NCBI RefSeq assembly: GCF_964244045.1
Contig: NZ_CAXTHK010000004.1
Location: 36,731 to 100,730 of the forward strand
Reading direction: 5' to 3'
Length of the DNA: 64,000 nucleotides
Origin: an uncultured Jatrophihabitans sp.
GTDB lineage: Bacteria > Actinomycetota > Actinomycetes > Mycobacteriales > Jatrophihabitantaceae
Under the pieces are notes generated by a model. That model ran no database searches. It was not told the origin of the DNA and was given only the letters and a program-made list of their open reading frames with translations. Made by a program: the position numbers and the translations under genes. This document shows, piece after piece, positions 1-64,000 of the stretch (within the stretch, counting starts at the first letter, position 1; each line of letters opens with the position of its first letter).

Positions 1-187
1 CCGCGATCGTGTTGTCGCGCGTCGAACCACCGGCTCCGTAGGTCACCGACACGAACGAGGGCCGCAGCGGCTCGAGCTCGCGGATCGTCTTCCAGATCCG
101 CCGCTCGTCCGCAGGCGTCTTGGGCGGCATGAACTCGAACGAGATCGTGGGGCCGGGCTCGGCCAGGCAGTCCCGAACGGTGCGCAT
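1..187 (-). CDS. metF: Methylenetetrahydrofolate reductase, N-terminal part (runs off window)
   Basis: Manual translation [58 protein letters not shown] contains the MetF motifs SFEFxPPK and [11 protein letters not shown]. Confidence 0.93.
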
Positions 188-207
188 GGGATGAGGATAA
201 TGACAGG
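188..207. promoter_or_regulatory. Overlapping back-to-back -10 elements for divergent leaderless metF and crtB transcripts
   Basis: 20-bp spacer. GATAAT (196-201, +) lies 6 nt before the crtB GTG; TATCCT (199-194, -) lies 6 nt before the metF ATG. Confidence 0.6.
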
Positions 208-1185
208 GTGCGAATCACGGTGGCCGCCACGAGGGAACAGGACGCCGCCGGGATAGAGGGCGCGGCGCTGCGCAGCAGCTACACCCGCTGCCGGGCGCTG
301 GCCGCCGAGCACGGCAAGACGTTCCATCTGGCCACCCTTCTGCTGCCGGCGGCGAAGCGACCGTTCGTGCACGCCCTGTACGGCTTCGCCCGGCACGTCG
401 ATGACATCGTCGACGTCACGCCTCTGCTCACCGACGCCGAGCGGGCCGAGCGGCTGACGCGATGGAGCGAGGAATTCCTCCTCGACCTGGACTGGGGTGA
501 GACCTCCGATCCGATCAGCCGCGCGCTGCTCGACACCGTGGCGCGCTGGTCGATCCCGCACAGCTACTTCGCCGACTTCCTCGACTCGATGCGCATGGAC
601 CTCACCATCCGCAGCTACCCCACCTACGACGACCTGCGCACCTACATGTGGGGTTCAGCGGCGGTGATCGGGTTGCAGATGGTGCCGCTGCTCGGTCGGC
701 GCGACGAGGACGTGCGATGGGACGTCATCGAGGCGCATGCCATCGACCTCGGGCTCGCCTTCCAGATGACGAACTTCCTGCGCGACGTCGCCGAGGACCT
801 GCGCCGTGGCCGGATCTACCTGCCCCAGGAGACGCTCGACATGTTCGGCGTTGACGCCGACCGGCTGCGCCGCGGCGTGGTCGACGAGTCCATTCGCAAC
901 CTGCTGGCCTTCGAGATCGAGCGGACGCGGGGGCTGTACGCCGCGGCTGCGCCGGGTATCGAGCTGGTGCACCCGACCTCGCAGGACTGCCTGCGGGCCG
1001 CGTTGACGCTGTACTCCGAGATCCTGGCCGAGATCGAGCAGGCCGATTACGACGTCTTCTCGACCCGGCTTCGGGTCGGTCAACGGCGTCGCGCGACGGT
1101 CGGGCTCAACGCCCTGCGCGGCGCGGTGCGGGCTCGGCGCGGGACACAGACGAGCGTCCCGCCCTTACCCACAGCGTCAAGGTGA
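208..1185 (+). CDS. crtB: Phytoene synthase
   Basis: [48 protein letters not shown] motifs. Confidence 0.93.
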
Positions 1186-1438
1186 GCAGGATCAGCGCGA
1201 AGCCGAAGAACAGATCCTCGATGGGAGCGTAAGCGATGTGCACGCCGATGATCTGGTTATGCCGGTAGCGCACGATCCCCAACCCGGTCAGCAGACCGTT
1301 CACCACAAGCTGGAAGAACACCATGATCGCGTACGCGGTCCAGAACGCCTTGCGCAACAGCAGTCGCGTGCGAACGACGACGAGGTCGAGCAGGGCCGCG
1401 ATGCCGACCCCGAGCAGCGCCGCGAGCGTGTACGTCAC
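1106..1438 (-). CDS. Lycopene cyclase domain protein (heterodimeric CrtYd-type subunit)
   Basis: Small hydrophobic protein with [15 protein letters not shown]; GTG at 1438 overlaps the stop of the upstream cyclase subunit (GTGA). Confidence 0.82.
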   Translation of the reverse strand: MTYTLAALLGVGIAALLDLVVVRTRLLLRKAFWTAYAIMVFFQLVVNGLLTGLGIVRYRHNQIIGVHIAYAPIEDLFFGFALILLTLTLWVRAGRSSVSRAEPAPRRAGR

Positions 1439-1764
1439 TGCTCGTCCCCGATGAGCCAGTGCGGTTTGCGGACCCGCACCGCCTCCAGCGTGAGCACGGC
1501 GCACACGGGAATGACGAGGAAGAACAAGAGTTCTTCGAGCGGCAGCGACCCCGGCAACGTGACGCCGACGAGGTAGGCGCTGTCGTAGTGCCATGCGCCG
1601 GCCCGGATCTCGAGCACATCCCATACGACGAAGACGGCGGCGACCGGCAGCACCGTCAGAGCCAGGCGCCGCCTTTGCCGGTAGACGCCGACGTGCAGCA
1701 CCACCTCGAGCGGGGCGGTGCCGAACAGGCAGGCGGCCAGGATGGCCAGATAGATGAGATGCAC
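1435..1764 (-). CDS. Lycopene cyclase domain protein (CrtYc-type subunit)
   Basis: VWDVLEIRAGAWHYD and LPLEELLFFLVIP motifs; paired with the second subunit next to crtB. Confidence 0.82.
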   Translation of the reverse strand: MHLIYLAILAACLFGTAPLEVVLHVGVYRQRRRLALTVLPVAAVFVVWDVLEIRAGAWHYDSAYLVGVTLPGSLPLEELLFFLVIPVCAVLTLEAVRVRKPHWLIGDEQ

Positions 1765-1770
1765 GGCTGG

Positions 1771-2100
1771 TCAGAAGCCGGCGACCTGGGCACGTCGCTT
1801 GACCTCGGTGCCGCGGTTCTCACGCAGGGCCTGGATCGGCGTGCCGGGCAACGAGTCGTCCTCGCGCGCCAGCCAGTCGAGGATCTCCTCGTCGGCGTAG
1901 CGGGCGTCGCGCAGCAGCGTGATCACCGCGGGCAGGGACTTCACCACCCCACCGTCGATGATCATGTCGGCCGGCACCCCGCGTCGGCCGGTCTCAGGAT
2001 CGCGGCCGGCGACGAGGTCCCCGTCGCGGATCAGTTGGGTGACCCTGGTGACCCGGCAGCCGAGCGCAAGGGCTGCCTCGTCGAATGTCAGCAGGTCCAT
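1771..2100 (-). CDS. Rv2175c-family DNA-binding protein
   Basis: N-terminal HTH (LTFDEAALALG..VTQLIRDG), C-terminal LPGTPIQALRENRGTEVKRRAQVAGF; synteny with the PASTA kinase. Confidence 0.88.
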   Translation of the reverse strand: MDLLTFDEAALALGCRVTRVTQLIRDGDLVAGRDPETGRRGVPADMIIDGGVVKSLPAVITLLRDARYADEEILDWLAREDDSLPGTPIQALRENRGTEVKRRAQVAGF

Positions 2101-2171
2101 GCCCCCAGCCTGCCAGAGCGCTTCGAGGGAATCCGGTGGCGGGCTGCCCTGGCCCCCGCCCGGCGATCGGG

Positions 2172-2951
2172 TCAGCGGCGGGCGAGCAGCACCAAGGTCG
2201 AGTACTCGACGGTTAACGTCCCGCCCAGCTCGTCGACGGCGTCGCCGAGCGCCGACAGCAGCTCGGTCCTGGCCGGTTCGGCCAGCAGCTGGTGATCGCT
2301 GAACGTGACCAGCAGGTCGAGCCACTCTGCGCGGGTGTAGGTCTGCAGCCAGTCGTAGCGCCGTTCGCAGCTGTCGGTGAAGCCGGCGGCCTCCAGGCCC
2401 GGCCGGGCGTGCTCGGCTGACCTCGACCCGCGACTGGCGAGACCGTTCATGCGCCCGAGCAGGATCGGCGCGTGCCACTCGTAGACGGCGTCGAAGCGCT
2501 CCCGCAGCTCCGGCGCGATCGCATGGACATTCCAGAACAGCGCGACGGTGCCATCCGGGCGGAGCACCCGGAACGCCTTGTGGGCACCGGCGTAGGGATC
2601 GACCCAGTGCCACGCCTGCGCGCTCGTCACCAGGTCGAACGTGCGCCCGCGGTCGTCCCACTCCTCGAATGGACAGACCTCGACCTCGACGCCGTGCGTG
2701 CGCGCGACCGCCGCCATGCCCGGGTCGACCTCGACACCCAGTACCCGCATGCCCCGCGCGGCCAGTTGCACCGCCGCCTTGCCCGTCCCGCAACCGACAT
2801 CGAGGACCTCGGTACCCCCGAGGGTGGCCAGCTCGTCGAACAACGCGGCGGGATATGCCGGCCGGGCCCGGTCGTACTGCTCGGCGATCGCGCCGAAGGA
2901 CTCGGCGCGCCGCCGATCGCGAAAGGCCCCGTCGCCTACTGGACTCGCCAC
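2172..2951 (-). CDS. Class I SAM-dependent methyltransferase
   Basis: YDRARPAYP, VLDVGCGTGK, FDLVTSAQAWHW. Confidence 0.88.
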   Translation of the reverse strand: MASPVGDGAFRDRRRAESFGAIAEQYDRARPAYPAALFDELATLGGTEVLDVGCGTGKAAVQLAARGMRVLGVEVDPGMAAVARTHGVEVEVCPFEEWDDRGRTFDLVTSAQAWHWVDPYAGAHKAFRVLRPDGTVALFWNVHAIAPELRERFDAVYEWHAPILLGRMNGLASRGSRSAEHARPGLEAAGFTDSCERRYDWLQTYTRAEWLDLLVTFSDHQLLAEPARTELLSALGDAVDELGGTLTVEYSTLVLLARR

Positions 2952-3787
2952 GTGTCCTCCGGCGGTTCGGGTGAGCGCATCCGGTCGTCGTCGGTGAGGA
3001 TCTTGCCGCCGCCGAGCGAGGTCACCACTCCGCGCGGGAACGCCGCCCGCGCCCCGGCGCGACGGATGTCGTCCGCGGGCAGGGGCGTCGCCGACGCCAC
3101 CAGCACGATGTTGCCGAAGCGACGCCGTTTTACGACCGACGGGTCGGCAACGACAAGGAGTTCCGGGAGCACCTGGCGAGCGGTCTCGACGACCCGCGCC
3201 GCGTAGCGCAGCGGCGGCCCGTCGGCGAGGTTGGCGAGCAGCACGCCGGTCGGCTTCAAAACCCGCGCCACGTCCGTCAGGAACTCCAGCGTCGTCAACT
3301 CGGGCGGCACGCGGCCGCCGTGGAACGCATCCAACACTATGACGTCAGCGCTCCCGTCCTTGAGCGTTTCAACGCCGGCGCGACCGTCGGCCGCCCGCAC
3401 CCGGATTCGCGCGCCGCGCGGGAACGGCAGCCGGGCGCGGACGAGCTCGGTGACCGTGGTGTCGGGTTCCAGGACGATCTGCGGCGACCCGGGCCTGGTG
3501 ACCGCCACCCACCGGGCCAAGGTGCAGGCACCACCGCCGATGTGGGTGACGGCAAGTGGCCCGTCGGGCAGCGCGGCGAGCACGTCCGCGAAACTCTCGA
3601 CGTAGTCGAAGTCCAGGAAAGTGGGGTCCTCGAGGTCGACGTACGACTGCCGCACGCGGTCGATGAGCAGCAGGTAACCGCCAGGTCGGTTGAGGTCCTC
3701 GAGCAGTTCGACGCGGCTCGACTGTCCGTCTGGTTCGTCCACCGCCGGCTCCACGTCGGCCAGGGTACGGCCGGGTCTTCTTACCAA
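2936..3787 (-). CDS. Spermidine synthase-like SAM-binding protein (start approximate)
   Basis: C-terminal part of ORF 2936..5647: QSYVDLEDPTFLDFDYV, HIGGGACTLARW, DVIVLDAF; the rest of that ORF is antisense to the kinase. Confidence 0.8.
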   Translation of the reverse strand: MVRRPGRTLADVEPAVDEPDGQSSRVELLEDLNRPGGYLLLIDRVRQSYVDLEDPTFLDFDYVESFADVLAALPDGPLAVTHIGGGACTLARWVAVTRPGSPQIVLEPDTTVTELVRARLPFPRGARIRVRAADGRAGVETLKDGSADVIVLDAFHGGRVPPELTTLEFLTDVARVLKPTGVLLANLADGPPLRYAARVVETARQVLPELLVVADPSVVKRRRFGNIVLVASATPLPADDIRRAGARAAFPRGVVTSLGGGKILTDDDRMRSPEPPEDTWRVQ

Positions 3788-3835
3788 ACGGTGAGCACAC
3801 GCGGAGCGTCCTACGAACATTAGCCGCGACGCCAG

Positions 3836-3841
3836 TAGAAT
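3836..3841 (+). promoter_or_regulatory. -10 element of leaderless kinase mRNA
   Basis: TAGAAT followed by 6 nt and then the GTG start at 3848. Confidence 0.65.
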
Positions 3842-3847
3842 CGCCGC

Positions 3848-5860
3848 GTGCAGACGGCGACCGCAGATCCTCTGGTCGGCCGCAAGCTCGAAGGTCGCTA
3901 CCGCATCCTCGACCGCGTCGCGCGCGGCGGGATGTCCACGGTTTATGCGGCCGTCGACGAGCGGCTCGACCGCCTCGTCGCGGTCAAGGTCATGAACGCC
4001 GCGCTGTCCGCTGATCCCGCCTTCAGCGACCGCTTCGCCCGCGAGGCCCGCGCCGCCGCGCGACTCACCCACCTCAATGCCGTCTCGGTCTACGACCAGG
4101 GTCACGAGATCGCCGCCGACGGTCATCACGTGTTCCTCGTGATGGAGCTCATCGAGGGTCGCACCCTGCGCGAGCTGATCCATGAGCGCGGCAAGCTGGC
4201 GCCGGCCGAGGCCGTGTCGGTCATGGAACCGGTGCTCAGCGCGCTGGCCGCCGCACACCGCGCCGGCCTCGTCCACCGCGACGTCAAGCCCGAGAACATC
4301 CTGCTGTCCGACGAGAGCGTCGTGAAGGTGGCCGACTTCGGGCTGGCCCGCGCCGTCGAGACCGACCCGTCGTCCACCCGGACCGGGCTGATGATGGGCA
4401 CCGTCGCCTACTGCCCGCCGGAGCAGCTGAGCAAAGGCAATGCCGACCCGCGCTCGGACGTCTACTCCGCAGGCATCGTGCTGTTCGAGCTTCTGACGGG
4501 GCACCCGCCGTACCGCGGCGACTCGGCGATGAATATCGCCTACCAGCACGTGCACAGCCGGGTGCCCGCACCGTCGTCGCGGGCGCGCGGCATCCCGGAG
4601 GAGATCGACGAGCTGGTAGTGGCCGCCACCGACAGCGACCCGTCCGGCCGCCCGTCCGATGCCGCCGCGTTCCTGGCCGAGCTCGCTGACGTGCGCACGC
4701 AACTGCGCCTTCCGGTCACTCCCATTCCCGCCCGCCAACGCCGCACCCCGCGCGTCGAGTACCGCGAGCCACGCCATCGCACCCCCACCGGACCGGCCGA
4801 GGCCACCACCGCCGCGCTGCGCGCCAACCCCGGACGGCACGACACCAGCGTCGTCCCCGACCGGCGCCCCGACGGGGACCCCGCACGCCGGCGGGGTCCT
4901 CGTGAGGAGAGCTCCCCGCCGCCGCCAGTCGTCATCCCGCCGCCCCGGCAGCGCACCCGCAAGCGTGGCCGGCGCCGGGGTCTGCTCGTCGTCCTGCTGA
5001 TCATCGCGCTGGGCGCCGGCGCCTTCTTCGGCGCGAAAGCGTTCATCACCTGGCGCTTCGCGCACGTTCCCTCTGTCGCAACTCTGTCCCCGGACGCGGC
5101 CATCGCCAAGTTGAAGCACGCGGGTTACAAAGCCCGCATGCAACCCGGGCCGGTGTACAGCGAGACCATTTCCGCCGGACTGGTGATCAGCACCGATCCC
5201 CCGAGCGGCACGCGGCTGACCACCGGGCACACGGTGGTCATCACGCTGTCCGCGGGCGCGCACTACTACGCGGTGCCCAACGTCATGAACAAGACCCCGG
5301 ACCAGGCCAAGGCGGCACTGCTCACGGCCGGCCGGCTGACCATCGCCCCGCAACCGAAGTTCAGCTACAGCGACACGGTGCCGGCCAACCTGGTCATCGG
5401 CACCACGCCCGCTGCCGGTACGAAGGTGCGCAGTGGGGTGATCGTCACCATCGTGGTGTCGCGAGGGCGGCCGACCGTCACGATCCCGAACATCGCCCCG
5501 AACACCCCGTTCGACGAGGCCAGGGCGGCGCTGCGCAAGGCCAACTTCAAGGTCGATCGCAGCGACGATTACAACGACACCGTGCCCGTCGGCGCGGTCG
5601 TCTCGATCAGCCCCACCGGCAGCGCGCTGAAGTTCAGCGTGGTCCACGTCGTGGTGTCCAAGGGCCCGCAGAACGTCAAGTTGCCCGCCATTGCCGTTGG
5701 CACGCCGTACTCAGTGGCCAAGGCGACGCTCGAGGGTCTGGGCCTCACGGTCGAGAACCGGCAGATCGGCGTCCGCCCGGATCCGGTGGTCTACTCCATG
5801 AACCCTGGAGCCGGCACGTTGGTGCTGGTGGGCTCACCCGTCGAACTCACCACGCTGTAG
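3848..5860 (+). CDS. pknL: Stk1/PknL-like Ser/Thr kinase with TM segment and PASTA repeats
   Basis: VAVK, HRDVKPEN, DFG, GTVAY motifs; TM helix; about 4 PASTA repeats; position next to the Rv2175c homolog. Confidence 0.88.
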   Translation: MQTATADPLVGRKLEGRYRILDRVARGGMSTVYAAVDERLDRLVAVKVMNAALSADPAFSDRFAREARAAARLTHLNAVSVYDQGHEIAADGHHVFLVMELIEGRTLRELIHERGKLAPAEAVSVMEPVLSALAAAHRAGLVHRDVKPENILLSDESVVKVADFGLARAVETDPSSTRTGLMMGTVAYCPPEQLSKGNADPRSDVYSAGIVLFELLTGHPPYRGDSAMNIAYQHVHSRVPAPSSRARGIPEEIDELVVAATDSDPSGRPSDAAAFLAELADVRTQLRLPVTPIPARQRRTPRVEYREPRHRTPTGPAEATTAALRANPGRHDTSVVPDRRPDGDPARRRGPREESSPPPPVVIPPPRQRTRKRGRRRGLLVVLLIIALGAGAFFGAKAFITWRFAHVPSVATLSPDAAIAKLKHAGYKARMQPGPVYSETISAGLVISTDPPSGTRLTTGHTVVITLSAGAHYYAVPNVMNKTPDQAKAALLTAGRLTIAPQPKFSYSDTVPANLVIGTTPAAGTKVRSGVIVTIVVSRGRPTVTIPNIAPNTPFDEARAALRKANFKVDRSDDYNDTVPVGAVVSISPTGSALKFSVVHVVVSKGPQNVKLPAIAVGTPYSVAKATLEGLGLTVENRQIGVRPDPVVYSMNPGAGTLVLVGSPVELTTL

Positions 5861-5876
5861 GCCGCAGCGGCCCCGT

Positions 5877-6803
5877 TCAGGGTTGCCAGTTGAAGTCGGT
5901 GCAGACGTAGCGGTTGTCCGCGGTCCGGACGAACGTGATGGTCAGGACGCCGCCGGACTTCTTGGCAACCATGCGGTACCGGGCGACTGCACCGGCGCCG
6001 TCGCCGCCGGTCAGGTCGGTGCCGGGAATGCCGAAGGACTCGCCGTACAGGACGGTCAGCCGGGGCCGGACCGTCTCTGTGGCGCACGCAGCGAAGATGT
6101 CCTTGTTGAAGTCCGAGGGCTCCTCGCCGGGCTGGACGAACTCGACCGCCGTGGTCAGGTGGATGACCGCACTCGAGGCCTTCTCGCCGACCGGGCAGTT
6201 CAGGTCCTTGTAACCGGTTGACGGTGTCGCGGACGTCCCGGACGTCGGCAACGCGGTTCCCGAACCGCCGGTGTCGCTCGTGGCGCCCGTCGCAGTGCTG
6301 GCCGTCGACTCGCCCGAGAAATCGCCGCTCGCCGAACCGTTGCTGCTCGGGAACCCGGTGACATTCGTTGCGCTGCCGCCACCTGGCGAAGGTGAACCCG
6401 AACCGCCGGCCTGCTTCTTGTCGTCGCCGCCGGAGGTCAGGACGACGATCAGCGTGACGACCAGAGCCACGACGATCACTGCGCTGGCAATGATCCAGAC
6501 GAGCTTGTTGTTGTCGCCACCGGACTTCGGCGGTCCGCCGTACCCACCACCGCCATAGGGCGGCTGCTGGCTGTAACCCTGCTGGCCGTAGGGCTGTTGT
6601 CCGTAGGGCTGTTGTCCGTAGGGCTGCTGGCCGTAGGGCTGTTGTCCGTAGGGCTGCTGTCCGTACGGCTGCTGGCCGTAGGGCTGCTGTCCGTACGGCT
6701 GCTGTCCGTACGGCTGCTGGCCGTAGTCGCCGGGCTGCTCGGGCTGGCCCTGATTCGGATCGGGCTGCGGGTTCCAGCCGGGCTGCTCGGGCGGCTGAGA
6801 CAT
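5877..6803 (-). CDS. Single-pass membrane protein with N-terminal GQQPY repeats and Ser/Gly-rich linker
   Basis: ATG at 6803 (MSQPPEQ), 9x GQQPY, hydrophobic [23 protein letters not shown]-terminal domain with 3 Cys. Confidence 0.8.
6588..6722 (-). repeat. 15-bp coding tandem repeat x9 (GQQPY)
   Basis: Nine consecutive gta(g/c)ggctg(c/t)tg(g/t)cc units on the + strand. Confidence 0.95.
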
Positions 6804-6937
6804 CGGCTGGACTCCTGGAATCACATGTGGCTGGTGTGAATGCGGACGCTACCCCGAAGGTCGTTGCGCCACACCACAATGAGCTGGTCGCGCGGGCGGC
6901 CGCGGTCGGCGAGGCAGACCTCGATACCCTGCGGCCC

Positions 6938-7969
6938 ATGGTGATCGTGATGGCTCCCGGCGCGACCGACAATGACATCGACACGGTGGTCGCCCACATC
7001 GAGGCCCATGACGGACAGGCGTTCGTCAGCCGCGGAGTGATGCGCACGATCATCGGCGTTGTCGGCACCGAGGCCGTGCTCGAGACACTCGGCGCCGAGG
7101 GGTTGCCCGGCGTCGCCGAGACGATGCGCATCACCGCGCCGTACAAGCTGGTCTCGGCGCAGAATCACGCGAAGCGCACCACGATCCGCGTCGGCGGGGT
7201 GCCCATCGGTCCTGACACGTTCACCCTCATCGCCGGCCCGTGCGCCGTCGAGACACCCGAGCAGACGCTCGAGTCGGCGCGGATGGCCAAGCGTGCCGGC
7301 GCGACCCTGCTGCGCGGCGGCGCCTACAAGCCGCGCACCTCGCCCTACGCGTTCCAGGGTCTCGGCGTCGACGGCCTGCGCATCCTGGCCGAGGTCCGCG
7401 ACGAGGTCGGATTGCCGATCGTCACAGAGGTGGTCGATGCGACGAGTGTCGACGTCGTCTGCCAGTACGCCGACATGCTGCAGATCGGCACCCGCAACAT
7501 GCAGAACTTCGGGCTGCTGCAGGCCGTCGGCTCGTCCGGCAAGCCCGTCATGCTCAAACGCGGACTGACCGCCACCTACGAGGAATGGCTGATGGCCGCC
7601 GAGTACATCGCCCAACGCGGCAATCTCGACATCGTGCTGTGCGAGCGAGGCGTTCGCTCCTTCGAGCCGGCCATCCGCAACATGCTCGACGTCTCCGCGG
7701 TGCCGATGATGCAGCGGCTCTCGCACCTGCCCGTCATCGTCGACCCGTCACACGCGGCCGGTCGCCGCGACCTCGTCGTCCCGCTGGCCCGCGCCGGCAT
7801 GGCCGCCGGCGCTGACGGCGTCATGGTCGACGTCCACCCCACCCCCGAGACCGCGCTGTGCGACGGCGCCCAGGCACTGTTCGGCGACGTCCTCGACGAG
7901 CTGGCCAAGGCCGTCGTCACGATCCCGCCGGCCCTGGGCCGAACCTCGGCCGCCAATCTGGCCAGCTGA
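6938..7969 (+). CDS. aroF: DAHP synthase class I-beta with N-terminal regulatory domain
   Basis: IAGPCAVE, LRGGAYKPRTSPYAFQGLG, QIGTRNMQNF, LCERG, DPSH motifs; ATG at 6938 (MVIVM) is the likely start. Confidence 0.92.
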   Translation: MVIVMAPGATDNDIDTVVAHIEAHDGQAFVSRGVMRTIIGVVGTEAVLETLGAEGLPGVAETMRITAPYKLVSAQNHAKRTTIRVGGVPIGPDTFTLIAGPCAVETPEQTLESARMAKRAGATLLRGGAYKPRTSPYAFQGLGVDGLRILAEVRDEVGLPIVTEVVDATSVDVVCQYADMLQIGTRNMQNFGLLQAVGSSGKPVMLKRGLTATYEEWLMAAEYIAQRGNLDIVLCERGVRSFEPAIRNMLDVSAVPMMQRLSHLPVIVDPSHAAGRRDLVVPLARAGMAAGADGVMVDVHPTPETALCDGAQALFGDVLDELAKAVVTIPPALGRTSAANLAS

Positions 7970-7981
7970 CCTCGCCCTCGC

Positions 7982-8032
7982 TGATCAACAGCGCCGAAAC
8001 GTCGTCGGACGACGTTTCGGCGCTGTTGATCA
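7982..8032. repeat. 51-bp perfect palindrome, REP-like (copy 1)
   Basis: TGATCAACAGCGCCGAAACGTCGTC-G-GACGACGTTTCGGCGCTGTTGATCA between convergent genes; second copy at 58826-58876. Confidence 0.93.
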
Positions 8033-8884
8033 CTGCTGTGGCGGTCCCCAGCCCTGTTGCGGACCGGCCTGCGGAGGACCGCCCGGCTGTGGACCACTCT
8101 GGCCGTACCCGCCGGGCTGTGGACCAGGCTGGCCGTAACCGCCCGGCTGCGGGCCACCCGGCGGGGGGCCGTAACCCGGGGGCGGGTAGTTGGCCGGCGG
8201 GCCGCCGTAACCACCACCGCCGTAGGGGTTGGCCAGCTCCTTCTTGTGCCGGCTGCGCTTGATCAGTCCGACGATGAGCAAGACGATCGCGGCGATCAGC
8301 AGCAGGACGCCACCGACGATCAGCAAGCCGCCCGCCGCGGTGCCTTTCGCGATGTCGCGGCCGAAGGCGAGCTGCGCCCCGGAGGGCAAGGTCTCCTCGG
8401 GCTGCACCAGGATCCGGTAGGTGCCCTCGGTCTTGGCGGTGAACTGCAGGGCGGCCGCTCCCTTGTGCCCACCGGTGTTGTAGGTCAACTTGTCGACCTT
8501 GTCGTCGCTGCGATTGCCGTAGGACTTGAAGGTGACTGCTTTGCCGCTCGGATCAGAGATCGCGACTCGGATGTTCGGGATCCGGTCGATGTCGCTGCTG
8601 ACGTCGCTGGCTTCGTAGTAGCCGACCCACTTACCGGTGCCGTCGATCTTGATCATGCCCGTACCGCTGGAGATGGACACGCGCTGGAAGTCCTCGACCT
8701 TGCCGAGTGACTTCTTGGCCAGCACGACACCGCCGATGACGAACAGAATCACGGCGAGGACGAAGAAGATGATCGCCAGCCGCAGCGGGGTGCGACCGCG
8801 CAGTTTCGGCTTGCCGGAGCCCTGGTCGCCGGGGTTGCCCGGGCCCGGGTAGGCGGGCTGGTTGGGGTATGCCGAGTAGGTCAT
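8030..8884 (-). CDS. Membrane protein, two TM segments, Gly/Pro/Gln/Tyr-rich C-terminus
   Basis: 284-aa ORF with typical codon use; GQPGPQPGGY repeats. Confidence 0.75.
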   Translation of the reverse strand: MTYSAYPNQPAYPGPGNPGDQGSGKPKLRGRTPLRLAIIFFVLAVILFVIGGVVLAKKSLGKVEDFQRVSISSGTGMIKIDGTGKWVGYYEASDVSSDIDRIPNIRVAISDPSGKAVTFKSYGNRSDDKVDKLTYNTGGHKGAAALQFTAKTEGTYRILVQPEETLPSGAQLAFGRDIAKGTAAGGLLIVGGVLLLIAAIVLLIVGLIKRSRHKKELANPYGGGGYGGPPANYPPPGYGPPPGGPQPGGYGQPGPQPGGYGQSGPQPGGPPQAGPQQGWGPPQQ

Positions 8885-8947
8885 GCGCCAGAGTGTGCCC
8901 TGTCACCGGCCCGGCGCGAAGCAGGAGAGCGGAGCGTCGGTGTTTGT

Positions 8948-12374
<3,427 letters not shown>

Positions 12375-12381
12375 GCGACGC

Positions 12382-13218
12382 TTACCGGAGCCCATCGAAC
12401 AGGTCGTGCTCGGGCAGCGGCGCACTGGTCGTGTCGCGGACTCTGACGAACGTCTCGATGCCCATCAGCTCGGCCAGCCGCTCGACGCCCAGCTTGAGGA
12501 AGATGATGTTCTCGGTCTGGCTGGCGTGCTCGGCGAGCGAGTCGTACTTCTGCTTGGCGAAGCCCTTGGTGTCGACCCAGGTCGTGACCTCGTCGTCGGG
12601 CAGGCCCATCTCGAATACAGGCGGCTCGTCGCTGGGTTCTTCGTCCCAGTCGACGCCGAGCTCGCGCATGACCCGGCCGAACTCCTCGAACTGCGTGCGG
12701 GGCACCGTCGTCCAATAGACCTTCGCCGGCGACTCGGCAGTGTCGAGCAGGTCGAGCGCGGCGACCGTGATGCGGTGCGCCTGGATGTGGTCCGGATGGC
12801 CGTAGAAGCCGTTCTCGTCGTAGGTGACGACGACGTCCGGGCGGTAGCGGCGCATCAGATCGGCGAGCCGGGCCGCCGCCTCGTCGACCGGGATGCCCCA
12901 GAACGCCCCCGGCGCGGTGTTGGCGTCCCAGCCCATCATCCCGGAGTCGCCGTAGCCCAGCAGTTCGAGGTGGCTGACACCCAGGATCGCCGCGCTGCGT
13001 TCGAGCTCGTCGGCACGCGTCGCCACCACGGCCTGGGGATCGTGACCGTCCTCGCCGGGCTTGACGCCGCCGGGCCCGTCGCCGCACCGGCCGTCGGTGC
13101 AGGTGACGAGCACGGTACGGATGCCTTCCGCCGCGGCTTTCGCGAACACCCCTCCGGTGCCGGTGGCCTCGTCGTCGGGATGCGCGTGCACGGCCATGAG
13201 TGTGAGTTGGCGGGTCAT
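12382..13218 (-). CDS. PIG-L family deacetylase/amidase (MshB/Mca-like)
   Basis: HAHPDDE and YGHPDH metal motifs, DSGM. Confidence 0.88.
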   Translation of the reverse strand: MTRQLTLMAVHAHPDDEATGTGGVFAKAAAEGIRTVLVTCTDGRCGDGPGGVKPGEDGHDPQAVVATRADELERSAAILGVSHLELLGYGDSGMMGWDANTAPGAFWGIPVDEAAARLADLMRRYRPDVVVTYDENGFYGHPDHIQAHRITVAALDLLDTAESPAKVYWTTVPRTQFEEFGRVMRELGVDWDEEPSDEPPVFEMGLPDDEVTTWVDTKGFAKQKYDSLAEHASQTENIIFLKLGVERLAELMGIETFVRVRDTTSAPLPEHDLFDGLR

Positions 13219-13228
13219 GGGGCCAACC

Positions 13229-15520
13229 CTAGGGAGCCGGAACCAGTCCCGGCGGCAGCGGTTCACCGTGGACGACGTGCAGTCGCTGGGTGGGGCGGGT
13301 CAGCGCAACGTAGAGGTCGTTCACCCCGCGCGGCGACTCGACAACGATCGCCGCCGGCTCGACGAGCACGACACCGTCGAACTCCAGGCCCTTGGCCGCA
13401 GCCACGGTGAGCACCGAGACCGGCGACTCGAGGGCATCGGTGCTGGCCGTGACCACCCCCGCGGGCAACGCGGCGCGCACCGCAGCGGCGACACCGGCGT
13501 GCGCGGCCCGCGACGTGATCACGGCCAGCGTGCCCTCGCCGGCGCGGCGGTGCTCGTCGGCCACGATGTCGGTCAATTGTGCCGACGTCGCGAGGTCGCC
13601 GTCGACGCGGGTGAACTGCGGTTCATCGCGCCCGATCCGCGCTGACGTCGGCGCCCGCACACTGGAGCCGCCGGCCGCGAGCACCGCCGCGGCGAGATCC
13701 ATCACCTGCTCGGGCGTGCGGTAGTTGACGGTCAGCTCGGCCAAGCGCCAGCGGTCACCGACGTAAGGCTCGAGAACGTCGGCCCACGCGGTGGCACCGG
13801 CCGCCGAACCCGTCTGGGCGATGTCGCCGACGATGGTGAACGAGCGCGCCGGGCACACCCGCATCAACAGGCGCCAGGCCATCGGCGACAGCTCCTGGGC
13901 CTCGTCGACGACGACGTGACCATACGTCCAGGTACGGTCGGCGCCCGCACGCTCGGCCACGCTGCCCAGCGACCAGCTGCCGCCGTAACGGTTCGCGAGC
14001 TCCTCGGCCGTGCCGAACTCGGCCCCGCCGAAGGTGTCCTGTACCTGTTCCGCGTAGGCGATCTCGGCCTTGCGGTCGGCCTCGGCACGCAGCTGCTCGG
14101 CCTCGTCGGCGGAGTCGTCCTCGCCGAGCAACTCGGCCGCCTCGTCGAGCAGGGGCACGTCGGCCGCTGTCCACGGCGCGCTGCGATCACGGTGCAGCAG
14201 CTCCCGTTCCTCCCGGGTCAGGCTGCGGCCGGCCGCCTCGCCCAGCGTGGCCGGGTTTGCGTAAAGGTCGCGCAGCAGGCGCTGCGGGGTGATCGGCATC
14301 CAGAGCAGGTTGACCTCGCGCCGCACGTCCGGGGACTCGAGCAGCTCGGCCTGCAGGGTGGCACGGTTGTCGTCGTCGACCTCGGTGCCGCGGGCCGTCG
14401 CCAGCGCTCGGGCGAGGCTGCGCAACACATGTTGGACGAACGTCTTGCGGGCGAGGTTGTGCGGCGCTCGGCTGCGGCGGGCGACCTCACGAGCTTCCCG
14501 GACGTAGCGCGGCTGCAGGCGGATCGTGGTGCCGTCGACGTCCATCGCCCGGCCGGTGCTGATCATGCGCTGACGTCGTTCGACCGCGTGCTTGAGCACG
14601 GTCGCCATCCGCAGGTCGCCCTTGACGGCGACGACCTCGGGGGCCTCGGTAGCGGTGGCGACGATGCCGGGGTACAGCTCGCCGGGGGTGGACATGACCA
14701 CGGCGTCGGCCTCGCCGAGGGCGGGCAGCACCTGGTCGATGTAGCGCAGGAACACCCGGTTCGGGCCGATGACGAGCACGCCGGAACGGGCGATGCGCTC
14801 GCGGTTGGCGTAGAGCAGGAAGGCAGCCCGGTGCAACGCGACGGCCGTCTTGCCGGTGCCCGGGCCGCCCTGCACGACCAGCACGCCGGCCAATGGCGCG
14901 CGGATCACCTCGTCCTGGTCGGCCTGGATGGTGGCCACGATGTCGCGCATCCGGCCGCTGCGCGCGGCGTCGAGGCTGGCGAACAACGCGCCTTGGCCGA
15001 CCACGACATGATTGCCCTCGACGCCCGAGGCCTCGAAGCCCTCGAGGTCGAGCACCTCGTCCTGGACGTCGGTGACCCGGCGCTTGGAGATGCTGATCTG
15101 CCGTCGCCGCAGTACGCCCTCGGGCCGGGCCGCAGTGGCCTGGTAGAACGGCTCCGCCGCAGGCGCCCGCCAGTCGACGAGCAGCTCGTGTCGCGCCTCG
15201 TCGGACATCCCGATGCGCCCGACGTAGCGGCGCTGCCCAGTGGCCAGGTCCAACCGCCCGAAGCACAGCCGGTTCTCGACGTCGATCAGCGTGCGGACGC
15301 GCTGGCCGTACAGGCGCATGAACGCGTCGCGTTCGCTGCGCGCGCCAGGCGTGCCGACCGTGGCGCTCCGCGCGGTGCGGTCCAGAGCGAGCCGGGCCTG
15401 CTCGCGCAGCTCGTCGAGCTGGACGTAGAGCCGGTCGACGTACTCGGCCTCGGCCGCGATCTCACGAGCGCGCAGCGACTCCCCTGCCGACTCCCCCGCC
15501 CGGGTCGAATCGTCAGGCAC
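13229..15520 (-). CDS. helD: HelD-family RNA polymerase recycling helicase-like ATPase
   Basis: FGRLD, DWRAPAAEPFY, DIVATIQADQDEVIR, QGGPGTGKTAVALHRAA, VVDEAQE, KGLEFD, YVALTR. Confidence 0.88.
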   Translation of the reverse strand: MPDDSTRAGESAGESLRAREIAAEAEYVDRLYVQLDELREQARLALDRTARSATVGTPGARSERDAFMRLYGQRVRTLIDVENRLCFGRLDLATGQRRYVGRIGMSDEARHELLVDWRAPAAEPFYQATAARPEGVLRRRQISISKRRVTDVQDEVLDLEGFEASGVEGNHVVVGQGALFASLDAARSGRMRDIVATIQADQDEVIRAPLAGVLVVQGGPGTGKTAVALHRAAFLLYANRERIARSGVLVIGPNRVFLRYIDQVLPALGEADAVVMSTPGELYPGIVATATEAPEVVAVKGDLRMATVLKHAVERRQRMISTGRAMDVDGTTIRLQPRYVREAREVARRSRAPHNLARKTFVQHVLRSLARALATARGTEVDDDNRATLQAELLESPDVRREVNLLWMPITPQRLLRDLYANPATLGEAAGRSLTREERELLHRDRSAPWTAADVPLLDEAAELLGEDDSADEAEQLRAEADRKAEIAYAEQVQDTFGGAEFGTAEELANRYGGSWSLGSVAERAGADRTWTYGHVVVDEAQELSPMAWRLLMRVCPARSFTIVGDIAQTGSAAGATAWADVLEPYVGDRWRLAELTVNYRTPEQVMDLAAAVLAAGGSSVRAPTSARIGRDEPQFTRVDGDLATSAQLTDIVADEHRRAGEGTLAVITSRAAHAGVAAAVRAALPAGVVTASTDALESPVSVLTVAAAKGLEFDGVVLVEPAAIVVESPRGVNDLYVALTRPTQRLHVVHGEPLPPGLVPAP

Positions 15521-15593
15521 GCTGATTGTTGCTCCTCATGAGGGCGTCAACCCTACCGAGCGGTAGCTGCGCACCCGCAGGCACGATGGGCGG

Positions 15594-17279
15594 ATGCCCC
15601 TCGTCGACGAGCTGGCCGCTGCCGGCGTCGGTCCCGGGCGGCTGCTGGGCGTCGCAATCGCCGATGAGGTGGGCCTCGCGGCCGGCGGGCAGCGGTGGAA
15701 CGCGTCGGTCGATGACCTGGCCGGCGTCGACGCCGCACTGCACCCCCGCTGGACGTGGTGGGGTCGGTCGACCGCTGTGGTGGGACTGCGCCTCAGCGCC
15801 TGCTGGGACGTCGCGGCGGTGCACCGGCTCCTCGTCGGCGGGGTGGCCGACGAGCCCGCTCTTGTCTGGGCCACGACGTTCGGGCTAGCCCTGGACGGAT
15901 TGCCGGCCGACGGTCAGCTCGATTTCGTCAACGCCGGTACTGCCGACGGCGACGAGGACGACCCCGTGCGCCCCGACGGGTACGTGCGCCCCGACTGGGT
16001 CGGCGACGGGTGGCACCGCGACGTCGACCGGCCGGCGCGCTGGGCCGAGGTGGCGGTGCGCTGCGCGGAGCGCCAGCGCGCACAGCTCGACGCCCTGGAC
16101 GCCGGCGGCGACCCCGTGCTGACGGCGTGGTCGGAGTCCGCTGCCGAGCTGCTGTGCGCCGAGTTGGAGGTCGAGGGGCTCCCCATCGACGTCGACGTCG
16201 CGGACGAGTTGATCACTGCGATCGCCGGGCCGCGCCCGCGCGACGAGGCCGACGCGACCCGACTGCGCGCAGAGCGCGATCGACGGGTCACGCAGTGGGC
16301 CCGCGACGTCGACCTGCGCAACCCGGGCGAGGTCCGCGAGCTGCTTGCCCGCATCGGGGTGGACGTGCCGGACACCCGCTCGTGGCGCCTGGAACCGCTG
16401 CGCGACTCACATCCGCTCGTCGCCGCACTGCTCGACTGGCGCAAGGCCGAGCGCGTTGCCACCACCTACGGGCACAGCTGGCTCGCGGCGCACGTGCGCG
16501 ACGGCCGCCTGCGCGGGCGGTGGAGCGGCAGTGACGGCGCCGCCGGTCGGATGACCGCGCAGGCCGGCCTGCACAACCTGCCCGCCGAGCTGCGGCCGGC
16601 CGTCGTGGCCGAACCCGGCCACGCGTTCGTGCGCGCCGACCTCGGACAGATCGAACCCCGGGTGCTGGCCGTCGTGTCGGGGGACGCCGAGCTGGCCCGC
16701 GCAGGCGCGGCCGACGACCTGTACGCGCCCGTCGCGCAGCGGCTCGGCGTCGAACGGTCGGTGGCCAAGGTGGCCGTGCTGGCCGCCATGTACGGGCAGA
16801 CGTCGGGCACGGCCGGCGAAGCGCTGCGCGGACTGCACCGCGGCTACCCGGTGGCGATGCGCTACCTCGACGATGCCTACGAACGGGGCCGGGCCGGTCG
16901 CGACGTGCGGACGCACGGCGGGCGCTTGGTGCGGATGCCCGCCCTCGGAACAGGCCTGGACGAGTCAGGCGTACGCGCCGCGCAGGGTGGCCGTGGCCGT
17001 TATGCGCGCAACGCCCTCGTCCAGGGTGCCGCGGCGGAATTCTTCAAGATGTGGGCGGTCACAGTGCGAGCCCGGCTGGCCCCACTCGACGCACGCATCG
17101 TGCTGTGCCTGCACGACGAATTACTCGTCCACGTCGCCACTGCCGACGCCGACGAGGCGGCCGCACTGCTTCGTTCGTGTCTTGACGAGACCGCGCAGCG
17201 GTGGCAACGCGAACGCACAGCCGTGCGTTTCGTGGCTGACATCTCGACCATTCAGCGGTGGTCGCAGGCCAAGGCATAA
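15594..17279 (+). CDS. Short family-A DNA polymerase (actinobacterial 3'-5' exonuclease/DNA polymerase type)
   Basis: Pol A motifs A (DLGQIEPRVLA), B (RSVAKVAVLAAMYG) and C (LHDELL); no 5' nuclease domain; 561 aa. Confidence 0.87.
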   Translation: MPLVDELAAAGVGPGRLLGVAIADEVGLAAGGQRWNASVDDLAGVDAALHPRWTWWGRSTAVVGLRLSACWDVAAVHRLLVGGVADEPALVWATTFGLALDGLPADGQLDFVNAGTADGDEDDPVRPDGYVRPDWVGDGWHRDVDRPARWAEVAVRCAERQRAQLDALDAGGDPVLTAWSESAAELLCAELEVEGLPIDVDVADELITAIAGPRPRDEADATRLRAERDRRVTQWARDVDLRNPGEVRELLARIGVDVPDTRSWRLEPLRDSHPLVAALLDWRKAERVATTYGHSWLAAHVRDGRLRGRWSGSDGAAGRMTAQAGLHNLPAELRPAVVAEPGHAFVRADLGQIEPRVLAVVSGDAELARAGAADDLYAPVAQRLGVERSVAKVAVLAAMYGQTSGTAGEALRGLHRGYPVAMRYLDDAYERGRAGRDVRTHGGRLVRMPALGTGLDESGVRAAQGGRGRYARNALVQGAAAEFFKMWAVTVRARLAPLDARIVLCLHDELLVHVATADADEAAALLRSCLDETAQRWQRERTAVRFVADISTIQRWSQAKA

Positions 17280-17298
17280 CTCTTGGAGTAGCTGTAAT

Positions 17299-17628
17299 TC
17301 AGTGTGCGGCCGCGAAAGCGTCAGAGATTTCCTGGCTGATCCGGCCACGGTCCGAGACCTCGAAACCGTTGTCCCTCGCCCAGGCGCGGATTGCAGGCAA
17401 ATTCTGGCGACGCGACGCCGCGCCGGACGAGGCCCGCCGGCGGGGGGCGCGAGCCCTTCTTGCGTGCTCGACGTAAGGCTTCAACGCCTTCTCGAGCGCC
17501 GTCTTGTTCTTCTTGCTCAGGTCGATTTCGTAGTTGGTTCCCTCGAAGCTGAACGACACGGTCCCCGCCGCGGAACCTCCGTCGATGTCGTCGATGAACT
17601 CGGTTGTCGTAACTATTTTCTTGGCCAT
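17299..17628 (-). CDS. lsr2: Lsr2 nucleoid-associated protein (paralog)
   Basis: DDIDG, VSFSFEGTNYEIDLS, IRAWARDNGFEVSDRGRI (RGR AT-hook). Confidence 0.93.
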   Translation of the reverse strand: MAKKIVTTTEFIDDIDGGSAAGTVSFSFEGTNYEIDLSKKNKTALEKALKPYVEHARRARAPRRRASSGAASRRQNLPAIRAWARDNGFEVSDRGRISQEISDAFAAAH

Positions 17629-17737
17629 ACCCAGAATAGTGTCGAGCGACGGTTTGAAAAGTCAAACCCGACGCGCGCGCTGGGTTGAAAAACAATACCC
17701 CAGCCGCGCTTCTCATAGGTGACCTGAAAGGAGTTTC

Positions 17738-18954
17738 GTGCGGACCGAAGAAGCTTTGGTCGAGGAGACGTGGGCCGCAGTGGCCGGCGACGCTGCGCGC
17801 CCCGACGTGACCGTGAGTGGTGCGCGCGACATCCTGCCCGCGACGCTGCCCACCGGCGCGGCCGCCACCGCAGCAGTGGTGACGGCACTGGCGGCGGCCG
17901 CGGCCCTGACGAACGGTCGCGCCGCCTTCGCCACCGATCGCGGGCACATCTCGGACGCTGTGCGCAGTGAACGGGTTGTTCGGACCGACGGTCAATCGAC
18001 TGGCGCCACGTTCGCGCCGCTGTCGCGGTTCTGGCGAACAGCAGACGGGTTCATGCGCACCCACGCCAATTACCCGTGGCATCGGGACGCCTTGTTGCGA
18101 GCCCTCGACCTGTCCATCGAGGCTCGCGTCGACGCGGTAGCAAGCGAGATCGGCCAACGCGTCGCCATCGACATCGAGGAACGGGTGTTCGCCGAAGGCG
18201 GCATTGCCGCGCGGGTACGCGAGGAACGCGAATGGCAACAGCACCCACAGGGCGCGGCGGTGTGCGCCGAACCGCTTGTCGGACACGCCATTGTCGGCCC
18301 TGCCGGATCGAGAATGCGGTCACACGTCGGGATGCCGGCCGACGGTATCCGCGTGCTCGATCTCACGCGCGTGATTGCCGGCCCGGTGTGCACTCGCTTC
18401 CTGGGCGCACTCGGGGCAGACGTACTTCGCATCGATCCGCCCGACCACCACGACATACCACCAGGTATGTTCGCAGACACTCTGCTGGGAAAGCGCAGCG
18501 CCGTTCTCGACCTCACCCGGTATACCGACCGGTTGCATGCCCTGCTCGACCACGCCGACGTGTTGGTCTGCGGTTACCGGCCCGGCGCGCTCGACCGTTT
18601 CGGGCTCACCGACGAGGATCTCGCCGAACGACACCCCGGGGCGCTGCCAACTGCTCGACCACGGCACCGGCTACCTGGCCGCCGCGGCCGTCCTGGACGG
18701 CCTGCGCCGCCAGGACGCCGAGGGTGGCACGGTCGTGCGTCGCCTCTCGCTGGCGCGCACCGCCGCCTGGCTGCTGGCCGCGCCCCCGGGACCCCGCGGC
18801 TGTGCCGGCGCCGGTCGCGGCAGCAGGCGAGGCCTGGACGGTGCGCGTCGGCCCGGTGACCGCGGTGGCCCCACCCGGCAGCGTCGACGGGCAGCCGTTG
18901 CGCTGGTCCGCGCCGCCGGCCCGCTTCCTCGCCGACGATCCGATCTGGACCTAA
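17738..18954 (+). pseudogene. CaiB/BaiF CoA-transferase, internally deleted and frameshifted
   Basis: RVLDLTRVIAGP and ADV...YRPGALDRFGL in frame 1; QLLDHGTGYLAAAA in a second frame directly after HPG; C-terminus in a third frame. Confidence 0.8.
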
Positions 18955-18964
18955 CCGCGCGGGA

Positions 18965-19786
18965 TCACGGGGCGGCGAAGCCGGCGATCAACGCAGCCAT
19001 CCGCTCGGGCAGCTCGACGAGCGGCGAATGCCCGCTCTCTGCGAGGATCTCGACCCGCGCACCGGCCGCGCGGTACCGCGGTGCCGAACGCGCTCCGTAG
19101 AAGTGGTCGCGTTCCCCCAGGATGACGAGCGTCGCCTTGCCGCTGTCGCGCACCTGGGCGTCGAGCGGGCGGCGCGCCATCCGCGCGCGCCGCTTGGTCA
19201 GCACGACCCGGAACATGCCCGGTGTCAGCGCGCGGAAGTCAGCAACAGCCTGCGCCGCGAGCTGGCGTTGGGTCGGCCGGACCCGACCCACGACAGCGCT
19301 CAATCCCATCGCCAGCGGCACCGCGGACCGGTACATCGCCGCGCCGAGGACGGGCAGCGTCATCAACCGGTTGCCGCGCGGCAGGACCGCGTCGGAGTAG
19401 TCCGGGGCCTGAGTGACGATCACCAGTCCGGTGACCCGGTCGTCGTTCTCGGCCAGCTCGACGGCGACGTCGGCGCCGAAGGAATGACCGACCGCGACCG
19501 CGTCGTGCACGTCGAGCTGCTCGAGCACCGCGGCGACGGCCTGCGCCTGGACGGGCGCGTCGGCTGCTGCCCCGCCGGTCGAGCCGTGCCCCAGCAGGTC
19601 GACCCGGACGAGCCGGAAGGTGTCGGCCAGCAGGGGCACGACCAGGTCGTACCAGTGCAGCGACCCGCTGAACCCGTGCAGCAGGACCAGCACCCGCCCG
19701 TCGGCAGGCCCGTCCTCGCGCACGTGCACCAGACCCGCATATCCCGGAGTCTCGACGGTGAGCAGGGAGCCGCTGGGTGTTCGCAC
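18965..19786 (-). CDS. Alpha/beta hydrolase
   Basis: LLHGFSGS, VDLLGHG, GHSFG nucleophile elbow, SGHSP. Confidence 0.87.
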   Translation of the reverse strand: MRTPSGSLLTVETPGYAGLVHVREDGPADGRVLVLLHGFSGSLHWYDLVVPLLADTFRLVRVDLLGHGSTGGAAADAPVQAQAVAAVLEQLDVHDAVAVGHSFGADVAVELAENDDRVTGLVIVTQAPDYSDAVLPRGNRLMTLPVLGAAMYRSAVPLAMGLSAVVGRVRPTQRQLAAQAVADFRALTPGMFRVVLTKRRARMARRPLDAQVRDSGKATLVILGERDHFYGARSAPRYRAAGARVEILAESGHSPLVELPERMAALIAGFAAP

Positions 19787-19796
19787 CCTCCCATTG

Positions 19797-20029
19797 TGTG
19801 ACCCGCGGGCTACCGTCGAGGAAATGGTCAGGGCTTCGGCGGCCCACTGCCCGAAACCGGCGCCGACCCGGTCGCCATCGTGGAGCTGGCGAGCGAGGCC
19901 GAACCGAGGTTGCTGGCAAGTCAATCCGGCCGCCGGGTGTCGGTAAGCAATTGGATGACCAGCGCCGAGAACGTCCACCGCACCATCGATGCCGTCCGTC
20001 GAACAGTCAGTCACTCAGTCAGTCGATGA
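19797..20029 (+). pseudogene. Remnant of a PLP-dependent decarboxylase (N- and C-termini fused by large deletion)
   Basis: Manual translation FGGPLPETGADPVAIVELASEAEPRLLASQSGR joined in frame to RVSVSNWMTSAENVHRTIDAVRR, which resemble the two ends of actinobacterial group II decarboxylases (from memory). Confidence 0.6.
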
Positions 20030-20771
20030 TGACGTCAGCGATGACCGGCCAGTGATCGCTGGGTAGCCGGCCGCGGGGCCGGTCGTGCCCGATCCACGCC
20101 GACGCTGCGTGCACGCCGGGGCCGGTGAGGACGTAGTCGATGCGTTTGCGGTCGTGGGCGCCGGTGAACGCGTGCTCGGTGCCGCCGGCGTCGACGGGCA
20201 GCGTGTCGGTCCACCCCGCCGCGTGCAGCGCCTGCAGCGGCGCCGATGTCGGCACCGCGTTGAGGTCGCCGGTGATCACCCATGGACGGTCGTTCTCGGC
20301 TGCCAGCCACCCGGCGAGCAGGAGCGCACTCTCGCGGCGGGACTTGGGGCCGCGATGGTCGAAGTGCGTGTTGGCCACCCCGAGCACAGTGGCCTCGTGC
20401 CGCAGCCGCGCCAACGTCACGACGCGTGGGTGGCTCGCATCCCACCCGATCGAAGCGGCGACATCGGGGGTCTCGGACAACCAGCGGGTCTCGCTGGACT
20501 CGACGACCCAGCCATCGGGGGCCACGAGCACCGCGGCGCGCTCTCCCCCGCCGTCGGCGTCGCGTCCGTCACCGGCAACCGTCCAGGTGCTGAAGGCGCG
20601 GCGGACACCGCGCAACTGCCCCGGCCGGACCTCCTGCAGTCCGACGATGTCGGCGCTCACACCACGGATGGCGTCGAGGCAGGCCGGGCGCCGGAACCAC
20701 CAGCGGTTCCATCCGTCGCGTCCCGCCGAGGTGCGGATGTTGAAGCTGGCGATCCGCACCTGCACGCTCAT
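20019..20771 (-). CDS. Endonuclease/exonuclease/phosphatase family protein
   Basis: SFNIR, DIVGLQEV, NTHFD, GDLN, IDY, SDHWPV all intact. Confidence 0.9.
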   Translation of the reverse strand: MSVQVRIASFNIRTSAGRDGWNRWWFRRPACLDAIRGVSADIVGLQEVRPGQLRGVRRAFSTWTVAGDGRDADGGGERAAVLVAPDGWVVESSETRWLSETPDVAASIGWDASHPRVVTLARLRHEATVLGVANTHFDHRGPKSRRESALLLAGWLAAENDRPWVITGDLNAVPTSAPLQALHAAGWTDTLPVDAGGTEHAFTGAHDRKRIDYVLTGPGVHAASAWIGHDRPRGRLPSDHWPVIADVIID

Positions 20772-20874
20772 CCCCGCATCCTGCCCGCCACCGCCCGCCG
20801 GGTCCCGCACAGCGCCGGGGCTGTAAAGATGATCGTGGCGCTCCGCTGGAACGCCTCTCGCTGGAGGTGGTTCG

Positions 20875-21882
20875 GTGCGTACTCGACTGCTGGCAACGAC
20901 GCTCGGCCTGGCCGCGGTCACGGTGCTCGCCGGCTGCTCCGGATCAAGCGGTAGATCGAAGACGTTCGCGGCGGGCACGACGCCGGCAAGCACGACAGCT
21001 GTCGCCCCGGCACCGTCCGCCGCGTCGTCGAGCGCCGCCACGCCAACCAGCGCGACGTTCCCGTCAGCGGCGGCGACACCGGCCCCGCAGTACTACGTCT
21101 CCCTCGGCGACTCCTATGCCGCCGGCTATCAGGGCATCGGACGCAACGAGGGCCGGACCACAACGAACGGCTTCGCGTACCAGGTCGTCACGAAAGCCAA
21201 GGCGAAGGGTTACGACTACCGGCTCGTCAATTTCGGGTGCGCCGGAGCGACCACGCAGACGATGCTCTCGAGCGCAGGCTGCCGGCGTGGCTTCACCGGC
21301 CCCGGCGCCCCGCAGTACTCGACTACCCAGACCGCAGCCGCAGTGGCATTCATGAAGGCGCATCGCGGGCATATCGCGCTCGTTACCGTGTCGATCGGCG
21401 GCAACGACGTCATCCCCTGCGGCGTGCGCAGCGATGCCCTCAGCTGCCTGACGACCAGCATCGGGAAGGCCCGCACCAACCTGAACTCGATCCTGCAGCA
21501 GGTGCGCGCCGCGGCCGGATCGAGCACCCGCATCGTCGGCACCACCTACCCCGACGTCCTGCTCGGCAACCTGCTGTCCAAGGACGCAAGCCTGCGCTCG
21601 CTGGCCTCGCTCTCGGTCACCGCCTTCAAGTCCCTGATCAACCCGCAGCTGCAGCAGGCCTACCAGGCGGTCGGCGGCCGCTTCGTCGACGTCACGGCAG
21701 CATTCGGCAGCTACGGTTCGCTGACACAGACCACGTCGTTGCCCCCGTACGGCAACATCCCGGTGCCGACGGCCAAGATCTGCTCGCTGACGTTCTACTG
21801 CGCGTACCAGGACATCCACCCGCGCACGCCCGGTTACGCGATCATCGCCGACCTGGTCACCGCCACCCTGCCCCGTCAGTGA
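20875..21882 (+). CDS. Secreted SGNH/GDSL hydrolase lipoprotein
   Basis: Lipobox LAGC, GDSY, IGGND, DIHP. Confidence 0.88.
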   Translation: MRTRLLATTLGLAAVTVLAGCSGSSGRSKTFAAGTTPASTTAVAPAPSAASSSAATPTSATFPSAAATPAPQYYVSLGDSYAAGYQGIGRNEGRTTTNGFAYQVVTKAKAKGYDYRLVNFGCAGATTQTMLSSAGCRRGFTGPGAPQYSTTQTAAAVAFMKAHRGHIALVTVSIGGNDVIPCGVRSDALSCLTTSIGKARTNLNSILQQVRAAAGSSTRIVGTTYPDVLLGNLLSKDASLRSLASLSVTAFKSLINPQLQQAYQAVGGRFVDVTAAFGSYGSLTQTTSLPPYGNIPVPTAKICSLTFYCAYQDIHPRTPGYAIIADLVTATLPRQ

Positions 21883-22138
21883 GCGACGCCTGCGGAGCGA
21901 ACGGGCGGCATGGCGCCTCTGGCGGCCCGAACGGAGTGAGGGCGTGAGCGACGCCTGCGGAGCGAACCGGCGACATGGCGCCTTCGGCGGCCCGAACGGA
22001 GTGAGGGCGTGAGCGACGCCTGCGGAGCGAACCGGCGGCATGGCGCCTTCGGCGGCCCGAACGGAGTGAGGGCGTGAGCGACGCCTGCGGAGCGAACCGG
22101 CGGCATGGCGCCTTCGGCGGCCCGAACGGAGTGAGGGC
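21879..22138 (+). repeat. Tandem array of four 65-bp MIRU-like units, each a 22-aa coupled mini-ORF
   Basis: Units start at 21879, 21944, 22009, 22074; GTGAGCGACGCCTGCGGAGCGAAC...CCCGAACGGAGTGAGGGC; each TGA overlaps the next GTG. Confidence 0.95.
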
Positions 22139-22205
22139 GTGACGTCCGCCTATTCACGGTTGGCGCGGGCCGGCACGCTCTCTGGCCCTGGCCGTCGACA
22201 CGGCG

Positions 22206-22634
22206 GTGGGCGCCGCGACGAACGCCGACGCCGATGCTTTTGCCGACGCGCTCGTGGACGTGCACAAGCTCGACCGCGAGCAATTACTGGTCCTGCTCGG
22301 CACCGCTACCCAGGAGCTACTGGAGCGCGCCGCCCCGGACGGCCTGGACGCCGAGGAGGCCGAACGCATCCTGCGCGGCTGCCTGCACGCGGCAGCGCCC
22401 TGGTACGACGCGCTCGACGGCACCGCCCTGCTGCACGCATTCACCGCCGGCGTGGGTGTCGGCGAACCCGACGACGGTGACGACGCCGTCGCGCGGCCGT
22501 CGCCCGACGCGGTCCTGGCGCACGGCCTGCTGCTGGTCGCGTACCTGAGTTCGACGACCGAGACCCCCCTGCCCGAGGTGCTCGACCACGCGTTGGGCGA
22601 GCTGCGGCGCGCCCAGACGATCGAGATGCCGTAG
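22206..22634 (+). CDS. Hypothetical protein (true start possibly GTG 22139 with a frameshift)
   Basis: 142-aa ORF with coding-like composition; the frame is open from 22143 without a start codon. Confidence 0.7.
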   Translation: MGAATNADADAFADALVDVHKLDREQLLVLLGTATQELLERAAPDGLDAEEAERILRGCLHAAAPWYDALDGTALLHAFTAGVGVGEPDDGDDAVARPSPDAVLAHGLLLVAYLSSTTETPLPEVLDHALGELRRAQTIEMP

Positions 22635-22654
22635 TCGAGCAGTAGTTTGCTTCT

Positions 22655-23476
22655 GTGCAGACCGTCTCGCTCACCATCGAGCAGTCATGGGGTCTGGCCG
22701 GCGCGCTCATGGGCGCCGGGGCGGTGCTGGCCGTCGTCCCCAATCGGCACGCCCGGACCGTCGGCGCGTTCGCGCGTGAGATCTCGATCATCGGTTTCCT
22801 GTACGGGTTGTGGCACTACGTCGGCACCCTCGCCGCGGCCGGCACGACCGGTGCCTCCGCCCATGCGCGCACCATCGAACGGATCGAGCGCGACCTGCAC
22901 CTACCGTCCGAGCGGTGGACCCAGCACCTGGTGCTGGGCCACCCGCTCGTCGTGCAGGCCGCCAATCTCTACTACGCGACGATGCACTTCACCGGCATGC
23001 TGCTGTTCCTGCTCTGGCTGTTCGTACGACACCGGGATCGGTACCGCCCGATCCGCCAGGTGATGGCCTGGACCACGCTGGCCTGCCTGCTCGTCCAGCT
23101 GATCCCGGTGGCTCCCCCGCGGATGATGCCAGGCGTCGTCGACACCGCGCTGCGCTACAACCAGTCCGTCTACAGCAACGGACTGGCTGCCGACCAGCTG
23201 TCCTCCATGCCGTCGGTGCACGTCGCTTGGGCCGTGCTCGTGGGCTGGTACGTGTGGCGGGTCAGCCCGAGCCGCTGGCGCTGGATCGGCCCGGCGCACG
23301 CGGTGCTGACGGTGCTCATCGTCGTCGTCACCGGCAACCACTACTGGCTCGACGGCATCGTTGCCGCGCTGCTGCTGGCGGCCTGCGCCTGGGGGGTGGC
23401 CGGCATCCAGGCCGCGTGGCGGTTGCTGCGCGCGCGACTCGTCCGCTCGTCAGAGCCGTACCTGACGCTCGTATAA
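22655..23476 (+). CDS. PAP2-family membrane phosphoesterase (Aur1/IPC synthase-like)
   Basis: VAPPR, MPSVHVAWA, TGNHYWLD; multiple TM segments. Confidence 0.85.
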   Translation: MQTVSLTIEQSWGLAGALMGAGAVLAVVPNRHARTVGAFAREISIIGFLYGLWHYVGTLAAAGTTGASAHARTIERIERDLHLPSERWTQHLVLGHPLVVQAANLYYATMHFTGMLLFLLWLFVRHRDRYRPIRQVMAWTTLACLLVQLIPVAPPRMMPGVVDTALRYNQSVYSNGLAADQLSSMPSVHVAWAVLVGWYVWRVSPSRWRWIGPAHAVLTVLIVVVTGNHYWLDGIVAALLLAACAWGVAGIQAAWRLLRARLVRSSEPYLTLV

Positions 23477-24008
23477 CTCCTCGTAGTGCGGCCGGCTGCG
23501 TTCGACGGCCGCGCGGGCAGGGCCGGGCAGGTCGACGGCGGCCCGCGGCCGGTGCGGCGCCCACACGCCGTCGGAATCGCGCGGCCCGGCCGGGCAGGTC
23601 AGCATCGCGTCAGTGAAAGCAACGCCGACGTGCTCGCACAGCCAGCGCAGGTGTCCTTCGGGGTTGCGCAGGAAGTCGGCAGCGTCGATCACCGGGACGT
23701 CCGCACCCAGCAGGTCGGCGAGCTTTCTCTGCTGCACCAACCCGATGTCCTCGGCCACGACGTCCGCGCGCGAGCGCACGTACGACGCCACCACCTCGGC
23801 CGGGTCGCGGACGAGCAGGACGTTCGTGAGCTCGGCGATCCAGTCCCGTGGCAACTCGGGGGATCAGGTGGTGGGTCATGTGCTTCTGGTAGTAGACGCC
23901 GTTGGTTGGGGCTACCAGGTCATCCACGACGGCCCGCCAGTCCGTGGTGCCGGCCGCGATCACGTCCTCGCGGCCGGGATGGTTCAGGCCCGTCCGGTCG
24001 AGGTAATC
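23450..24008 (-). pseudogene. Sulfotransferase-like protein remnant (aminotransferase IV-associated family)
   Basis: YLDRTGLNHPGREDVIA..YQKHMTHHL, then a +1 shift in a C5 run to LLVRDPAEVVASY..DGVWAPH; N-terminus absent; internal deletion after WAPH. Confidence 0.72.
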
Positions 24009-24840
24009 GTCCGGCCGTCGACCGTGTGCACCGGCACGACGCCGGCGAACGTGCCGGTCACGAACGCCTCGTCGGCGCTATAGACCTCGGTGAGGCTGAA
24101 CGACTTCTCCCGCGCCGGGATGCCGGCGTCGCGCACACCCGCAGGACATTGCCGCGGGTGATGCCGCCCAGGCAGTACATGCCGCTCGACGTCCACACCT
24201 CGTCGCCGCGCACGACGAAGAAGTGCGTCGAGTTGCAGGTGGCGACGAACCCGTGCGGGTCGAGCATGAGCGCCTCGTCGGCACCGGCGGTGTAGGCCTG
24301 GATGCACGCGGTGATGTCGTTGAGCTTGCTGTGCGCGTTCAGCTTGGGGTCGAGGGCGACGCGCGGCGCACGTGCACGGTGAACAACGACAGGCCGCGTT
24401 CGACGGTGGCCGGCAGCGGGTCCTTCCACTCGGCGATGATCACAACGGTGGCCGGGCCGGCCGTCATCCGCGGGTCCTGGTGCGGCGTCGACTTCGGGCC
24501 GCGGGTGACCATCAACCGGATGTGCGCGCCGTCGCCGGTCATTGCATTGGCCCGCAGCGTGTTGTCGATGCGCTCGGCCATGTCGTCGCGGGTCATCCCG
24601 ATGTCGAGCATGATCGCCGCCGCGCCCTCCCACAGCCGGTCGAAATGCAGGTCGAGGAACGCGGGCCGGCCGTCGGCCACCCGCAGGCCCCTCCGACACG
24701 CCGTCGCCCAGCACGAAGCCCGCGTCGAAGACGCTGACCACGGCCCGCTCGCGCGAAACGAGCTCGCCGTTGACCTTGATCAGGATCGTGGCGTTGCGCG
24801 GGTCGTGGAGGAAGTCGTGGGTGCCGTGAGCTGCAGTCAT
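24009..24840 (-). pseudogene. Class IV aminotransferase, three frameshifts, truncated C-terminus
   Basis: VSVFDAGFVLGDGV / HFDRLW..RLMVTRG / KLNAHSKLND..DEALMLD / YSADEAFVTGT are spread over three frames. Confidence 0.82.
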
Positions 24841-24925
24841 GCGACGGCGCAGCCGGAGCAGGTCACATGGACATGGCCTTTGGCGGCCGAAGCGAAGCGG
24901 AGGTCGATCATCCTGTCATCATGGC

Positions 24926-25666
24926 GTGGTGTCGGCCCGCTGTTGCGTCATCGCGTCGGCAGTGCTTGTCGCCGCGCTCAGCGCTGGCTGCTCCTCGACC
25001 CCGCAGCCTGCCAGGATCACGACCGCCGCCTCGTCGTCGCCCGCGACCGTCGCGACCCGATCAATGACCAAACGGGCGAAACCCGCACCGTCGACCGTGG
25101 TGTCGGCCCGGGCACGACGAGCCGGGCTCGTCGAGATCCACAGCGTCGTGCCCGACGCGATCGTCGATCTGCGGTACACGACGAGCAACAACTTCACCCA
25201 CGTCCGGCTGTATCCGAAGTCGGCGCGCTGCCTGGTGCACACCAGCATGCGCGCCGGCCTGCGTACTGCGGCGAAGCGGTTGCGGGCGCAGGGATACCGC
25301 CTGGTGTTCTGGGACTGCTACCGCCCGCACTCGGTCCAGGTACGGATGTTCCACATCGTGTCGAACCCGGAGTTCGTGGCCCGGCCGGGGCCGTACGCGC
25401 GCAGCCACGAGGCCGGCCGCTCGGTCGACGTCACCCTGTCGAAGGGCGAGCACCTGGTGAGCATGGGCACCGGCTTCGACAACTTCACCGCGCGGGCCCA
25501 TGCGTACGCCACCAGCGGGGTGAGCGTGACGGCGCGAGCACACCGCCGGGTGTTGCGGATGGCGATGGCCGCCGGTGGCCTCACCGTCTACGTCGGCGAG
25601 TGGTGGCACTTCGACGGCCCCGGCGCGGACACGCCGCGGCCGATCCTCGGTGCACCGCTGCACTGA
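24926..25666 (+). CDS. M15D D-Ala-D-Ala dipeptidase-like lipoprotein (DdpX/VanX family)
   Basis: Lipobox SAGC, DLRY..NNF, WDCYRP, SHEAGRSVD, EWWHF. Confidence 0.87.
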   Translation: MVSARCCVIASAVLVAALSAGCSSTPQPARITTAASSSPATVATRSMTKRAKPAPSTVVSARARRAGLVEIHSVVPDAIVDLRYTTSNNFTHVRLYPKSARCLVHTSMRAGLRTAAKRLRAQGYRLVFWDCYRPHSVQVRMFHIVSNPEFVARPGPYARSHEAGRSVDVTLSKGEHLVSMGTGFDNFTARAHAYATSGVSVTARAHRRVLRMAMAAGGLTVYVGEWWHFDGPGADTPRPILGAPLH

Positions 25667-25717
25667 GGACCTATCCGGGTAAGCCGTACGACGAGAACCA
25701 GGCGAGAGGACGGCGGC

Positions 25718-26620
25718 GTGGACACCACCCAGCTCGAAAAGATCCGGTCCGGACGCGGCTTCTTCGCCGCCCTCGACCAGAGCGGCGGCAGCACCCCCAA
25801 GGCGCTGGCCGAGTACGGCATCGACGAGAGCCGCTACAGCAACGACGACCAGATGTTCGACCTCGTCCACCAGATGCGCACCCGCATCGTCACCGACCCT
25901 GCCTTCGACGGCGAGCACGTGCTGGCTGCGATCCTGTTCGAGCAGACGATGGACCGTGACGTGCACGGCGTCCCGACCGGCCACTATCTGTGGGACGAGA
26001 AGCAGGTCGTACCGATCCTCAAGGTCGACAAGGGCCTCGCCGACGAGGAGCACGGCGTCCAGCTCATGAAGCCCATCGACACCCTGGACGAGCTGCTCGA
26101 ACGCGCGAACCAGCACGGCATGTTCGGCACCAAGATGCGTTCGGTGATCAAGGATGCCGACAAGGACGGCGTGGCTGCGATCGCCGATCAGCAGTTCGAG
26201 GTCGGCGCGCGCATCTCGGCCGCCGGGCTGGTGCCCATCCTCGAGCCGGAGGTCAGCATCACCAGCCCGCACAAGGCAGAAGCCGAGGCGCTGTTGCACG
26301 ACGCCCTGCGCACCCGGATCGACGCACTGCCCGAGGACGCGGTGATCATGCTCAAGCTGAGCATCCCGACCCAGACCGGCCTGTACGCCGACCTCGCCGC
26401 CGACCCCCGCGTGTTGCAGGTACTTGCGCTGTCCGGCGGCTACGACCGCGACGAGGCGTGCGCCAAGCTGGTCGAGGACCACAGCATGATCGCCAGCTTC
26501 TCCCGCGCCCTGCTCGAGGGGATCAGCGACCAGCAGTCCGACGAGGAGTTCAGCGCGACGTTGGCTGCGTCGGTGCGCCAGATCTACGCCGCGTCGGTGC
26601 AGAAGGTCTCGCACGACTGA
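25718..26620 (+). CDS. fda: Fructose-bisphosphate aldolase class I
   Basis: FAALDQSGGSTPKAL, ILFEQTM, LKVDKGL, FGTKMRSVI, PILEPEV, ALSGGY, SFSRAL. Confidence 0.92.
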   Translation: MDTTQLEKIRSGRGFFAALDQSGGSTPKALAEYGIDESRYSNDDQMFDLVHQMRTRIVTDPAFDGEHVLAAILFEQTMDRDVHGVPTGHYLWDEKQVVPILKVDKGLADEEHGVQLMKPIDTLDELLERANQHGMFGTKMRSVIKDADKDGVAAIADQQFEVGARISAAGLVPILEPEVSITSPHKAEAEALLHDALRTRIDALPEDAVIMLKLSIPTQTGLYADLAADPRVLQVLALSGGYDRDEACAKLVEDHSMIASFSRALLEGISDQQSDEEFSATLAASVRQIYAASVQKVSHD

Positions 26621-26837
26621 GGCGGGTCAGCGGACGTCGTAGGCGACTGCTGGTCGACGCCAACGCCAAGCAGGGATCAGTCAGCAGCGTTCCCTGCGCA
26701 TTGGCGTGAGGCGCGGTGCCTACCCAGGTCGCGCCGACACCGCCGAAGCCAGCAATGTCCGTACCCAGTGACGATGTTGACAGTAAACGGGGCCCGCCGA
26801 TACCTGGCAGGACGCGCAGTATGCACCGCTGGGCGCT

Positions 26838-27326
26838 TCAGTCCTCTGCCAGCTCCTTCAGATTCAGTAGCTGACGCCGCGCCATCACGAGGTCGCCCAG
26901 TGACACCGCCGGAGCCAGCAGGCGCCCGCGCGCCATAACGATCTTGAGCAGCAACCGGGTTTCGTCACCGCCCGGAACGAGGACGTACGACATCACCGCG
27001 CCGAGAATCGCGCCGGTGTACTGCTCCCCCGGCACGACTGACAGCACACGGCCGACCGGCCGGCCGGCAGTGGCCGTAAAGGCCTCCCCCGCCACCGGGT
27101 CGGGCAGCGCCCGCAGCTGCCGCGGTGAGCGCCGGCCGAGATTGTCGACCCAGTCGTAGGAATACGGCGCGAGCCGCAGCTGGATTACCCACGGCCAGAC
27201 CAGCGAGGGCGCGGCCCCCACTGTGACACCGCGCCACGCCTGCAGGACCGGATCGGCAACGAACTCGTCGCACGGATAACGCCGCGCGACTTCCGCGTCG
27301 CTCACGCCCCAGCGATCACCCAGCAC
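26838..27326 (-). CDS. Conserved actinobacterial hypothetical protein (SRPBCC-like)
   Basis: GDRWGVSDAEVARRYPCD, VWPWVIQLRLAPYSYDWVDN, MARRQLLNLKELAE. Confidence 0.7.
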   Translation of the reverse strand: MLGDRWGVSDAEVARRYPCDEFVADPVLQAWRGVTVGAAPSLVWPWVIQLRLAPYSYDWVDNLGRRSPRQLRALPDPVAGEAFTATAGRPVGRVLSVVPGEQYTGAILGAVMSYVLVPGGDETRLLLKIVMARGRLLAPAVSLGDLVMARRQLLNLKELAED

Positions 27327-27419
27327 CAGACCGATGCTAGGGGTCCGACGTTGGCGGGCCGCAGGCCGTCGCCAATCGCGTACTCGGAGCTTTCGGTTCG
27401 GGCGGTGCGGTTCGGCTTC

Positions 27420-27843
27420 CCATCGGAGTGCGCGAAGAATGCCTGAGAGAAGGCAATTCGGGCCGGGTGATTCGAAGGGAAACGCGCGGGTAGCGACACG
27501 GTATGCGGCGCACACGCGACTGGCGCACATGACCATCAGCGACCACCGCACGGCGATGGCGAAGTTGAAGGCCGTCGCTAAGGCGGACGGTGTCACCCTT
27601 CCTGCCAAGCCCAACGCCCAGCAGCATGCGGCGGCGGCCACGGAGCTCACCGCGAAGCGCCCCGCCCTGACCTACTTCGAGCTGCAGGTCGCAGGGCACG
27701 AGCAGTCGATCGCGCAGACGAAGTACGAGATCAAGCGCGGGTCGAAAGCAAACGTGGTGGCCTACGCCAAGTACTACCTGCCGGTGGCCGAGATGCACCT
27801 GACGATGTCGAAGGCCTACCTGAAGCGTCTCGAGAACAGCTGA
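27420..27843 (+). pseudogene. DUF4142 (ferritin-like) protein with degraded N-terminus
   Basis: MTISDH..AKLKAVAKADGVTLP..YFELQVAGHEQSI..YLPVAEMHL is the C-terminal half; no signal peptide or clean start upstream. Confidence 0.55.
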
Positions 27844-27918
27844 CGCGACAGACCTGCTAGTTGTCCGCCCGTCGCGACCTCACCCGGGTAACGACGGGCG
27901 GACAACTCGCGTAGGGCG

Positions 27919-28944
27919 CTAACCGAAGAACACCTCGGCCTCGGCGTAGAGCTCGGGGGTGACCAGCTTGAGCTCGGACGTCGCGTCGGCCAGCGGCACC
28001 CGGACGATGGCAGTGCCGGACAGAGCGACCATCTTTCCCCAGTCGCCGTCGGTGGCCGCGTCGACGGCCTGCAGACCGAACCGGGTGGCCAGCGTGCGGT
28101 CGAACGCCGACGGCGTGCCGCCCCGCTGGATGTGCCCGAGCACCGTGGTCCGCGCTTCCTTGCCCGTCCGCGTCTCGATCTCGTTCGCTAGCCACTCACC
28201 GATGCCACCGAGGCGGGCGTGGCCGAAGGCGTCGAGCCCTTTGTTCAGGACCGCTTCGCCACCGTCGGCGGGCAACGCGCCCTCGGCGACCACGACGATG
28301 GGCGCGTAGTGCGCCTGGAAGCGGGACTCGACATACGCGCACACCCGCTCGATCGAGAACGGGAACTCGGGGATGAGGATGACGTTCGCGCCACCGGCCA
28401 TCCCGGCGTGCAGCGCGATCCAGCCGGCGTGCCGCCCCATGACCTCGACGATCAACGCGCGGTGGTGCGACTCGGCCGTGGTGTGCAGCCGGTCGATGGC
28501 CTCCATGGCAATGTTCACCGCGGTGTCGAAGCCGAACGTGTAGTCGGTGGCATTCAGGTCGTTGTCGATCGTCTTCGGCACCCCGATGACGTTGACGCCC
28601 CGCTCGTGGAGTTTCGCCGCCACGCCGAGGGTGTCCTCGCCGCCGATGGCGATCAGCGCGTCGACGCCCAGCGCGTGCAGGTTTTCGGTGACCCGGTCGA
28701 CCCCGCCGTCCACCCCGAAGGGGTTGGTGCGCGACGAGCCGAGGATCGTCCCGCCGCGGGGCAGGATGCCGCGGACGTCGGAGATACCCAAGGGCATGGT
28801 CAGGTTCTCGAGTGGCCCGCGCCATCCGTCGCGGAACCCTACGAACTCATGACCGTGGACGCCGGCGCCCTTGCGCACGACCGCCCTGATGACCGCGTTC
28901 AGACCCGGGCAGTCGCCGCCGCCCGTCAATACACCTATGCGCAT
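27919..28944 (-). CDS. pfkA: 6-phosphofructokinase
   Basis: GVLTGGGDCPGLN, GGTILGSSR, PKTIDND, FGFDTA, EVMGRHAGW. Confidence 0.95.
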   Translation of the reverse strand: MRIGVLTGGGDCPGLNAVIRAVVRKGAGVHGHEFVGFRDGWRGPLENLTMPLGISDVRGILPRGGTILGSSRTNPFGVDGGVDRVTENLHALGVDALIAIGGEDTLGVAAKLHERGVNVIGVPKTIDNDLNATDYTFGFDTAVNIAMEAIDRLHTTAESHHRALIVEVMGRHAGWIALHAGMAGGANVILIPEFPFSIERVCAYVESRFQAHYAPIVVVAEGALPADGGEAVLNKGLDAFGHARLGGIGEWLANEIETRTGKEARTTVLGHIQRGGTPSAFDRTLATRFGLQAVDAATDGDWGKMVALSGTAIVRVPLADATSELKLVTPELYAEAEVFFG

Positions 28945-28966
28945 GACTGGGACCCTAAGACATGTC

Positions 28967-29449
28967 TCAGGCTCCCAGCGCGCGCCACCGCGCGAGGTTG
29001 TGCCGGGCGTCGGCCAACGCGTCGTGCTGGTCGGGCGGGGCCGGTGGCAGGGGCGGCGAACCGGCGTCCTCGTAGCGCTGACGCAGCTCGTGGGTGAAGC
29101 GCGGAATGGCCCGCGGCAGGGCGCGCATGTCGCCCCACAGCTGACAGAGCACAACATGGTCGTACGCCGACATCCACGCCCACAGCTCGATGCCGTCGCC
29201 CGGCGCCAAGGAACCGGTGAGGAACGCTAGGAGGTCCTCGCGGATGCGTTCGCGCGAGCGCCAGGCTGGGTCGGACGGTGACGGCAGCTTGTCCAGCACA
29301 TTCTTGCGCACCCAGTCGATCGCGCGGGACGGGTCGAACTCCGTCGACACCGCGTAGAACTCGCGGCCGTCCTCGGCGACGACGCCGATGGACACTAGGT
29401 CGATGGTGGTGCCGTCCTCGATGAACTCGCAGTCGTAGAAGTACCGCAA
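28967..29449 (-). CDS. Poly(A)-specific 3'-exoribonuclease AS (Rv2179c family)
   Basis: RYFYDCEFIEDG, AYDHVVLCQLWG, HDALADA. Confidence 0.92.
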   Translation of the reverse strand: MRYFYDCEFIEDGTTIDLVSIGVVAEDGREFYAVSTEFDPSRAIDWVRKNVLDKLPSPSDPAWRSRERIREDLLAFLTGSLAPGDGIELWAWMSAYDHVVLCQLWGDMRALPRAIPRFTHELRQRYEDAGSPPLPPAPPDQHDALADARHNLARWRALGA

Positions 29450-29471
29450 CAGACCTCCGGTCTGGAACCGG

Positions 29472-30236
29472 TCAGGAGGCCCAGGTGCCAGGGTGCCGGT
29501 CACCGAGCTCGCGCACCGAAGCCGCCCGTTCGCGAGCGCCGAACGACTTGTCCCGCCCTTGCGCCTTCTTGACATTGGCGGCGTACTGGTCGACGTACTC
29601 CTGGCCGGACAGCTGCATCAGTTGGTACATGATCTCGTCCGTCATCGAGCGCTCGACGAAGCGGTCGCCCGCCATGCCCTCGTAGCGGGTGAAGTCCAGC
29701 GGCTTGCCGATGACAACGCCCGGGCGGGGGCGCAGTTTGGGAAACAGCCGCCCGGGCGGCTGGATGGTCGCCGTGTCGACCATGGCGCACGGGATGACGA
29801 CTGCGCCGGACTCGAGCGCCATGCGGGCCACCCCAGTCTTACCGCGATAGAGCCGGCCGTCAGGCGACCGGGTCCCCTCGGGGTAGATGCCCAACAGGTT
29901 GTTGCCCGAGCAAAGCACCCGGACGCCGGTGTTCAGGGCCGCGCGCGAAGCGTCGGCGTCCGAGCGGTCGATGGGCACCTGACCGACACCGGCGAAGAAC
30001 AGCCGCGAGAAGAAGCCCTTGACCCCCGGGGTCGTGAAGTACTCCGCCTTGGCCAGGAAGGTGACCTTGCGCGGGGCCAGCAGCGGCAGGAAGAACGAAT
30101 CACAGAACGACAGGTGGTTGCTGGCCAGGATGGCCGGACGGTCGTCGGGGATGTTCTCGCGTCCCTCGATCCAGGGACGCCAGAGCAACCGCAGCAGCGG
30201 GCCGATCATGATGAACTTGGCGAACCAGAACCCCAT
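29472..30236 (-). CDS. plsC: 1-acylglycerol-3-phosphate acyltransferase
   Basis: SNHLSFCD, FLAKAEYF, IYPEGTRS. Confidence 0.9.
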   Translation of the reverse strand: MGFWFAKFIMIGPLLRLLWRPWIEGRENIPDDRPAILASNHLSFCDSFFLPLLAPRKVTFLAKAEYFTTPGVKGFFSRLFFAGVGQVPIDRSDADASRAALNTGVRVLCSGNNLLGIYPEGTRSPDGRLYRGKTGVARMALESGAVVIPCAMVDTATIQPPGRLFPKLRPRPGVVIGKPLDFTRYEGMAGDRFVERSMTDEIMYQLMQLSGQEYVDQYAANVKKAQGRDKSFGARERAASVRELGDRHPGTWAS

Positions 30237-30409
30237 AAACCCCGCGGTCTCCTTCGCCAACACGCTCCCCGGAGATTCCGGGTGAATGTGATCCAGAGAA
30301 TAGTGCCGTCACCCGTCGCGAACCAAGTTGCCAACAGGTCAGGGTCCGACCTCGCCGACGCCTCTGTGGCCAGGCATGATGTGGGAGCGCAGCGCAGGAA
30401 GGACCACCC

Positions 30410-31204
30410 GTGTCAGCCACCGCAGACCCCACCGCCGATCATGAGCCGTTCTCGACCGACGGCACGGTTTCCGACGGTCGGCGGATCGGCGTCGTGGTCA
30501 GCCACGGGTTCACCGGCACCCCGGCCAGCATGCGGCCCTGGGCGCAGCATCTCGCCGACGCCGGCTACAGCGTCCGGCTGCCGCTGCTGCCAGGACACGG
30601 CCGAACCTGGCAAGACACCAACCGCACCCGCTGGCCCCAGTGGTACGGGGCGATCGAGGACGCCTACCTCGACCTGGCGCGGACCTGCGACACGGTCGTG
30701 GCCTGCGGGCTGTCCATGGGCGGCACCCTCGTCACCCGGCTTGCCGAACAGCACCCGGACGGCGTCGCCGGTCTCGTGCTGGTGAACCCGGCATACGGCA
30801 CCCAGCGCTTCGACGCCAAGTTTGCGCCCTACATCGCGTGGGCGGTGCGTTCGCGGCCTGCGATCGGCGGCGACATCAAGAAGCCCGGCGTCGTCGAGGC
30901 CGCGGCCGACCGCACGCCGGTGATCGCGTTCGCCTCGCTGGCCAAGCTGTGGAAGCGCACGGTGGCCGACCTGTCGACGGTCACCGCGCCGGTGCTGCTC
31001 TACCGCTCCCGCGAGGACCACGTCGTCGACCCGCTGTCGGCGCAGTTGCTCAAGCGCCACGCGACGAACACCACGATCCGCGAGGTGGTGCTCGAGAACA
31101 GCTACCACGTGGCCACCCTCGACAACGATGCACCGTTGATCTTCGAGGGCAGCGTCGAGTTCATCCGCGCGCTGTCCGACCCGGTCACGAAGGTCAGCTC
31201 GTGA
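30410..31204 (+). CDS. Carboxylesterase (alpha/beta hydrolase)
   Basis: HGFTGTP, GLSMGG, DHVV, SYHVATLD. Confidence 0.88.
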   Translation: MSATADPTADHEPFSTDGTVSDGRRIGVVVSHGFTGTPASMRPWAQHLADAGYSVRLPLLPGHGRTWQDTNRTRWPQWYGAIEDAYLDLARTCDTVVACGLSMGGTLVTRLAEQHPDGVAGLVLVNPAYGTQRFDAKFAPYIAWAVRSRPAIGGDIKKPGVVEAAADRTPVIAFASLAKLWKRTVADLSTVTAPVLLYRSREDHVVDPLSAQLLKRHATNTTIREVVLENSYHVATLDNDAPLIFEGSVEFIRALSDPVTKVSS

Positions 31205-31917
31205 CGTCGCACGACGTGCCCGGGCCCGACGAGCGCCTCGACAACGGCTTGCGCGCGCTGGCCTACGTGCCGCTGACCGACGTCGACGCCGAGATCGGCC
31301 GTCAACTGCTGACCGCCCTGGCGCGGGCGCGCATCGCGGCCTACCTCGGCGAGCTCGAAGCAGCGGCCGACCACCGTCGGCTGTTCGTCGCAGCCGAGGA
31401 ACGTGTCGACGCCCGCACGATCGTCCGGGCCACCGTCCGCGCTCTGGGTTCAGTAGCCGCGGACGTGCCCGATGAACCCACGGTGTCGTTGACGAAGGCC
31501 GGCGACCCGTTGGCCGGGCTCGACACCGACGCGATCTTCGCGGAGCTCGTCGCGGATTGGCACGTCGACACGCACAGCGCGATCCGCCGCGCCGAGCGCG
31601 ACCTCACCCGCGAGGACGCTGAGTGGCGGGCCCGGCTCGGCAAGCCGCCGGCGGACGAAGAACCGGAGTGGCTTGACGACGACCACTACGTGCCCCCGCC
31701 CCCGCCCCCGCTGCCCCGACTGTCGATGCCAGCGGTGCTCGGCATCGTGGTGCTCATCCTCTCGATCTTCCTGCTCGCGGCGGGCACCGTGATAGGCCTC
31801 GCCGACAACGTCGCCCGCGTGCTCGGCATCGCCGGGCTGCTGGTCGGGGTCGGCGTGCTGCTCACCCGGGTGCGCGACTTCCACCGCGACGAGGACGACG
31901 ACGGCGCGGCGATCTGA
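31201..31917 (+). CDS. Conserved hypothetical membrane protein
   Basis: GTG coupled to the esterase stop; HYVPPPPPPLP, C-terminal TM hairpin and DDDDGA tail. Confidence 0.75.
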   Translation: MTSHDVPGPDERLDNGLRALAYVPLTDVDAEIGRQLLTALARARIAAYLGELEAAADHRRLFVAAEERVDARTIVRATVRALGSVAADVPDEPTVSLTKAGDPLAGLDTDAIFAELVADWHVDTHSAIRRAERDLTREDAEWRARLGKPPADEEPEWLDDDHYVPPPPPPLPRLSMPAVLGIVVLILSIFLLAAGTVIGLADNVARVLGIAGLLVGVGVLLTRVRDFHRDEDDDGAAI

Positions 31918-31920
31918 GGA

Positions 31921-32511
31921 TCAGTCGGACGGCTCGGGCAGCGTCAGTTCGACTACCCCGTCGGCGATCTGCCCGACCGTGATCCGGGCGTCGACGAACA
32001 CGCCCGGCGCGGTGGCCGTCTGGCCGTCCTGCAGGTCAACCGCGGCCCCCGGGCCGGCGCCCTCGACGCAGACGACCGCCGGCGGCTCGGCCGGGTCGGC
32101 CTCGCGCACGACGCGTCGCACCTGCTCGACCTGAGCCCGCTGGGCCGCGCCGTCGCCGCTCAGCCGGGCGCCGACGAGGACGAACGGGCTGCCCAACCGG
32201 GCGAGCGCGGCCACGGTGGCGCCCGGTGGGCGCGGGCCGCGATGCCCGGCGAAGACGACGTCGCGGGTGGCTGTCGAGTCGATGCCGAGGTCGCAGAGCA
32301 GCAGGTTGCCGCCCCCGGTGCGGCCGCCGCCGACCACGACGAGTCCCGAGCGGCGGGCCAGCGCGGCCGAGATCGAGCGCCACCGAAGCAAGCTCGGCGC
32401 CCCATGCACGCAGACGACGTCGGCCGACGCTGCCGAGATGCGCCGCGCGAGCGCCTCGTGATCGAGACTCTCGGTTCGGGCGTTCACGGACAGCAGGCGC
32501 AGGGACGGCAC
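31921..32511 (-). CDS. Degenerate endonuclease/exonuclease/phosphatase-fold protein
   Basis: LRLLSVN and ADVVCV resemble an EEP N-terminus; syntenic position beside glk; catalytic E, GDxN and SDH are absent. Confidence 0.55.
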   Translation of the reverse strand: MPSLRLLSVNARTESLDHEALARRISAASADVVCVHGAPSLLRWRSISAALARRSGLVVVGGGRTGGGNLLLCDLGIDSTATRDVVFAGHRGPRPPGATVAALARLGSPFVLVGARLSGDGAAQRAQVEQVRRVVREADPAEPPAVVCVEGAGPGAAVDLQDGQTATAPGVFVDARITVGQIADGVVELTLPEPSD

Positions 32512-32555
32512 CCGGGCAATCCTGCCGGACGGCCGCCGGCGGTCTCCCGGCAGCC

Positions 32556-33500
32556 TCAGGTGAGCATCCGGGCCAGGTCGGCAGCGCCGACGAGGCCGGC
32601 CTCGGGGCCGAGCGCTGCGCCGGCGACCCGGGCCTCGGTGCGAAAGCCGCGTCCGGTGAGGCTGTGGGCGAACTCATCGCGCGCGGGCCCGATCAGCAGG
32701 TCGCCCGCCGCAGACACACCGCCGCCGATGACGAACACCGACGGGTCGATCACCGCGGCCAGGTTGGCCAGTCCGCGACCCAGCCACCGACCCATGTTCG
32801 TACAGATGGACCGGGCCGCGGGATCGCCGGCGGCGGCGGCCGCGGTGACGATCGGCCCGGTGATCAACTCGGCCGAACCGGCCAGCTCGATCATCCGGCC
32901 GGCGGCCATCGGCGACTCGGCGGCCAGTTCGCGGGCGTCACGGGCCAGCGCCCGTCCGGAGGCGTACATCTCCCAGCACCCGCGGTTGCCGCACGCGCAC
33001 AGGTAGCCGTCCGGGACCAGGGTCATGTGGCCGTACTCGCAGGCGATGCCGAAGGCGCCGCGATACACCTCGCCGCCGGCAACCAGCCCGCCGCCGATAC
33101 CCGTCCCGAGCGTCACGCACACGACGACGGCCTCACCCTGTGCGACGCCGAAGCGGTACTCGGCCCAGGCCGCGGCGTTGGCGTCGTTCTCGATGATCAA
33201 CGGAGCGCCGATGCGGCCCGTCAAGGACTTGCGCAGCGGTTCGTCGCGCCATGCCAGGTGCGGGGAGAACAGCACAGTCGCGTGGTCGTTGCCGATCCAC
33301 CCGGCCGCGCCGATGCCGACTGCAGTGATGTCGTGCCGGGCGGCCAAGGTCTCAACGACGTCGACGAGCACGTCCTCATTGGCCTGGACATTGCTGCCCG
33401 GGGTGTCACGACGCTCACGGTCGATGATCGCCCCGGAGTCGTCGACGACGCCGGCCGCGACCTTGGTGCCGCCGATGTCGACGCCGATGGCCAACCCCAC
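32556..33500 (-). CDS. glk: ROK family glucokinase
   Basis: IGVDIGGTK, ENDANAAA, LGTGIGGG, EYGH, CACGNRGCWE. Confidence 0.93.
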   Translation of the reverse strand: MGLAIGVDIGGTKVAAGVVDDSGAIIDRERRDTPGSNVQANEDVLVDVVETLAARHDITAVGIGAAGWIGNDHATVLFSPHLAWRDEPLRKSLTGRIGAPLIIENDANAAAWAEYRFGVAQGEAVVVCVTLGTGIGGGLVAGGEVYRGAFGIACEYGHMTLVPDGYLCACGNRGCWEMYASGRALARDARELAAESPMAAGRMIELAGSAELITGPIVTAAAAAGDPAARSICTNMGRWLGRGLANLAAVIDPSVFVIGGGVSAAGDLLIGPARDEFAHSLTGRGFRTEARVAGAALGPEAGLVGAADLARMLT

Positions 33501-33503
33501 AGC

Positions 33504-33851
33504 TCAGCCCTTCGCCGGATCGTTGTGGGGGGTCTCGTCGTCGGGCACGCCTCGCTCCGCGCGCGGGCGCGGCCTCGGCCTGTCCTTCGACGGCGGGTGC
33601 GCTGCGTCGCCTGCCGCCCCCGGGGTCGCCGAGTCGATCAGCAGCCGCACTGCGGTGCTGATCGCGGCCCCGGCCTCAGCCATCCGTTCGGTGATCTCGG
33701 GGTGCTCCCCGCGCAACACGCTGGCCAGCTGGCACAGCGGGCACCACTGGCACTCCGGGCCGCCGTGCCCGGACGGTGGGGCGGGCAGGGCTTGCTTTGC
33801 CCAGTCCTGCAGGGCAGCGAAGATCGACGTCGCCGGGTCGGGCTCGCTCAT
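33504..33851 (-). CDS. Conserved hypothetical protein (SCO2127/Rv2183c-like)
   Basis: ECQWCPLCQ motif; position upstream of glk. Confidence 0.72.
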   Translation of the reverse strand: MSEPDPATSIFAALQDWAKQALPAPPSGHGGPECQWCPLCQLASVLRGEHPEITERMAEAGAAISTAVRLLIDSATPGAAGDAAHPPSKDRPRPRPRAERGVPDDETPHNDPAKG

Positions 33852-33928
33852 TGGCCTACCCTCGCTTCGCTCCGTTCGACCGCCCAAGGCCTTCTGCGCC
33901 CATGATTCGCTCCCCAAGCGTCGCTCAT
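33852..33928 (-). repeat. 77-bp MIRU-like unit encoding 26-aa coupled mini-ORF MSDAWGANHGRRRPWAVERSEARVGQ
   Basis: ATG overlaps the SRPBCC TGA; its own TGA (33850-33848) overlaps the next ATG; 5' end matches the 65- and 101-bp units. Confidence 0.88.
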
Positions 33929-34383
33929 GTCCCGTCCCGCAGGCTCTCGACGCGCTTCTTCAGTTCCTTGAGGGCGGTGTCCATGACGACCCGCTCGGCC
34001 TTGCGCTTGAGCAGCCCGAGCATGGGAATCGCGAGGTCCACCGACAGTGAGTAGGTGACGTGCGTGCGCTCGGGGCCGTCGGCGCGCAGGGCGTACGAGC
34101 CGTGCTGCGCACGCATCATCTGACCCGAGGTGAGATCCCACTCGACCAGGGTGTCGCCGGTCCAGACGTAGACCAGTTCGTACTGGTCGCGGACGATCCC
34201 GGCGTCGAGGGTGAAGGCCACCCGCCGTGCCCGGCCACCCGTCCCGACCGCCGCGCCCTCAATAATCTCTGCTTTCTTGACCGAGCCCGTCCACTCGGGG
34301 TAGTTCTCGAAATCGGCGATGACGGCCATGATCTGCCCCGGGTCGGCGTCGATGGTGATCGACTGCGTCGACTGCTCGGGCAT
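33925..34383 (-). CDS. SRPBCC/START-fold protein (Rv2185c-like)
   Basis: IMAVIADFENYPEW, KRKAERVVMDTALKELKKRVE. Confidence 0.87.
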   Translation of the reverse strand: MPEQSTQSITIDADPGQIMAVIADFENYPEWTGSVKKAEIIEGAAVGTGGRARRVAFTLDAGIVRDQYELVYVWTGDTLVEWDLTSGQMMRAQHGSYALRADGPERTHVTYSLSVDLAIPMLGLLKRKAERVVMDTALKELKKRVESLRDGT

Positions 34384-34441
34384 GAGATCAGAGGCTACCC
34401 GGACGGGCTGTCCGGGCGGCGTCTGCAGCGAGCACGCCGGA

Positions 34442-34855
34442 TCAGGTCAGCGAGGTGTGGGTGGCGGACGTGTGCCGGTCCAGGCGGCCGGGATCGAGCT
34501 GGTCGGCCAGCGCCCACAGCGCCTTCTTGGTGTGCCGCCGGTAGCGCCAGCGGATCCGCTCGACGTCGCTGCCGGTGACCTGCCCACCGGTCGACGGATC
34601 GAGGCGGAGGAAGAAGTGCGCGACGACGCCCTCACCCTGCGCCTGCAGCCACAGCTCGGCCGTGCCCGTCAGCCCGGGGAAGCCGTCGACCGACCGGACG
34701 TCCCAGCGGATGCCTCTCTCGGCGCGTTGCTCGTCGGCGACGAGGTCCAGGCCCGGCCACCACCGCCGCCACAATGCGGGGTCGGCGATGATCACTCCGA
34801 CGGCCTGCGGTCGGGCCCGCAGCCAGGTGGAGTCCATGACATCGACGAGCGGCAC
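34442..34855 (-). CDS. Polyketide cyclase/dehydrase-like protein (Rv2186c-like)
   Basis: WRRWWPGL, ERGIRW, GTAELWL, HFFLRLDP; synteny with fadD15. Confidence 0.75.
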   Translation of the reverse strand: MPLVDVMDSTWLRARPQAVGVIIADPALWRRWWPGLDLVADEQRAERGIRWDVRSVDGFPGLTGTAELWLQAQGEGVVAHFFLRLDPSTGGQVTGSDVERIRWRYRRHTKKALWALADQLDPGRLDRHTSATHTSLT

Positions 34856-34949
34856 CGGGTCAGGATGTCACCTCTCGCGTGGCGGTCAACGACGGGTTAC
34901 CGTTGGGTAACCGGCATGAACCGGGCCCTGCAGAGAGGATGCCGACCCC

Positions 34950-36767
34950 GTGCACGAGCTCCACGTGGCCAGCAAGATCAGCACGATCAGCCAGAGCAAC
35001 ACGGCCGACTTCATCTTCGACAACGCGGCAGCGGACCCGCAGCACGTCGCGTTGCGGCGCCGCCGCCGTAACAGTCCCGGCGAAAGCTGGACCGACGTCT
35101 CGGCCAAGGAGTTCGCCGGCGAGGTCAGCGGTCTCGCGAAGGGCCTGCTGGCCGCCGGAATCGTGGCCGGCGACCGGGTCGCGGTCATGAGCAAGACCCG
35201 CTACGAGTGGACGGTCGTCGATTTCGCGCTGTTCACCGTCGGCGCGGTCGTGGTGCCGATCTACGAGACGTCCAGCGCCGAGCAGGTGCAATGGATCGTC
35301 TCGGACTCCGAGGCGCGCGCCATCTTCGTCGAGACAGACGAGCACACCGCGATCGTCGAGTCGGTGCGCGACGACCTGCCCTCGCTCGAGCACGTGTGGT
35401 CCTTCGACGACGGCGCCGTCGACACGCTCACCACCGAGGGCAGCGACGTCGCCGACTCCGACGTCGACGAGCGGCGAGCCGGAGTGTCGCTCGACGACCT
35501 GGCCTCGATCATCTACACCTCGGGCACGACGGGGCGACCCAAGGGCTGCGAGCTCACCCACCGCTGCTTCGTCGTCGAGGCCATCGAGCTGCAGGGGCTG
35601 CTCTCCGAATTCTTCAACGAGAACACGTCCACCCTGCTGTTCCTGCCGATCGCGCACGTCTTCGGCCGGGTGATCCAGATCGGCTCGCTGGCCACCGGCT
35701 GCACGTTGGGCCACACGCCGGACGTCAAGAACTTGATCGAGGACCTGGGCGGCTTCAAGCCGACGTTCGTGCTCGCTGTGCCCCGTGTGTTCGAGAAGGT
35801 CTACAACACGGCCAAGCAGCGCGCCCACAGCGAGAAGAAGGGCAAGATCTTCGACTACGCCGAGACGATCGCCGTCCAGTACTCCGAGGCCGTGCAACGA
35901 GGTTCGGTGCCCGTCGTGCTCAAGGCCCAGCACCTCGTCTTCGACCGGCTCGTCTACAGCAAGCTGCGCGCAGCGCTGGGTGGCAACTGCGTGGCTGCGG
36001 TATCCGGCGGCGCCCCGCTCGGTGCGCGGCTCGGCCACTTCTTCCGCGGCATCGGCGTGACCATCTACGAGGGCTACGGCCTCACCGAGACCACCGCCGG
36101 CATCACGGTCAACCGCCCCGACGCGATCAAGATCGGCACCGTCGGCATGCCCATCGGCGGCACGACCGCCCGCATCGCCGAGGACGGCGAGCTGCTGTTC
36201 AAGGCCCCACACGTCTTCCGCGGCTACCACAACAATCCCGAGGCAACCAAGGAGACGCTGGACGACGACGGCTGGTTCCACACCGGCGATATCGGCGAGA
36301 TCGACAGTGCCGGGTTCGTCAAGATCACCGGTCGCAAGAAGGAGCTCATCGTCACCGCGGGCGGCAAGAATGTCGCGCCCGCCGTCATCGAGGACCGCGT
36401 GCGGTCCCACTGGCTGGTCAGCCAGTGCCTCGTCGTCGGCGACGGCAAGCCCTTCATCGCCGCGATCATCACCATCGACCCCGAGTCGCTGCCCCGGTTC
36501 CTCGAGCAGGCCGGCAAGCCCGGCGACACCAAGATGGCCGACCTTGTCGACGACGAAGGCCTGCGGGCCGAGATCCAGAAGGCCATCGACAGCGGGAACA
36601 AGGCGGTCAGCAAGGCCGAGTCGGTTCGTAAGTTCGTCATCCTGCCCGAGGACTGGACCGAGGAGGGCGGGCAGATAACGCCGTCGCTGAAGCTCAAGCG
36701 CAACGTGGTGGTCAAGGAGAGCGAGGAGCAGATCGCCGAGCTGTACGCCGGGGCGAAACCGAAGTAG
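34950..36767 (+). CDS. Long-chain acyl-CoA synthetase (FadD15-like)
   Basis: IYTSGTTGRPKG, YEGYGLTET, TGDIG, GRKKELIVTAGGKN, SLKLKR. Confidence 0.92.
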   Translation: MHELHVASKISTISQSNTADFIFDNAAADPQHVALRRRRRNSPGESWTDVSAKEFAGEVSGLAKGLLAAGIVAGDRVAVMSKTRYEWTVVDFALFTVGAVVVPIYETSSAEQVQWIVSDSEARAIFVETDEHTAIVESVRDDLPSLEHVWSFDDGAVDTLTTEGSDVADSDVDERRAGVSLDDLASIIYTSGTTGRPKGCELTHRCFVVEAIELQGLLSEFFNENTSTLLFLPIAHVFGRVIQIGSLATGCTLGHTPDVKNLIEDLGGFKPTFVLAVPRVFEKVYNTAKQRAHSEKKGKIFDYAETIAVQYSEAVQRGSVPVVLKAQHLVFDRLVYSKLRAALGGNCVAAVSGGAPLGARLGHFFRGIGVTIYEGYGLTETTAGITVNRPDAIKIGTVGMPIGGTTARIAEDGELLFKAPHVFRGYHNNPEATKETLDDDGWFHTGDIGEIDSAGFVKITGRKKELIVTAGGKNVAPAVIEDRVRSHWLVSQCLVVGDGKPFIAAIITIDPESLPRFLEQAGKPGDTKMADLVDDEGLRAEIQKAIDSGNKAVSKAESVRKFVILPEDWTEEGGQITPSLKLKRNVVVKESEEQIAELYAGAKPK

Positions 36768-36785
36768 TCGCTCGGCGCGCGGTGC

Positions 36786-37907
36786 TCAGGCGTCGAGGAG
36801 CTCGCGCAACCGCGCAGCGAGGGTGTCCCACTGCCAGTCCCGCTCGACCCAGGCGCGGCCGGCCGCACCGAGCTGGGCCCGCAGCGGCGCGTCGTGCAAC
36901 AGGGCGACGAGCCGCTCGCCGATGGCCGGCACGTCGCGACCGTCGACGACATAACCGGTCTCGCCGTCGAGCACCGCGTCGGGCGCGCCGCCCGAGTCGC
37001 CGGCCAGCACCGGCAGTCCAGTCGCCGACGCCTCCAGGAAGACGATGCCCAGCCCTTCGACGTCCAGCCCACGACGCCTGGTGCGGCACGGCATGGCGAA
37101 CACATCTCCCGCGGCGTAGTGCGCCGGGAGATCGGCGTGCGGCACCCCGCCGGTGAACACCACCGCGTCGGCCACCCCGCTGTCCCGCGCCCGACGGGCC
37201 AGCTCGTCGCGGTAGCTGCCGTCGCCGACCAGCAACAGGACGACGTCGGGCAGCACGTCCCGGACCGCAGGCATGGCGTCGATGAGCCGGTCCTGGCCCT
37301 TACGTGCGACTAACCGCGACACGCACACGATCGTCGGACGCTCGCCGAGCCCGTGGCGCTGACGTACGGCCGTCGAGTCGGTTGCTGGTCCGAACGTCTG
37401 GATGTCAACTCCAGGTGTCAACTGCACCAGTTCGGTACGGCCGCTCATCAGTGGGGCGATCTTGGAGCGGGTGTAAGCGCCAAGGTACGTGACGACGTCG
37501 CAGCCGTCGGCGATGCGGCGCAGCGCGCTGCGGGCGGCGGGCAGCTGCGCCCAGCCGGCCTCGTGCCCGTGCGTGGTCGCGACGATCCGCTGCGCCCCGG
37601 CCCGGCGCAGCGACGGGGCCAGCAGGCCCAGCGGCGCGGCCGCACCGAACCAGACCGCCGAGCAGTCATGGCGGCGCAGGGCCTCGACGACCCGTCGACG
37701 CGCGCCGGGCGTCGGCACGAGCAGACCGGTCGGGTGCCGGATCACCGGGAACGGCAGCGCTGCGTCGAAGGCGGCCGACCCTGCGTGGTCGGAGGCGTAC
37801 ACCACGACCGAGGCAGGGGGTTGGCGCACGAGCAGCTCGTGCACGAAGGACTGAATGCCGCCCTGGCGCGGCGGGAAATCATTGGTGACGACCAGCGTGC
37901 GCCTCAT
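36786..37907 (-). CDS. pimB: GT4 glycosyltransferase (PimB'-like mannosyltransferase)
   Basis: VTNDFPPRQGGIQ, SRLVARKGQD, EGLGIVFLEA; synteny. Confidence 0.82.
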   Translation of the reverse strand: MRRTLVVTNDFPPRQGGIQSFVHELLVRQPPASVVVYASDHAGSAAFDAALPFPVIRHPTGLLVPTPGARRRVVEALRRHDCSAVWFGAAAPLGLLAPSLRRAGAQRIVATTHGHEAGWAQLPAARSALRRIADGCDVVTYLGAYTRSKIAPLMSGRTELVQLTPGVDIQTFGPATDSTAVRQRHGLGERPTIVCVSRLVARKGQDRLIDAMPAVRDVLPDVVLLLVGDGSYRDELARRARDSGVADAVVFTGGVPHADLPAHYAAGDVFAMPCRTRRRGLDVEGLGIVFLEASATGLPVLAGDSGGAPDAVLDGETGYVVDGRDVPAIGERLVALLHDAPLRAQLGAAGRAWVERDWQWDTLAARLRELLDA

Positions 37908-39172
37908 CCCAGCTGGCTGCGCAGGTACGCCCGCCACTGCGCGGTGAAGCCGGCAACGCTCTCGCCCAGCAACGTCTTGACCGCGGCGGCCACCGCGACG
38001 TTGCTGCTGTCGGGGGAGGCGCCGACCGTGCGGTAGAACCGCACCAGTCCGGCCTGGCCGATTCTGGCCGCAATAAGTCGGCAGGCCAGCCAGGACTGCT
38101 CATAGGCCGAGGCCGCAGTGCTCGCTGCGTCCACCGCGTCGTCGCCGGGCAACGCCGAGGGCACGCTGCCGGCCCTGATCTGGGCCCGCAGCTCGGCGGC
38201 GACGGTGCCGACCGGCTGGCCGGTGCCGAGGTTGCCGACGTAGTCGGCGAACCCCTCGATCAGCCAGCGCGGGATCGCCTCGGTCGTGGCCGCCGCGCTC
38301 GCCAGGTGCGTCAATTCGTGGGTGACCGTGATGCGCCGTCCGACGGCACTGAGCTTGGCGTAGGCGGCCGGGTCGATGACCAACCGTTGTTCGAGGGGCC
38401 TGTTCGTCAGCGGGTCGGAGCCGGCCGATACGGCCAACGCCGAGATGTCACCGCCGGCCTGTTCGGCCGTCGAGGCGCCGATGGCGGCCGTCAACGCCGC
38501 CGAGCTGGGCGCGACGATCACCGCGACGCGGCGGGTCCAGCCGGTGCCCCAGACCGAGGTGACGGCGGGCACCGCGGTGTCGACGACGGTCGCTATGGCC
38601 TGCAGCGAGGTCGCCCCATCGGCGCGTCCGAAAACCACACTCGAACGACCGGTGGCGGTGGTCATCGGACCGAAGTCCCACGGCCCGGACCAGCTCACCC
38701 CGCCCTCGCGGGCCAGGCTGTCATCGCCGACGGCCCGCGCCTTTCCACCGCCGCGCACGAAGGTCCACCAGAGGTTGTGCTGGACGGGCACGGTGTCGAC
38801 GCCGCGGATCGCGTAATGCAGTTCGAGGCGCACGATCCGCGCGGACGCACCGTAGGCCTTGCGGGCCGCCGCCTGCGCGGTGCGATCGGTGACCTGAGGC
38901 CCGAGCGAGTACGACCAGGACGCAAGCGGCACCGTCACCAGGTTGTCGTACTCGGCGAGCTGGTCGTCGCGGAAGTCGGCTGCCTTCCTGCCGGCGTCGA
39001 CGGCGGCGAGGAAGTCGTCGCGATCGTGCCGGAGCACGCCGCGCGCGTGGGTGGCCAGCGCTGCACGCACCTGCGCGTCGGTCGGGGCGCCGCCGTCGTC
39101 GCCGCCCGAGCATGCGCTGAGCAACCCGACCAGCAGTGCCGCGACCACCAGCACCGCGACGAGACGTCGCAC
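37904..39172 (-). CDS. Secreted peptidase-like protein (Rv2189c-like)
   Basis: Lipobox-like LSAC, HELTH zinc motif, WLIEGFADY. Confidence 0.78.
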   Translation of the reverse strand: MRRLVAVLVVAALLVGLLSACSGGDDGGAPTDAQVRAALATHARGVLRHDRDDFLAAVDAGRKAADFRDDQLAEYDNLVTVPLASWSYSLGPQVTDRTAQAAARKAYGASARIVRLELHYAIRGVDTVPVQHNLWWTFVRGGGKARAVGDDSLAREGGVSWSGPWDFGPMTTATGRSSVVFGRADGATSLQAIATVVDTAVPAVTSVWGTGWTRRVAVIVAPSSAALTAAIGASTAEQAGGDISALAVSAGSDPLTNRPLEQRLVIDPAAYAKLSAVGRRITVTHELTHLASAAATTEAIPRWLIEGFADYVGNLGTGQPVGTVAAELRAQIRAGSVPSALPGDDAVDAASTAASAYEQSWLACRLIAARIGQAGLVRFYRTVGASPDSSNVAVAAAVKTLLGESVAGFTAQWRAYLRSQLG

Positions 39173-39180
39173 CAGCGCGG

Positions 39181-40221
39181 TCAGGTCAGCCTGGTGGCGC
39201 CGGTGTAGTCGCCGTTGAACGCGTCGAGCGGCACGACCGAGACGTCCTGGCCCTCGGTCGGGGCCGAGACCATATAGCCGTTACCGATGTAGATCGTGAC
39301 ATGGCCGATCGGCTGGTAGAAGAAGATCAGGTCGCCCGGTTCCAGCTCATCGCGCGAGACGTGGTGCCCGTAGCTGTACTGGCCCGCGGCGGAGTGCGGC
39401 AGGCTGACGCCGCCGGCCTGCCAGGCCCTCATGGTCAGGCCCGAGCAGTCGTAGGAACCGAGCCCGGCCGCCCCGAACACGTACGGCTTGCCGACCTGGT
39501 CGAGCGCGAACTGCACCGCCTGGCGAGCGGCAGCCGTGGTTGCGCCCACCGCGATGTTCTTGACCGTCGACTTGCGCACCGCCGGATTCGCGGCCCGCTG
39601 GTAGGCCGCCTGCTGGGCCGAACTGAGCGTGGCCAGCAGGGTGCGGTACTTGTTTATCTGGTTGGTGACCGTGGTCTTCTTCGCGGCCAGGCGGGCCTTT
39701 TCGGCCTGCGCCTTCGCCAGCGCGGCGCTCGCGGCGCCGGCCTTGGCCTCGGCGGCGGCGCGGGCGGTGGACACGCGGTCGACGACATTGGCGTCGTGGT
39801 TGGACAGCAGCCGCAGCGTGGCGAGGCGGTCGAGGTAGTCCGAGCCGCTGTCGCTGACCAGCAGCGCACCGCCCGAGCTCATGCCGCCACTCTCGTACTG
39901 CGCCTGGATCGTGCGGGTGAACGTGGTACTCGCGGCGGCGTAGGTCGCAGCTGCGGCGCGCGCGACCGTCTCGGCGGCAGTCGCGGCCTGCTCAGCCTTG
40001 CCGAGCGCCACCACGGCGCTGTCGTACTGCTCGACGAGCTGGGAGTTGGCAACGGCGAGCTCACCGAGCTGCTTCTGGACACTCGTGATGTTCGGCTTGG
40101 GGGCCGGGGTGGTGTTCGGTGCGGCCGGGGTGGCCGAGGCGACCGGCGCCACGAGCAGGGACGTACCGAGACCGGCGATGGCAAGCAAGGGTCGTACGCG
40201 ACGTGCGAAACGGATCGCCAC
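39181..40221 (-). CDS. NlpC/P60 peptidoglycan endopeptidase with coiled coil (RipC-like)
   Basis: Signal peptide, coiled coil, GKPYVFGA, DCSGL, HVTIY. Confidence 0.92.
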   Translation of the reverse strand: MAIRFARRVRPLLAIAGLGTSLLVAPVASATPAAPNTTPAPKPNITSVQKQLGELAVANSQLVEQYDSAVVALGKAEQAATAAETVARAAAATYAAASTTFTRTIQAQYESGGMSSGGALLVSDSGSDYLDRLATLRLLSNHDANVVDRVSTARAAAEAKAGAASAALAKAQAEKARLAAKKTTVTNQINKYRTLLATLSSAQQAAYQRAANPAVRKSTVKNIAVGATTAAARQAVQFALDQVGKPYVFGAAGLGSYDCSGLTMRAWQAGGVSLPHSAAGQYSYGHHVSRDELEPGDLIFFYQPIGHVTIYIGNGYMVSAPTEGQDVSVVPLDAFNGDYTGATRLT

Positions 40222-40231
40222 GGTTGGCGGA

Positions 40232-40398
40232 TCTCCTTCTTCCTCGACCGCGTACCGGGTTAGCTGACGGGTTCGGGCTGGAAGAGGCCCTACGACACGA
40301 CGCACCTACGCTCTGCGAGCGCAGATACTGCGAGTCGATTCACCCCGGGACGGATTGGGTCCCCGGTTTGCCCCGGGTTGGGCACCACGCGAAGCGGT
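40232..40398 (-). ncRNA. c-di-AMP (ydaO/yuaA) riboswitch
   Basis: Minus strand reads GGGGACCCAAT..GGGGTGAATC..GTAGGG..CTTCC.GCCCGAACCCGTCAGCTAACCCGGTA..GGAAGAAGGAG directly upstream of the NlpC/P60 start. Confidence 0.88.
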
Positions 40399-40572
40399 AC
40401 ACAACCCAGGAATTGGTGCAATTCGGCGGGATCTAACCGGCGACGGCCTGGCGACCGACAAGGAACCGGGTAGGTCTCGGAAAGGTTACGACGCCGCGGG
40501 TTTCCTGTGCAACGCGCCCCCCGCTTTGGGCGCGTCGCACATCGTTCATCTGCCGTTTTCCGGGCGGCCGCG

Positions 40573-40797
40573 CTAGGCGATCCCTCGTTCGCGCGCGGTG
40601 TCGTCCGGTAACGCGCGCACCAGCCGCAGCGGCGGAACGAGGCCCGCCTGCGCCAGGCTGCCCAGCGCCACCCGCTCGGAGTCGTCGAGATCCAAGGGCA
40701 CCCGCGCGCGGTCTGGCGGGCCGCCGAGCAGCACGCTGATGACGCAGTCACCGCAGGCGAAATCGCGGGCCGTACAGGTCGTGCAGTCGATCAACAT
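40573..40797 (-). CDS. Small conserved Cys-rich protein
   Basis: MLIDCTTC....CGDCVISVLL..LVPPLRL; typical neighbor of the DEDD exonuclease gene. Confidence 0.75.
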   Translation of the reverse strand: MLIDCTTCTARDFACGDCVISVLLGGPPDRARVPLDLDDSERVALGSLAQAGLVPPLRLVRALPDDTARERGIA

Positions 40798-40973
40798 GCG
40801 GATCTCCTTCGTAGTGCGCGGTCCTCGTGACCGGCGGTCGCGCCGGTAGGTGTCGCCAGCAGTCCGCACGCTAAGAAACAGGTCGGACAGTTTTGCCGAG
40901 GCGGGCAGCAGGCCCCGCCACAGCTCCGTGCGTCGGCGCGTTTTCGTCGGACCCCAGTCCTAGCTTGCGAGCC

Positions 40974-42722
40974 ATGACCGCCACATTCGAACAGCTGGGT
41001 TTCGACGAGCTCGGCGAACCGCTGCACGCCACCACCTTCGTCGTCGTCGACCTCGAGACCACCGGCGGCGCCGCCGCCAGCGATGCCATCACCGAGATCG
41101 GCGCAGTGAAGGTGTGCGGCGGCGAGGTGCTCGGCGAGTTCCAGACGCTCGTGAACCCGCTGCAGGCCATCAGCCCGTTCGTCAGCGTGCTCACCGGCAT
41201 CACCGACTCGATGGTCTGCACCGCGCCGACCATGTCCGTCACCGTTCCTGCCTTCCTCGAGTTCGCCCGCGGCAGCGTGCTGGTCGCGCACAACGCGCCC
41301 TTCGACGTCGGGTTCCTCAAGGCCGCGTGCGTCGCGCTGGCGCTGCCCTGGCCAGGCTTCGCGGTGGTCGACACCGCGGTGCTGGCCCGGCGCGTCCTGA
41401 CCCGCGACGAGGTCCGCAACTGCAAGCTCGGCACCCTGGCACCGTTCTTCCATGCCCGCACCACGCCGAACCACCGGGCGCTCGAGGACGCGCGGGCCAC
41501 CGTCGACGTGCTGCACGGGTTACTCGGTCGCCTGGGCAGTCTCGGGGTTCAGTCGCTGCCCGAGCTGCGCTCGTTCACCGCCCAGGTGTCCGACGCGCAA
41601 CGGCGCAAGCGTCACCTCGCCGACGGCATGCCCAGCGCGCCGGGGGTGTACATCTTCCGCGACGCCCAAGGCAGCCCGCTCTACGTCGGCACCAGCCGAA
41701 ACCTGCGCAGCCGGGTACGGCAGTACTTCGTCGCCAGTGAGACCCGTAGCCGCATGGGCGAGATGGTGGGGCTGGCCGAACGGGTCGATCCCATCGAGTG
41801 CGCGCACGCCCTGGAAGCACAGGTCCGCGAGCTGCGCCTGATCGCCGCGCACAAGCCGCGCTACAACAAGCGCTCGAAATTTCCCGAGCGGTCGGTGTGG
41901 CTCAAGCTCACCCGGGAGGCCTTCCCAAGGCTGTCGGTCGTGCGCGAGCGCAAGGACGACGGCGCGGCCTACCTTGGACCGCTGCGGACCCAGCGCCAGG
42001 CCGAGGCCGTGCGCGACGCCATCCACGACGCGGTTCCGCTGCGCCAATGCACCGACCGGCTCTCGCTGCGCCGAGTTGTGCGGGCGGCGTGCGTACTCGC
42101 CGGCATTGGCCGGTGTGCCGCGCCGTGCGAGGGCGGGATCGACGTGGGCGACTACGCAGCCCTTGTCGGGCTCGTCGCCTCGGCCTGGCGGGGTGACCCG
42201 CGGCCGCTGGTCGAGCCACTCGAGCGCAAGCTGGCCGCGTTGTCAGCCGCGCAGCGCTACGAGCAGGCCGGGCTGGTCCGCGACCGGATCACCGCCGTTG
42301 TGCGCGCCAGCGCCCGCATGCAGCGGCTGGCCTCGCTGCGCGCGGTCGGCGAACTGGTCGGCGCTCGGCCCGACGGCGACGGCGGCTGGGAGCTTTCCGT
42401 GGTGCGCTCCGGGCGGCTGGTGGGCGCCGGGCACGCCCGCCGCGGCGTGCCGCCCTGGCCGGTCATCGAGGCGCTGCGGGCCACCGCTGACGTCGTCGAC
42501 GAGTCCCACCAGCCGTTGGCCGAGGAGACGGAGTGCATCCTGCGCTGGCTCGAGGAGCCCGGCGTACGCCTCGCCGACGCCACCGACCCCTGGCTGATGC
42601 CGGCCTTCGGAGCAGGTGGTCTGCGCGCCTACCTCACCAACGCCGGGCGCGAGGCCGCCCACCCGTTCGCCGACCGCCGCCGGTTGCCGATGGTCGCCCG
42701 GCCGGCCCGGGCCCGTGCCTGA
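40974..42722 (+). CDS. DEDD exonuclease / GIY-YIG UvrC-like protein (Rv2191 family)
   Basis: VVDLETTG, AHNAPFD, HRALEDA; PGVYIF..LYVG..LRSRVRQYF. Confidence 0.9.
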   Translation: MTATFEQLGFDELGEPLHATTFVVVDLETTGGAAASDAITEIGAVKVCGGEVLGEFQTLVNPLQAISPFVSVLTGITDSMVCTAPTMSVTVPAFLEFARGSVLVAHNAPFDVGFLKAACVALALPWPGFAVVDTAVLARRVLTRDEVRNCKLGTLAPFFHARTTPNHRALEDARATVDVLHGLLGRLGSLGVQSLPELRSFTAQVSDAQRRKRHLADGMPSAPGVYIFRDAQGSPLYVGTSRNLRSRVRQYFVASETRSRMGEMVGLAERVDPIECAHALEAQVRELRLIAAHKPRYNKRSKFPERSVWLKLTREAFPRLSVVRERKDDGAAYLGPLRTQRQAEAVRDAIHDAVPLRQCTDRLSLRRVVRAACVLAGIGRCAAPCEGGIDVGDYAALVGLVASAWRGDPRPLVEPLERKLAALSAAQRYEQAGLVRDRITAVVRASARMQRLASLRAVGELVGARPDGDGGWELSVVRSGRLVGAGHARRGVPPWPVIEALRATADVVDESHQPLAEETECILRWLEEPGVRLADATDPWLMPAFGAGGLRAYLTNAGREAAHPFADRRRLPMVARPARARA

Positions 42723-42758
42723 GCTCGCCTTGAGGCCCAGCGCGCTAGGGTTCGCGAC

Positions 42759-43037
42759 ATGATCACCGCGATCGTCATGATTGCCGTCGAGGCCGACAAG
42801 ATCCCCGAGGTAGCGGCGGCCATCGCAGATCTCGACGGCGTCAGCGAGGTCTACTCGGTCGCCGGCGACGTCGATCTCGTCGCCATCGTGCGGGTCCGCG
42901 AGTTCGAGGCCATCGCCGACGTCATCGCCGGGCGACTGTCGAAGGTCGAGGGCGTGGTGCACACCGACACCCACATCGCGTTCCGGGCGTACTCCAAGCA
43001 CGACCTCGACGCCACGTTCTCCCTCGGCATCGAGTAA
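42759..43037 (+). CDS. Lrp/AsnC ligand-binding domain protein
   Basis: MITAIVMI..VSEVYSVAGDVDL..THIAFRAYS. Confidence 0.85.
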   Translation: MITAIVMIAVEADKIPEVAAAIADLDGVSEVYSVAGDVDLVAIVRVREFEAIADVIAGRLSKVEGVVHTDTHIAFRAYSKHDLDATFSLGIE

Positions 43038-43059
43038 TCGCCCGCGACCCGATACGCGA

Positions 43060-44193
43060 CTAACGGTCGAGCTTCTGCAGCCAGCGGTTGTAGGCCTCGC
43101 GCGCGCCGTCATCGTCGTCGAGCGGTTCGGCGCTGTCGGCCGAGCCGGTGTGCGTGCTGAACGTGGCCCGCCGGGCCTGCTCCAGCCAACCCTGCTCAAC
43201 CGGGGCGGTGTCAACGCGACGCAGCCAGCCGATGACCAGCCCGATCATGATCGCGGCCATGATCGCGTCCCCGCCGAACCACATGATCGCCCCGCCGGTG
43301 CGGGTGTCGGACAGCGCACTGACGTCCAGCAGCGACGGCGCGAGCGCGACCGCATGGGTGCCCTGCATGAGCACGATGCCGGTGAAGGTGTCGACGGCCA
43401 TGGCGATGGCGAGCAGCAGCCACCGAGCCGGCGAGGCCAACCGCCACCGGAGCGGCTCGTCGCCGACCACGAGCGCGAAGAACCAGCAGCCGGCCAACAC
43501 GTAGACCAGGTGCTCGACCTGACCGGCCCAGGTATTGCGCATGATCGTGTCCATCAGCCCCGTCAGGTGGCTGCCGACGATCACTGCGGCGTAGGCGGCC
43601 AGGGCAACGGGCGGGGCGAAGAACACGGACAGGACGCGACCCTGCAGCACCCGCTCGATGCGCGCTCTGCGGGCCGGCGGGGAGGCCAGCAGCAGCAGGC
43701 GCAGCGGGCGTCCCCACATGATCAGCGCGGGCGCGACCATGACGAGCGCCAGGTGCCCGGCCATGTGCGCGGTGAACAGCACCTGGTCGTAGACGGCGAT
43801 GCTGCCGCAGGTGGCGATGACGCAGACGCTGAGACCGGCCAGGAACGACATGGTTCGACGCAGCGGCCACGCCTGCTCGGGGCTGCGGACCCCCGCCAGG
43901 CCGACCCCGGTGAGGTACGCCGCGGCGGCCAGCACCAGGACGGCCAGGGCCACGGAGTCGAGCTGCCAGGAGGTGAACAGGTGCTCGCTGAGCGGGCCGA
44001 GCGGCCCACGCGAGCCGGCGCGGGTCAGCGCCTGGGCGGAGTGGCTGTGCTCACCGCTCATCGACATATGGTCCATAGCCCGGCCCGAGCCCAGGTAGTG
44101 CCAGACGGCGGTCCCCAGGACGGCGATCCCGAGCGCCGCGACCGTCCACGCCAGCACGACCAACCGCGGCACGCGCGGGTTCGTAGCGGTCAT
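43060..44193 (-). CDS. ctaG: Cytochrome c oxidase assembly factor (caa3-type CtaG)
   Basis: [21 protein letters not shown], multiple TM segments; next to the qcr/cta cluster. Confidence 0.8.
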
Positions 44194-45278
44194 GATTCCA
44201 GTATCCGCCGCACACCCTGGCTCGCCGCCACCCACCTCTGCAGCAACTCTTGGGCGGCCCCGGTGTCGACCGCTTCGGCGGCGAACTGCAGGCCGCGAAC
44301 CAGTGCGCCGTACAACGGGCCGGCGGCCAGGCCGTCGTGGGCTGCGATGGCCGCTGCGGCGTTGAGCAGGACGACGTCCCGGACGCCGCCTGGCTTGCCG
44401 GCAAGGAGGTCCCGCACGACGGCGGCATTGAACACGCGATCCCCGCCGCGCAGCTCGCCGGCCGCCACCGGAGTGATGCCCAGCGTCGTCGGGTCGATCG
44501 AGGTCTCGGTCACTACGCCGCTCGACGCCACCCACACCGACGTCGTCGTCGTGGTGGTGATCTCGTCCAGGCCGTCGTCGCCCCGAAAGACGAGGGCGCT
44601 GTCACCGCGCGCGGCCAGCACCTGGGCCATGACCGGCGCCATCCGCCGGTCGGCGCAGCCGATCGCCGACGCGGCCACGCGCGCCGGGTTGGTAAGGGGG
44701 CCGAGGAAGTTGAACGCGGTCGGGACGCCGAGCTCGCGACGTGCCGCGCCGGCGTGCCGCATCCCGGCGTGGAAGACGGGTGCGAAGCAGAACCCGATCC
44801 CGACCTCGTCGACCGTGCGCGCCACCCCGGCCGGCGGCAGGTCGATCGCGACGCCGAGCTCCTCGAGGACATCGGCGGTGCCGCAGGCCGACGACGCCGC
44901 ACGGCCGCCGTGCTTCACCACCCGCCGACCCGTGCCGGCCACCACCAGTGCGGCCATCGTCGAGATGTTGACGGTGTGTGCGCGGTCTGCGCCGGTGCCC
45001 ACGATGTCGACGCTGGGCCCCTCGATCAGCAGCGGTGCGGCGCGGTCCAGCATCGTACGGACCAGTCCGGACAGCTCGCCCGGCGTCTCACCCTTGGCGC
45101 GCAGCAGCACTGCGAACGCGGCGAGCTGGGCCTGCGTGGCGTTGCCGGCCATCACCTCGTCCATGGCCCACGCCGTGTCGGCCGCGGCGAGCTCCTCGCC
45201 GGCCATCAAGGCAGTGAGGACGCCTGGCCAGGTGCGCTCGACACCGCTTGTGGAGTTGTCGCCGGCGCCGGAAGACAC
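44190..45278 (-). CDS. trpD: Anthranilate phosphoribosyltransferase
   Basis: [36 protein letters not shown]. Confidence 0.93.
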
Positions 45279-45283
45279 CGCCG

Positions 45284-45703
45284 CTACCGGACGACCGGGA
45301 TGCCCGTATGGCGCCGACGCAGCTGCTCGGCGACCACCGCAGCGCTCTCGACCGGGTCGATCGGGGTGTTGATGACGGCGTCGGCGAGCGACCACGACGC
45401 CAGCCAGCCGTCCTGCCGGCGCGCGATGAGCACCACGATCGCCGGGCAGTCCTGCAACTCGTACTTGAACTGGCGGGCCAGGCCCATGCCGCCGGTGGGC
45501 TGGGCCTCACCGTCGAGGATGGCGACGTCTACGCCGCCCTCGTCCAGCTGCTCGATGACCTGGGCGTTCGTCTCGCACTCGATCCAGTCGATGCGCCCGG
45601 TGTCGGGTGCCGGGCGCCGGCCCACCGCGCTGCGCACCGTGGCCCGCACCTCGGCGTGGTTGCTGTACACGAGAACCGTCACGCGCTCCGGCACTGTCGC
45701 CAT
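45284..45703 (-). CDS. Stand-alone receiver-like protein
   Basis: [19 protein letters not shown]; conserved position between trpD and ctaE. Confidence 0.75.
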
Positions 45704-45874
45704 AGATCCGTCCTCGTTCCAGCCGCTCGTTCCGGGGTCGAACCCTGATCGTATCGGCGCGGTCTCGCAGCACCCCACTGCCACCTTCGTGCCACCTCGG
45801 GCCACCTGCGAGCACGCTGCAACACCCCCCACCCCGGACGCCGAAGTCGCTCTTCAAGGGTTCATACTTCTGAG

Positions 45875-46498
45875 GTGACCTCGACCGCCACAGCAGCAAA
45901 CTTCGAGTCCAGCAGGGTGCACTCGCTGACGCGTCCGAACGTGGTCAGCGTCGGCACCATCGTCTGGCTGTCGAGCGAGCTGATGTTCTTCGCCGGCCTG
46001 TTCGCGATGTACTTCACTGTCCGGTCCGTGCACGCCACGGACTGGCCGATGCACCTGCCCGACGGCGAACCCATCAAGCTGAGCGTGGCCTACGCGCTGC
46101 CGTTCACGGTGATACTCGTCGCCTCGAGCTTCACCTGCCAGTGGGGTGTGTTCGCGGCCGAGAAGGGCGACGTCTACAAGCTGCGTCGCTGGTTCATCCT
46201 GACGTTCTTCCTGGGTCTTATCTTCGTGCTCGGGCAGGCCAACGAGTACCGGATGCAGTACGCCGACGGCAACACCATCAAGGCCACCGGATACGGCTCC
46301 GTCTTCTTCCTCGCGACCGGCTTCCACGGCCTGCACGTCATCGGTGGCCTCATCGCGTTCATCCTGTTCCTGATCCGGACCGCCCTGGGCAAGTTCACAC
46401 CCGCCCAGGCCACCGCGGCGATCGTCGTGTCGTACTACTGGCATTTCGTCGACGTCGTGTGGGTCGGGCTGTTCGCGGTGATCTACCTCATCCAATGA
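45875..46498 (+). CDS. ctaE: Cytochrome c oxidase subunit III
   Basis: [27 protein letters not shown]; leaderless CATACT-N6-GTG. Confidence 0.95.
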
Positions 46499-46569
46499 GC
46501 GCCGTACTCGCGCCGAGGCGCAGCCTGGGCTTGTGGACGCCGGGGACATCGACGGAAGGACAGTTGTGA
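46495..46569 (+). other. 24-aa coupled mini-ORF bridging ctaE and qcrC ([24 protein letters not shown])
   Basis: ATG 46495 overlaps the ctaE TGA; TGA 46567-46569 overlaps in-frame qcrC GTG 46566, which is preceded by GGAAGGA. Confidence 0.65.
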
Positions 46570-47489
46570 ACGACGACATTGAGGCCGGCGAGCTGGACGC
46601 TGCCGAGCTCGGCTTCGAGCCGGCTGTCTCGGCCACCGGCGCCCCCACCGCCAGGACCAGCGGCGCGACAGCTCGCGCAACCCGGTCACCACGCCGTCGC
46701 CGACGCGCACGCTCGGGTGGCGGCCTGCGGCGTCGCCTGGGCGCCGCAGCCGTCCTGATCGCCGCGCTCTGCGCGATGGGTGGCTCCTACGCGATGTTTG
46801 CCGCGTCCTCGGGCGCCGCGGGCACTGGGTCGAGCACGGCGGACATCGAGGCGGGCCGCCAGCTCTACCAGGTCGGCTGCATAACCTGCCATGGCGCCAA
46901 CCTCGACGGCGTCAAGGGCAACGGGCCCTCGATCATCGGCTCCGGCAGCGCGTCGGTCTACTTCCAGGTCTCCACCGGCCGCATGCCCCTGGCTCGCCAG
47001 GGGGCGTATGCGCCGCGCAAGGAAGCGAAGTACAACGAAACGCAGACCGAGCAGCTCGGCGCCTACATCCAGTCCGTCGGCGGCGGCCCCACCGTTCCGG
47101 TGGGCAAGCTCGAGTCCTCGTCGGCGCAGATCGGCAAGGGCGGGGAGCTGTTCCGGCTCAACTGCGCGTCCTGCCACGGCGCAACCTTCCACGGCGCCCC
47201 GCTGTCGGGCGGCAAGATCGCACCGTCGCTGCTGGACGCGAACGACAAGCAGATCTACACCGCGATGCTGTCCGGGCCCGAGAACATGCCGGTGTTCAGC
47301 GACAACACCATCACCCCGGCCCAGAAGAAGCAGATCATCGGCTACATCCAGACGCTGAAGGCGTCGCAGGACCCAGGCGGCAACGGCATCGCCCGCATCG
47401 GCCCGGTGTCCGAAGCCATCGTGATCTGGGTGGGCGGGGTCGGCGCGCTGATGATCTCGATCCTCTGGATTGGAGCACGCGCGCGATGA
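46566..47489 (+). CDS. qcrC: Cytochrome bc1 (bcc) diheme cytochrome c subunit
   Basis: CITCH and CASCH heme motifs; start placed at the RBS-preceded GTG 46566 (longest ORF begins 46533). Confidence 0.93.
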   Translation: MNDDIEAGELDAAELGFEPAVSATGAPTARTSGATARATRSPRRRRRARSGGGLRRRLGAAAVLIAALCAMGGSYAMFAASSGAAGTGSSTADIEAGRQLYQVGCITCHGANLDGVKGNGPSIIGSGSASVYFQVSTGRMPLARQGAYAPRKEAKYNETQTEQLGAYIQSVGGGPTVPVGKLESSSAQIGKGGELFRLNCASCHGATFHGAPLSGGKIAPSLLDANDKQIYTAMLSGPENMPVFSDNTITPAQKKQIIGYIQTLKASQDPGGNGIARIGPVSEAIVIWVGGVGALMISILWIGARAR

Positions 47490-47687
47490 GCGACGCTTGC
47501 GGAGCGAACAGTGTGATCTCGGCGGCGAAGCCGCCTATCGGGGCGAGGACGGACCCGAGCGCAGCGAGTGGTCCAGAGGAGTCCCGATGAGCGACGCTTG
47601 CGGAGCGAACAGTGTGATCTCGGCGGCGAAGCCGCCTATCGGGGCGAGGACGGACCCGAGCGCAGCGAGTGGTCCAGAGGAGTCCCG
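47486..47687 (+). repeat. Two tandem 101-bp MIRU-like units, each a 34-aa coupled mini-ORF MSDACGANSVISAAKPPIGARTDPSAASGPEESR
   Basis: Identical units at 47486 and 47587; ATGA overlaps at 47486, 47587 and 47688; GAGGAG SD before each next ATG. Confidence 0.95.
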
Positions 47688-48833
47688 ATGAGCACGACTC
47701 ACGAGCCGCACACGACGGCAGGTTCGCATGTGCAGCCGCCTGAGCCGCTGACCGCGGACGAGCTGCGGGAGATGTCCACCGAGGACGCGATGCTTGCCGG
47801 CACCGAGGCCGACGGCGTCCACATCGTCCACCGGCGCAACCGCTTCCCGGTCCCCGGAACGAAGGCCGAGAAGCGCGTCGAGCGGGCCGTCGCCCTGACC
47901 TTCTTGATCTCCGCGCTGGGCGGTGTGGGCTTCATCGTCGCGTTCGTTGCGCTGCCGTACCGCTGGCACCTGCCCGGAACGCCGCAGAACTTCCGCTTCT
48001 ACACACCGGCGCTCGGTGCGCTGCTCGCGATCATGCTGATCTTCATGGGCGTGGGCCTCGTGCTGTGGGCCAAGTGGCTCATGCCCGAGGAGGAGGCGGT
48101 CCAGGACCGCCACGACGACCCCACCACCGAGCAGGACAAGCTAATGATCGAGGCCACGCTGCTCAGCGGCCTCGAGGACACCGGCCTGCCCCGGCGCGGC
48201 CTGATCCTCAAGACGCTCGGTCTGGCCGGTGGCGCGATGCTCACCGTGCCCCTGGTCGCCCTCGTCGGCGGGATGATCAAGAACCCCGGCAACAAGTTCT
48301 TCCACACCCAGTTCCGTCCGAACAAGAAGCTGTTCCCGCCGAACGGGCACGTGCCGATCGTCGACGTCGACTTCCGGCGCATCGGGCCCGACGACCTCGA
48401 GCCCGGCGGCCTGCTGACCGTGTTCCCCGGCATCCACGAGGACGACTCCGACGGGTTCAACGGCGTCACCGACGCCGCCTCTCCGACGTTGTTGATCCGC
48501 TTGCACCCGGGTCAGAAGGTCCAGGCCCGTAAGGGCCAGGCCGGGTTCGGTTGGCCGACAGCCAACCCCGAGTACGTCGCGTTCTCCAAGATCTGCACGC
48601 ACGCTGGTTGCCCGGCCTCGCTGTACGAGCAGCAGACCTCCCGGCTGCTGTGCCCGTGCCACCAATCGCAGTTCGAGGTGCTCAAGGACGCCAAGCCAGT
48701 TTTCGGTCCGGCATCTCGCAGCCTTCCCAAGCTCCCACTTGGCGTGGAAATGGGGGACGATGGACGTCAGTACTTCGTCGCCCTCGACGACTATCACGAA
48801 GCGATCGGTCCCGCCTTCTGGAACCGGCCGTGA
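47688..48833 (+). CDS. qcrA: Rieske iron-sulfur subunit
   Basis: CTHAGC and CPCHQS motifs, three TM segments; start at ATG 47688 after the repeats. Confidence 0.94.
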   Translation: MSTTHEPHTTAGSHVQPPEPLTADELREMSTEDAMLAGTEADGVHIVHRRNRFPVPGTKAEKRVERAVALTFLISALGGVGFIVAFVALPYRWHLPGTPQNFRFYTPALGALLAIMLIFMGVGLVLWAKWLMPEEEAVQDRHDDPTTEQDKLMIEATLLSGLEDTGLPRRGLILKTLGLAGGAMLTVPLVALVGGMIKNPGNKFFHTQFRPNKKLFPPNGHVPIVDVDFRRIGPDDLEPGGLLTVFPGIHEDDSDGFNGVTDAASPTLLIRLHPGQKVQARKGQAGFGWPTANPEYVAFSKICTHAGCPASLYEQQTSRLLCPCHQSQFEVLKDAKPVFGPASRSLPKLPLGVEMGDDGRQYFVALDDYHEAIGPAFWNRP

Positions 48834-48904
48834 GCACCACTTCACACCAGGCCCCAACCCAGCGAGCCGCCAGTAATGACTGCGTGTCTGTGAGGACATC
48901 ATGA
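48830..48904 (+). other. 24-aa coupled mini-ORF bridging qcrA and qcrB ([24 protein letters not shown])
   Basis: GTG 48830 overlaps the qcrA TGA; TGA 48902-48904 overlaps the qcrB ATG 48901. Confidence 0.65.
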
Positions 48905-50544
48905 CCGCCACCAGATCACCGGTAGCCCGGCGCTCCAACGAGCCGCGAACGCCGCAGGGCAAGGCCGGCAAGTTCATGGACGACCGGCTGACCATGGCCG
49001 GGCCCATGCGCAAGCAGCTGAACAAGGTCTTCCCGGACCACTGGTCGTTCATGATGGGCGAGATCGCGCTGTACTCGTTCGTCATCCTGTTGCTGAGCGG
49101 CACATACCTGACGTTCTTCTACGACCCGTCCATGGCAGAGGTCGTCTACCACGGCCGATACGTCCCGCTGCGCGACATCACCATGTCCCGTGCCTATGCC
49201 TCGACGCTCGACATCACGTTCGACGTACGCGGCGGCCTGATCGTCCGCCAGATCCACCACTGGGCCGCGCTGATGTTCCTGGCCGCGATGATGGTGCACA
49301 TGTTCCGGGTGTTCTTCACCGGGGCGTTCCGCAAGCCGCGTGAGCTGAACTGGCTGATCGGTATCGGGCTGCTCGCACTCGGCATCATCGAGGGTTTCGC
49401 CGGCTACTCACTGCCCGACGACCTGCTGTCCGGTACGGGCCTGCGTATCGCCGACGCGATCATGCTGTCGATCCCGGTCATCGGCACCTGGGTGTCGTTC
49501 CTGCTCTTCGGCGGGCCCTTCCCCGGTCACGAGATCATCGGCCGGCTCTACATCGCCCACGTCCTGCTGATCCCGGCCATCCTGGCCGCGTTGATCGGTG
49601 CCCACCTCGCACTCGTCGTGCGCCAGAAGCACACCCAGTTCGCCGGTCACGGGCACACCGAGGACACCGTCAGCGGCGAGCGGGTGTTCCCCGTCTACGC
49701 GGCCAAGGCCGGCGGTTTCTTCTTCGTCGTCTTCGGCATCACCTGTGCACTCGGCGGTCTGGCACAGATCAACCCGGTGTGGTTGTTCGGCCCGTATGAG
49801 GCGTCCCAGGTGTCTTCGGGTTCACAGCCCGACTGGTACATGGGCTTCCTGGACGGTTCGACGCGACTGTTCCCGTCCTGGGAGATCCGCAACTTCGGGT
49901 ACACGATCCCGGCCGTGTTCTGGCCGACGGTGGTGCTGCCGGGCATCTTGTTCACGCTCGCGGCTGCGTACCCGTTCATCGAGGCCAAGATGACAGGTGA
50001 CAAGGCCCGGCACCACCTGCTGCAGCGCCCCCGTGACGTTCCGGTTCGCACCGGCCTGGGCTGCATGGCCATTGCGTTCTACGTGGTCCTATATCTGTCA
50101 GGCTCGAACGACATCATCGCCAAGGCGTTCGACATCTCGCTGAACGCCATGACGTGGGCCGGCCGCATCGGCCTGCTCGTCATCCCGCCGCTGGCTTACC
50201 TGTTCGCCTACCGGATCTGCCTGGGCCTGCAGCGCCACGACCGCGAGGTGCTCGAGCACGGCATCGAGACCGGGATCATCAAGGTCCTGCCGACCGGTGA
50301 GTTCATCGAGGTTCACCAGCCCCTGGGGCCGGTCGACGAACACGGTCACGGCCAGCTGTCCTACAGCGGCACCCCGGTGCCCAAGCGGATGAGCCAGGTC
50401 GGCGGTGCCTCGCCATTGCGGCACATCCGCGGGTTCCTCTACCCCGTCAAGGAGAAGCCCGAGATCCAGGCCGCTATCGACGCGATCGAGGCTGCCGAGC
50501 TGGCAAGGCTCCAGGGCGAAGACCGCAAACAGCTCACCGACTGA
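48901..50544 (+). CDS. qcrB: Cytochrome b subunit
   Basis: [27 protein letters not shown]. Confidence 0.95.
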
Positions 50545-50563
50545 CGCAGCACGCACGGTCGAC

Positions 50564-50597
50564 CGGGGCCGCGACCAGTTACGGGGTCGCGGCCCCG
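50564..50597. terminator. Stem-loop after qcrB
   Basis: CGGGGCCGCGACC / GGTCGCGGCCCCG, 13-bp stem with 8-nt loop; no U-tract. Confidence 0.55.
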
Positions 50598-50630
50598 ATG
50601 TCGTTTCGCCGTGCGTCCATCGAGGGATGG

Positions 50631-50846
50631 GTCGAGTGGTGAGTTACGCGTCGAGTGGTGCGCTATAACCCACCACTCGCCCGATAACCCACCACTCGAC
50701 CGACGGGGTCGACGGGATCGCGCCCGGGCACCCGGCCTGCGGCCACGACGTGACACCAGCGCAGCGGTCGTCGGCCGTCGAGTGGTGCGTTACGCATCGA
50801 GTGGTGCGTTATAACCCACCACTCGCCTGATAACGCACCACTCGAC
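50631..50846. repeat. Two 70-bp composite palindromic elements (50631-50700, 50777-50846)
   Basis: Each has two direct TCGAGTGGTG(C/A)G(T/C)TA subunits followed by two inverted TAAC(C/G)CACCACTCG subunits; between convergent qcrB and ctaF. Confidence 0.9.
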
Positions 50847-50899
50847 GGGTGCACCGCGGGCACCGGAGAGATGGCGCCGGGGAGGGCGGGAGTGGTCGA

Positions 50900-51340
50900 T
50901 CAGCCGTGGTTGGGCGGGTCGAGCAGGCCTCGGGCACCGCCGAGGTAGTACTCGAACAGCAGACCGCCAACGGTGAACAGGATCGTCATGACGCCAACGA
51001 TCACCAGCCAGAGCTGCGCGAAGGCGAGCCCCACGCCGGTCAGGGCCGCGGAACCAGCGACCGCGACTGGCCAGTAGGAGCCCGGGCTGAAGAAGCCCAG
51101 GTCACCGGCCATCTCGGCGATCTCGGCGTCGGCACGGTCCTCAGGACGAGGATCAATACGCCGGGACACGAAGTAGAAGAACGAACCCGGGATGCCCAGC
51201 AATCCGCCGGACAGGATCAGGGCCGCGACGCCGACGACCTCGACGTGGCCCTGGTACAGGTCACTCCAGACTCCGTAGGCGATGGCAGCGAGCCAGCAGA
51301 AGATGGCAACCCCGAGAAAGATCCTGGCTTCGGACTTCAT
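50900..51340 (-). CDS. ctaF: Cytochrome c oxidase subunit IV
   Basis: MKSEARIF, RRIDPRPED, GFFSPGSYWP, FEYY. Confidence 0.92.
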   Translation of the reverse strand: MKSEARIFLGVAIFCWLAAIAYGVWSDLYQGHVEVVGVAALILSGGLLGIPGSFFYFVSRRIDPRPEDRADAEIAEMAGDLGFFSPGSYWPVAVAGSAALTGVGLAFAQLWLVIVGVMTILFTVGGLLFEYYLGGARGLLDPPNHG

Positions 51341-51341
51341 G

Positions 51342-52415
51342 TCAGTTGTCGACCTCCTGGCCCTTCTTCGAGGGCCCGCGGTACGTGCGGTCGGTGTTGA
51401 ACGGATGCGTGCTCGTGGCGTAGGGGCTCATCCCGGCCGCGGCGAGCGCCTTGGACTGGCGGGCAGGATCGATGGGGCCGATCTTCTGCAAAGCGGCCAG
51501 GTAGGTCGTGTACGTCTGCATCGACACCACGCGGACCTCGAAGTTCATCTGCGAGTGGTAGGTGCCGCACAGCTCAGCACACCGGCCGACGAAGTTGCCC
51601 TTCTTCGTCGCGGTGATCTCGAACTGGTTGTCACGAGTCGTCCCGGTGGTGCCGTACGGAATCACGTCACGCTTGAACAGGAACTCCGGCACCCAGAACG
51701 AGTGGATCACATCTTCGGAGTGCTCGATGAAGCGCACGGTGCGGTTCTCGGGGATGACGAGGACGGGAATCTCGTCCTGTGACCCGACGGTGGACAGGTT
51801 CAGCGGTCCCGCAGCGGCGTTCTGCGCAGTGCCGCTGGCCCCGCAGGAGTACGAGCTGTTGCCCGCTGCCTCGTCGCACCTCTCGGGGGGTACGACGTTG
51901 TCGCGCGCCTTCGTGTTGCCGGCGTTGTCGGCGACGTCCTGCTGGCCCGGGTACACCGTGTTGCGCCTGGTGCCGTCGGCGGCGAGGTAGGACAGGTACT
52001 CGAACTGCCAATTCCACTTGAACGCATCCACCTGGACGATGACGTCGGGATTCTTCGTCAACTTGTTGACGTAGTCCTCGACCACGACGGTGCGGTAGAA
52101 CAGGCCGGCGATGACGATGAACGGGAACGTGAAGCAGACGATCTCGACGGCGAAGTTGTACTTGGTCTGGCGCGGCAGCTCGTCACTCTTCTTGCGATAC
52201 CGCAAGCAGGCCCAGAAGATGAGCCCCCACACCACGACGCCGAGGGCGAGCGCGGTGACGCCCGTCCACGTCCACAGCACGCGCATCCGGGTGGCCTGCT
52301 TGGTGACTCCCGTGGGCCAGCCGAAGCGCAGATTGCGCTCCCACTGCTGCGCCGAACAGCCCGACAACGTCAGGGTCAGCAACGCCAGCAGACCGGCCAC
52401 CCGAACGGTCTTCAT
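51342..52415 (-). CDS. ctaC: Cytochrome c oxidase subunit II
   Basis: Lipobox LSGC, KWNWQF, DVIHSFWVP, CAELCGTYHSQM CuA motif. Confidence 0.94.
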   Translation of the reverse strand: MKTVRVAGLLALLTLTLSGCSAQQWERNLRFGWPTGVTKQATRMRVLWTWTGVTALALGVVVWGLIFWACLRYRKKSDELPRQTKYNFAVEIVCFTFPFIVIAGLFYRTVVVEDYVNKLTKNPDVIVQVDAFKWNWQFEYLSYLAADGTRRNTVYPGQQDVADNAGNTKARDNVVPPERCDEAAGNSSYSCGASGTAQNAAAGPLNLSTVGSQDEIPVLVIPENRTVRFIEHSEDVIHSFWVPEFLFKRDVIPYGTTGTTRDNQFEITATKKGNFVGRCAELCGTYHSQMNFEVRVVSMQTYTTYLAALQKIGPIDPARQSKALAAAGMSPYATSTHPFNTDRTYRGPSKKGQEVDN

Positions 52416-52553
52416 CCGGGCGAGTGGGCGACCCCAAGGCTTACGCGACACCTGTGAACCACCCTTCGTACACCCACGTCCGAGCACTAGGCCGAGGGTA
52501 CTTGACCTCTCCCCGACCACCGGCTCGGGGTGGGCACCGGGATACTGGTCGGC

Positions 52554-54461
52554 GTGTGTGGACTGATCGGTTTCGTATCGGCTGATGGCGCCGCGGCACG
52601 CGCTGTTCCCGGAGTGGAGACGGCGCTGCGCGACATGCGTCACCGCGGCCCCGACGAAGGCGGTGTTTGGCACGACGCCGACGTGGCGATCGGTTTCCGT
52701 CGCCTCGCTTTCATCGACCTCGACCACTCTCACCAGCCGCTGCCCTGGCTCGGCGGCCGGTACCAGTTGATCTTCAACGGCGAGATCTACAACTATCTCG
52801 AGCTGCGTGAGCGGCTCACCCGCGACTTCGGCGCCACGTTCAAGACCGAAGGCGACGGCGAAGCCATCGTGGCCGGTTACCACTACCTCGGCGAGAAGTT
52901 CGTGCGCGAGCTGCGGGGCATGTTCGCCTTCCTCATCTGGGACACCCGCGACAAGGTGCTTTTCGGTGCTCGCGACTGGTTCGGGATCAAGCCGCTGTAC
53001 ACGATGAGCGACGCCCGGGGCACGTTCTTCGCCAGCGAGAAGAAGTCGCTGCTCGACCTGGCCAGCGTCGAGGAGCGGCAGGCGGTCGATCACACCGCGG
53101 TGCAGCACTACCTCACCCTGCAATACGTCCCGGAACCGGCGTCCATGCACACCGCGATCCGCCGCGTCGAGTCCGGCACGCACTTCACCCTGCGACCCGG
53201 CGAACCGATGCGTTCGCACCGCTACTTCCATCCGGACTTCGAGATCCGTGCGGTACCCGAGCCCGACAAGCTCTACCGCCGCATCGCCGAGGCCCTCGAG
53301 GACTCCGTCGAGAAGCACATGCGCGCCGATCCCGACGTCACCGTCGGTTCGTTCCTGTCCGGCGGCATCGATTCAACCGCGGTTGCGGCACTGGCCAAGC
53401 GGCACAAGCCCGACCTGCTCACCTTCACTACCGGTTTCGAGCGAGAAGGCTTCAGCGAGATCGACGTTGCGGCCGAGTCGGCGGCCGCGATCGGCGTCGA
53501 GCACATCACCAAGGTCGTCACGGCCGAGGAGATGATGGAGACGCTGCCGCTGATCGTCTGGTACCTCGACGACCCGGTGGCCGACCCCGCGCTCGTCCCG
53601 CTGTATTTCATCGCCCGCGAGGCCCGCAAACGGGTCAAGGCGGTGCTGTCCGGTGAGGGTGCCGATGAGCTGTTCGGCGGTTACACGATCTACCGGGAGC
53701 CGATCTCGCTACACGGGTTCTCCTACCTCCCGGCGCCGGCCAGACGTGGCCTCGGCAAGCTCTCGACCCGCATCCCCGAGGGCCGGCGCGGCAAGGACCT
53801 GCTGCGCCGCGGCGCGATCGGCATCGAGGAGCGCTACTACGGCAACGCGCGGATCTTTCGGCCCGACGAGATGCAGGGCCTGTTCCCTGGTTACCAGCCC
53901 GACGTCTCCTACATGGACGTCACCGGCCCCCTCTACGACCGCACCACGCACCTGGACGACTCGACACGGATGCAGTACGTCGACCTGTTCACCTGGCTGC
54001 GAGGCGACATCCTGGTCAAGGCCGACAAGATGACGATGGCCAACTCCCTCGAGCTGCGGGTGCCGTTCCTGGACACCGAGGTGTATGCCGTCGCCTCGTC
54101 GATACCCACGGACCTGAAGCTGACCAAGGAGACGACGAAGTACGCGCTGCGCCGCGCCCTCGAGCTGATCGTCCCGGCGCACGTGATCAACCGACCGAAG
54201 CTCGGTTTCCCGGTGCCGATCCGGCATTGGCTCAAGGACGTCATGTACGAGTGGGCACGCGCGATCATCACCGACTCGCAGGCCGACGAGCTCGTCGACC
54301 GCGACGCCGCACTCCGCCTGCTCGAGGCCCATCGCGAGGGCCCGCACGACTACTCACGCAAGATCTGGACGCTGCTCGTGTTGTTGATCTGGCACGGGAT
54401 CTTCGTGGAGGGACGCATTGTGATCACGCCGCCCGAGCCGGTGTACCCGGTGCGTCTGTAG
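52554..54461 (+). CDS. asnB: Asparagine synthase-family glutamine amidotransferase (AsnB/LtsA)
   Basis: N-terminal CG, HRGPD, FNGEIYNY, LSGGIDS, LSGEGADELFGGY, DKMTMANSLELRVPFLD. Confidence 0.93.
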   Translation: MCGLIGFVSADGAAARAVPGVETALRDMRHRGPDEGGVWHDADVAIGFRRLAFIDLDHSHQPLPWLGGRYQLIFNGEIYNYLELRERLTRDFGATFKTEGDGEAIVAGYHYLGEKFVRELRGMFAFLIWDTRDKVLFGARDWFGIKPLYTMSDARGTFFASEKKSLLDLASVEERQAVDHTAVQHYLTLQYVPEPASMHTAIRRVESGTHFTLRPGEPMRSHRYFHPDFEIRAVPEPDKLYRRIAEALEDSVEKHMRADPDVTVGSFLSGGIDSTAVAALAKRHKPDLLTFTTGFEREGFSEIDVAAESAAAIGVEHITKVVTAEEMMETLPLIVWYLDDPVADPALVPLYFIAREARKRVKAVLSGEGADELFGGYTIYREPISLHGFSYLPAPARRGLGKLSTRIPEGRRGKDLLRRGAIGIEERYYGNARIFRPDEMQGLFPGYQPDVSYMDVTGPLYDRTTHLDDSTRMQYVDLFTWLRGDILVKADKMTMANSLELRVPFLDTEVYAVASSIPTDLKLTKETTKYALRRALELIVPAHVINRPKLGFPVPIRHWLKDVMYEWARAIITDSQADELVDRDAALRLLEAHREGPHDYSRKIWTLLVLLIWHGIFVEGRIVITPPEPVYPVRL

Positions 54462-54464
54462 TCG

Positions 54465-54965
54465 CTACTCCCCCGTGTCCCCGGTGGTCAGTTCGACGAC
54501 GACGTCGAGCTGGCCCAGATGGCGGGCGTACTCCTGCAGGACGTGCAGGAGCACCCGCTCGAGCGTTGCTGGTGCGCCGCCGTCCCAGCGCGGCCCGGGG
54601 GCGCCGATGTCGTGCAGGTGCGCTGCCGTCACGATGTCGCGCGTGCGCTCACCCTGACTGAGCAGAGCAGCGAGCACACCATCACCTGACATGCCGATCG
54701 GGACGACCCACTGTCCGTCCGGGGCGTCACCCCACGGGTCATCGACCGGCTCGCCGACGAAGCCCCAGACCAGCCAGCGCCGCTCCATGTAGCGCAGATG
54801 GACGGCCAGCTGCAGCGGCGTCCAACCGGACGGCAGCACGCTGGCGACCTGCGCGTGAGCCGGCAGGGAGCGGATCTTCTCGGTCACGCACCCGCGGAAG
54901 TAGTCGAGGTAGCGCAGGAGCACGTCGGCCCGATCGCCGGGCACGGTGGGCTCGGGGAAGTCCAT
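54465..54965 (-). CDS. DinB/DUF664 family protein
   Basis: SGWTPLQLAVHLRYMERRW, LHVLQEYARHLGQLD. Confidence 0.85.
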   Translation of the reverse strand: MDFPEPTVPGDRADVLLRYLDYFRGCVTEKIRSLPAHAQVASVLPSGWTPLQLAVHLRYMERRWLVWGFVGEPVDDPWGDAPDGQWVVPIGMSGDGVLAALLSQGERTRDIVTAAHLHDIGAPGPRWDGGAPATLERVLLHVLQEYARHLGQLDVVVELTTGDTGE

Positions 54966-54972
54966 TGCGGCG

Positions 54973-55941
54973 TCAGGCGAGGTGGGGCAGCACCTCGGCC
55001 GCGCAGTCGTCGCCGTAGGACTCAGCCAGGCGGGCGGCGAACTCGTCCTTGACGACGGTGTACTCCTGCGTGCCGAGCGTCTCGAGCACCATGGTCGCCA
55101 GCAGGCTGCCGACCTCGGCCGAACGCTCCCAGGACAGACCCCACTCGCGGGCGGTGAGCAGGCCGCCGCGAAAGGCGTCGCCGACGCCGGTGGGGTCGGC
55201 CTTGCTGCGCTCCTTCGCGACCGGGGTGTGCACGGTGCCGAAATCGCCCACGATCTCGACGCCCCTTGAGCCGAGCGTGGTCACGCGGACGTTCACCTGG
55301 GCGTCGATCTCGGCGGTGCTCAGTCCGGTCTTGGACTCCAGCAGCTCGCGCTCGTAGTCGTTGGTAAACAGCAGATCGGCACCCTCGATCAGCTGCTTGA
55401 GCTGGTCGCCGTCCATCCGGGTGACCTGCTGCGACGGGTCCGCGACGAATCGCAGGTCCTTGTCGCGGCACTCTTCGCTGTGCTTGACCATTGCCGCCGG
55501 GTCGTAGGCGCTGATCACGACGAGGTCGGCGCCGGTGGCGTCCCAGATCGGGCTGATCTCGATCTCGCCCGAGTCGGACATCGCACCTGCGTAGAACGAC
55601 CCGATCTGGTTCATCTCGGTGTCGGTGGTGCACACGAAGCGCGCGGTGTGCTTCGTCGGCGAGACGTAGACGTGCCCGCAGTCCACGCCGTGCGTCTCGA
55701 GGAACTCGCGGTACTCAGCGAAGTCCTCCCCGACAGCGCCGACGAGCACCGGTGAGCCACCGAGCTGCGCCATGGCATAGCAGATGTTCGGCGCCACACC
55801 GCCGCGCTTGATGGTCAGCTCGTCGACGAGGAACGACAAGGACACCTTGTGCAGGTGATCGGCAAGCAGCTGATCGGCGAACCGTCCCGGGAAGTGCATG
55901 AGGTGATCGGACGCGATGGACCCCGCAACAAGAACCGGCAT
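54973..55941 (-). CDS. adoK: Adenosine kinase (PfkB family)
   Basis: GSIASDHLM, SLSFLVDEL, DPTGVGDAFRGG; synteny with Rv2202c. Confidence 0.85.
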   Translation of the reverse strand: MPVLVAGSIASDHLMHFPGRFADQLLADHLHKVSLSFLVDELTIKRGGVAPNICYAMAQLGGSPVLVGAVGEDFAEYREFLETHGVDCGHVYVSPTKHTARFVCTTDTEMNQIGSFYAGAMSDSGEIEISPIWDATGADLVVISAYDPAAMVKHSEECRDKDLRFVADPSQQVTRMDGDQLKQLIEGADLLFTNDYERELLESKTGLSTAEIDAQVNVRVTTLGSRGVEIVGDFGTVHTPVAKERSKADPTGVGDAFRGGLLTAREWGLSWERSAEVGSLLATMVLETLGTQEYTVVKDEFAARLAESYGDDCAAEVLPHLA

Positions 55942-55969
55942 TACCGCACCCTAACCGAGCAGGTGGGAC

Positions 55970-56359
55970 TCAGCCGCAGAAGCTGTTCCCGCACGCGCAG
56001 CCGCCACCGGCGTTGGGGTTATCGATGGTGAAGCCCTGCTGCTCGATGGTGTCGGTGAAGTCGACGGTGGCGCCGCCCAGGTAGGGGGCGCTCATCCGGT
56101 CGACGACGACCGGGACACCGTGCGGCGCGAGCTCGACGTCCCCGTCGAGAACCCGCTCGTCGAAGAACAGCTGGTACTGCATGCCCGAGCAACCACCCGG
56201 CTGCACGGCGATGCGCAGGCGCAGGTCGTCACGGCCCTCGGCCTCGAGCAGGCTGCGGACCTTACCCGCGGCTGCATCGGTGAGAGCGACATCATTTGAC
56301 GCCTCAACTGCGACGTCTGCTGCGGTGCTGAGCTCGACAGTGGTCTCGGTGCTGGTCAT
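55970..56359 (-). CDS. iscA: IscA/ErpA (HesB) Fe-S carrier protein
   Basis: GGCSG, IDNPNAGGGCACGNSF. Confidence 0.9.
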   Translation of the reverse strand: MTSTETTVELSTAADVAVEASNDVALTDAAAGKVRSLLEAEGRDDLRLRIAVQPGGCSGMQYQLFFDERVLDGDVELAPHGVPVVVDRMSAPYLGGATVDFTDTIEQQGFTIDNPNAGGGCACGNSFCG

Positions 56360-56525
56360 ATGACGCTCCTCTAAGAACGCGGGAGGTAGGTGCTGCTCGC
56401 GTATCGCGGTTCTCCTGGCAACCGGCGCGTGCCGATCGTCATTCCCCATCGTAACGAACTCCGGCGCACGTTTCGGGTTACACCGGGCACAGGAGACCCT
56501 AGCGGACCACAGTTAGTCTGTTCGG

Positions 56526-57164
56526 GTGAAGCTTTCCCGCCGTGGCGCCACCGCCCTCACCGTGACCGACACCGACGTCGAGCAGGACACCGCCGGGATC
56601 GACTTCCACAAGCCTGCCAAAGGCCGTCCCACCCCGAAGCGACGTGACGCCCAGGGCCGCAAGGGCCCGGTGACCGCGCCGAAGACCCGTAAAGAGGCCT
56701 ACGCCCGGCAGAAGCAGCTCACAAAGGAGCAACGCGCAGCGCAAAAGGCGGGCACGGCGCCGACGAAGGCCCGCTCGGCCGCCGAGCAGCGGGCGGCGCT
56801 CAAACGCGGCGATCCCGACGCCCTTCCTCGTCGAGACCAGGGCAAGACCCGCAAGCTCGCGCGCGACTACGTCGACTCGACGCGCATGCTCAGCAATTAC
56901 ATGCTTCTGCTGTTCCCGCTGTTCATCCTGACCACGGTCGTGCCGCAGCTGCGCCTGCTCGAACTGGCCGTTATCGTGATCTTCCTGGGCCTGGTCGGCG
57001 AGTGGTTCATCGTGGGTCGCCGGTTGCGGGCCCTGGCGCTCGAACGCTTCGGCGAGGCAGACGGCACCAACATGGGCATCGGCTTCTACATGGGCTCGCG
57101 GGCCTACATGCCGCGTAAGTGGCGCCTGCCCGCCCCACAGGTGCAGCGCGGCGACACGTTCTAG
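56526..57164 (+). CDS. DUF3043 membrane protein (Rv2206-like)
   Basis: KGRPTPKRRDA, RDYVDS, YMPRKWRLPAPQV. Confidence 0.88.
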   Translation: MKLSRRGATALTVTDTDVEQDTAGIDFHKPAKGRPTPKRRDAQGRKGPVTAPKTRKEAYARQKQLTKEQRAAQKAGTAPTKARSAAEQRAALKRGDPDALPRRDQGKTRKLARDYVDSTRMLSNYMLLLFPLFILTTVVPQLRLLELAVIVIFLGLVGEWFIVGRRLRALALERFGEADGTNMGIGFYMGSRAYMPRKWRLPAPQVQRGDTF

Positions 57165-57173
57165 GGTGCTCAC

Positions 57174-58808
57174 ATGATCACGAGCACCATGCAGGACGAT
57201 TTCCAGCTCACGACCACCGCGATCCTGCAGCACGGCGCGCAGGTGTACCCCGACAGCGAGGTCGTCACCTGGACGGGCGGCGGCGCCCGGCGCGCCACGT
57301 TCACCGAGATCGCGGCCAACGCCAATCGCTTCGCCGCCGCGCTCACCGAGCTGGGCGTCCAACCAGGGGACGCCATCGGCACCTTCTGCTGGAACACCGC
57401 CGAGCACGTCGAGGCCTACTACGCCATCCCGGGCATGGGCGCGGTCGTGCACACCCTCAACATCCGGCTCACGGCAGAGCAGGTCGCGCAGATCGTCGAG
57501 CACGCCGGCGACCGGATGATCATCGTCGACGATTCCCTCGTGCCGCTGCTGGCTGCCGTTGCCCCGCAGCTGTCGAGCGTCGAGGCATACATCGTGGTGG
57601 GCCAGGCCGACACCTCAGCCCTCGAAAACCACGCCACAGTCCACCGCTACGCCGACCTGCTGGCGGCGCAGGAGCCGACGTTCGACTGGCCCGACATCGA
57701 CGAGAAGTCGGCCGCGGCCATGTGTTACACCAGCGGCACGACGGGCGACCCGAAGGGCGTCGTCTACTCGCACCGCTCGACGTACCTGCATGCGTTGGCC
57801 ACGCTCGCCGCTGGCGTCACGGGCTTCACCGAGGCCGATCGCATCCTGACCTTTGTGCCGATGTTCCACGTCAATGCATGGGGAATCCCGTTCGGCGCCT
57901 TCCTCGGCGGCTCGACGCTGCACCTGCCGGCGCAGTTCATGACGCCCGATCAGGTATGCGCGTTCATCGCGGCCGAGCGCTCGACGGTCGCCTCGGCGGT
58001 GCCGACCATCTGGGGCGGCATCATGCAGTACGGCCGCGAGCACGAGATCGACCTGTCGTCGCTGCGGATGGGCACCTCCGGCGGCGCTGCGATCCCCCGC
58101 TCGCTGATGGCGGGTTTCGAGCAGACCTACGGCGTGCGCATCATCCAGGGCTGGGGCATGACCGAGACCTCCCCGGTGGCCGGCATGGCCTGGCCGCCGC
58201 CCGAGGTCGAACCAGGCGCTCCCGACGAGCTGGACTGGCGGCTCAAGTCGGGGCGCGTCGTGCCCGGCGTGCAGATGCGCATCGTCTCCGAAGACGGCGA
58301 CGTGCTGCCGTGGGACGGCACAGCGGTCGGCGAGATCGAGGTCCGCGGGCCGTGGATCACCGGCTCGTACCACGCCACCGACGTCCCCGAGAAGTTCGAC
58401 GACGGCTGGCTGCGCACCGGCGACATCGGCACCATCGACCACCGCGGCTTCTTCCTGATCACCGACCGCAGCAAGGACGTGATCAAGTCCGGCGGCGAGT
58501 GGATCTCCTCCGTCGAGCTCGAGAACCTGCTGGCCGCGAGCCCCGACGTCGCCGAGGCGGCGGTCATTGGCATCCCGGACGAGAAGTGGACAGAGCGTCC
58601 GCTCGCGGCCGTCGTGCTGCGCTCGGGCGCCGCCGCCTCCCCCGAACAGCTCGCGCACTTCCTCGACGGCAAGGTCGCGGCGTGGCAGATCCCCGAAAAC
58701 TGGACGTTCATCGACGAGGTGCCCAAGACGACGGTCGGCAAGTTCGACAAGAAGGTGCTGCGCTCGCAGTTCGCCGACGGCGAGCTCAAGGTCGAACGCA
58801 GCCGCTGA
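57174..58808 (+). CDS. Acyl-CoA ligase (FadD14/AlkK-type)
   Basis: CYTSGTTGDPKG, VPMFHVNAWG, QGWGMTETSP, KDVIKSGGEWISS, GKFDKK. Confidence 0.9.
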   Translation: MITSTMQDDFQLTTTAILQHGAQVYPDSEVVTWTGGGARRATFTEIAANANRFAAALTELGVQPGDAIGTFCWNTAEHVEAYYAIPGMGAVVHTLNIRLTAEQVAQIVEHAGDRMIIVDDSLVPLLAAVAPQLSSVEAYIVVGQADTSALENHATVHRYADLLAAQEPTFDWPDIDEKSAAAMCYTSGTTGDPKGVVYSHRSTYLHALATLAAGVTGFTEADRILTFVPMFHVNAWGIPFGAFLGGSTLHLPAQFMTPDQVCAFIAAERSTVASAVPTIWGGIMQYGREHEIDLSSLRMGTSGGAAIPRSLMAGFEQTYGVRIIQGWGMTETSPVAGMAWPPPEVEPGAPDELDWRLKSGRVVPGVQMRIVSEDGDVLPWDGTAVGEIEVRGPWITGSYHATDVPEKFDDGWLRTGDIGTIDHRGFFLITDRSKDVIKSGGEWISSVELENLLAASPDVAEAAVIGIPDEKWTERPLAAVVLRSGAAASPEQLAHFLDGKVAAWQIPENWTFIDEVPKTTVGKFDKKVLRSQFADGELKVERSR

Positions 58809-58825
58809 GCCGGCTCCCCTCTTGC

Positions 58826-58876
58826 TGATCAACAGCGCCGAAACGTCGTCCTACGACGTTTCGGCGCTGTTGATCA
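58826..58876. repeat. 51-bp palindrome, REP-like (copy 2)
   Basis: TGATCAACAGCGCCGAAACGTCGTC-C-TACGACGTTTCGGCGCTGTTGATCA; differs from copy 1 at two central bases. Confidence 0.93.
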
Positions 58877-59530
58877 CGGTTGGGGGTAGCCGTTGAGGTA
58901 GGCCAGCACGGCCAGGACCCGGCGGTTGTCGTCCTCGGACGGCGGTAGGCCGAGCTTGCCGAAGATGCTGTTGGTGTGTTTGCTGACCGCCTTCTCGCTG
59001 ACCGTCATCTTCGCGGCGATGGCAGCGTTCGACCGTCCCTCGGCCATCGCCTCGAGCACCTCACGCTCCCGCGGCGTCAGGGTGGCCAGCGGCTCGTCGC
59101 CGGCCCGGCGGCTCAGCAGCTGGGCAACGACGTCGGGGTCCATGGCCGTGCCGCCGGCGGCCACCTGACGCACCGCGTCGACGAACTGCCGCACGTTGAA
59201 CACCCGGTCCTTGAGCAGGTAACCCACCCCACCCGAGCGATCGGCGAGCAGTTCCCGCGCGTAGAGCTGCTCGACGTATTGCGACAGCACGAGCACCGGC
59301 AACCCGGGCACCTGTCGGCGCGCCTCGATGGCAGCGCGCAACCCCTCGTCGGTGAAGGTCGGCGGCAGGCGTACGTCGACGACCGCGATGTCGGGTCGGT
59401 GGGTGACCAGCGCTCGCAGCAGCGACGGCCCGTTGTCGACGGCCTCGACGACCTCGCAGTCGTTGGCCTCGAGCAGCCGGATCAGCCCGTCGCGGAGGAG
59501 GGCAAGGTCTTCGGCGAGGACGACGCGCAC
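58874..59530 (-). CDS. NarL/LuxR-family response regulator
   Basis: AED, VVDVRLPP, LTPREREVL..GRSNAAIA, NRRVLAVLAYL. Confidence 0.92.
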   Translation of the reverse strand: MRVVLAEDLALLRDGLIRLLEANDCEVVEAVDNGPSLLRALVTHRPDIAVVDVRLPPTFTDEGLRAAIEARRQVPGLPVLVLSQYVEQLYARELLADRSGGVGYLLKDRVFNVRQFVDAVRQVAAGGTAMDPDVVAQLLSRRAGDEPLATLTPREREVLEAMAEGRSNAAIAAKMTVSEKAVSKHTNSIFGKLGLPPSEDDNRRVLAVLAYLNGYPQP

Positions 59531-60633
59531 GGCAGCACCATAGCCACGACGGTCGGACCACCCGGCGGGCTCGACACGGCAAGCGAGCCGTCGAAGGCCG
59601 ACAGCCGACGCTCGATGCCGCGCAAGCCGGTGCCGCAGGCCGGGTCGGCGCCGCCCCGGCCGTCGTCGCGGACCGCCACGCGCAGCGTGTCGCCGGCGTG
59701 CTCCAACGCGATCACCGCGTGCCGGGCGCCGCTGTGTTTGATGACATTGGCCAGCGCCTCGGCAACCGCGAAGTAGGCGGCTGATTCGACCGGAGCGGGC
59801 AGCCGGCCGACGCCGTCGGCGTGGACGTCGGCAGGCAGCGGGCTGGCCAGGGCCAGCGCGTGGACGGCGCCGACCAGCCCGCGGTCGGCCAGCACCGGCG
59901 GGTGGATGCCACGAACGAGGTCGCGCAGCTCGGTCAGCGCTGCGCTGCTGGACGCACGGGCCTCGGCCACGAGGGCAAGCGCCGCCTCGGGGTCGTCGGC
60001 GAACTGGTCCTCGGCCAGCGCGAGGGTCATGCCGACCGAGACCATGCGGGCCTGCGCGCCGTCGTGCAGGTCGCGCTCAATACGTCGCAGCTCTGCCGCC
60101 GACGTGTCGACGGTCTCGGCACGGGACTCGGTGAGTTGCTCGACGCGCAACGCCAACCGGCTCTTCTCCGACGTCGAGAGCAGCGCCCGTCCGACGACGG
60201 CCCGGCCGCGCAGGGCCAGGCCCGGCGGCGCCCACCAGATCAGCAGCAGGTCCAGGACGGCCTCGACGATCCCGACGACCGCGAGAACCAACCCGAGCGT
60301 GCCGTCGGCGAGCAGCCAGTACACGTCGCGGCGGCGCGCCGGGTCGCGGACCAGCAACCGCAACCGGCCCAACCAGCCGGCGCCTGCGACGTGCAGGTAC
60401 GGGGAAGGAATGGGCCCGTGACCGTCGATCATCGGGATGCGACGGCGCTGCAGGTCGGCCAGCGGGCGGATCAACAGCACCGTGCCCAGCACGATCGGAA
60501 TGCCGGCCGACACGACGATCAGCGCCGTTCCGACCGTGATCAGGATGAACAGCGTGAGGCTGACGGCCGCCACCACGACGGCCTCGACGGACCACCTCAG
60601 CAGGGCGATCCGGCGGCGCAGCTGCACTTCCAC
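59482..60633 (-). CDS. Sensor histidine kinase (HisKA_3 type)
   Basis: IERDLHDGAQ, EALANVIKH, DDGRGGA, GLRG; N-terminal TM segments. Confidence 0.9.
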   Translation of the reverse strand: MEVQLRRRIALLRWSVEAVVVAAVSLTLFILITVGTALIVVSAGIPIVLGTVLLIRPLADLQRRRIPMIDGHGPIPSPYLHVAGAGWLGRLRLLVRDPARRRDVYWLLADGTLGLVLAVVGIVEAVLDLLLIWWAPPGLALRGRAVVGRALLSTSEKSRLALRVEQLTESRAETVDTSAAELRRIERDLHDGAQARMVSVGMTLALAEDQFADDPEAALALVAEARASSSAALTELRDLVRGIHPPVLADRGLVGAVHALALASPLPADVHADGVGRLPAPVESAAYFAVAEALANVIKHSGARHAVIALEHAGDTLRVAVRDDGRGGADPACGTGLRGIERRLSAFDGSLAVSSPPGGPTVVAMVLPCASSSPKTLPSSATG

Positions 60634-60666
60634 CCCGCCATCCTGACGCACTCCCGGCCGGCGCGC

Positions 60667-60684
60667 GGTGGAGAAAACTCCACC
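60667..60684. promoter_or_regulatory. 7-4-7 inverted repeat, candidate response regulator operator
   Basis: GGTGGAG-AAAA-CTCCACC between the divergent kinase and MMPL genes. Confidence 0.6.
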
Positions 60685-60771
60685 CTCGATGGGGGTCCAG
60701 GGCCACTGCGCCCGCTCCGGCGAGCCGGAAGCGTCGACGGCACAACGATCCGATGACCGGAAGGCAGCACC

Positions 60772-62991
60772 ATGGGACCCACTCCGACTCGTCCGCGGCC
60801 CAGCACCGTGCGGGCCGCGCGCTGGAGCGCCACGCACCCCTGGAAGGCGATCTCGCTGTGGCTGGTATTCGTGGCCGCCTGCATCGCGGTCGGCAGTGTC
60901 AGCGGCACGCATCAGGCGAGCGGCTTGGACCTCACGACCGGCCAGTCGGGACGCGCCGCGCACTGGCTGCACGACAGCGGACTCGAGCGGCCGGACACCG
61001 AGAACGTGCTGGTGACCGCTCGGGCCGGCGCGCTACCCGCGGTTGAGGCCCAGACGACGCTGACGCAGGCCGCACGCGGGTTGGCGCGGTTACCACTCGT
61101 GTCGGCGGTCAGCGCGCCGGTCACGTCTCGGGACGGCAGCGCGATGACGATCGCGGCCACGTTGCGCGACGCCGGCAAGGAGCAATCCGACGTCGACGTC
61201 TCGTCGTTGCAGGCCGTGACCGCGGCGGTGCAACGTGCCCATCCCGACCTGCGGGTCGAGCAGGTCGGCGCGGTATCGCTGGACACGGCCGTCAACGACC
61301 GCGTGGACGAGGACCTGTCGGCCGCGACGACATTCAGCCTGCCCGTCACGCTGGCCATCCTGCTGGTGGCGTTCGGCGCCATCGTCGCGGCCGGGGTGCC
61401 CGTGCTGCTGGCGCTGTCCGCGGTCGGTTCGGCGACCGGGCTGTCGGCGCTGGCCTCGCACCTCGTTCCCGACTCCGGCAGCACCTCAGCGATGATCCTG
61501 CTGATGGGCATGGCCGTCGGCGTCGACTACTCACTGTTCTACGTCAAGCGGGCCCGGGCCGAACGGCAGGCCGGGCACAGCGCGCTCGACGCGGTCGAGA
61601 TCGCGGCCGAGACGGCTGGGCACTCGGTGCTCGTCTCAGGATCGACCGTGGTCGTGGCGATGGTCGGCATGTATCTGACCGGCAACCTCGTCTTCGCCTC
61701 GCTGGCCACTGGGTCGACCATCGTGGTGGCCGTCGCGGTGCTGGGCTCCCTGACCGTGTTGCCGGCGGTACTGGTGAAACTGGGCCGGGCCATCGACCGG
61801 CCGCGGGTGCCGGTGCTGTGGCGTCTGACGGCCGGTGAACGCGAGCCGCGGCTGTGGCCGGCCCTGCTGCGCCCAGCCCTCGAGCGTCCCGGTCGCACGC
61901 TCACCGTCTCCGTCCTCGCGTTGGCCCTGCTCGCCCTGCCTGCGCTGGGCATGCGGCTCGCATCCGACAGCCCGGCGTCGCTGCCGAACGTCATCGCCGA
62001 GAAGCAGTCCCTCGATCGGCTGAGCACCGCGTTCCCGGACCAGAACGCCACCCAGCGGGTCGTGGTGCGAGCGCCCGCCGGGTCAGCCCCAGCGGTGGTC
62101 GGCGCGCTGGCCGACATCGCCAAGCGCGGCGCGGCCGACGGCGCGTTCGTGCCCGGTCGAGCGGACATCCGCACGTCGCGGGACGGCACGGTGCACGCGC
62201 TGACGCTCCAGGCGCCCTTCGACGCAGAATCCGGCAAAGCCCGGGCAGGCGTGACGTCCCTGCGCTCCACGCTGGTGCCGGATGCGGTCGTGCGCATTGC
62301 CGGTGCACGGTGGGCCGTCGGCGGCGACAGTGCCGATGCGATGGACGCCGATCGGCAGTTGTCGGACCGCCTGCCGTGGGTGATCGCGTTCGTGGTCGGG
62401 CTGACCATGCTGATCATGGGCTGGGTGTTCCGTTCCGTGGTGATCGCGCTGAGCACCGCCCTCGTCAACCTGCTCTCCGCGGGCGCGGCATTCGGGGCAC
62501 TCGTCGCGGTGTTCCAGAATTCCTGGGCCGAGGGTTTGCTCGGCTTCCACTCGACCGGTGCGTTGATCAACTGGATTCCGCTGTTCACGTTCGCGGTGCT
62601 GTTCGGGTTGTCGATGGACTACCACGTATTCGTGATCAGTCGGATCCGCGAGGCCGCTATGCAGGGCCTTTCGACGCGCGACGCTATCCGGATGGGCATC
62701 ACCGGATCGGCCGGCACCGTCACCTCGGCAGCGATCGTGATGATCTCCGTCTTCGCGATCTTCGCCTCGCTGCACATGATCGAGATGAAGGAACTCGGCG
62801 TCGGGCTGGCGGTGGCCGTGCTCGTCGACGCGCTGGTCGTGCGGGTGATCGTGCTGCCGTCGTTGATGATGCTGCTCGGGCGCTGGAACTGGTGGCCGGG
62901 ACGCCTGGCGTCAGTCGGCCTCGAGGGACATCGGACCGTAGATCTTGGTCCCGTCCTCGAGCAACGTGACCTGCGCGACGCCCGCGTCTGA
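60772..62991 (+). CDS. MMPL/RND family transporter
   Basis: Two TM bundles with AVGVDYSLF and GLSMDYHVF motifs. Confidence 0.92.
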   Translation: MGPTPTRPRPSTVRAARWSATHPWKAISLWLVFVAACIAVGSVSGTHQASGLDLTTGQSGRAAHWLHDSGLERPDTENVLVTARAGALPAVEAQTTLTQAARGLARLPLVSAVSAPVTSRDGSAMTIAATLRDAGKEQSDVDVSSLQAVTAAVQRAHPDLRVEQVGAVSLDTAVNDRVDEDLSAATTFSLPVTLAILLVAFGAIVAAGVPVLLALSAVGSATGLSALASHLVPDSGSTSAMILLMGMAVGVDYSLFYVKRARAERQAGHSALDAVEIAAETAGHSVLVSGSTVVVAMVGMYLTGNLVFASLATGSTIVVAVAVLGSLTVLPAVLVKLGRAIDRPRVPVLWRLTAGEREPRLWPALLRPALERPGRTLTVSVLALALLALPALGMRLASDSPASLPNVIAEKQSLDRLSTAFPDQNATQRVVVRAPAGSAPAVVGALADIAKRGAADGAFVPGRADIRTSRDGTVHALTLQAPFDAESGKARAGVTSLRSTLVPDAVVRIAGARWAVGGDSADAMDADRQLSDRLPWVIAFVVGLTMLIMGWVFRSVVIALSTALVNLLSAGAAFGALVAVFQNSWAEGLLGFHSTGALINWIPLFTFAVLFGLSMDYHVFVISRIREAAMQGLSTRDAIRMGITGSAGTVTSAAIVMISVFAIFASLHMIEMKELGVGLAVAVLVDALVVRVIVLPSLMMLLGRWNWWPGRLASVGLEGHRTVDLGPVLEQRDLRDARV

Positions 62992-63120
62992 CAGCTCGCG
63001 GAACGTCTCGCCCAGCCAGCTCTCGGCGTCGGACTGGTTCTGGAACGGCGGCTGCGCAACATCCGGGACCTCGGTCAGCTCGGTGCCGTCGGCCTGCTCC
63101 ATGCGCCACGTCCAGGTCAT
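62911..63120 (-). CDS. Small conserved acidic hypothetical protein (69 aa)
   Basis: MTWTWR..QSDAESWLGE..YGPMSL; ATG coupled to the upstream remnant stop. Confidence 0.7.
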   Translation of the reverse strand: MTWTWRMEQADGTELTEVPDVAQPPFQNQSDAESWLGETFRELSDAGVAQVTLLEDGTKIYGPMSLEAD

Positions 63121-63320
63121 GGCGTCACCTTACGGACCGCGTCCGGACGGGCGGGCACGGCGTCCGGATGCAAGATCGCCGCGAGCGCTTCGACCCCGTC
63201 AACGAGGCGCGGTCCCGGACGCACGACGAGCCCGTCGCCGTCGATTGCCCATACCGGCACGCCGGGCAGCACGTCGATGACCGGTTCGCGCCCGGCGCGC
63301 GCTAACGCACCGAACACGAA
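63117..63320 (-). pseudogene. C-terminal remnant of a cobalamin-binding ABC (BtuF-like) protein
   Basis: VPVWAIDGDGLVVRPGPRLVDGVEALAAILHP is the typical C-terminus; it lies immediately after a B12 riboswitch with the rest of the protein missing. Confidence 0.68.
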
Positions 63321-63353
63321 TCCCGCGGACCGCGACGAGACACTGGCCTGTTC

Positions 63354-63446
63354 CGCCCTGGCAGGCATTCCGACTGGCCACTCACGAGCGGCATCACGGC
63401 CGCGGGTCAGTGCCGGAGTCTCACCGGGCTTCCCCTACCAGGACAG
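63354..63446 (-). ncRNA. Cobalamin riboswitch
   Basis: Minus strand CCTGGTAGGGGAAGCCCGGTGAGACTCCGGCACTGACCCGCGGCCGTGA...CAGTCGGAATGCCTGCCAGG; B12-box motifs and closing P1 (CCTGG/CCAGG). Confidence 0.87.
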
Positions 63447-63577
63447 TTTTTGCTGAGTGCCGCGGCTGTTCCCGCGGCGGCGGAAACGTATCCCTGCGTG
63501 GCAACGACGGTCAACGTGGGGTGACGCAGTCCTCCGGGCTCACCGCTCGGTTCGTGCGGTCCGGGCATACTGGCTCG

Positions 63578-64000
63578 GTGAATGACGCCCCGATCGATCT
63601 CGTTGCGGTCGGCGAGGACGTCGAGTGGACCGACGCGGGTTGCGCCGCGCAGGTCCGTCCGCTGGCGACCACGGTTGGCGGTCGACTCGGTGAGCTGATC
63701 GAGTGGCTCGCCGCGACGCAGGGTCAGCTGCCGGTAAGCGCGCCGAAGCGAGCCCGTTGCGTGGTGCTCGGGCCGATCAGCGAGCCCGTCACAGTGCTCG
63801 CCGACGAACTCGGTGTGCAGGTCCGCGAGCTCGCCGTGGCCGACACCGAAAGCCCCGAGAGTGCCTTCGCCCTCGGGATCGCTGCGGCCGACGACGAGAT
63901 CGACTCCGGTGCTGACCTGCTGATCGTCGCCGACCCCGACGACTCGGTGGCCTCGGCGCTGATCGTTGCTGTCCTGACGGGCGCCGAACCAGTAGCCCTG
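63578..64000 (+). CDS. CobT-like phosphoribosyltransferase, N-terminal part (runs off window)
   Basis: GRLGELIEWLAATQG, AFALGIAAADDEIDSGADLLIV, AVLTGAEPVAL; CATACT-N6-GTG; syntenic with Rv2207. Confidence 0.7.
   Translation, partial: MNDAPIDLVAVGEDVEWTDAGCAAQVRPLATTVGGRLGELIEWLAATQGQLPVSAPKRARCVVLGPISEPVTVLADELGVQVRELAVADTESPESAFALGIAAADDEIDSGADLLIVADPDDSVASALIVAVLTGAEPVAL

Follow-up and report, generated by a model that had tools for sequence, protein, structure and literature searches.

The window, by which we mean the whole stretch of 64,000 nucleotides that was analysed, carries on its forward strand between positions 45875 and 50544 a respiratory operon that reads as a chain of 8 ORFs over 4670 nt, linked by RTGA stop/start overlaps. 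The chain contains ctaE, for cytochrome c oxidase subunit III (45875–46498; Pfam COX3, E=4e-26), qcrC, for the di-haem cytochrome c (46566–47489, from Pfam), qcrA, for the Rieske subunit (47688–48833; Pfam QcrA_N, E=9e-64, plus Rieske) and qcrB, for cytochrome b (48901–50544; Pfam cytochrome b), with four mini-ORFs in the spacers between them. The QcrA protein is 87% identical to that of an uncultured Jatrophihabitans MAG, the next matches being MAGs of Jatrophihabitantaceae and 'Pseudonocardiales'. A terminator-like hairpin lies 3′ of qcrB at 50564–50597, and no promoter- or terminator-like sites were seen within the operon, both in line with a putative co-transcription of the chain.

At the first junction, ctaE ends in CAATGA and its stop codon (TGA, 46496–46498) overlaps the ATG at 46495 that opens mini-ORF 1 (46495–46569, 24 aa), which ends in turn in TTGTGA, where the GTG at 46566 is in frame with qcrC. 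A Shine-Dalgarno (SD)-like GGAAGGA at 46554–46560, 5 nt 5′ of this GTG, is kept in relatives. The codon at 46566 is preferred as the probable qcrC start over the GTG at 46533, because the latter has no SD and lies in a non-conserved part of the spacer; a start at 46533, which the first-pass annotation had named as a danger to its own reading, is thus disfavoured. The qcrC-qcrA spacer holds two 34-aa mini-ORFs, namely 2a (47486–47590), which starts in the ATGA of the qcrC stop and ends in the next ATGA, and 2b (47587–47691), which ends in the ATGA of the qcrA start. Mini-ORF 3 (48830–48904, 24 aa, GTG start) fills the qcrA-qcrB spacer. All 7 junctions, from 46495 to 48904, show the 4-nt RTGA overlap of a termination-reinitiation pair, so that the bridging of every ctaE-qcrC-qcrA-qcrB junction by coupled mini-ORFs, as that annotation had described it, can be read directly from the letters. 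All four mini-ORFs start with RTGAGC; RTGA is imposed by the overlap and AGC is a frequent A-initial codon in a 70% G+C genome.

A dispersed repeat at the qcrC-qcrA junction

The segment at 47486–47687 consists of two perfect tandem copies of a dispersed repeat, with unit 1 (47486–47586) and unit 2 (47587–47687) of 101 bp each and 100% identical (Tandem Repeats Finder: 47484–47693, period 101, 2.1 copies, 100% match). The head of the repeat, RTGAGCGACGCYTGCGGAGCGAA, also occurs at three other window sites and in at least 120 soil-metagenome contigs, and was counted 8 times in the window against 0 expected; the 101-bp pair is not a chance object. A profile built from metagenome units alone matches 47486–47691 over its full length (E=7e-16) as well as 11325–11393, 21879–22142 and 33848–33928. 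The insertion site can be read by comparison with a relative (L020), where GCG-ATGA-GCACGACC corresponds to GCG-ATGA-(2x101 bp)-ATGA-GCACGACT in the window, with a 4-nt duplication around the insert.

Units of 101, 65 and 77 bp thus lie at four sites in 64 kb, and at all four their orientation is that of the co-directional flanking genes. The relay is complete at 47486–47691, where the unit ORFs overlap the flanking stop and start, and at 33848–33928 on the reverse strand, where a single 77-bp unit with a 26-codon ORF (profile E=1e-18) leads from an SRPBCC/polyketide-cyclase-like gene into a gene of 115 aa. Only the 5′ side is coupled at 21879–22142 on the forward strand, an array of four tandem 65-bp units with 22-codon ORFs and 96–97% identity that begins in the GTGA of a GDSL-lipase gene stop; its final GTGA falls in a non-coding frame, since the gene that follows is read in the frame of 22143, and the relay is in this sense not universal in the window. 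Only the 3′ side is coupled at 11325–11393 on the reverse strand, where the 22-codon ORF of a single 65-bp unit ends in the GTGA start of the class-II DAHP synthase gene (aroG, 11328 down to 9955) and its start has no overlapping upstream gene. No Rfam family was found at the repeat or spacer sites examined, and the 77-bp consensus had no match in a plasmid collection.

The metagenome scan of the head gave at least 120 stretches, and 125 sites among the matches listed were analysed. An RTG overlapping the TGA is present at 112 of these 125, the other 13 reading CTGA, without a start codon. Among the 87 judgeable listed sites with a start codon and mini-ORFs, 67 show a complete relay that leads to a frame with the G+C periodicity of coding DNA; the relay ends elsewhere in 6 and is broken in 14, about 23% being incomplete. 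The coding frame was here judged by a codon-position G+C test; the ORF criterion alone gave 98 of 125, a count that is too generous because spurious long ORFs are frequent at 70% G+C. Unit sizes are 26, 32, 53, 65, 74, 77, 80, 92, 101 and 104 bp, the general rule being a length of 3n+2, and of the head-to-head intervals within arrays, 10 measure 2 mod 3, 7 measure 0 mod 3 and 2 measure 1 mod 3. Frameshifted units are re-coupled through an internal ATGA, as in the 80-bp units, where it splits the ORF into 9+18 codons, keeping the relay and altering the peptide. The head is strongly conserved at the nucleotide level whatever the frame. The public runs found to carry the window DNA itself are all metagenome contigs, which come from near-identical strains with unchanged spacer lengths.

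A helix formed by ATCGGG (47537–47542) and CCCGAT (47583–47588) is predicted in unit 1 and repeated 101 nt further on in unit 2. In the predicted fold an inner hairpin (47552–47574) and a GAGGAG SD-like motif lie within this helix, whose pairing takes in the first two bases of the following start codon; a further hairpin, GGCGGC-GAA-GCCGCC, is predicted upstream of it at 47521–47535. When 7 units of the 101/104-bp class are folded to a consensus, compensatory changes are seen at 4 of the 6 pairs of this helix, and 86% of cells are paired versus 31–40% when the partners are slid. The 77/80-bp class has compensatory pairs as well; column pair 50:80 reads C-G in 8 sequences and U-A in 7, the observed covariation score was reached by 0 of 500 shuffles, and the slid controls collapse. 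Such helices could equally serve DNA-level mobilisation.

Junctions in relatives and the two 71-bp spacers

The junctions were surveyed in 80 relatives, L001 being the closest. At qcrC>qcrA a direct ATGA/GTGA overlap is found in 59, a relay in 19 and neither in 2, and at qcrA>qcrB the corresponding counts are 73, 3 and 4. Five related lineages hold different qcrC>qcrA inserts, of 26, 35, 41, 62 and 2x101 bp, all of them 3n+2 and with both overlaps kept. No exact head motif occurs in the loci of the 80 relatives, and a profile search of the same loci returned one unit only (L020:11737-11806). All 11 Micromonospora species loci fetched carry an orthologous 71-bp unit at qcrC/qcrA, with a covarying hairpin.

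The ctaE>qcrC junction shows a relay in 9 of 77 relatives. Among the 17 nearest relatives having this junction, 6 show a relay, 5 a spacer in frame and 6 neither, a roughly even three-way split which is the expectation for random spacer length. An apparent direct overlap at ctaE>qcrC in 7 loci was rejected: these have in-frame spacers instead, with a conserved SD and a start further down. The first-pass annotation had proposed that selection preserves the relay while the sequence drifts, and that relatives with overlap-breaking spacers would speak against it. The five inserts at qcrC>qcrA bear this out, as does the comparison of the window with L001, where the indels add up to multiples of 3 and leave the relay intact; the wider family shows no conservation of the ctaE-qcrC relay, with 6 of the 17 nearest relatives being neither relayed nor in frame.

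As for the two 71-bp spacers, which had been taken as possible old cassette insertions, nhmmer searches with the profiles of six classes scored them at 0 and 1.5 bits, values not above those of shuffled sequences, and the demonstrable cassette is the 101-bp pair instead. In global alignment the ctaE-qcrC spacer weakly resembles the 77-bp consensus (z=3.5, a score reached by 2 of 1000 shuffles), a resemblance found neither for its L001 orthologue nor with the 80-bp class; the qcrA-qcrB spacer shows no resemblance to the family in such alignments. The spacer of mini-ORF 1 is homologous to that of L001, and the ctaE-qcrC region appears to be an old, length-variable, SD-bearing intergenic region in which the relay is held in the nearest clade only and, across the family, stands at chance level. 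The qcrA-qcrB spacer, for its part, appears to be a lineage-specific insertion into an ancestrally overlapping junction, common only to the window and L001, and its 3′ 27 nt, including the SD GAGGA at 48892–48896, are nearly identical in L001. With a conserved SD at both qcrC and qcrB, these two genes could be initiated de novo, and the relay may not be needed for them.

Proposed translation through the spacers

The best explanation of the locus as a whole, which we consider probable, is that the spacers are relay-preserving insertions, with a pair of MIRU-like units at qcrC-qcrA, that are crossed by translating ribosomes. The ancestral state would have been a direct 4-nt ATGA/GTGA overlap at both qcrC/qcrA and qcrA/qcrB, into which the present spacers would have been inserted later, surviving because the flow of ribosomes was kept. 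Two identical units have entered exactly at the ATGA of qcrC/qcrA, which now stands on both sides; each brings a start codon overlapping the preceding stop, a length of 3n+2 bp without in-frame stops, a GGAG-type SD near its 3′ end and a re-created RTGA at the end. By this design, a ribosome ending qcrC would re-initiate, read 34 codons, terminate, re-initiate again and so enter qcrA. Since the helix ties the last bases of a unit to those that open the next start codon, we infer that entry into the next ORF would require translation of the mini-ORF, whose peptide would be a by-product. The qcrA-qcrB spacer would be a younger insertion obeying the same relay rule.

The main competitor of this explanation, to which we give a clearly minor share of the probability, holds that the ORFs are incidental, the spacers being untranslated intergenic RNA and qcrC, qcrA and qcrB each being initiated from its own SD; open frames would then follow from the rarity of stops at 70% G+C and from an insertion mechanism that doubles RTGA. 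Dinucleotide shuffles with ends and length fixed do stay open in 66% of cases for mini-ORF 1, 54% for mini-ORF 3 and 45% for the 101-bp unit, at a stop frequency of 1.4% per codon; multiplied by 1/3 for the length class, this gives a chance of about 0.2 per non-repeat spacer, while the empirical relay rate at ctaE>qcrC in relatives is 9 of 70 spacers not in frame. Taken jointly, both 71-bp relays are only moderately beyond chance (about 0.02–0.04). The conserved SDs 5′ of qcrC and qcrB also agree with incidental ORFs, as do the relay frequency at ctaE>qcrC (9 of 77, about a third of the nearest relatives) and the failure of the array at 21879 to hit a coding frame. What this competitor explains poorly is that five independent qcrC>qcrA inserts are all 3n+2 and open, since (1/3)^5 is about 0.004 before openness is even counted. 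Also against it are the 67 complete relays among the 87 judgeable listed metagenome sites, the re-coupling of frameshifted units by an internal ATGA and the summing of the window/L001 indels to multiples of 3. Moreover, a window-wide scan of the called genes found mini-ORF relays that land in a real gene only at the three qcr junctions and at the repeat locus 33928, and of the two other repeat loci the one at 11393 is coupled to aroG, the one at 21879 being out of frame.

A second alternative, which we judge quite improbable, would have the units act mainly as nucleic acid, either as an mRNA stabiliser or processing site or as REP/MITE-like DNA hairpins for a mobilising enzyme, with the relay as a condition of tolerance. 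The covarying helices, the conservation of the head as nucleotides irrespective of frame, the CTGA without start codon at 13 of the 125 listed sites and the tandem amplification all fit such a role. However, in three sequence classes that are unrelated to one another the 3′ helix lies directly beside the following start codon or overlaps it, and MITE-type terminal inverted repeats are not evident in the units, whose head and tail are not complementary and whose helices are internal. The strong rules of orientation and phase also point to translation as the constraint. A nucleic-acid role is largely compatible with translated relays and does not exclude them.

Finally, the mini-ORF peptides could be functional small proteins, such as the unrecognised accessory subunits of the bcc-aa3 supercomplex suggested by the first-pass annotation. 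Small extra subunits are known from actinobacterial supercomplexes, and co-encoding would yield the peptides stoichiometrically. The 34-aa peptide, however, is the product of a repeat that adjoins unrelated genes (for DAHP synthase, a GDSL lipase and an SRPBCC protein), and G+C at the three codon positions of 68 family units is flat (0.70/0.70/0.68), with a GC3 of about 0.90 in the qcr genes. The peptides are hydrophilic and have no membrane-spanning stretch. Those of mini-ORFs 1 and 3 are about half identical between the window and L001, against 81–91% for the flanking proteins, and what is conserved lies mostly in the 3′ nucleotides, whatever the codon position; neither the amino-acid conservation nor the coding codon bias of a conserved small protein was found, and the divergence is frame-shifting. 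Considering also the ORF splits by internal ATGA and the lack of spacers in 59 of 80 (qcrC/qcrA) and 73 of 80 (qcrA/qcrB) relatives, this suggestion was dropped as highly improbable: no mini-ORF looks like a hidden protein subunit, and all look instead like relay-preserving insertions.

More speculatively, the units may form part of a large superfamily, in soil Actinomycetota well beyond Mycobacterium, of relay mini-ORF elements that couple themselves, with a shared architecture (head, hairpin, SD in a helix closing on the next start) and repeated colonisation of the qcrC/qcrA overlap. Under this tentative reading, which we think has a modest chance of being right, the qcrC/qcrA units of Jatrophihabitans-like genomes, Micromonospora, Blastococcus and a Micromonosporaceae MAG would be related; no description of such a superfamily was found in the literature. 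As no re-initiation step is fully efficient, the number of tandem copies would then be a heritable and quickly mutable dial, setting the amount of QcrA and QcrB relative to QcrC and CtaE. In practical terms, annotators could apply a rule for intergenic repeats of 3n+2 bounded by RTGA, the units offer natural relay modules with covarying helices for studies of termination-reinitiation in high-G+C bacteria, and their arrays could serve as VNTR (variable-number tandem repeat) markers in uncultured Actinomycetota.

Comparison with known systems

Short, G+C-rich, hairpin-forming, multi-copy and intergenic within operons, the units recall the REP/BIME and MITE elements treated in PMC3184786; those obey no rule of phase or orientation with respect to the ORFs around them and mostly contain no ORF, and no terminal inverted repeats are seen in the window units. 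A second likeness is with the short uORFs that deliver ribosomes and with bicistronic design (Shell et al. 2015, Sun et al. 2021, cited by PMC12548453), where the sole role of a short ORF is to bring a ribosome onto a start that overlaps it and to open up structure nearby. Those are single ORFs in 5′ leaders, a case resembled by the unit at 11325–11393 upstream of aroG, whereas the qcr units lie inside an operon and are members of a repeat family. As in termination-reinitiation at −4/−1 overlaps (Huber et al. 2019, 2023, as cited in PMC12548453), every junction here has −4 spacing and the genes encode subunits of one complex. The classical cases couple two real genes, while here up to two consecutive non-functional mini-ORFs would relay. 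Coupling is reported to fade past about 30 nt of spacing (PMC12548453), so that a translated bridge would be a way across 70–200 nt.

The closest parallel is provided by the mycobacterial interspersed repetitive units, or MIRUs (Supply et al. 1997), described in PMC12548453 and PMC3184786 as dispersed and often tandem elements of 40–100 bp that sit between co-directional genes in the orientation of the genes, insert at start codons to give an ORF coupled at −4 spacing and leave filled sites flanked by tetranucleotide repeats. The window units are likewise short, multi-copy, dispersed and tandem head-to-tail (2x101 bp, 4x65 bp), intergenic and gene-oriented, and each holds an ORF that opens within the preceding stop (ATGA) and is coupled at its end to the start that follows. 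Filled and empty sites differ by a doubled tetranucleotide, the bare overlap of 59 of 80 relatives having become an ATGA on both sides in the window, and the size classes of 77, 53 and 101 bp are found in the window family too. Literature searches returned nothing relevant on the translation of MIRUs or on elements like them beyond the mycobacteria, and the family motif strings gave irrelevant matches only.

The differences lie in host, joints and sequence. The host is a Jatrophihabitans-like actinomycete, not Mycobacterium, and the window family has the 4-nt RTGA overlap at both ends, whereas the M. tuberculosis units are joined by a 1-nt TGATG; the senX3-regX3 array, read directly, shows a chain of the same architecture, made of 3 units of 77, 77 and 78 bp, in which ATGA stands at senX3 and TGATG links one unit to the next. 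The consensus differs, the shared part being two short motifs, CGCTTGCGG and GAGCGTAGCGA, in the same order and in another phase relative to ATGA. The 77-bp-class profile matches the senX3-regX3 array weakly (7.5 bits, E=0.02), on the correct strand and across a unit boundary, and pairwise local scores against the M. tuberculosis MIRU are not significant (z of 0.5–2.1 for three of four family sequences and −0.8 for the fourth). The MIRU design, a short insert that would keep translational coupling by bringing an overlapping start, an open frame, an SD and an overlapping stop with it, is not confined to mycobacteria; it is abundant in soil actinomycetes, with the same cytochrome bcc operon junction struck in several genera. 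Altogether, the central pair appears to be a repeat element of the MIRU kind already known from mycobacteria, and the known MIRU principle would account for the 8-ORF chain, so that the repeat-derived peptides need not be mis-annotated as respiratory subunits.

The coupled chain of the qcr operon

The first-pass annotation described coupled mini-ORFs at every qcr junction, and a reading of the sequence together with the ORF table confirmed this chain exactly to the base. On the forward strand, ctaE (45875-46498; Pfam COX3) ends in CAATGA and is overlapped by a 24-codon ORF that starts with ATG at 46495 and ends in TTGTGA at 46569, followed by qcrC from the in-frame GTG 46566 to 47489 (two Pfam cytochrome c domains). 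Two identical 34-codon ORFs (47486-47590 and 47587-47691) lead to qcrA (47688-48833; Pfam QcrA_N and Rieske), and another 24-codon ORF (48830-48904) lies between qcrA and qcrB (48901-50544; Pfam cytochrome b), with a 4-nt RTGA overlap at all seven junctions. No promoter- or terminator-like sites were seen within the operon. A strong hairpin lies 3' of qcrB (50564-50597), and further downstream a ctaF-like gene for cytochrome oxidase subunit IV (Pfam) is found on the opposite strand in convergent orientation. Between this terminator-like hairpin and the ctaF-like gene, a palindromic element (GTCGAGTGGTG...CACCACTCGAC) is present in two 70-nt copies (50631-50700 and 50777-50846) that share 93% identity and are each an inverted repeat in themselves; it is another small repeat, of the REP/MITE type, distinct from the repeat family of the qcrC-qcrA spacer. 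The G+C content of the window is 69.7%, and its QcrA shares 87% identity with the protein of an uncultured Jatrophihabitans MAG, followed by Jatrophihabitantaceae and related MAGs, with ~40-45% identity in Micromonospora, Pseudonocardia, Blastococcus, Rhodococcus, Gordonia and others.

A search for relays, that is, mini-ORFs chained by RTGA stop/start overlaps from one gene to the next, was started from every called gene. Those that it found to lead into a real gene lie solely at the three qcr junctions and the repeat locus 33928, with one further match at 8033 that is probably spurious; it did not pick up the repeat loci at 11393 and 21879, as the genes upstream of them are absent from the filtered gene calls. 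Elsewhere in the window, a 78-nt repeat (7964-8041 and 58808-58885, 85% identical) that holds a 51-nt near-perfect palindrome (TGATCAACAGCGCCGAAACGTCGTC...GACGACGTTTCGGCGCTGTTGATCA) may be a terminator working in both directions or a further dispersed element. At 6547-6756, a 15-nt motif (CTGCTGKCCGTAGGG) is repeated in tandem about ten times and would encode PYGQQ-type repeats if read on the minus strand, and two riboswitches, both on the minus strand, exceed the Rfam gathering score: c-di-AMP (ydaO; 40234-40401, 72 bits) and cobalamin (63343-63457, 39.7 bits).

A dispersed family of relay units

The qcrC-qcrA spacer is made of 2.1 copies of a 101-nt period at 100% identity (TRF), and the first 23 nt of its unit (TGAGCGACGCYTGCGGAGCGAAC) occur eight times in the window and never in shuffles. 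Matches to this head mark a tandem array of four 65-bp units (21879-22142, plus strand), a single unit (11325-11393, minus) and a 77-bp unit (33848-33928, minus). A head scan of metagenome contigs recovered at least 120 stretches, all on high-G+C contigs (mean 70%), and unit sizes in the family cluster at 26, 32, 53, 65, 74, 77, 80, 92, 101 and 104 bp. The profile of the 101/104-bp class, one of six built by unit size from metagenome units only, with those of the window left out, matches 47487-47590 and 47588-47691 over its full length (E=7e-16), and we hold with very high confidence that the central spacer is a relay element resembling MIRUs (mycobacterial interspersed repetitive units). The array at 21879-22142 is coupled to the stop of a GDSL-lipase gene, and from its last GTGA runs a 113-codon, Arg-rich ORF whose frame is non-coding; the real gene downstream is in the frame of 22143, probably starting ~60 nt further on, and since the array ends outside that frame the relay there is incomplete. 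At the start of a gene called at 24830-25666, a weak match to the 53-bp class profile (24875-24908; E=0.0013) may be a degraded unit.

Among the metagenome matches listed, A or G precedes the TGA of the head at 112 of 125 sites, which creates a start codon overlapping a stop. When the ORFs were followed and only a final landing frame with the G+C periodicity of coding sequence was accepted as coding, 67 sites among these matches relayed through at least one mini-ORF into a coding frame and 10 ran straight into one, with 10 landing in a non-coding frame, 14 broken and 11 too short to judge. Head-to-head spacings within arrays, measured without reference to ORF calls, were 2 mod 3 in 10 intervals, 0 mod 3 in seven and 1 mod 3 in two, one of the last being two relay units in series. 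At 13 of the 125 sites listed, a C before the head gives CTGA and no start codon; these include a 4x30-nt in-frame array (L127, 1957-2068) and sites in three other metagenome stretches (L104, L165 and L195), and some lie behind open frames of great length. Coding sequence, too, may contain the head motif.

The suggestion of the first-pass annotation that the peptides are unrecognised accessory subunits found no support, as the variable part, compared over 68 distinct units, has flat G+C at codon positions 1/2/3 (0.70/0.70/0.68, against 0.55-0.68/0.42-0.57/0.90-0.92 in the qcr genes) and in several 80-bp units an internal ATGA divides the ORF into 9+18 codons, restoring the relay after the frame change. 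The conserved feature of the units is not the peptide.

The consensus of the 101/104-bp class is predicted to fold into a central hairpin, an inner hairpin and an outer helix of ATCGGG with CCCGAT, which encloses a GAGGAG motif and whose 3' arm takes in the first two bases of the next start codon. Compensatory changes occur in four of the six outer-helix pairs (n=7 sequences), 86% of the cells are paired compared with 31-40% when partners are slid, and the covariation score of the class was reached by none of 500 shuffles. In the 77/80-bp class, a covarying helix ends one base before RTGA (C-G in eight sequences, U-A in seven), with 97% of cells paired versus 3-50% when slid. Such helices would make entry into the next ORF conditional on translation of the mini-ORF; alternatively, they may serve mobilisation at the DNA level. 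Relay function is, we infer, the best-supported mechanism for the spacers. Coupling is reportedly lost at spacings above ~30 nt (PMC12548453).

The three junctions in relatives

Across 80 loci, qcrC and qcrA are joined by a direct RTGA overlap in 59, bridged by mini-ORFs in 19 and neither in two, the corresponding figures for qcrA and qcrB being 73, three and four. Given this predominance, direct overlap is read as ancestral and the spacers of the window at both junctions as insertions. Jatrophihabitans-like lineages carry qcrC-qcrA inserts of 26 bp (L002), 35 bp (L001, the closest relative), 41 bp (L005), 62 bp (L007) and 2x101 bp (the window), and L003, L004, L006, L008 and L020 have an empty ATGA. 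All five inserts, different as they are, have a length of 3n+2 and are open.

An orthologous 71-bp, 24-codon unit is found between qcrC and qcrA in each of the 11 Micromonospora species loci retrieved (L025, L034, L035, L037, L042, L052, L057, L066, L069, L070 and L080; ~5930-6004 in most), with an invariant 3' stretch of 23 nt (CCCGTAGCGAGGTGACGGCATGA) and a hairpin with a single compensatory pair as well as several G-C/G-U switches; it has evidently been kept since before the genus diversified. Three Blastococcus loci hold a 77-bp unit at this junction and a Micromonosporaceae MAG (L036) an 80-bp unit that is clearly family-like (z=5.4), while the Blastococcus, L007 and Micromonospora units resemble the family, or one another, weakly to moderately (z=2.3-4.5).

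The two 71-bp spacers of the window matched none of the class profiles and showed no significant similarity when compared together (z=1.7). The qcrA-qcrB spacer occurs only in the window and L001. A 3-nt indel separates the two versions, which agree at about half of the positions in the 5' part, and the last 27 nt (GACYGCGTGTCTGTGAGGACATCATGA, with the SD and start) are almost identical. The ctaE-qcrC spacer is of another kind: a spacer is present here in nearly all relatives, and both its SD (GGAAGGA, GAAGGGA or AAAGGAC) and the qcrC start (RTG-A/G-NN-GAC-GA) are conserved. GTG 46533, which had been raised as an alternative qcrC start, lacks both features, and 46566 is therefore the likely start.

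In the nearest relatives, six ctaE-qcrC spacers are relay-compatible, five read in frame from the upstream ATGA into qcrC and six do neither, the thirds that random spacer length predicts, and only 9 of 80 loci have a relay. The preserved relay of the first-pass annotation holds for the qcrC-qcrA inserts but, at this junction, not across the wider family. With the ends given, the chance of a relay is ~0.2 per spacer (empirically 9/70), and the ctaE-qcrC relay may be partly due to chance. Its retention in the four closest genomes (the window, L001, L003 and L004; stop-to-start 70, 67, 106 and 43 nt) is a suggestive but weak sign of preservation; the window and L001 differ here by +4 and -7 nt, net -3. 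Both 71-bp lengths are kept in metagenome contigs of ~96-99% identical strains, and a more divergent contig has -3 and +3 inside the qcrA-qcrB spacer.

Comparison with mycobacterial MIRUs

A limited literature search found no description of such elements outside mycobacteria, which does not imply their absence; points of interest are the breadth of the family, its helices that covary close to the start codon, and the repeated occupation of the qcrC/qcrA overlap. MIRUs are 40-100-bp repeats transcribed within operons; their filled sites show direct repeats of a tetranucleotide, and their ORFs overlap the neighbouring genes (PMC3184786). At senX3-regX3 of M. tuberculosis CP012506.2 (L201, 1356-1590), the senX3 stop overlaps an ATG in ATGA, and two 77-bp units with a 25-codon ORF each are joined by TGATG; the third unit has 78 rather than 77 bp and so reads in frame into the regX3 ATG. 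Database RegX3 calls with an N-terminal extension (245-347 aa) probably reflect this in-frame unit. The 77-bp class profile matches the array weakly (7.5 bits, E=0.02), by way of two short motifs that keep their order but stand in a different phase relative to ATGA, and pairwise scores are not significant; this is too little to establish homology of sequence. Read through its ATGA/TGATG chain, the M. tuberculosis locus has the same architecture of chained ORFs as the relay units of the window.
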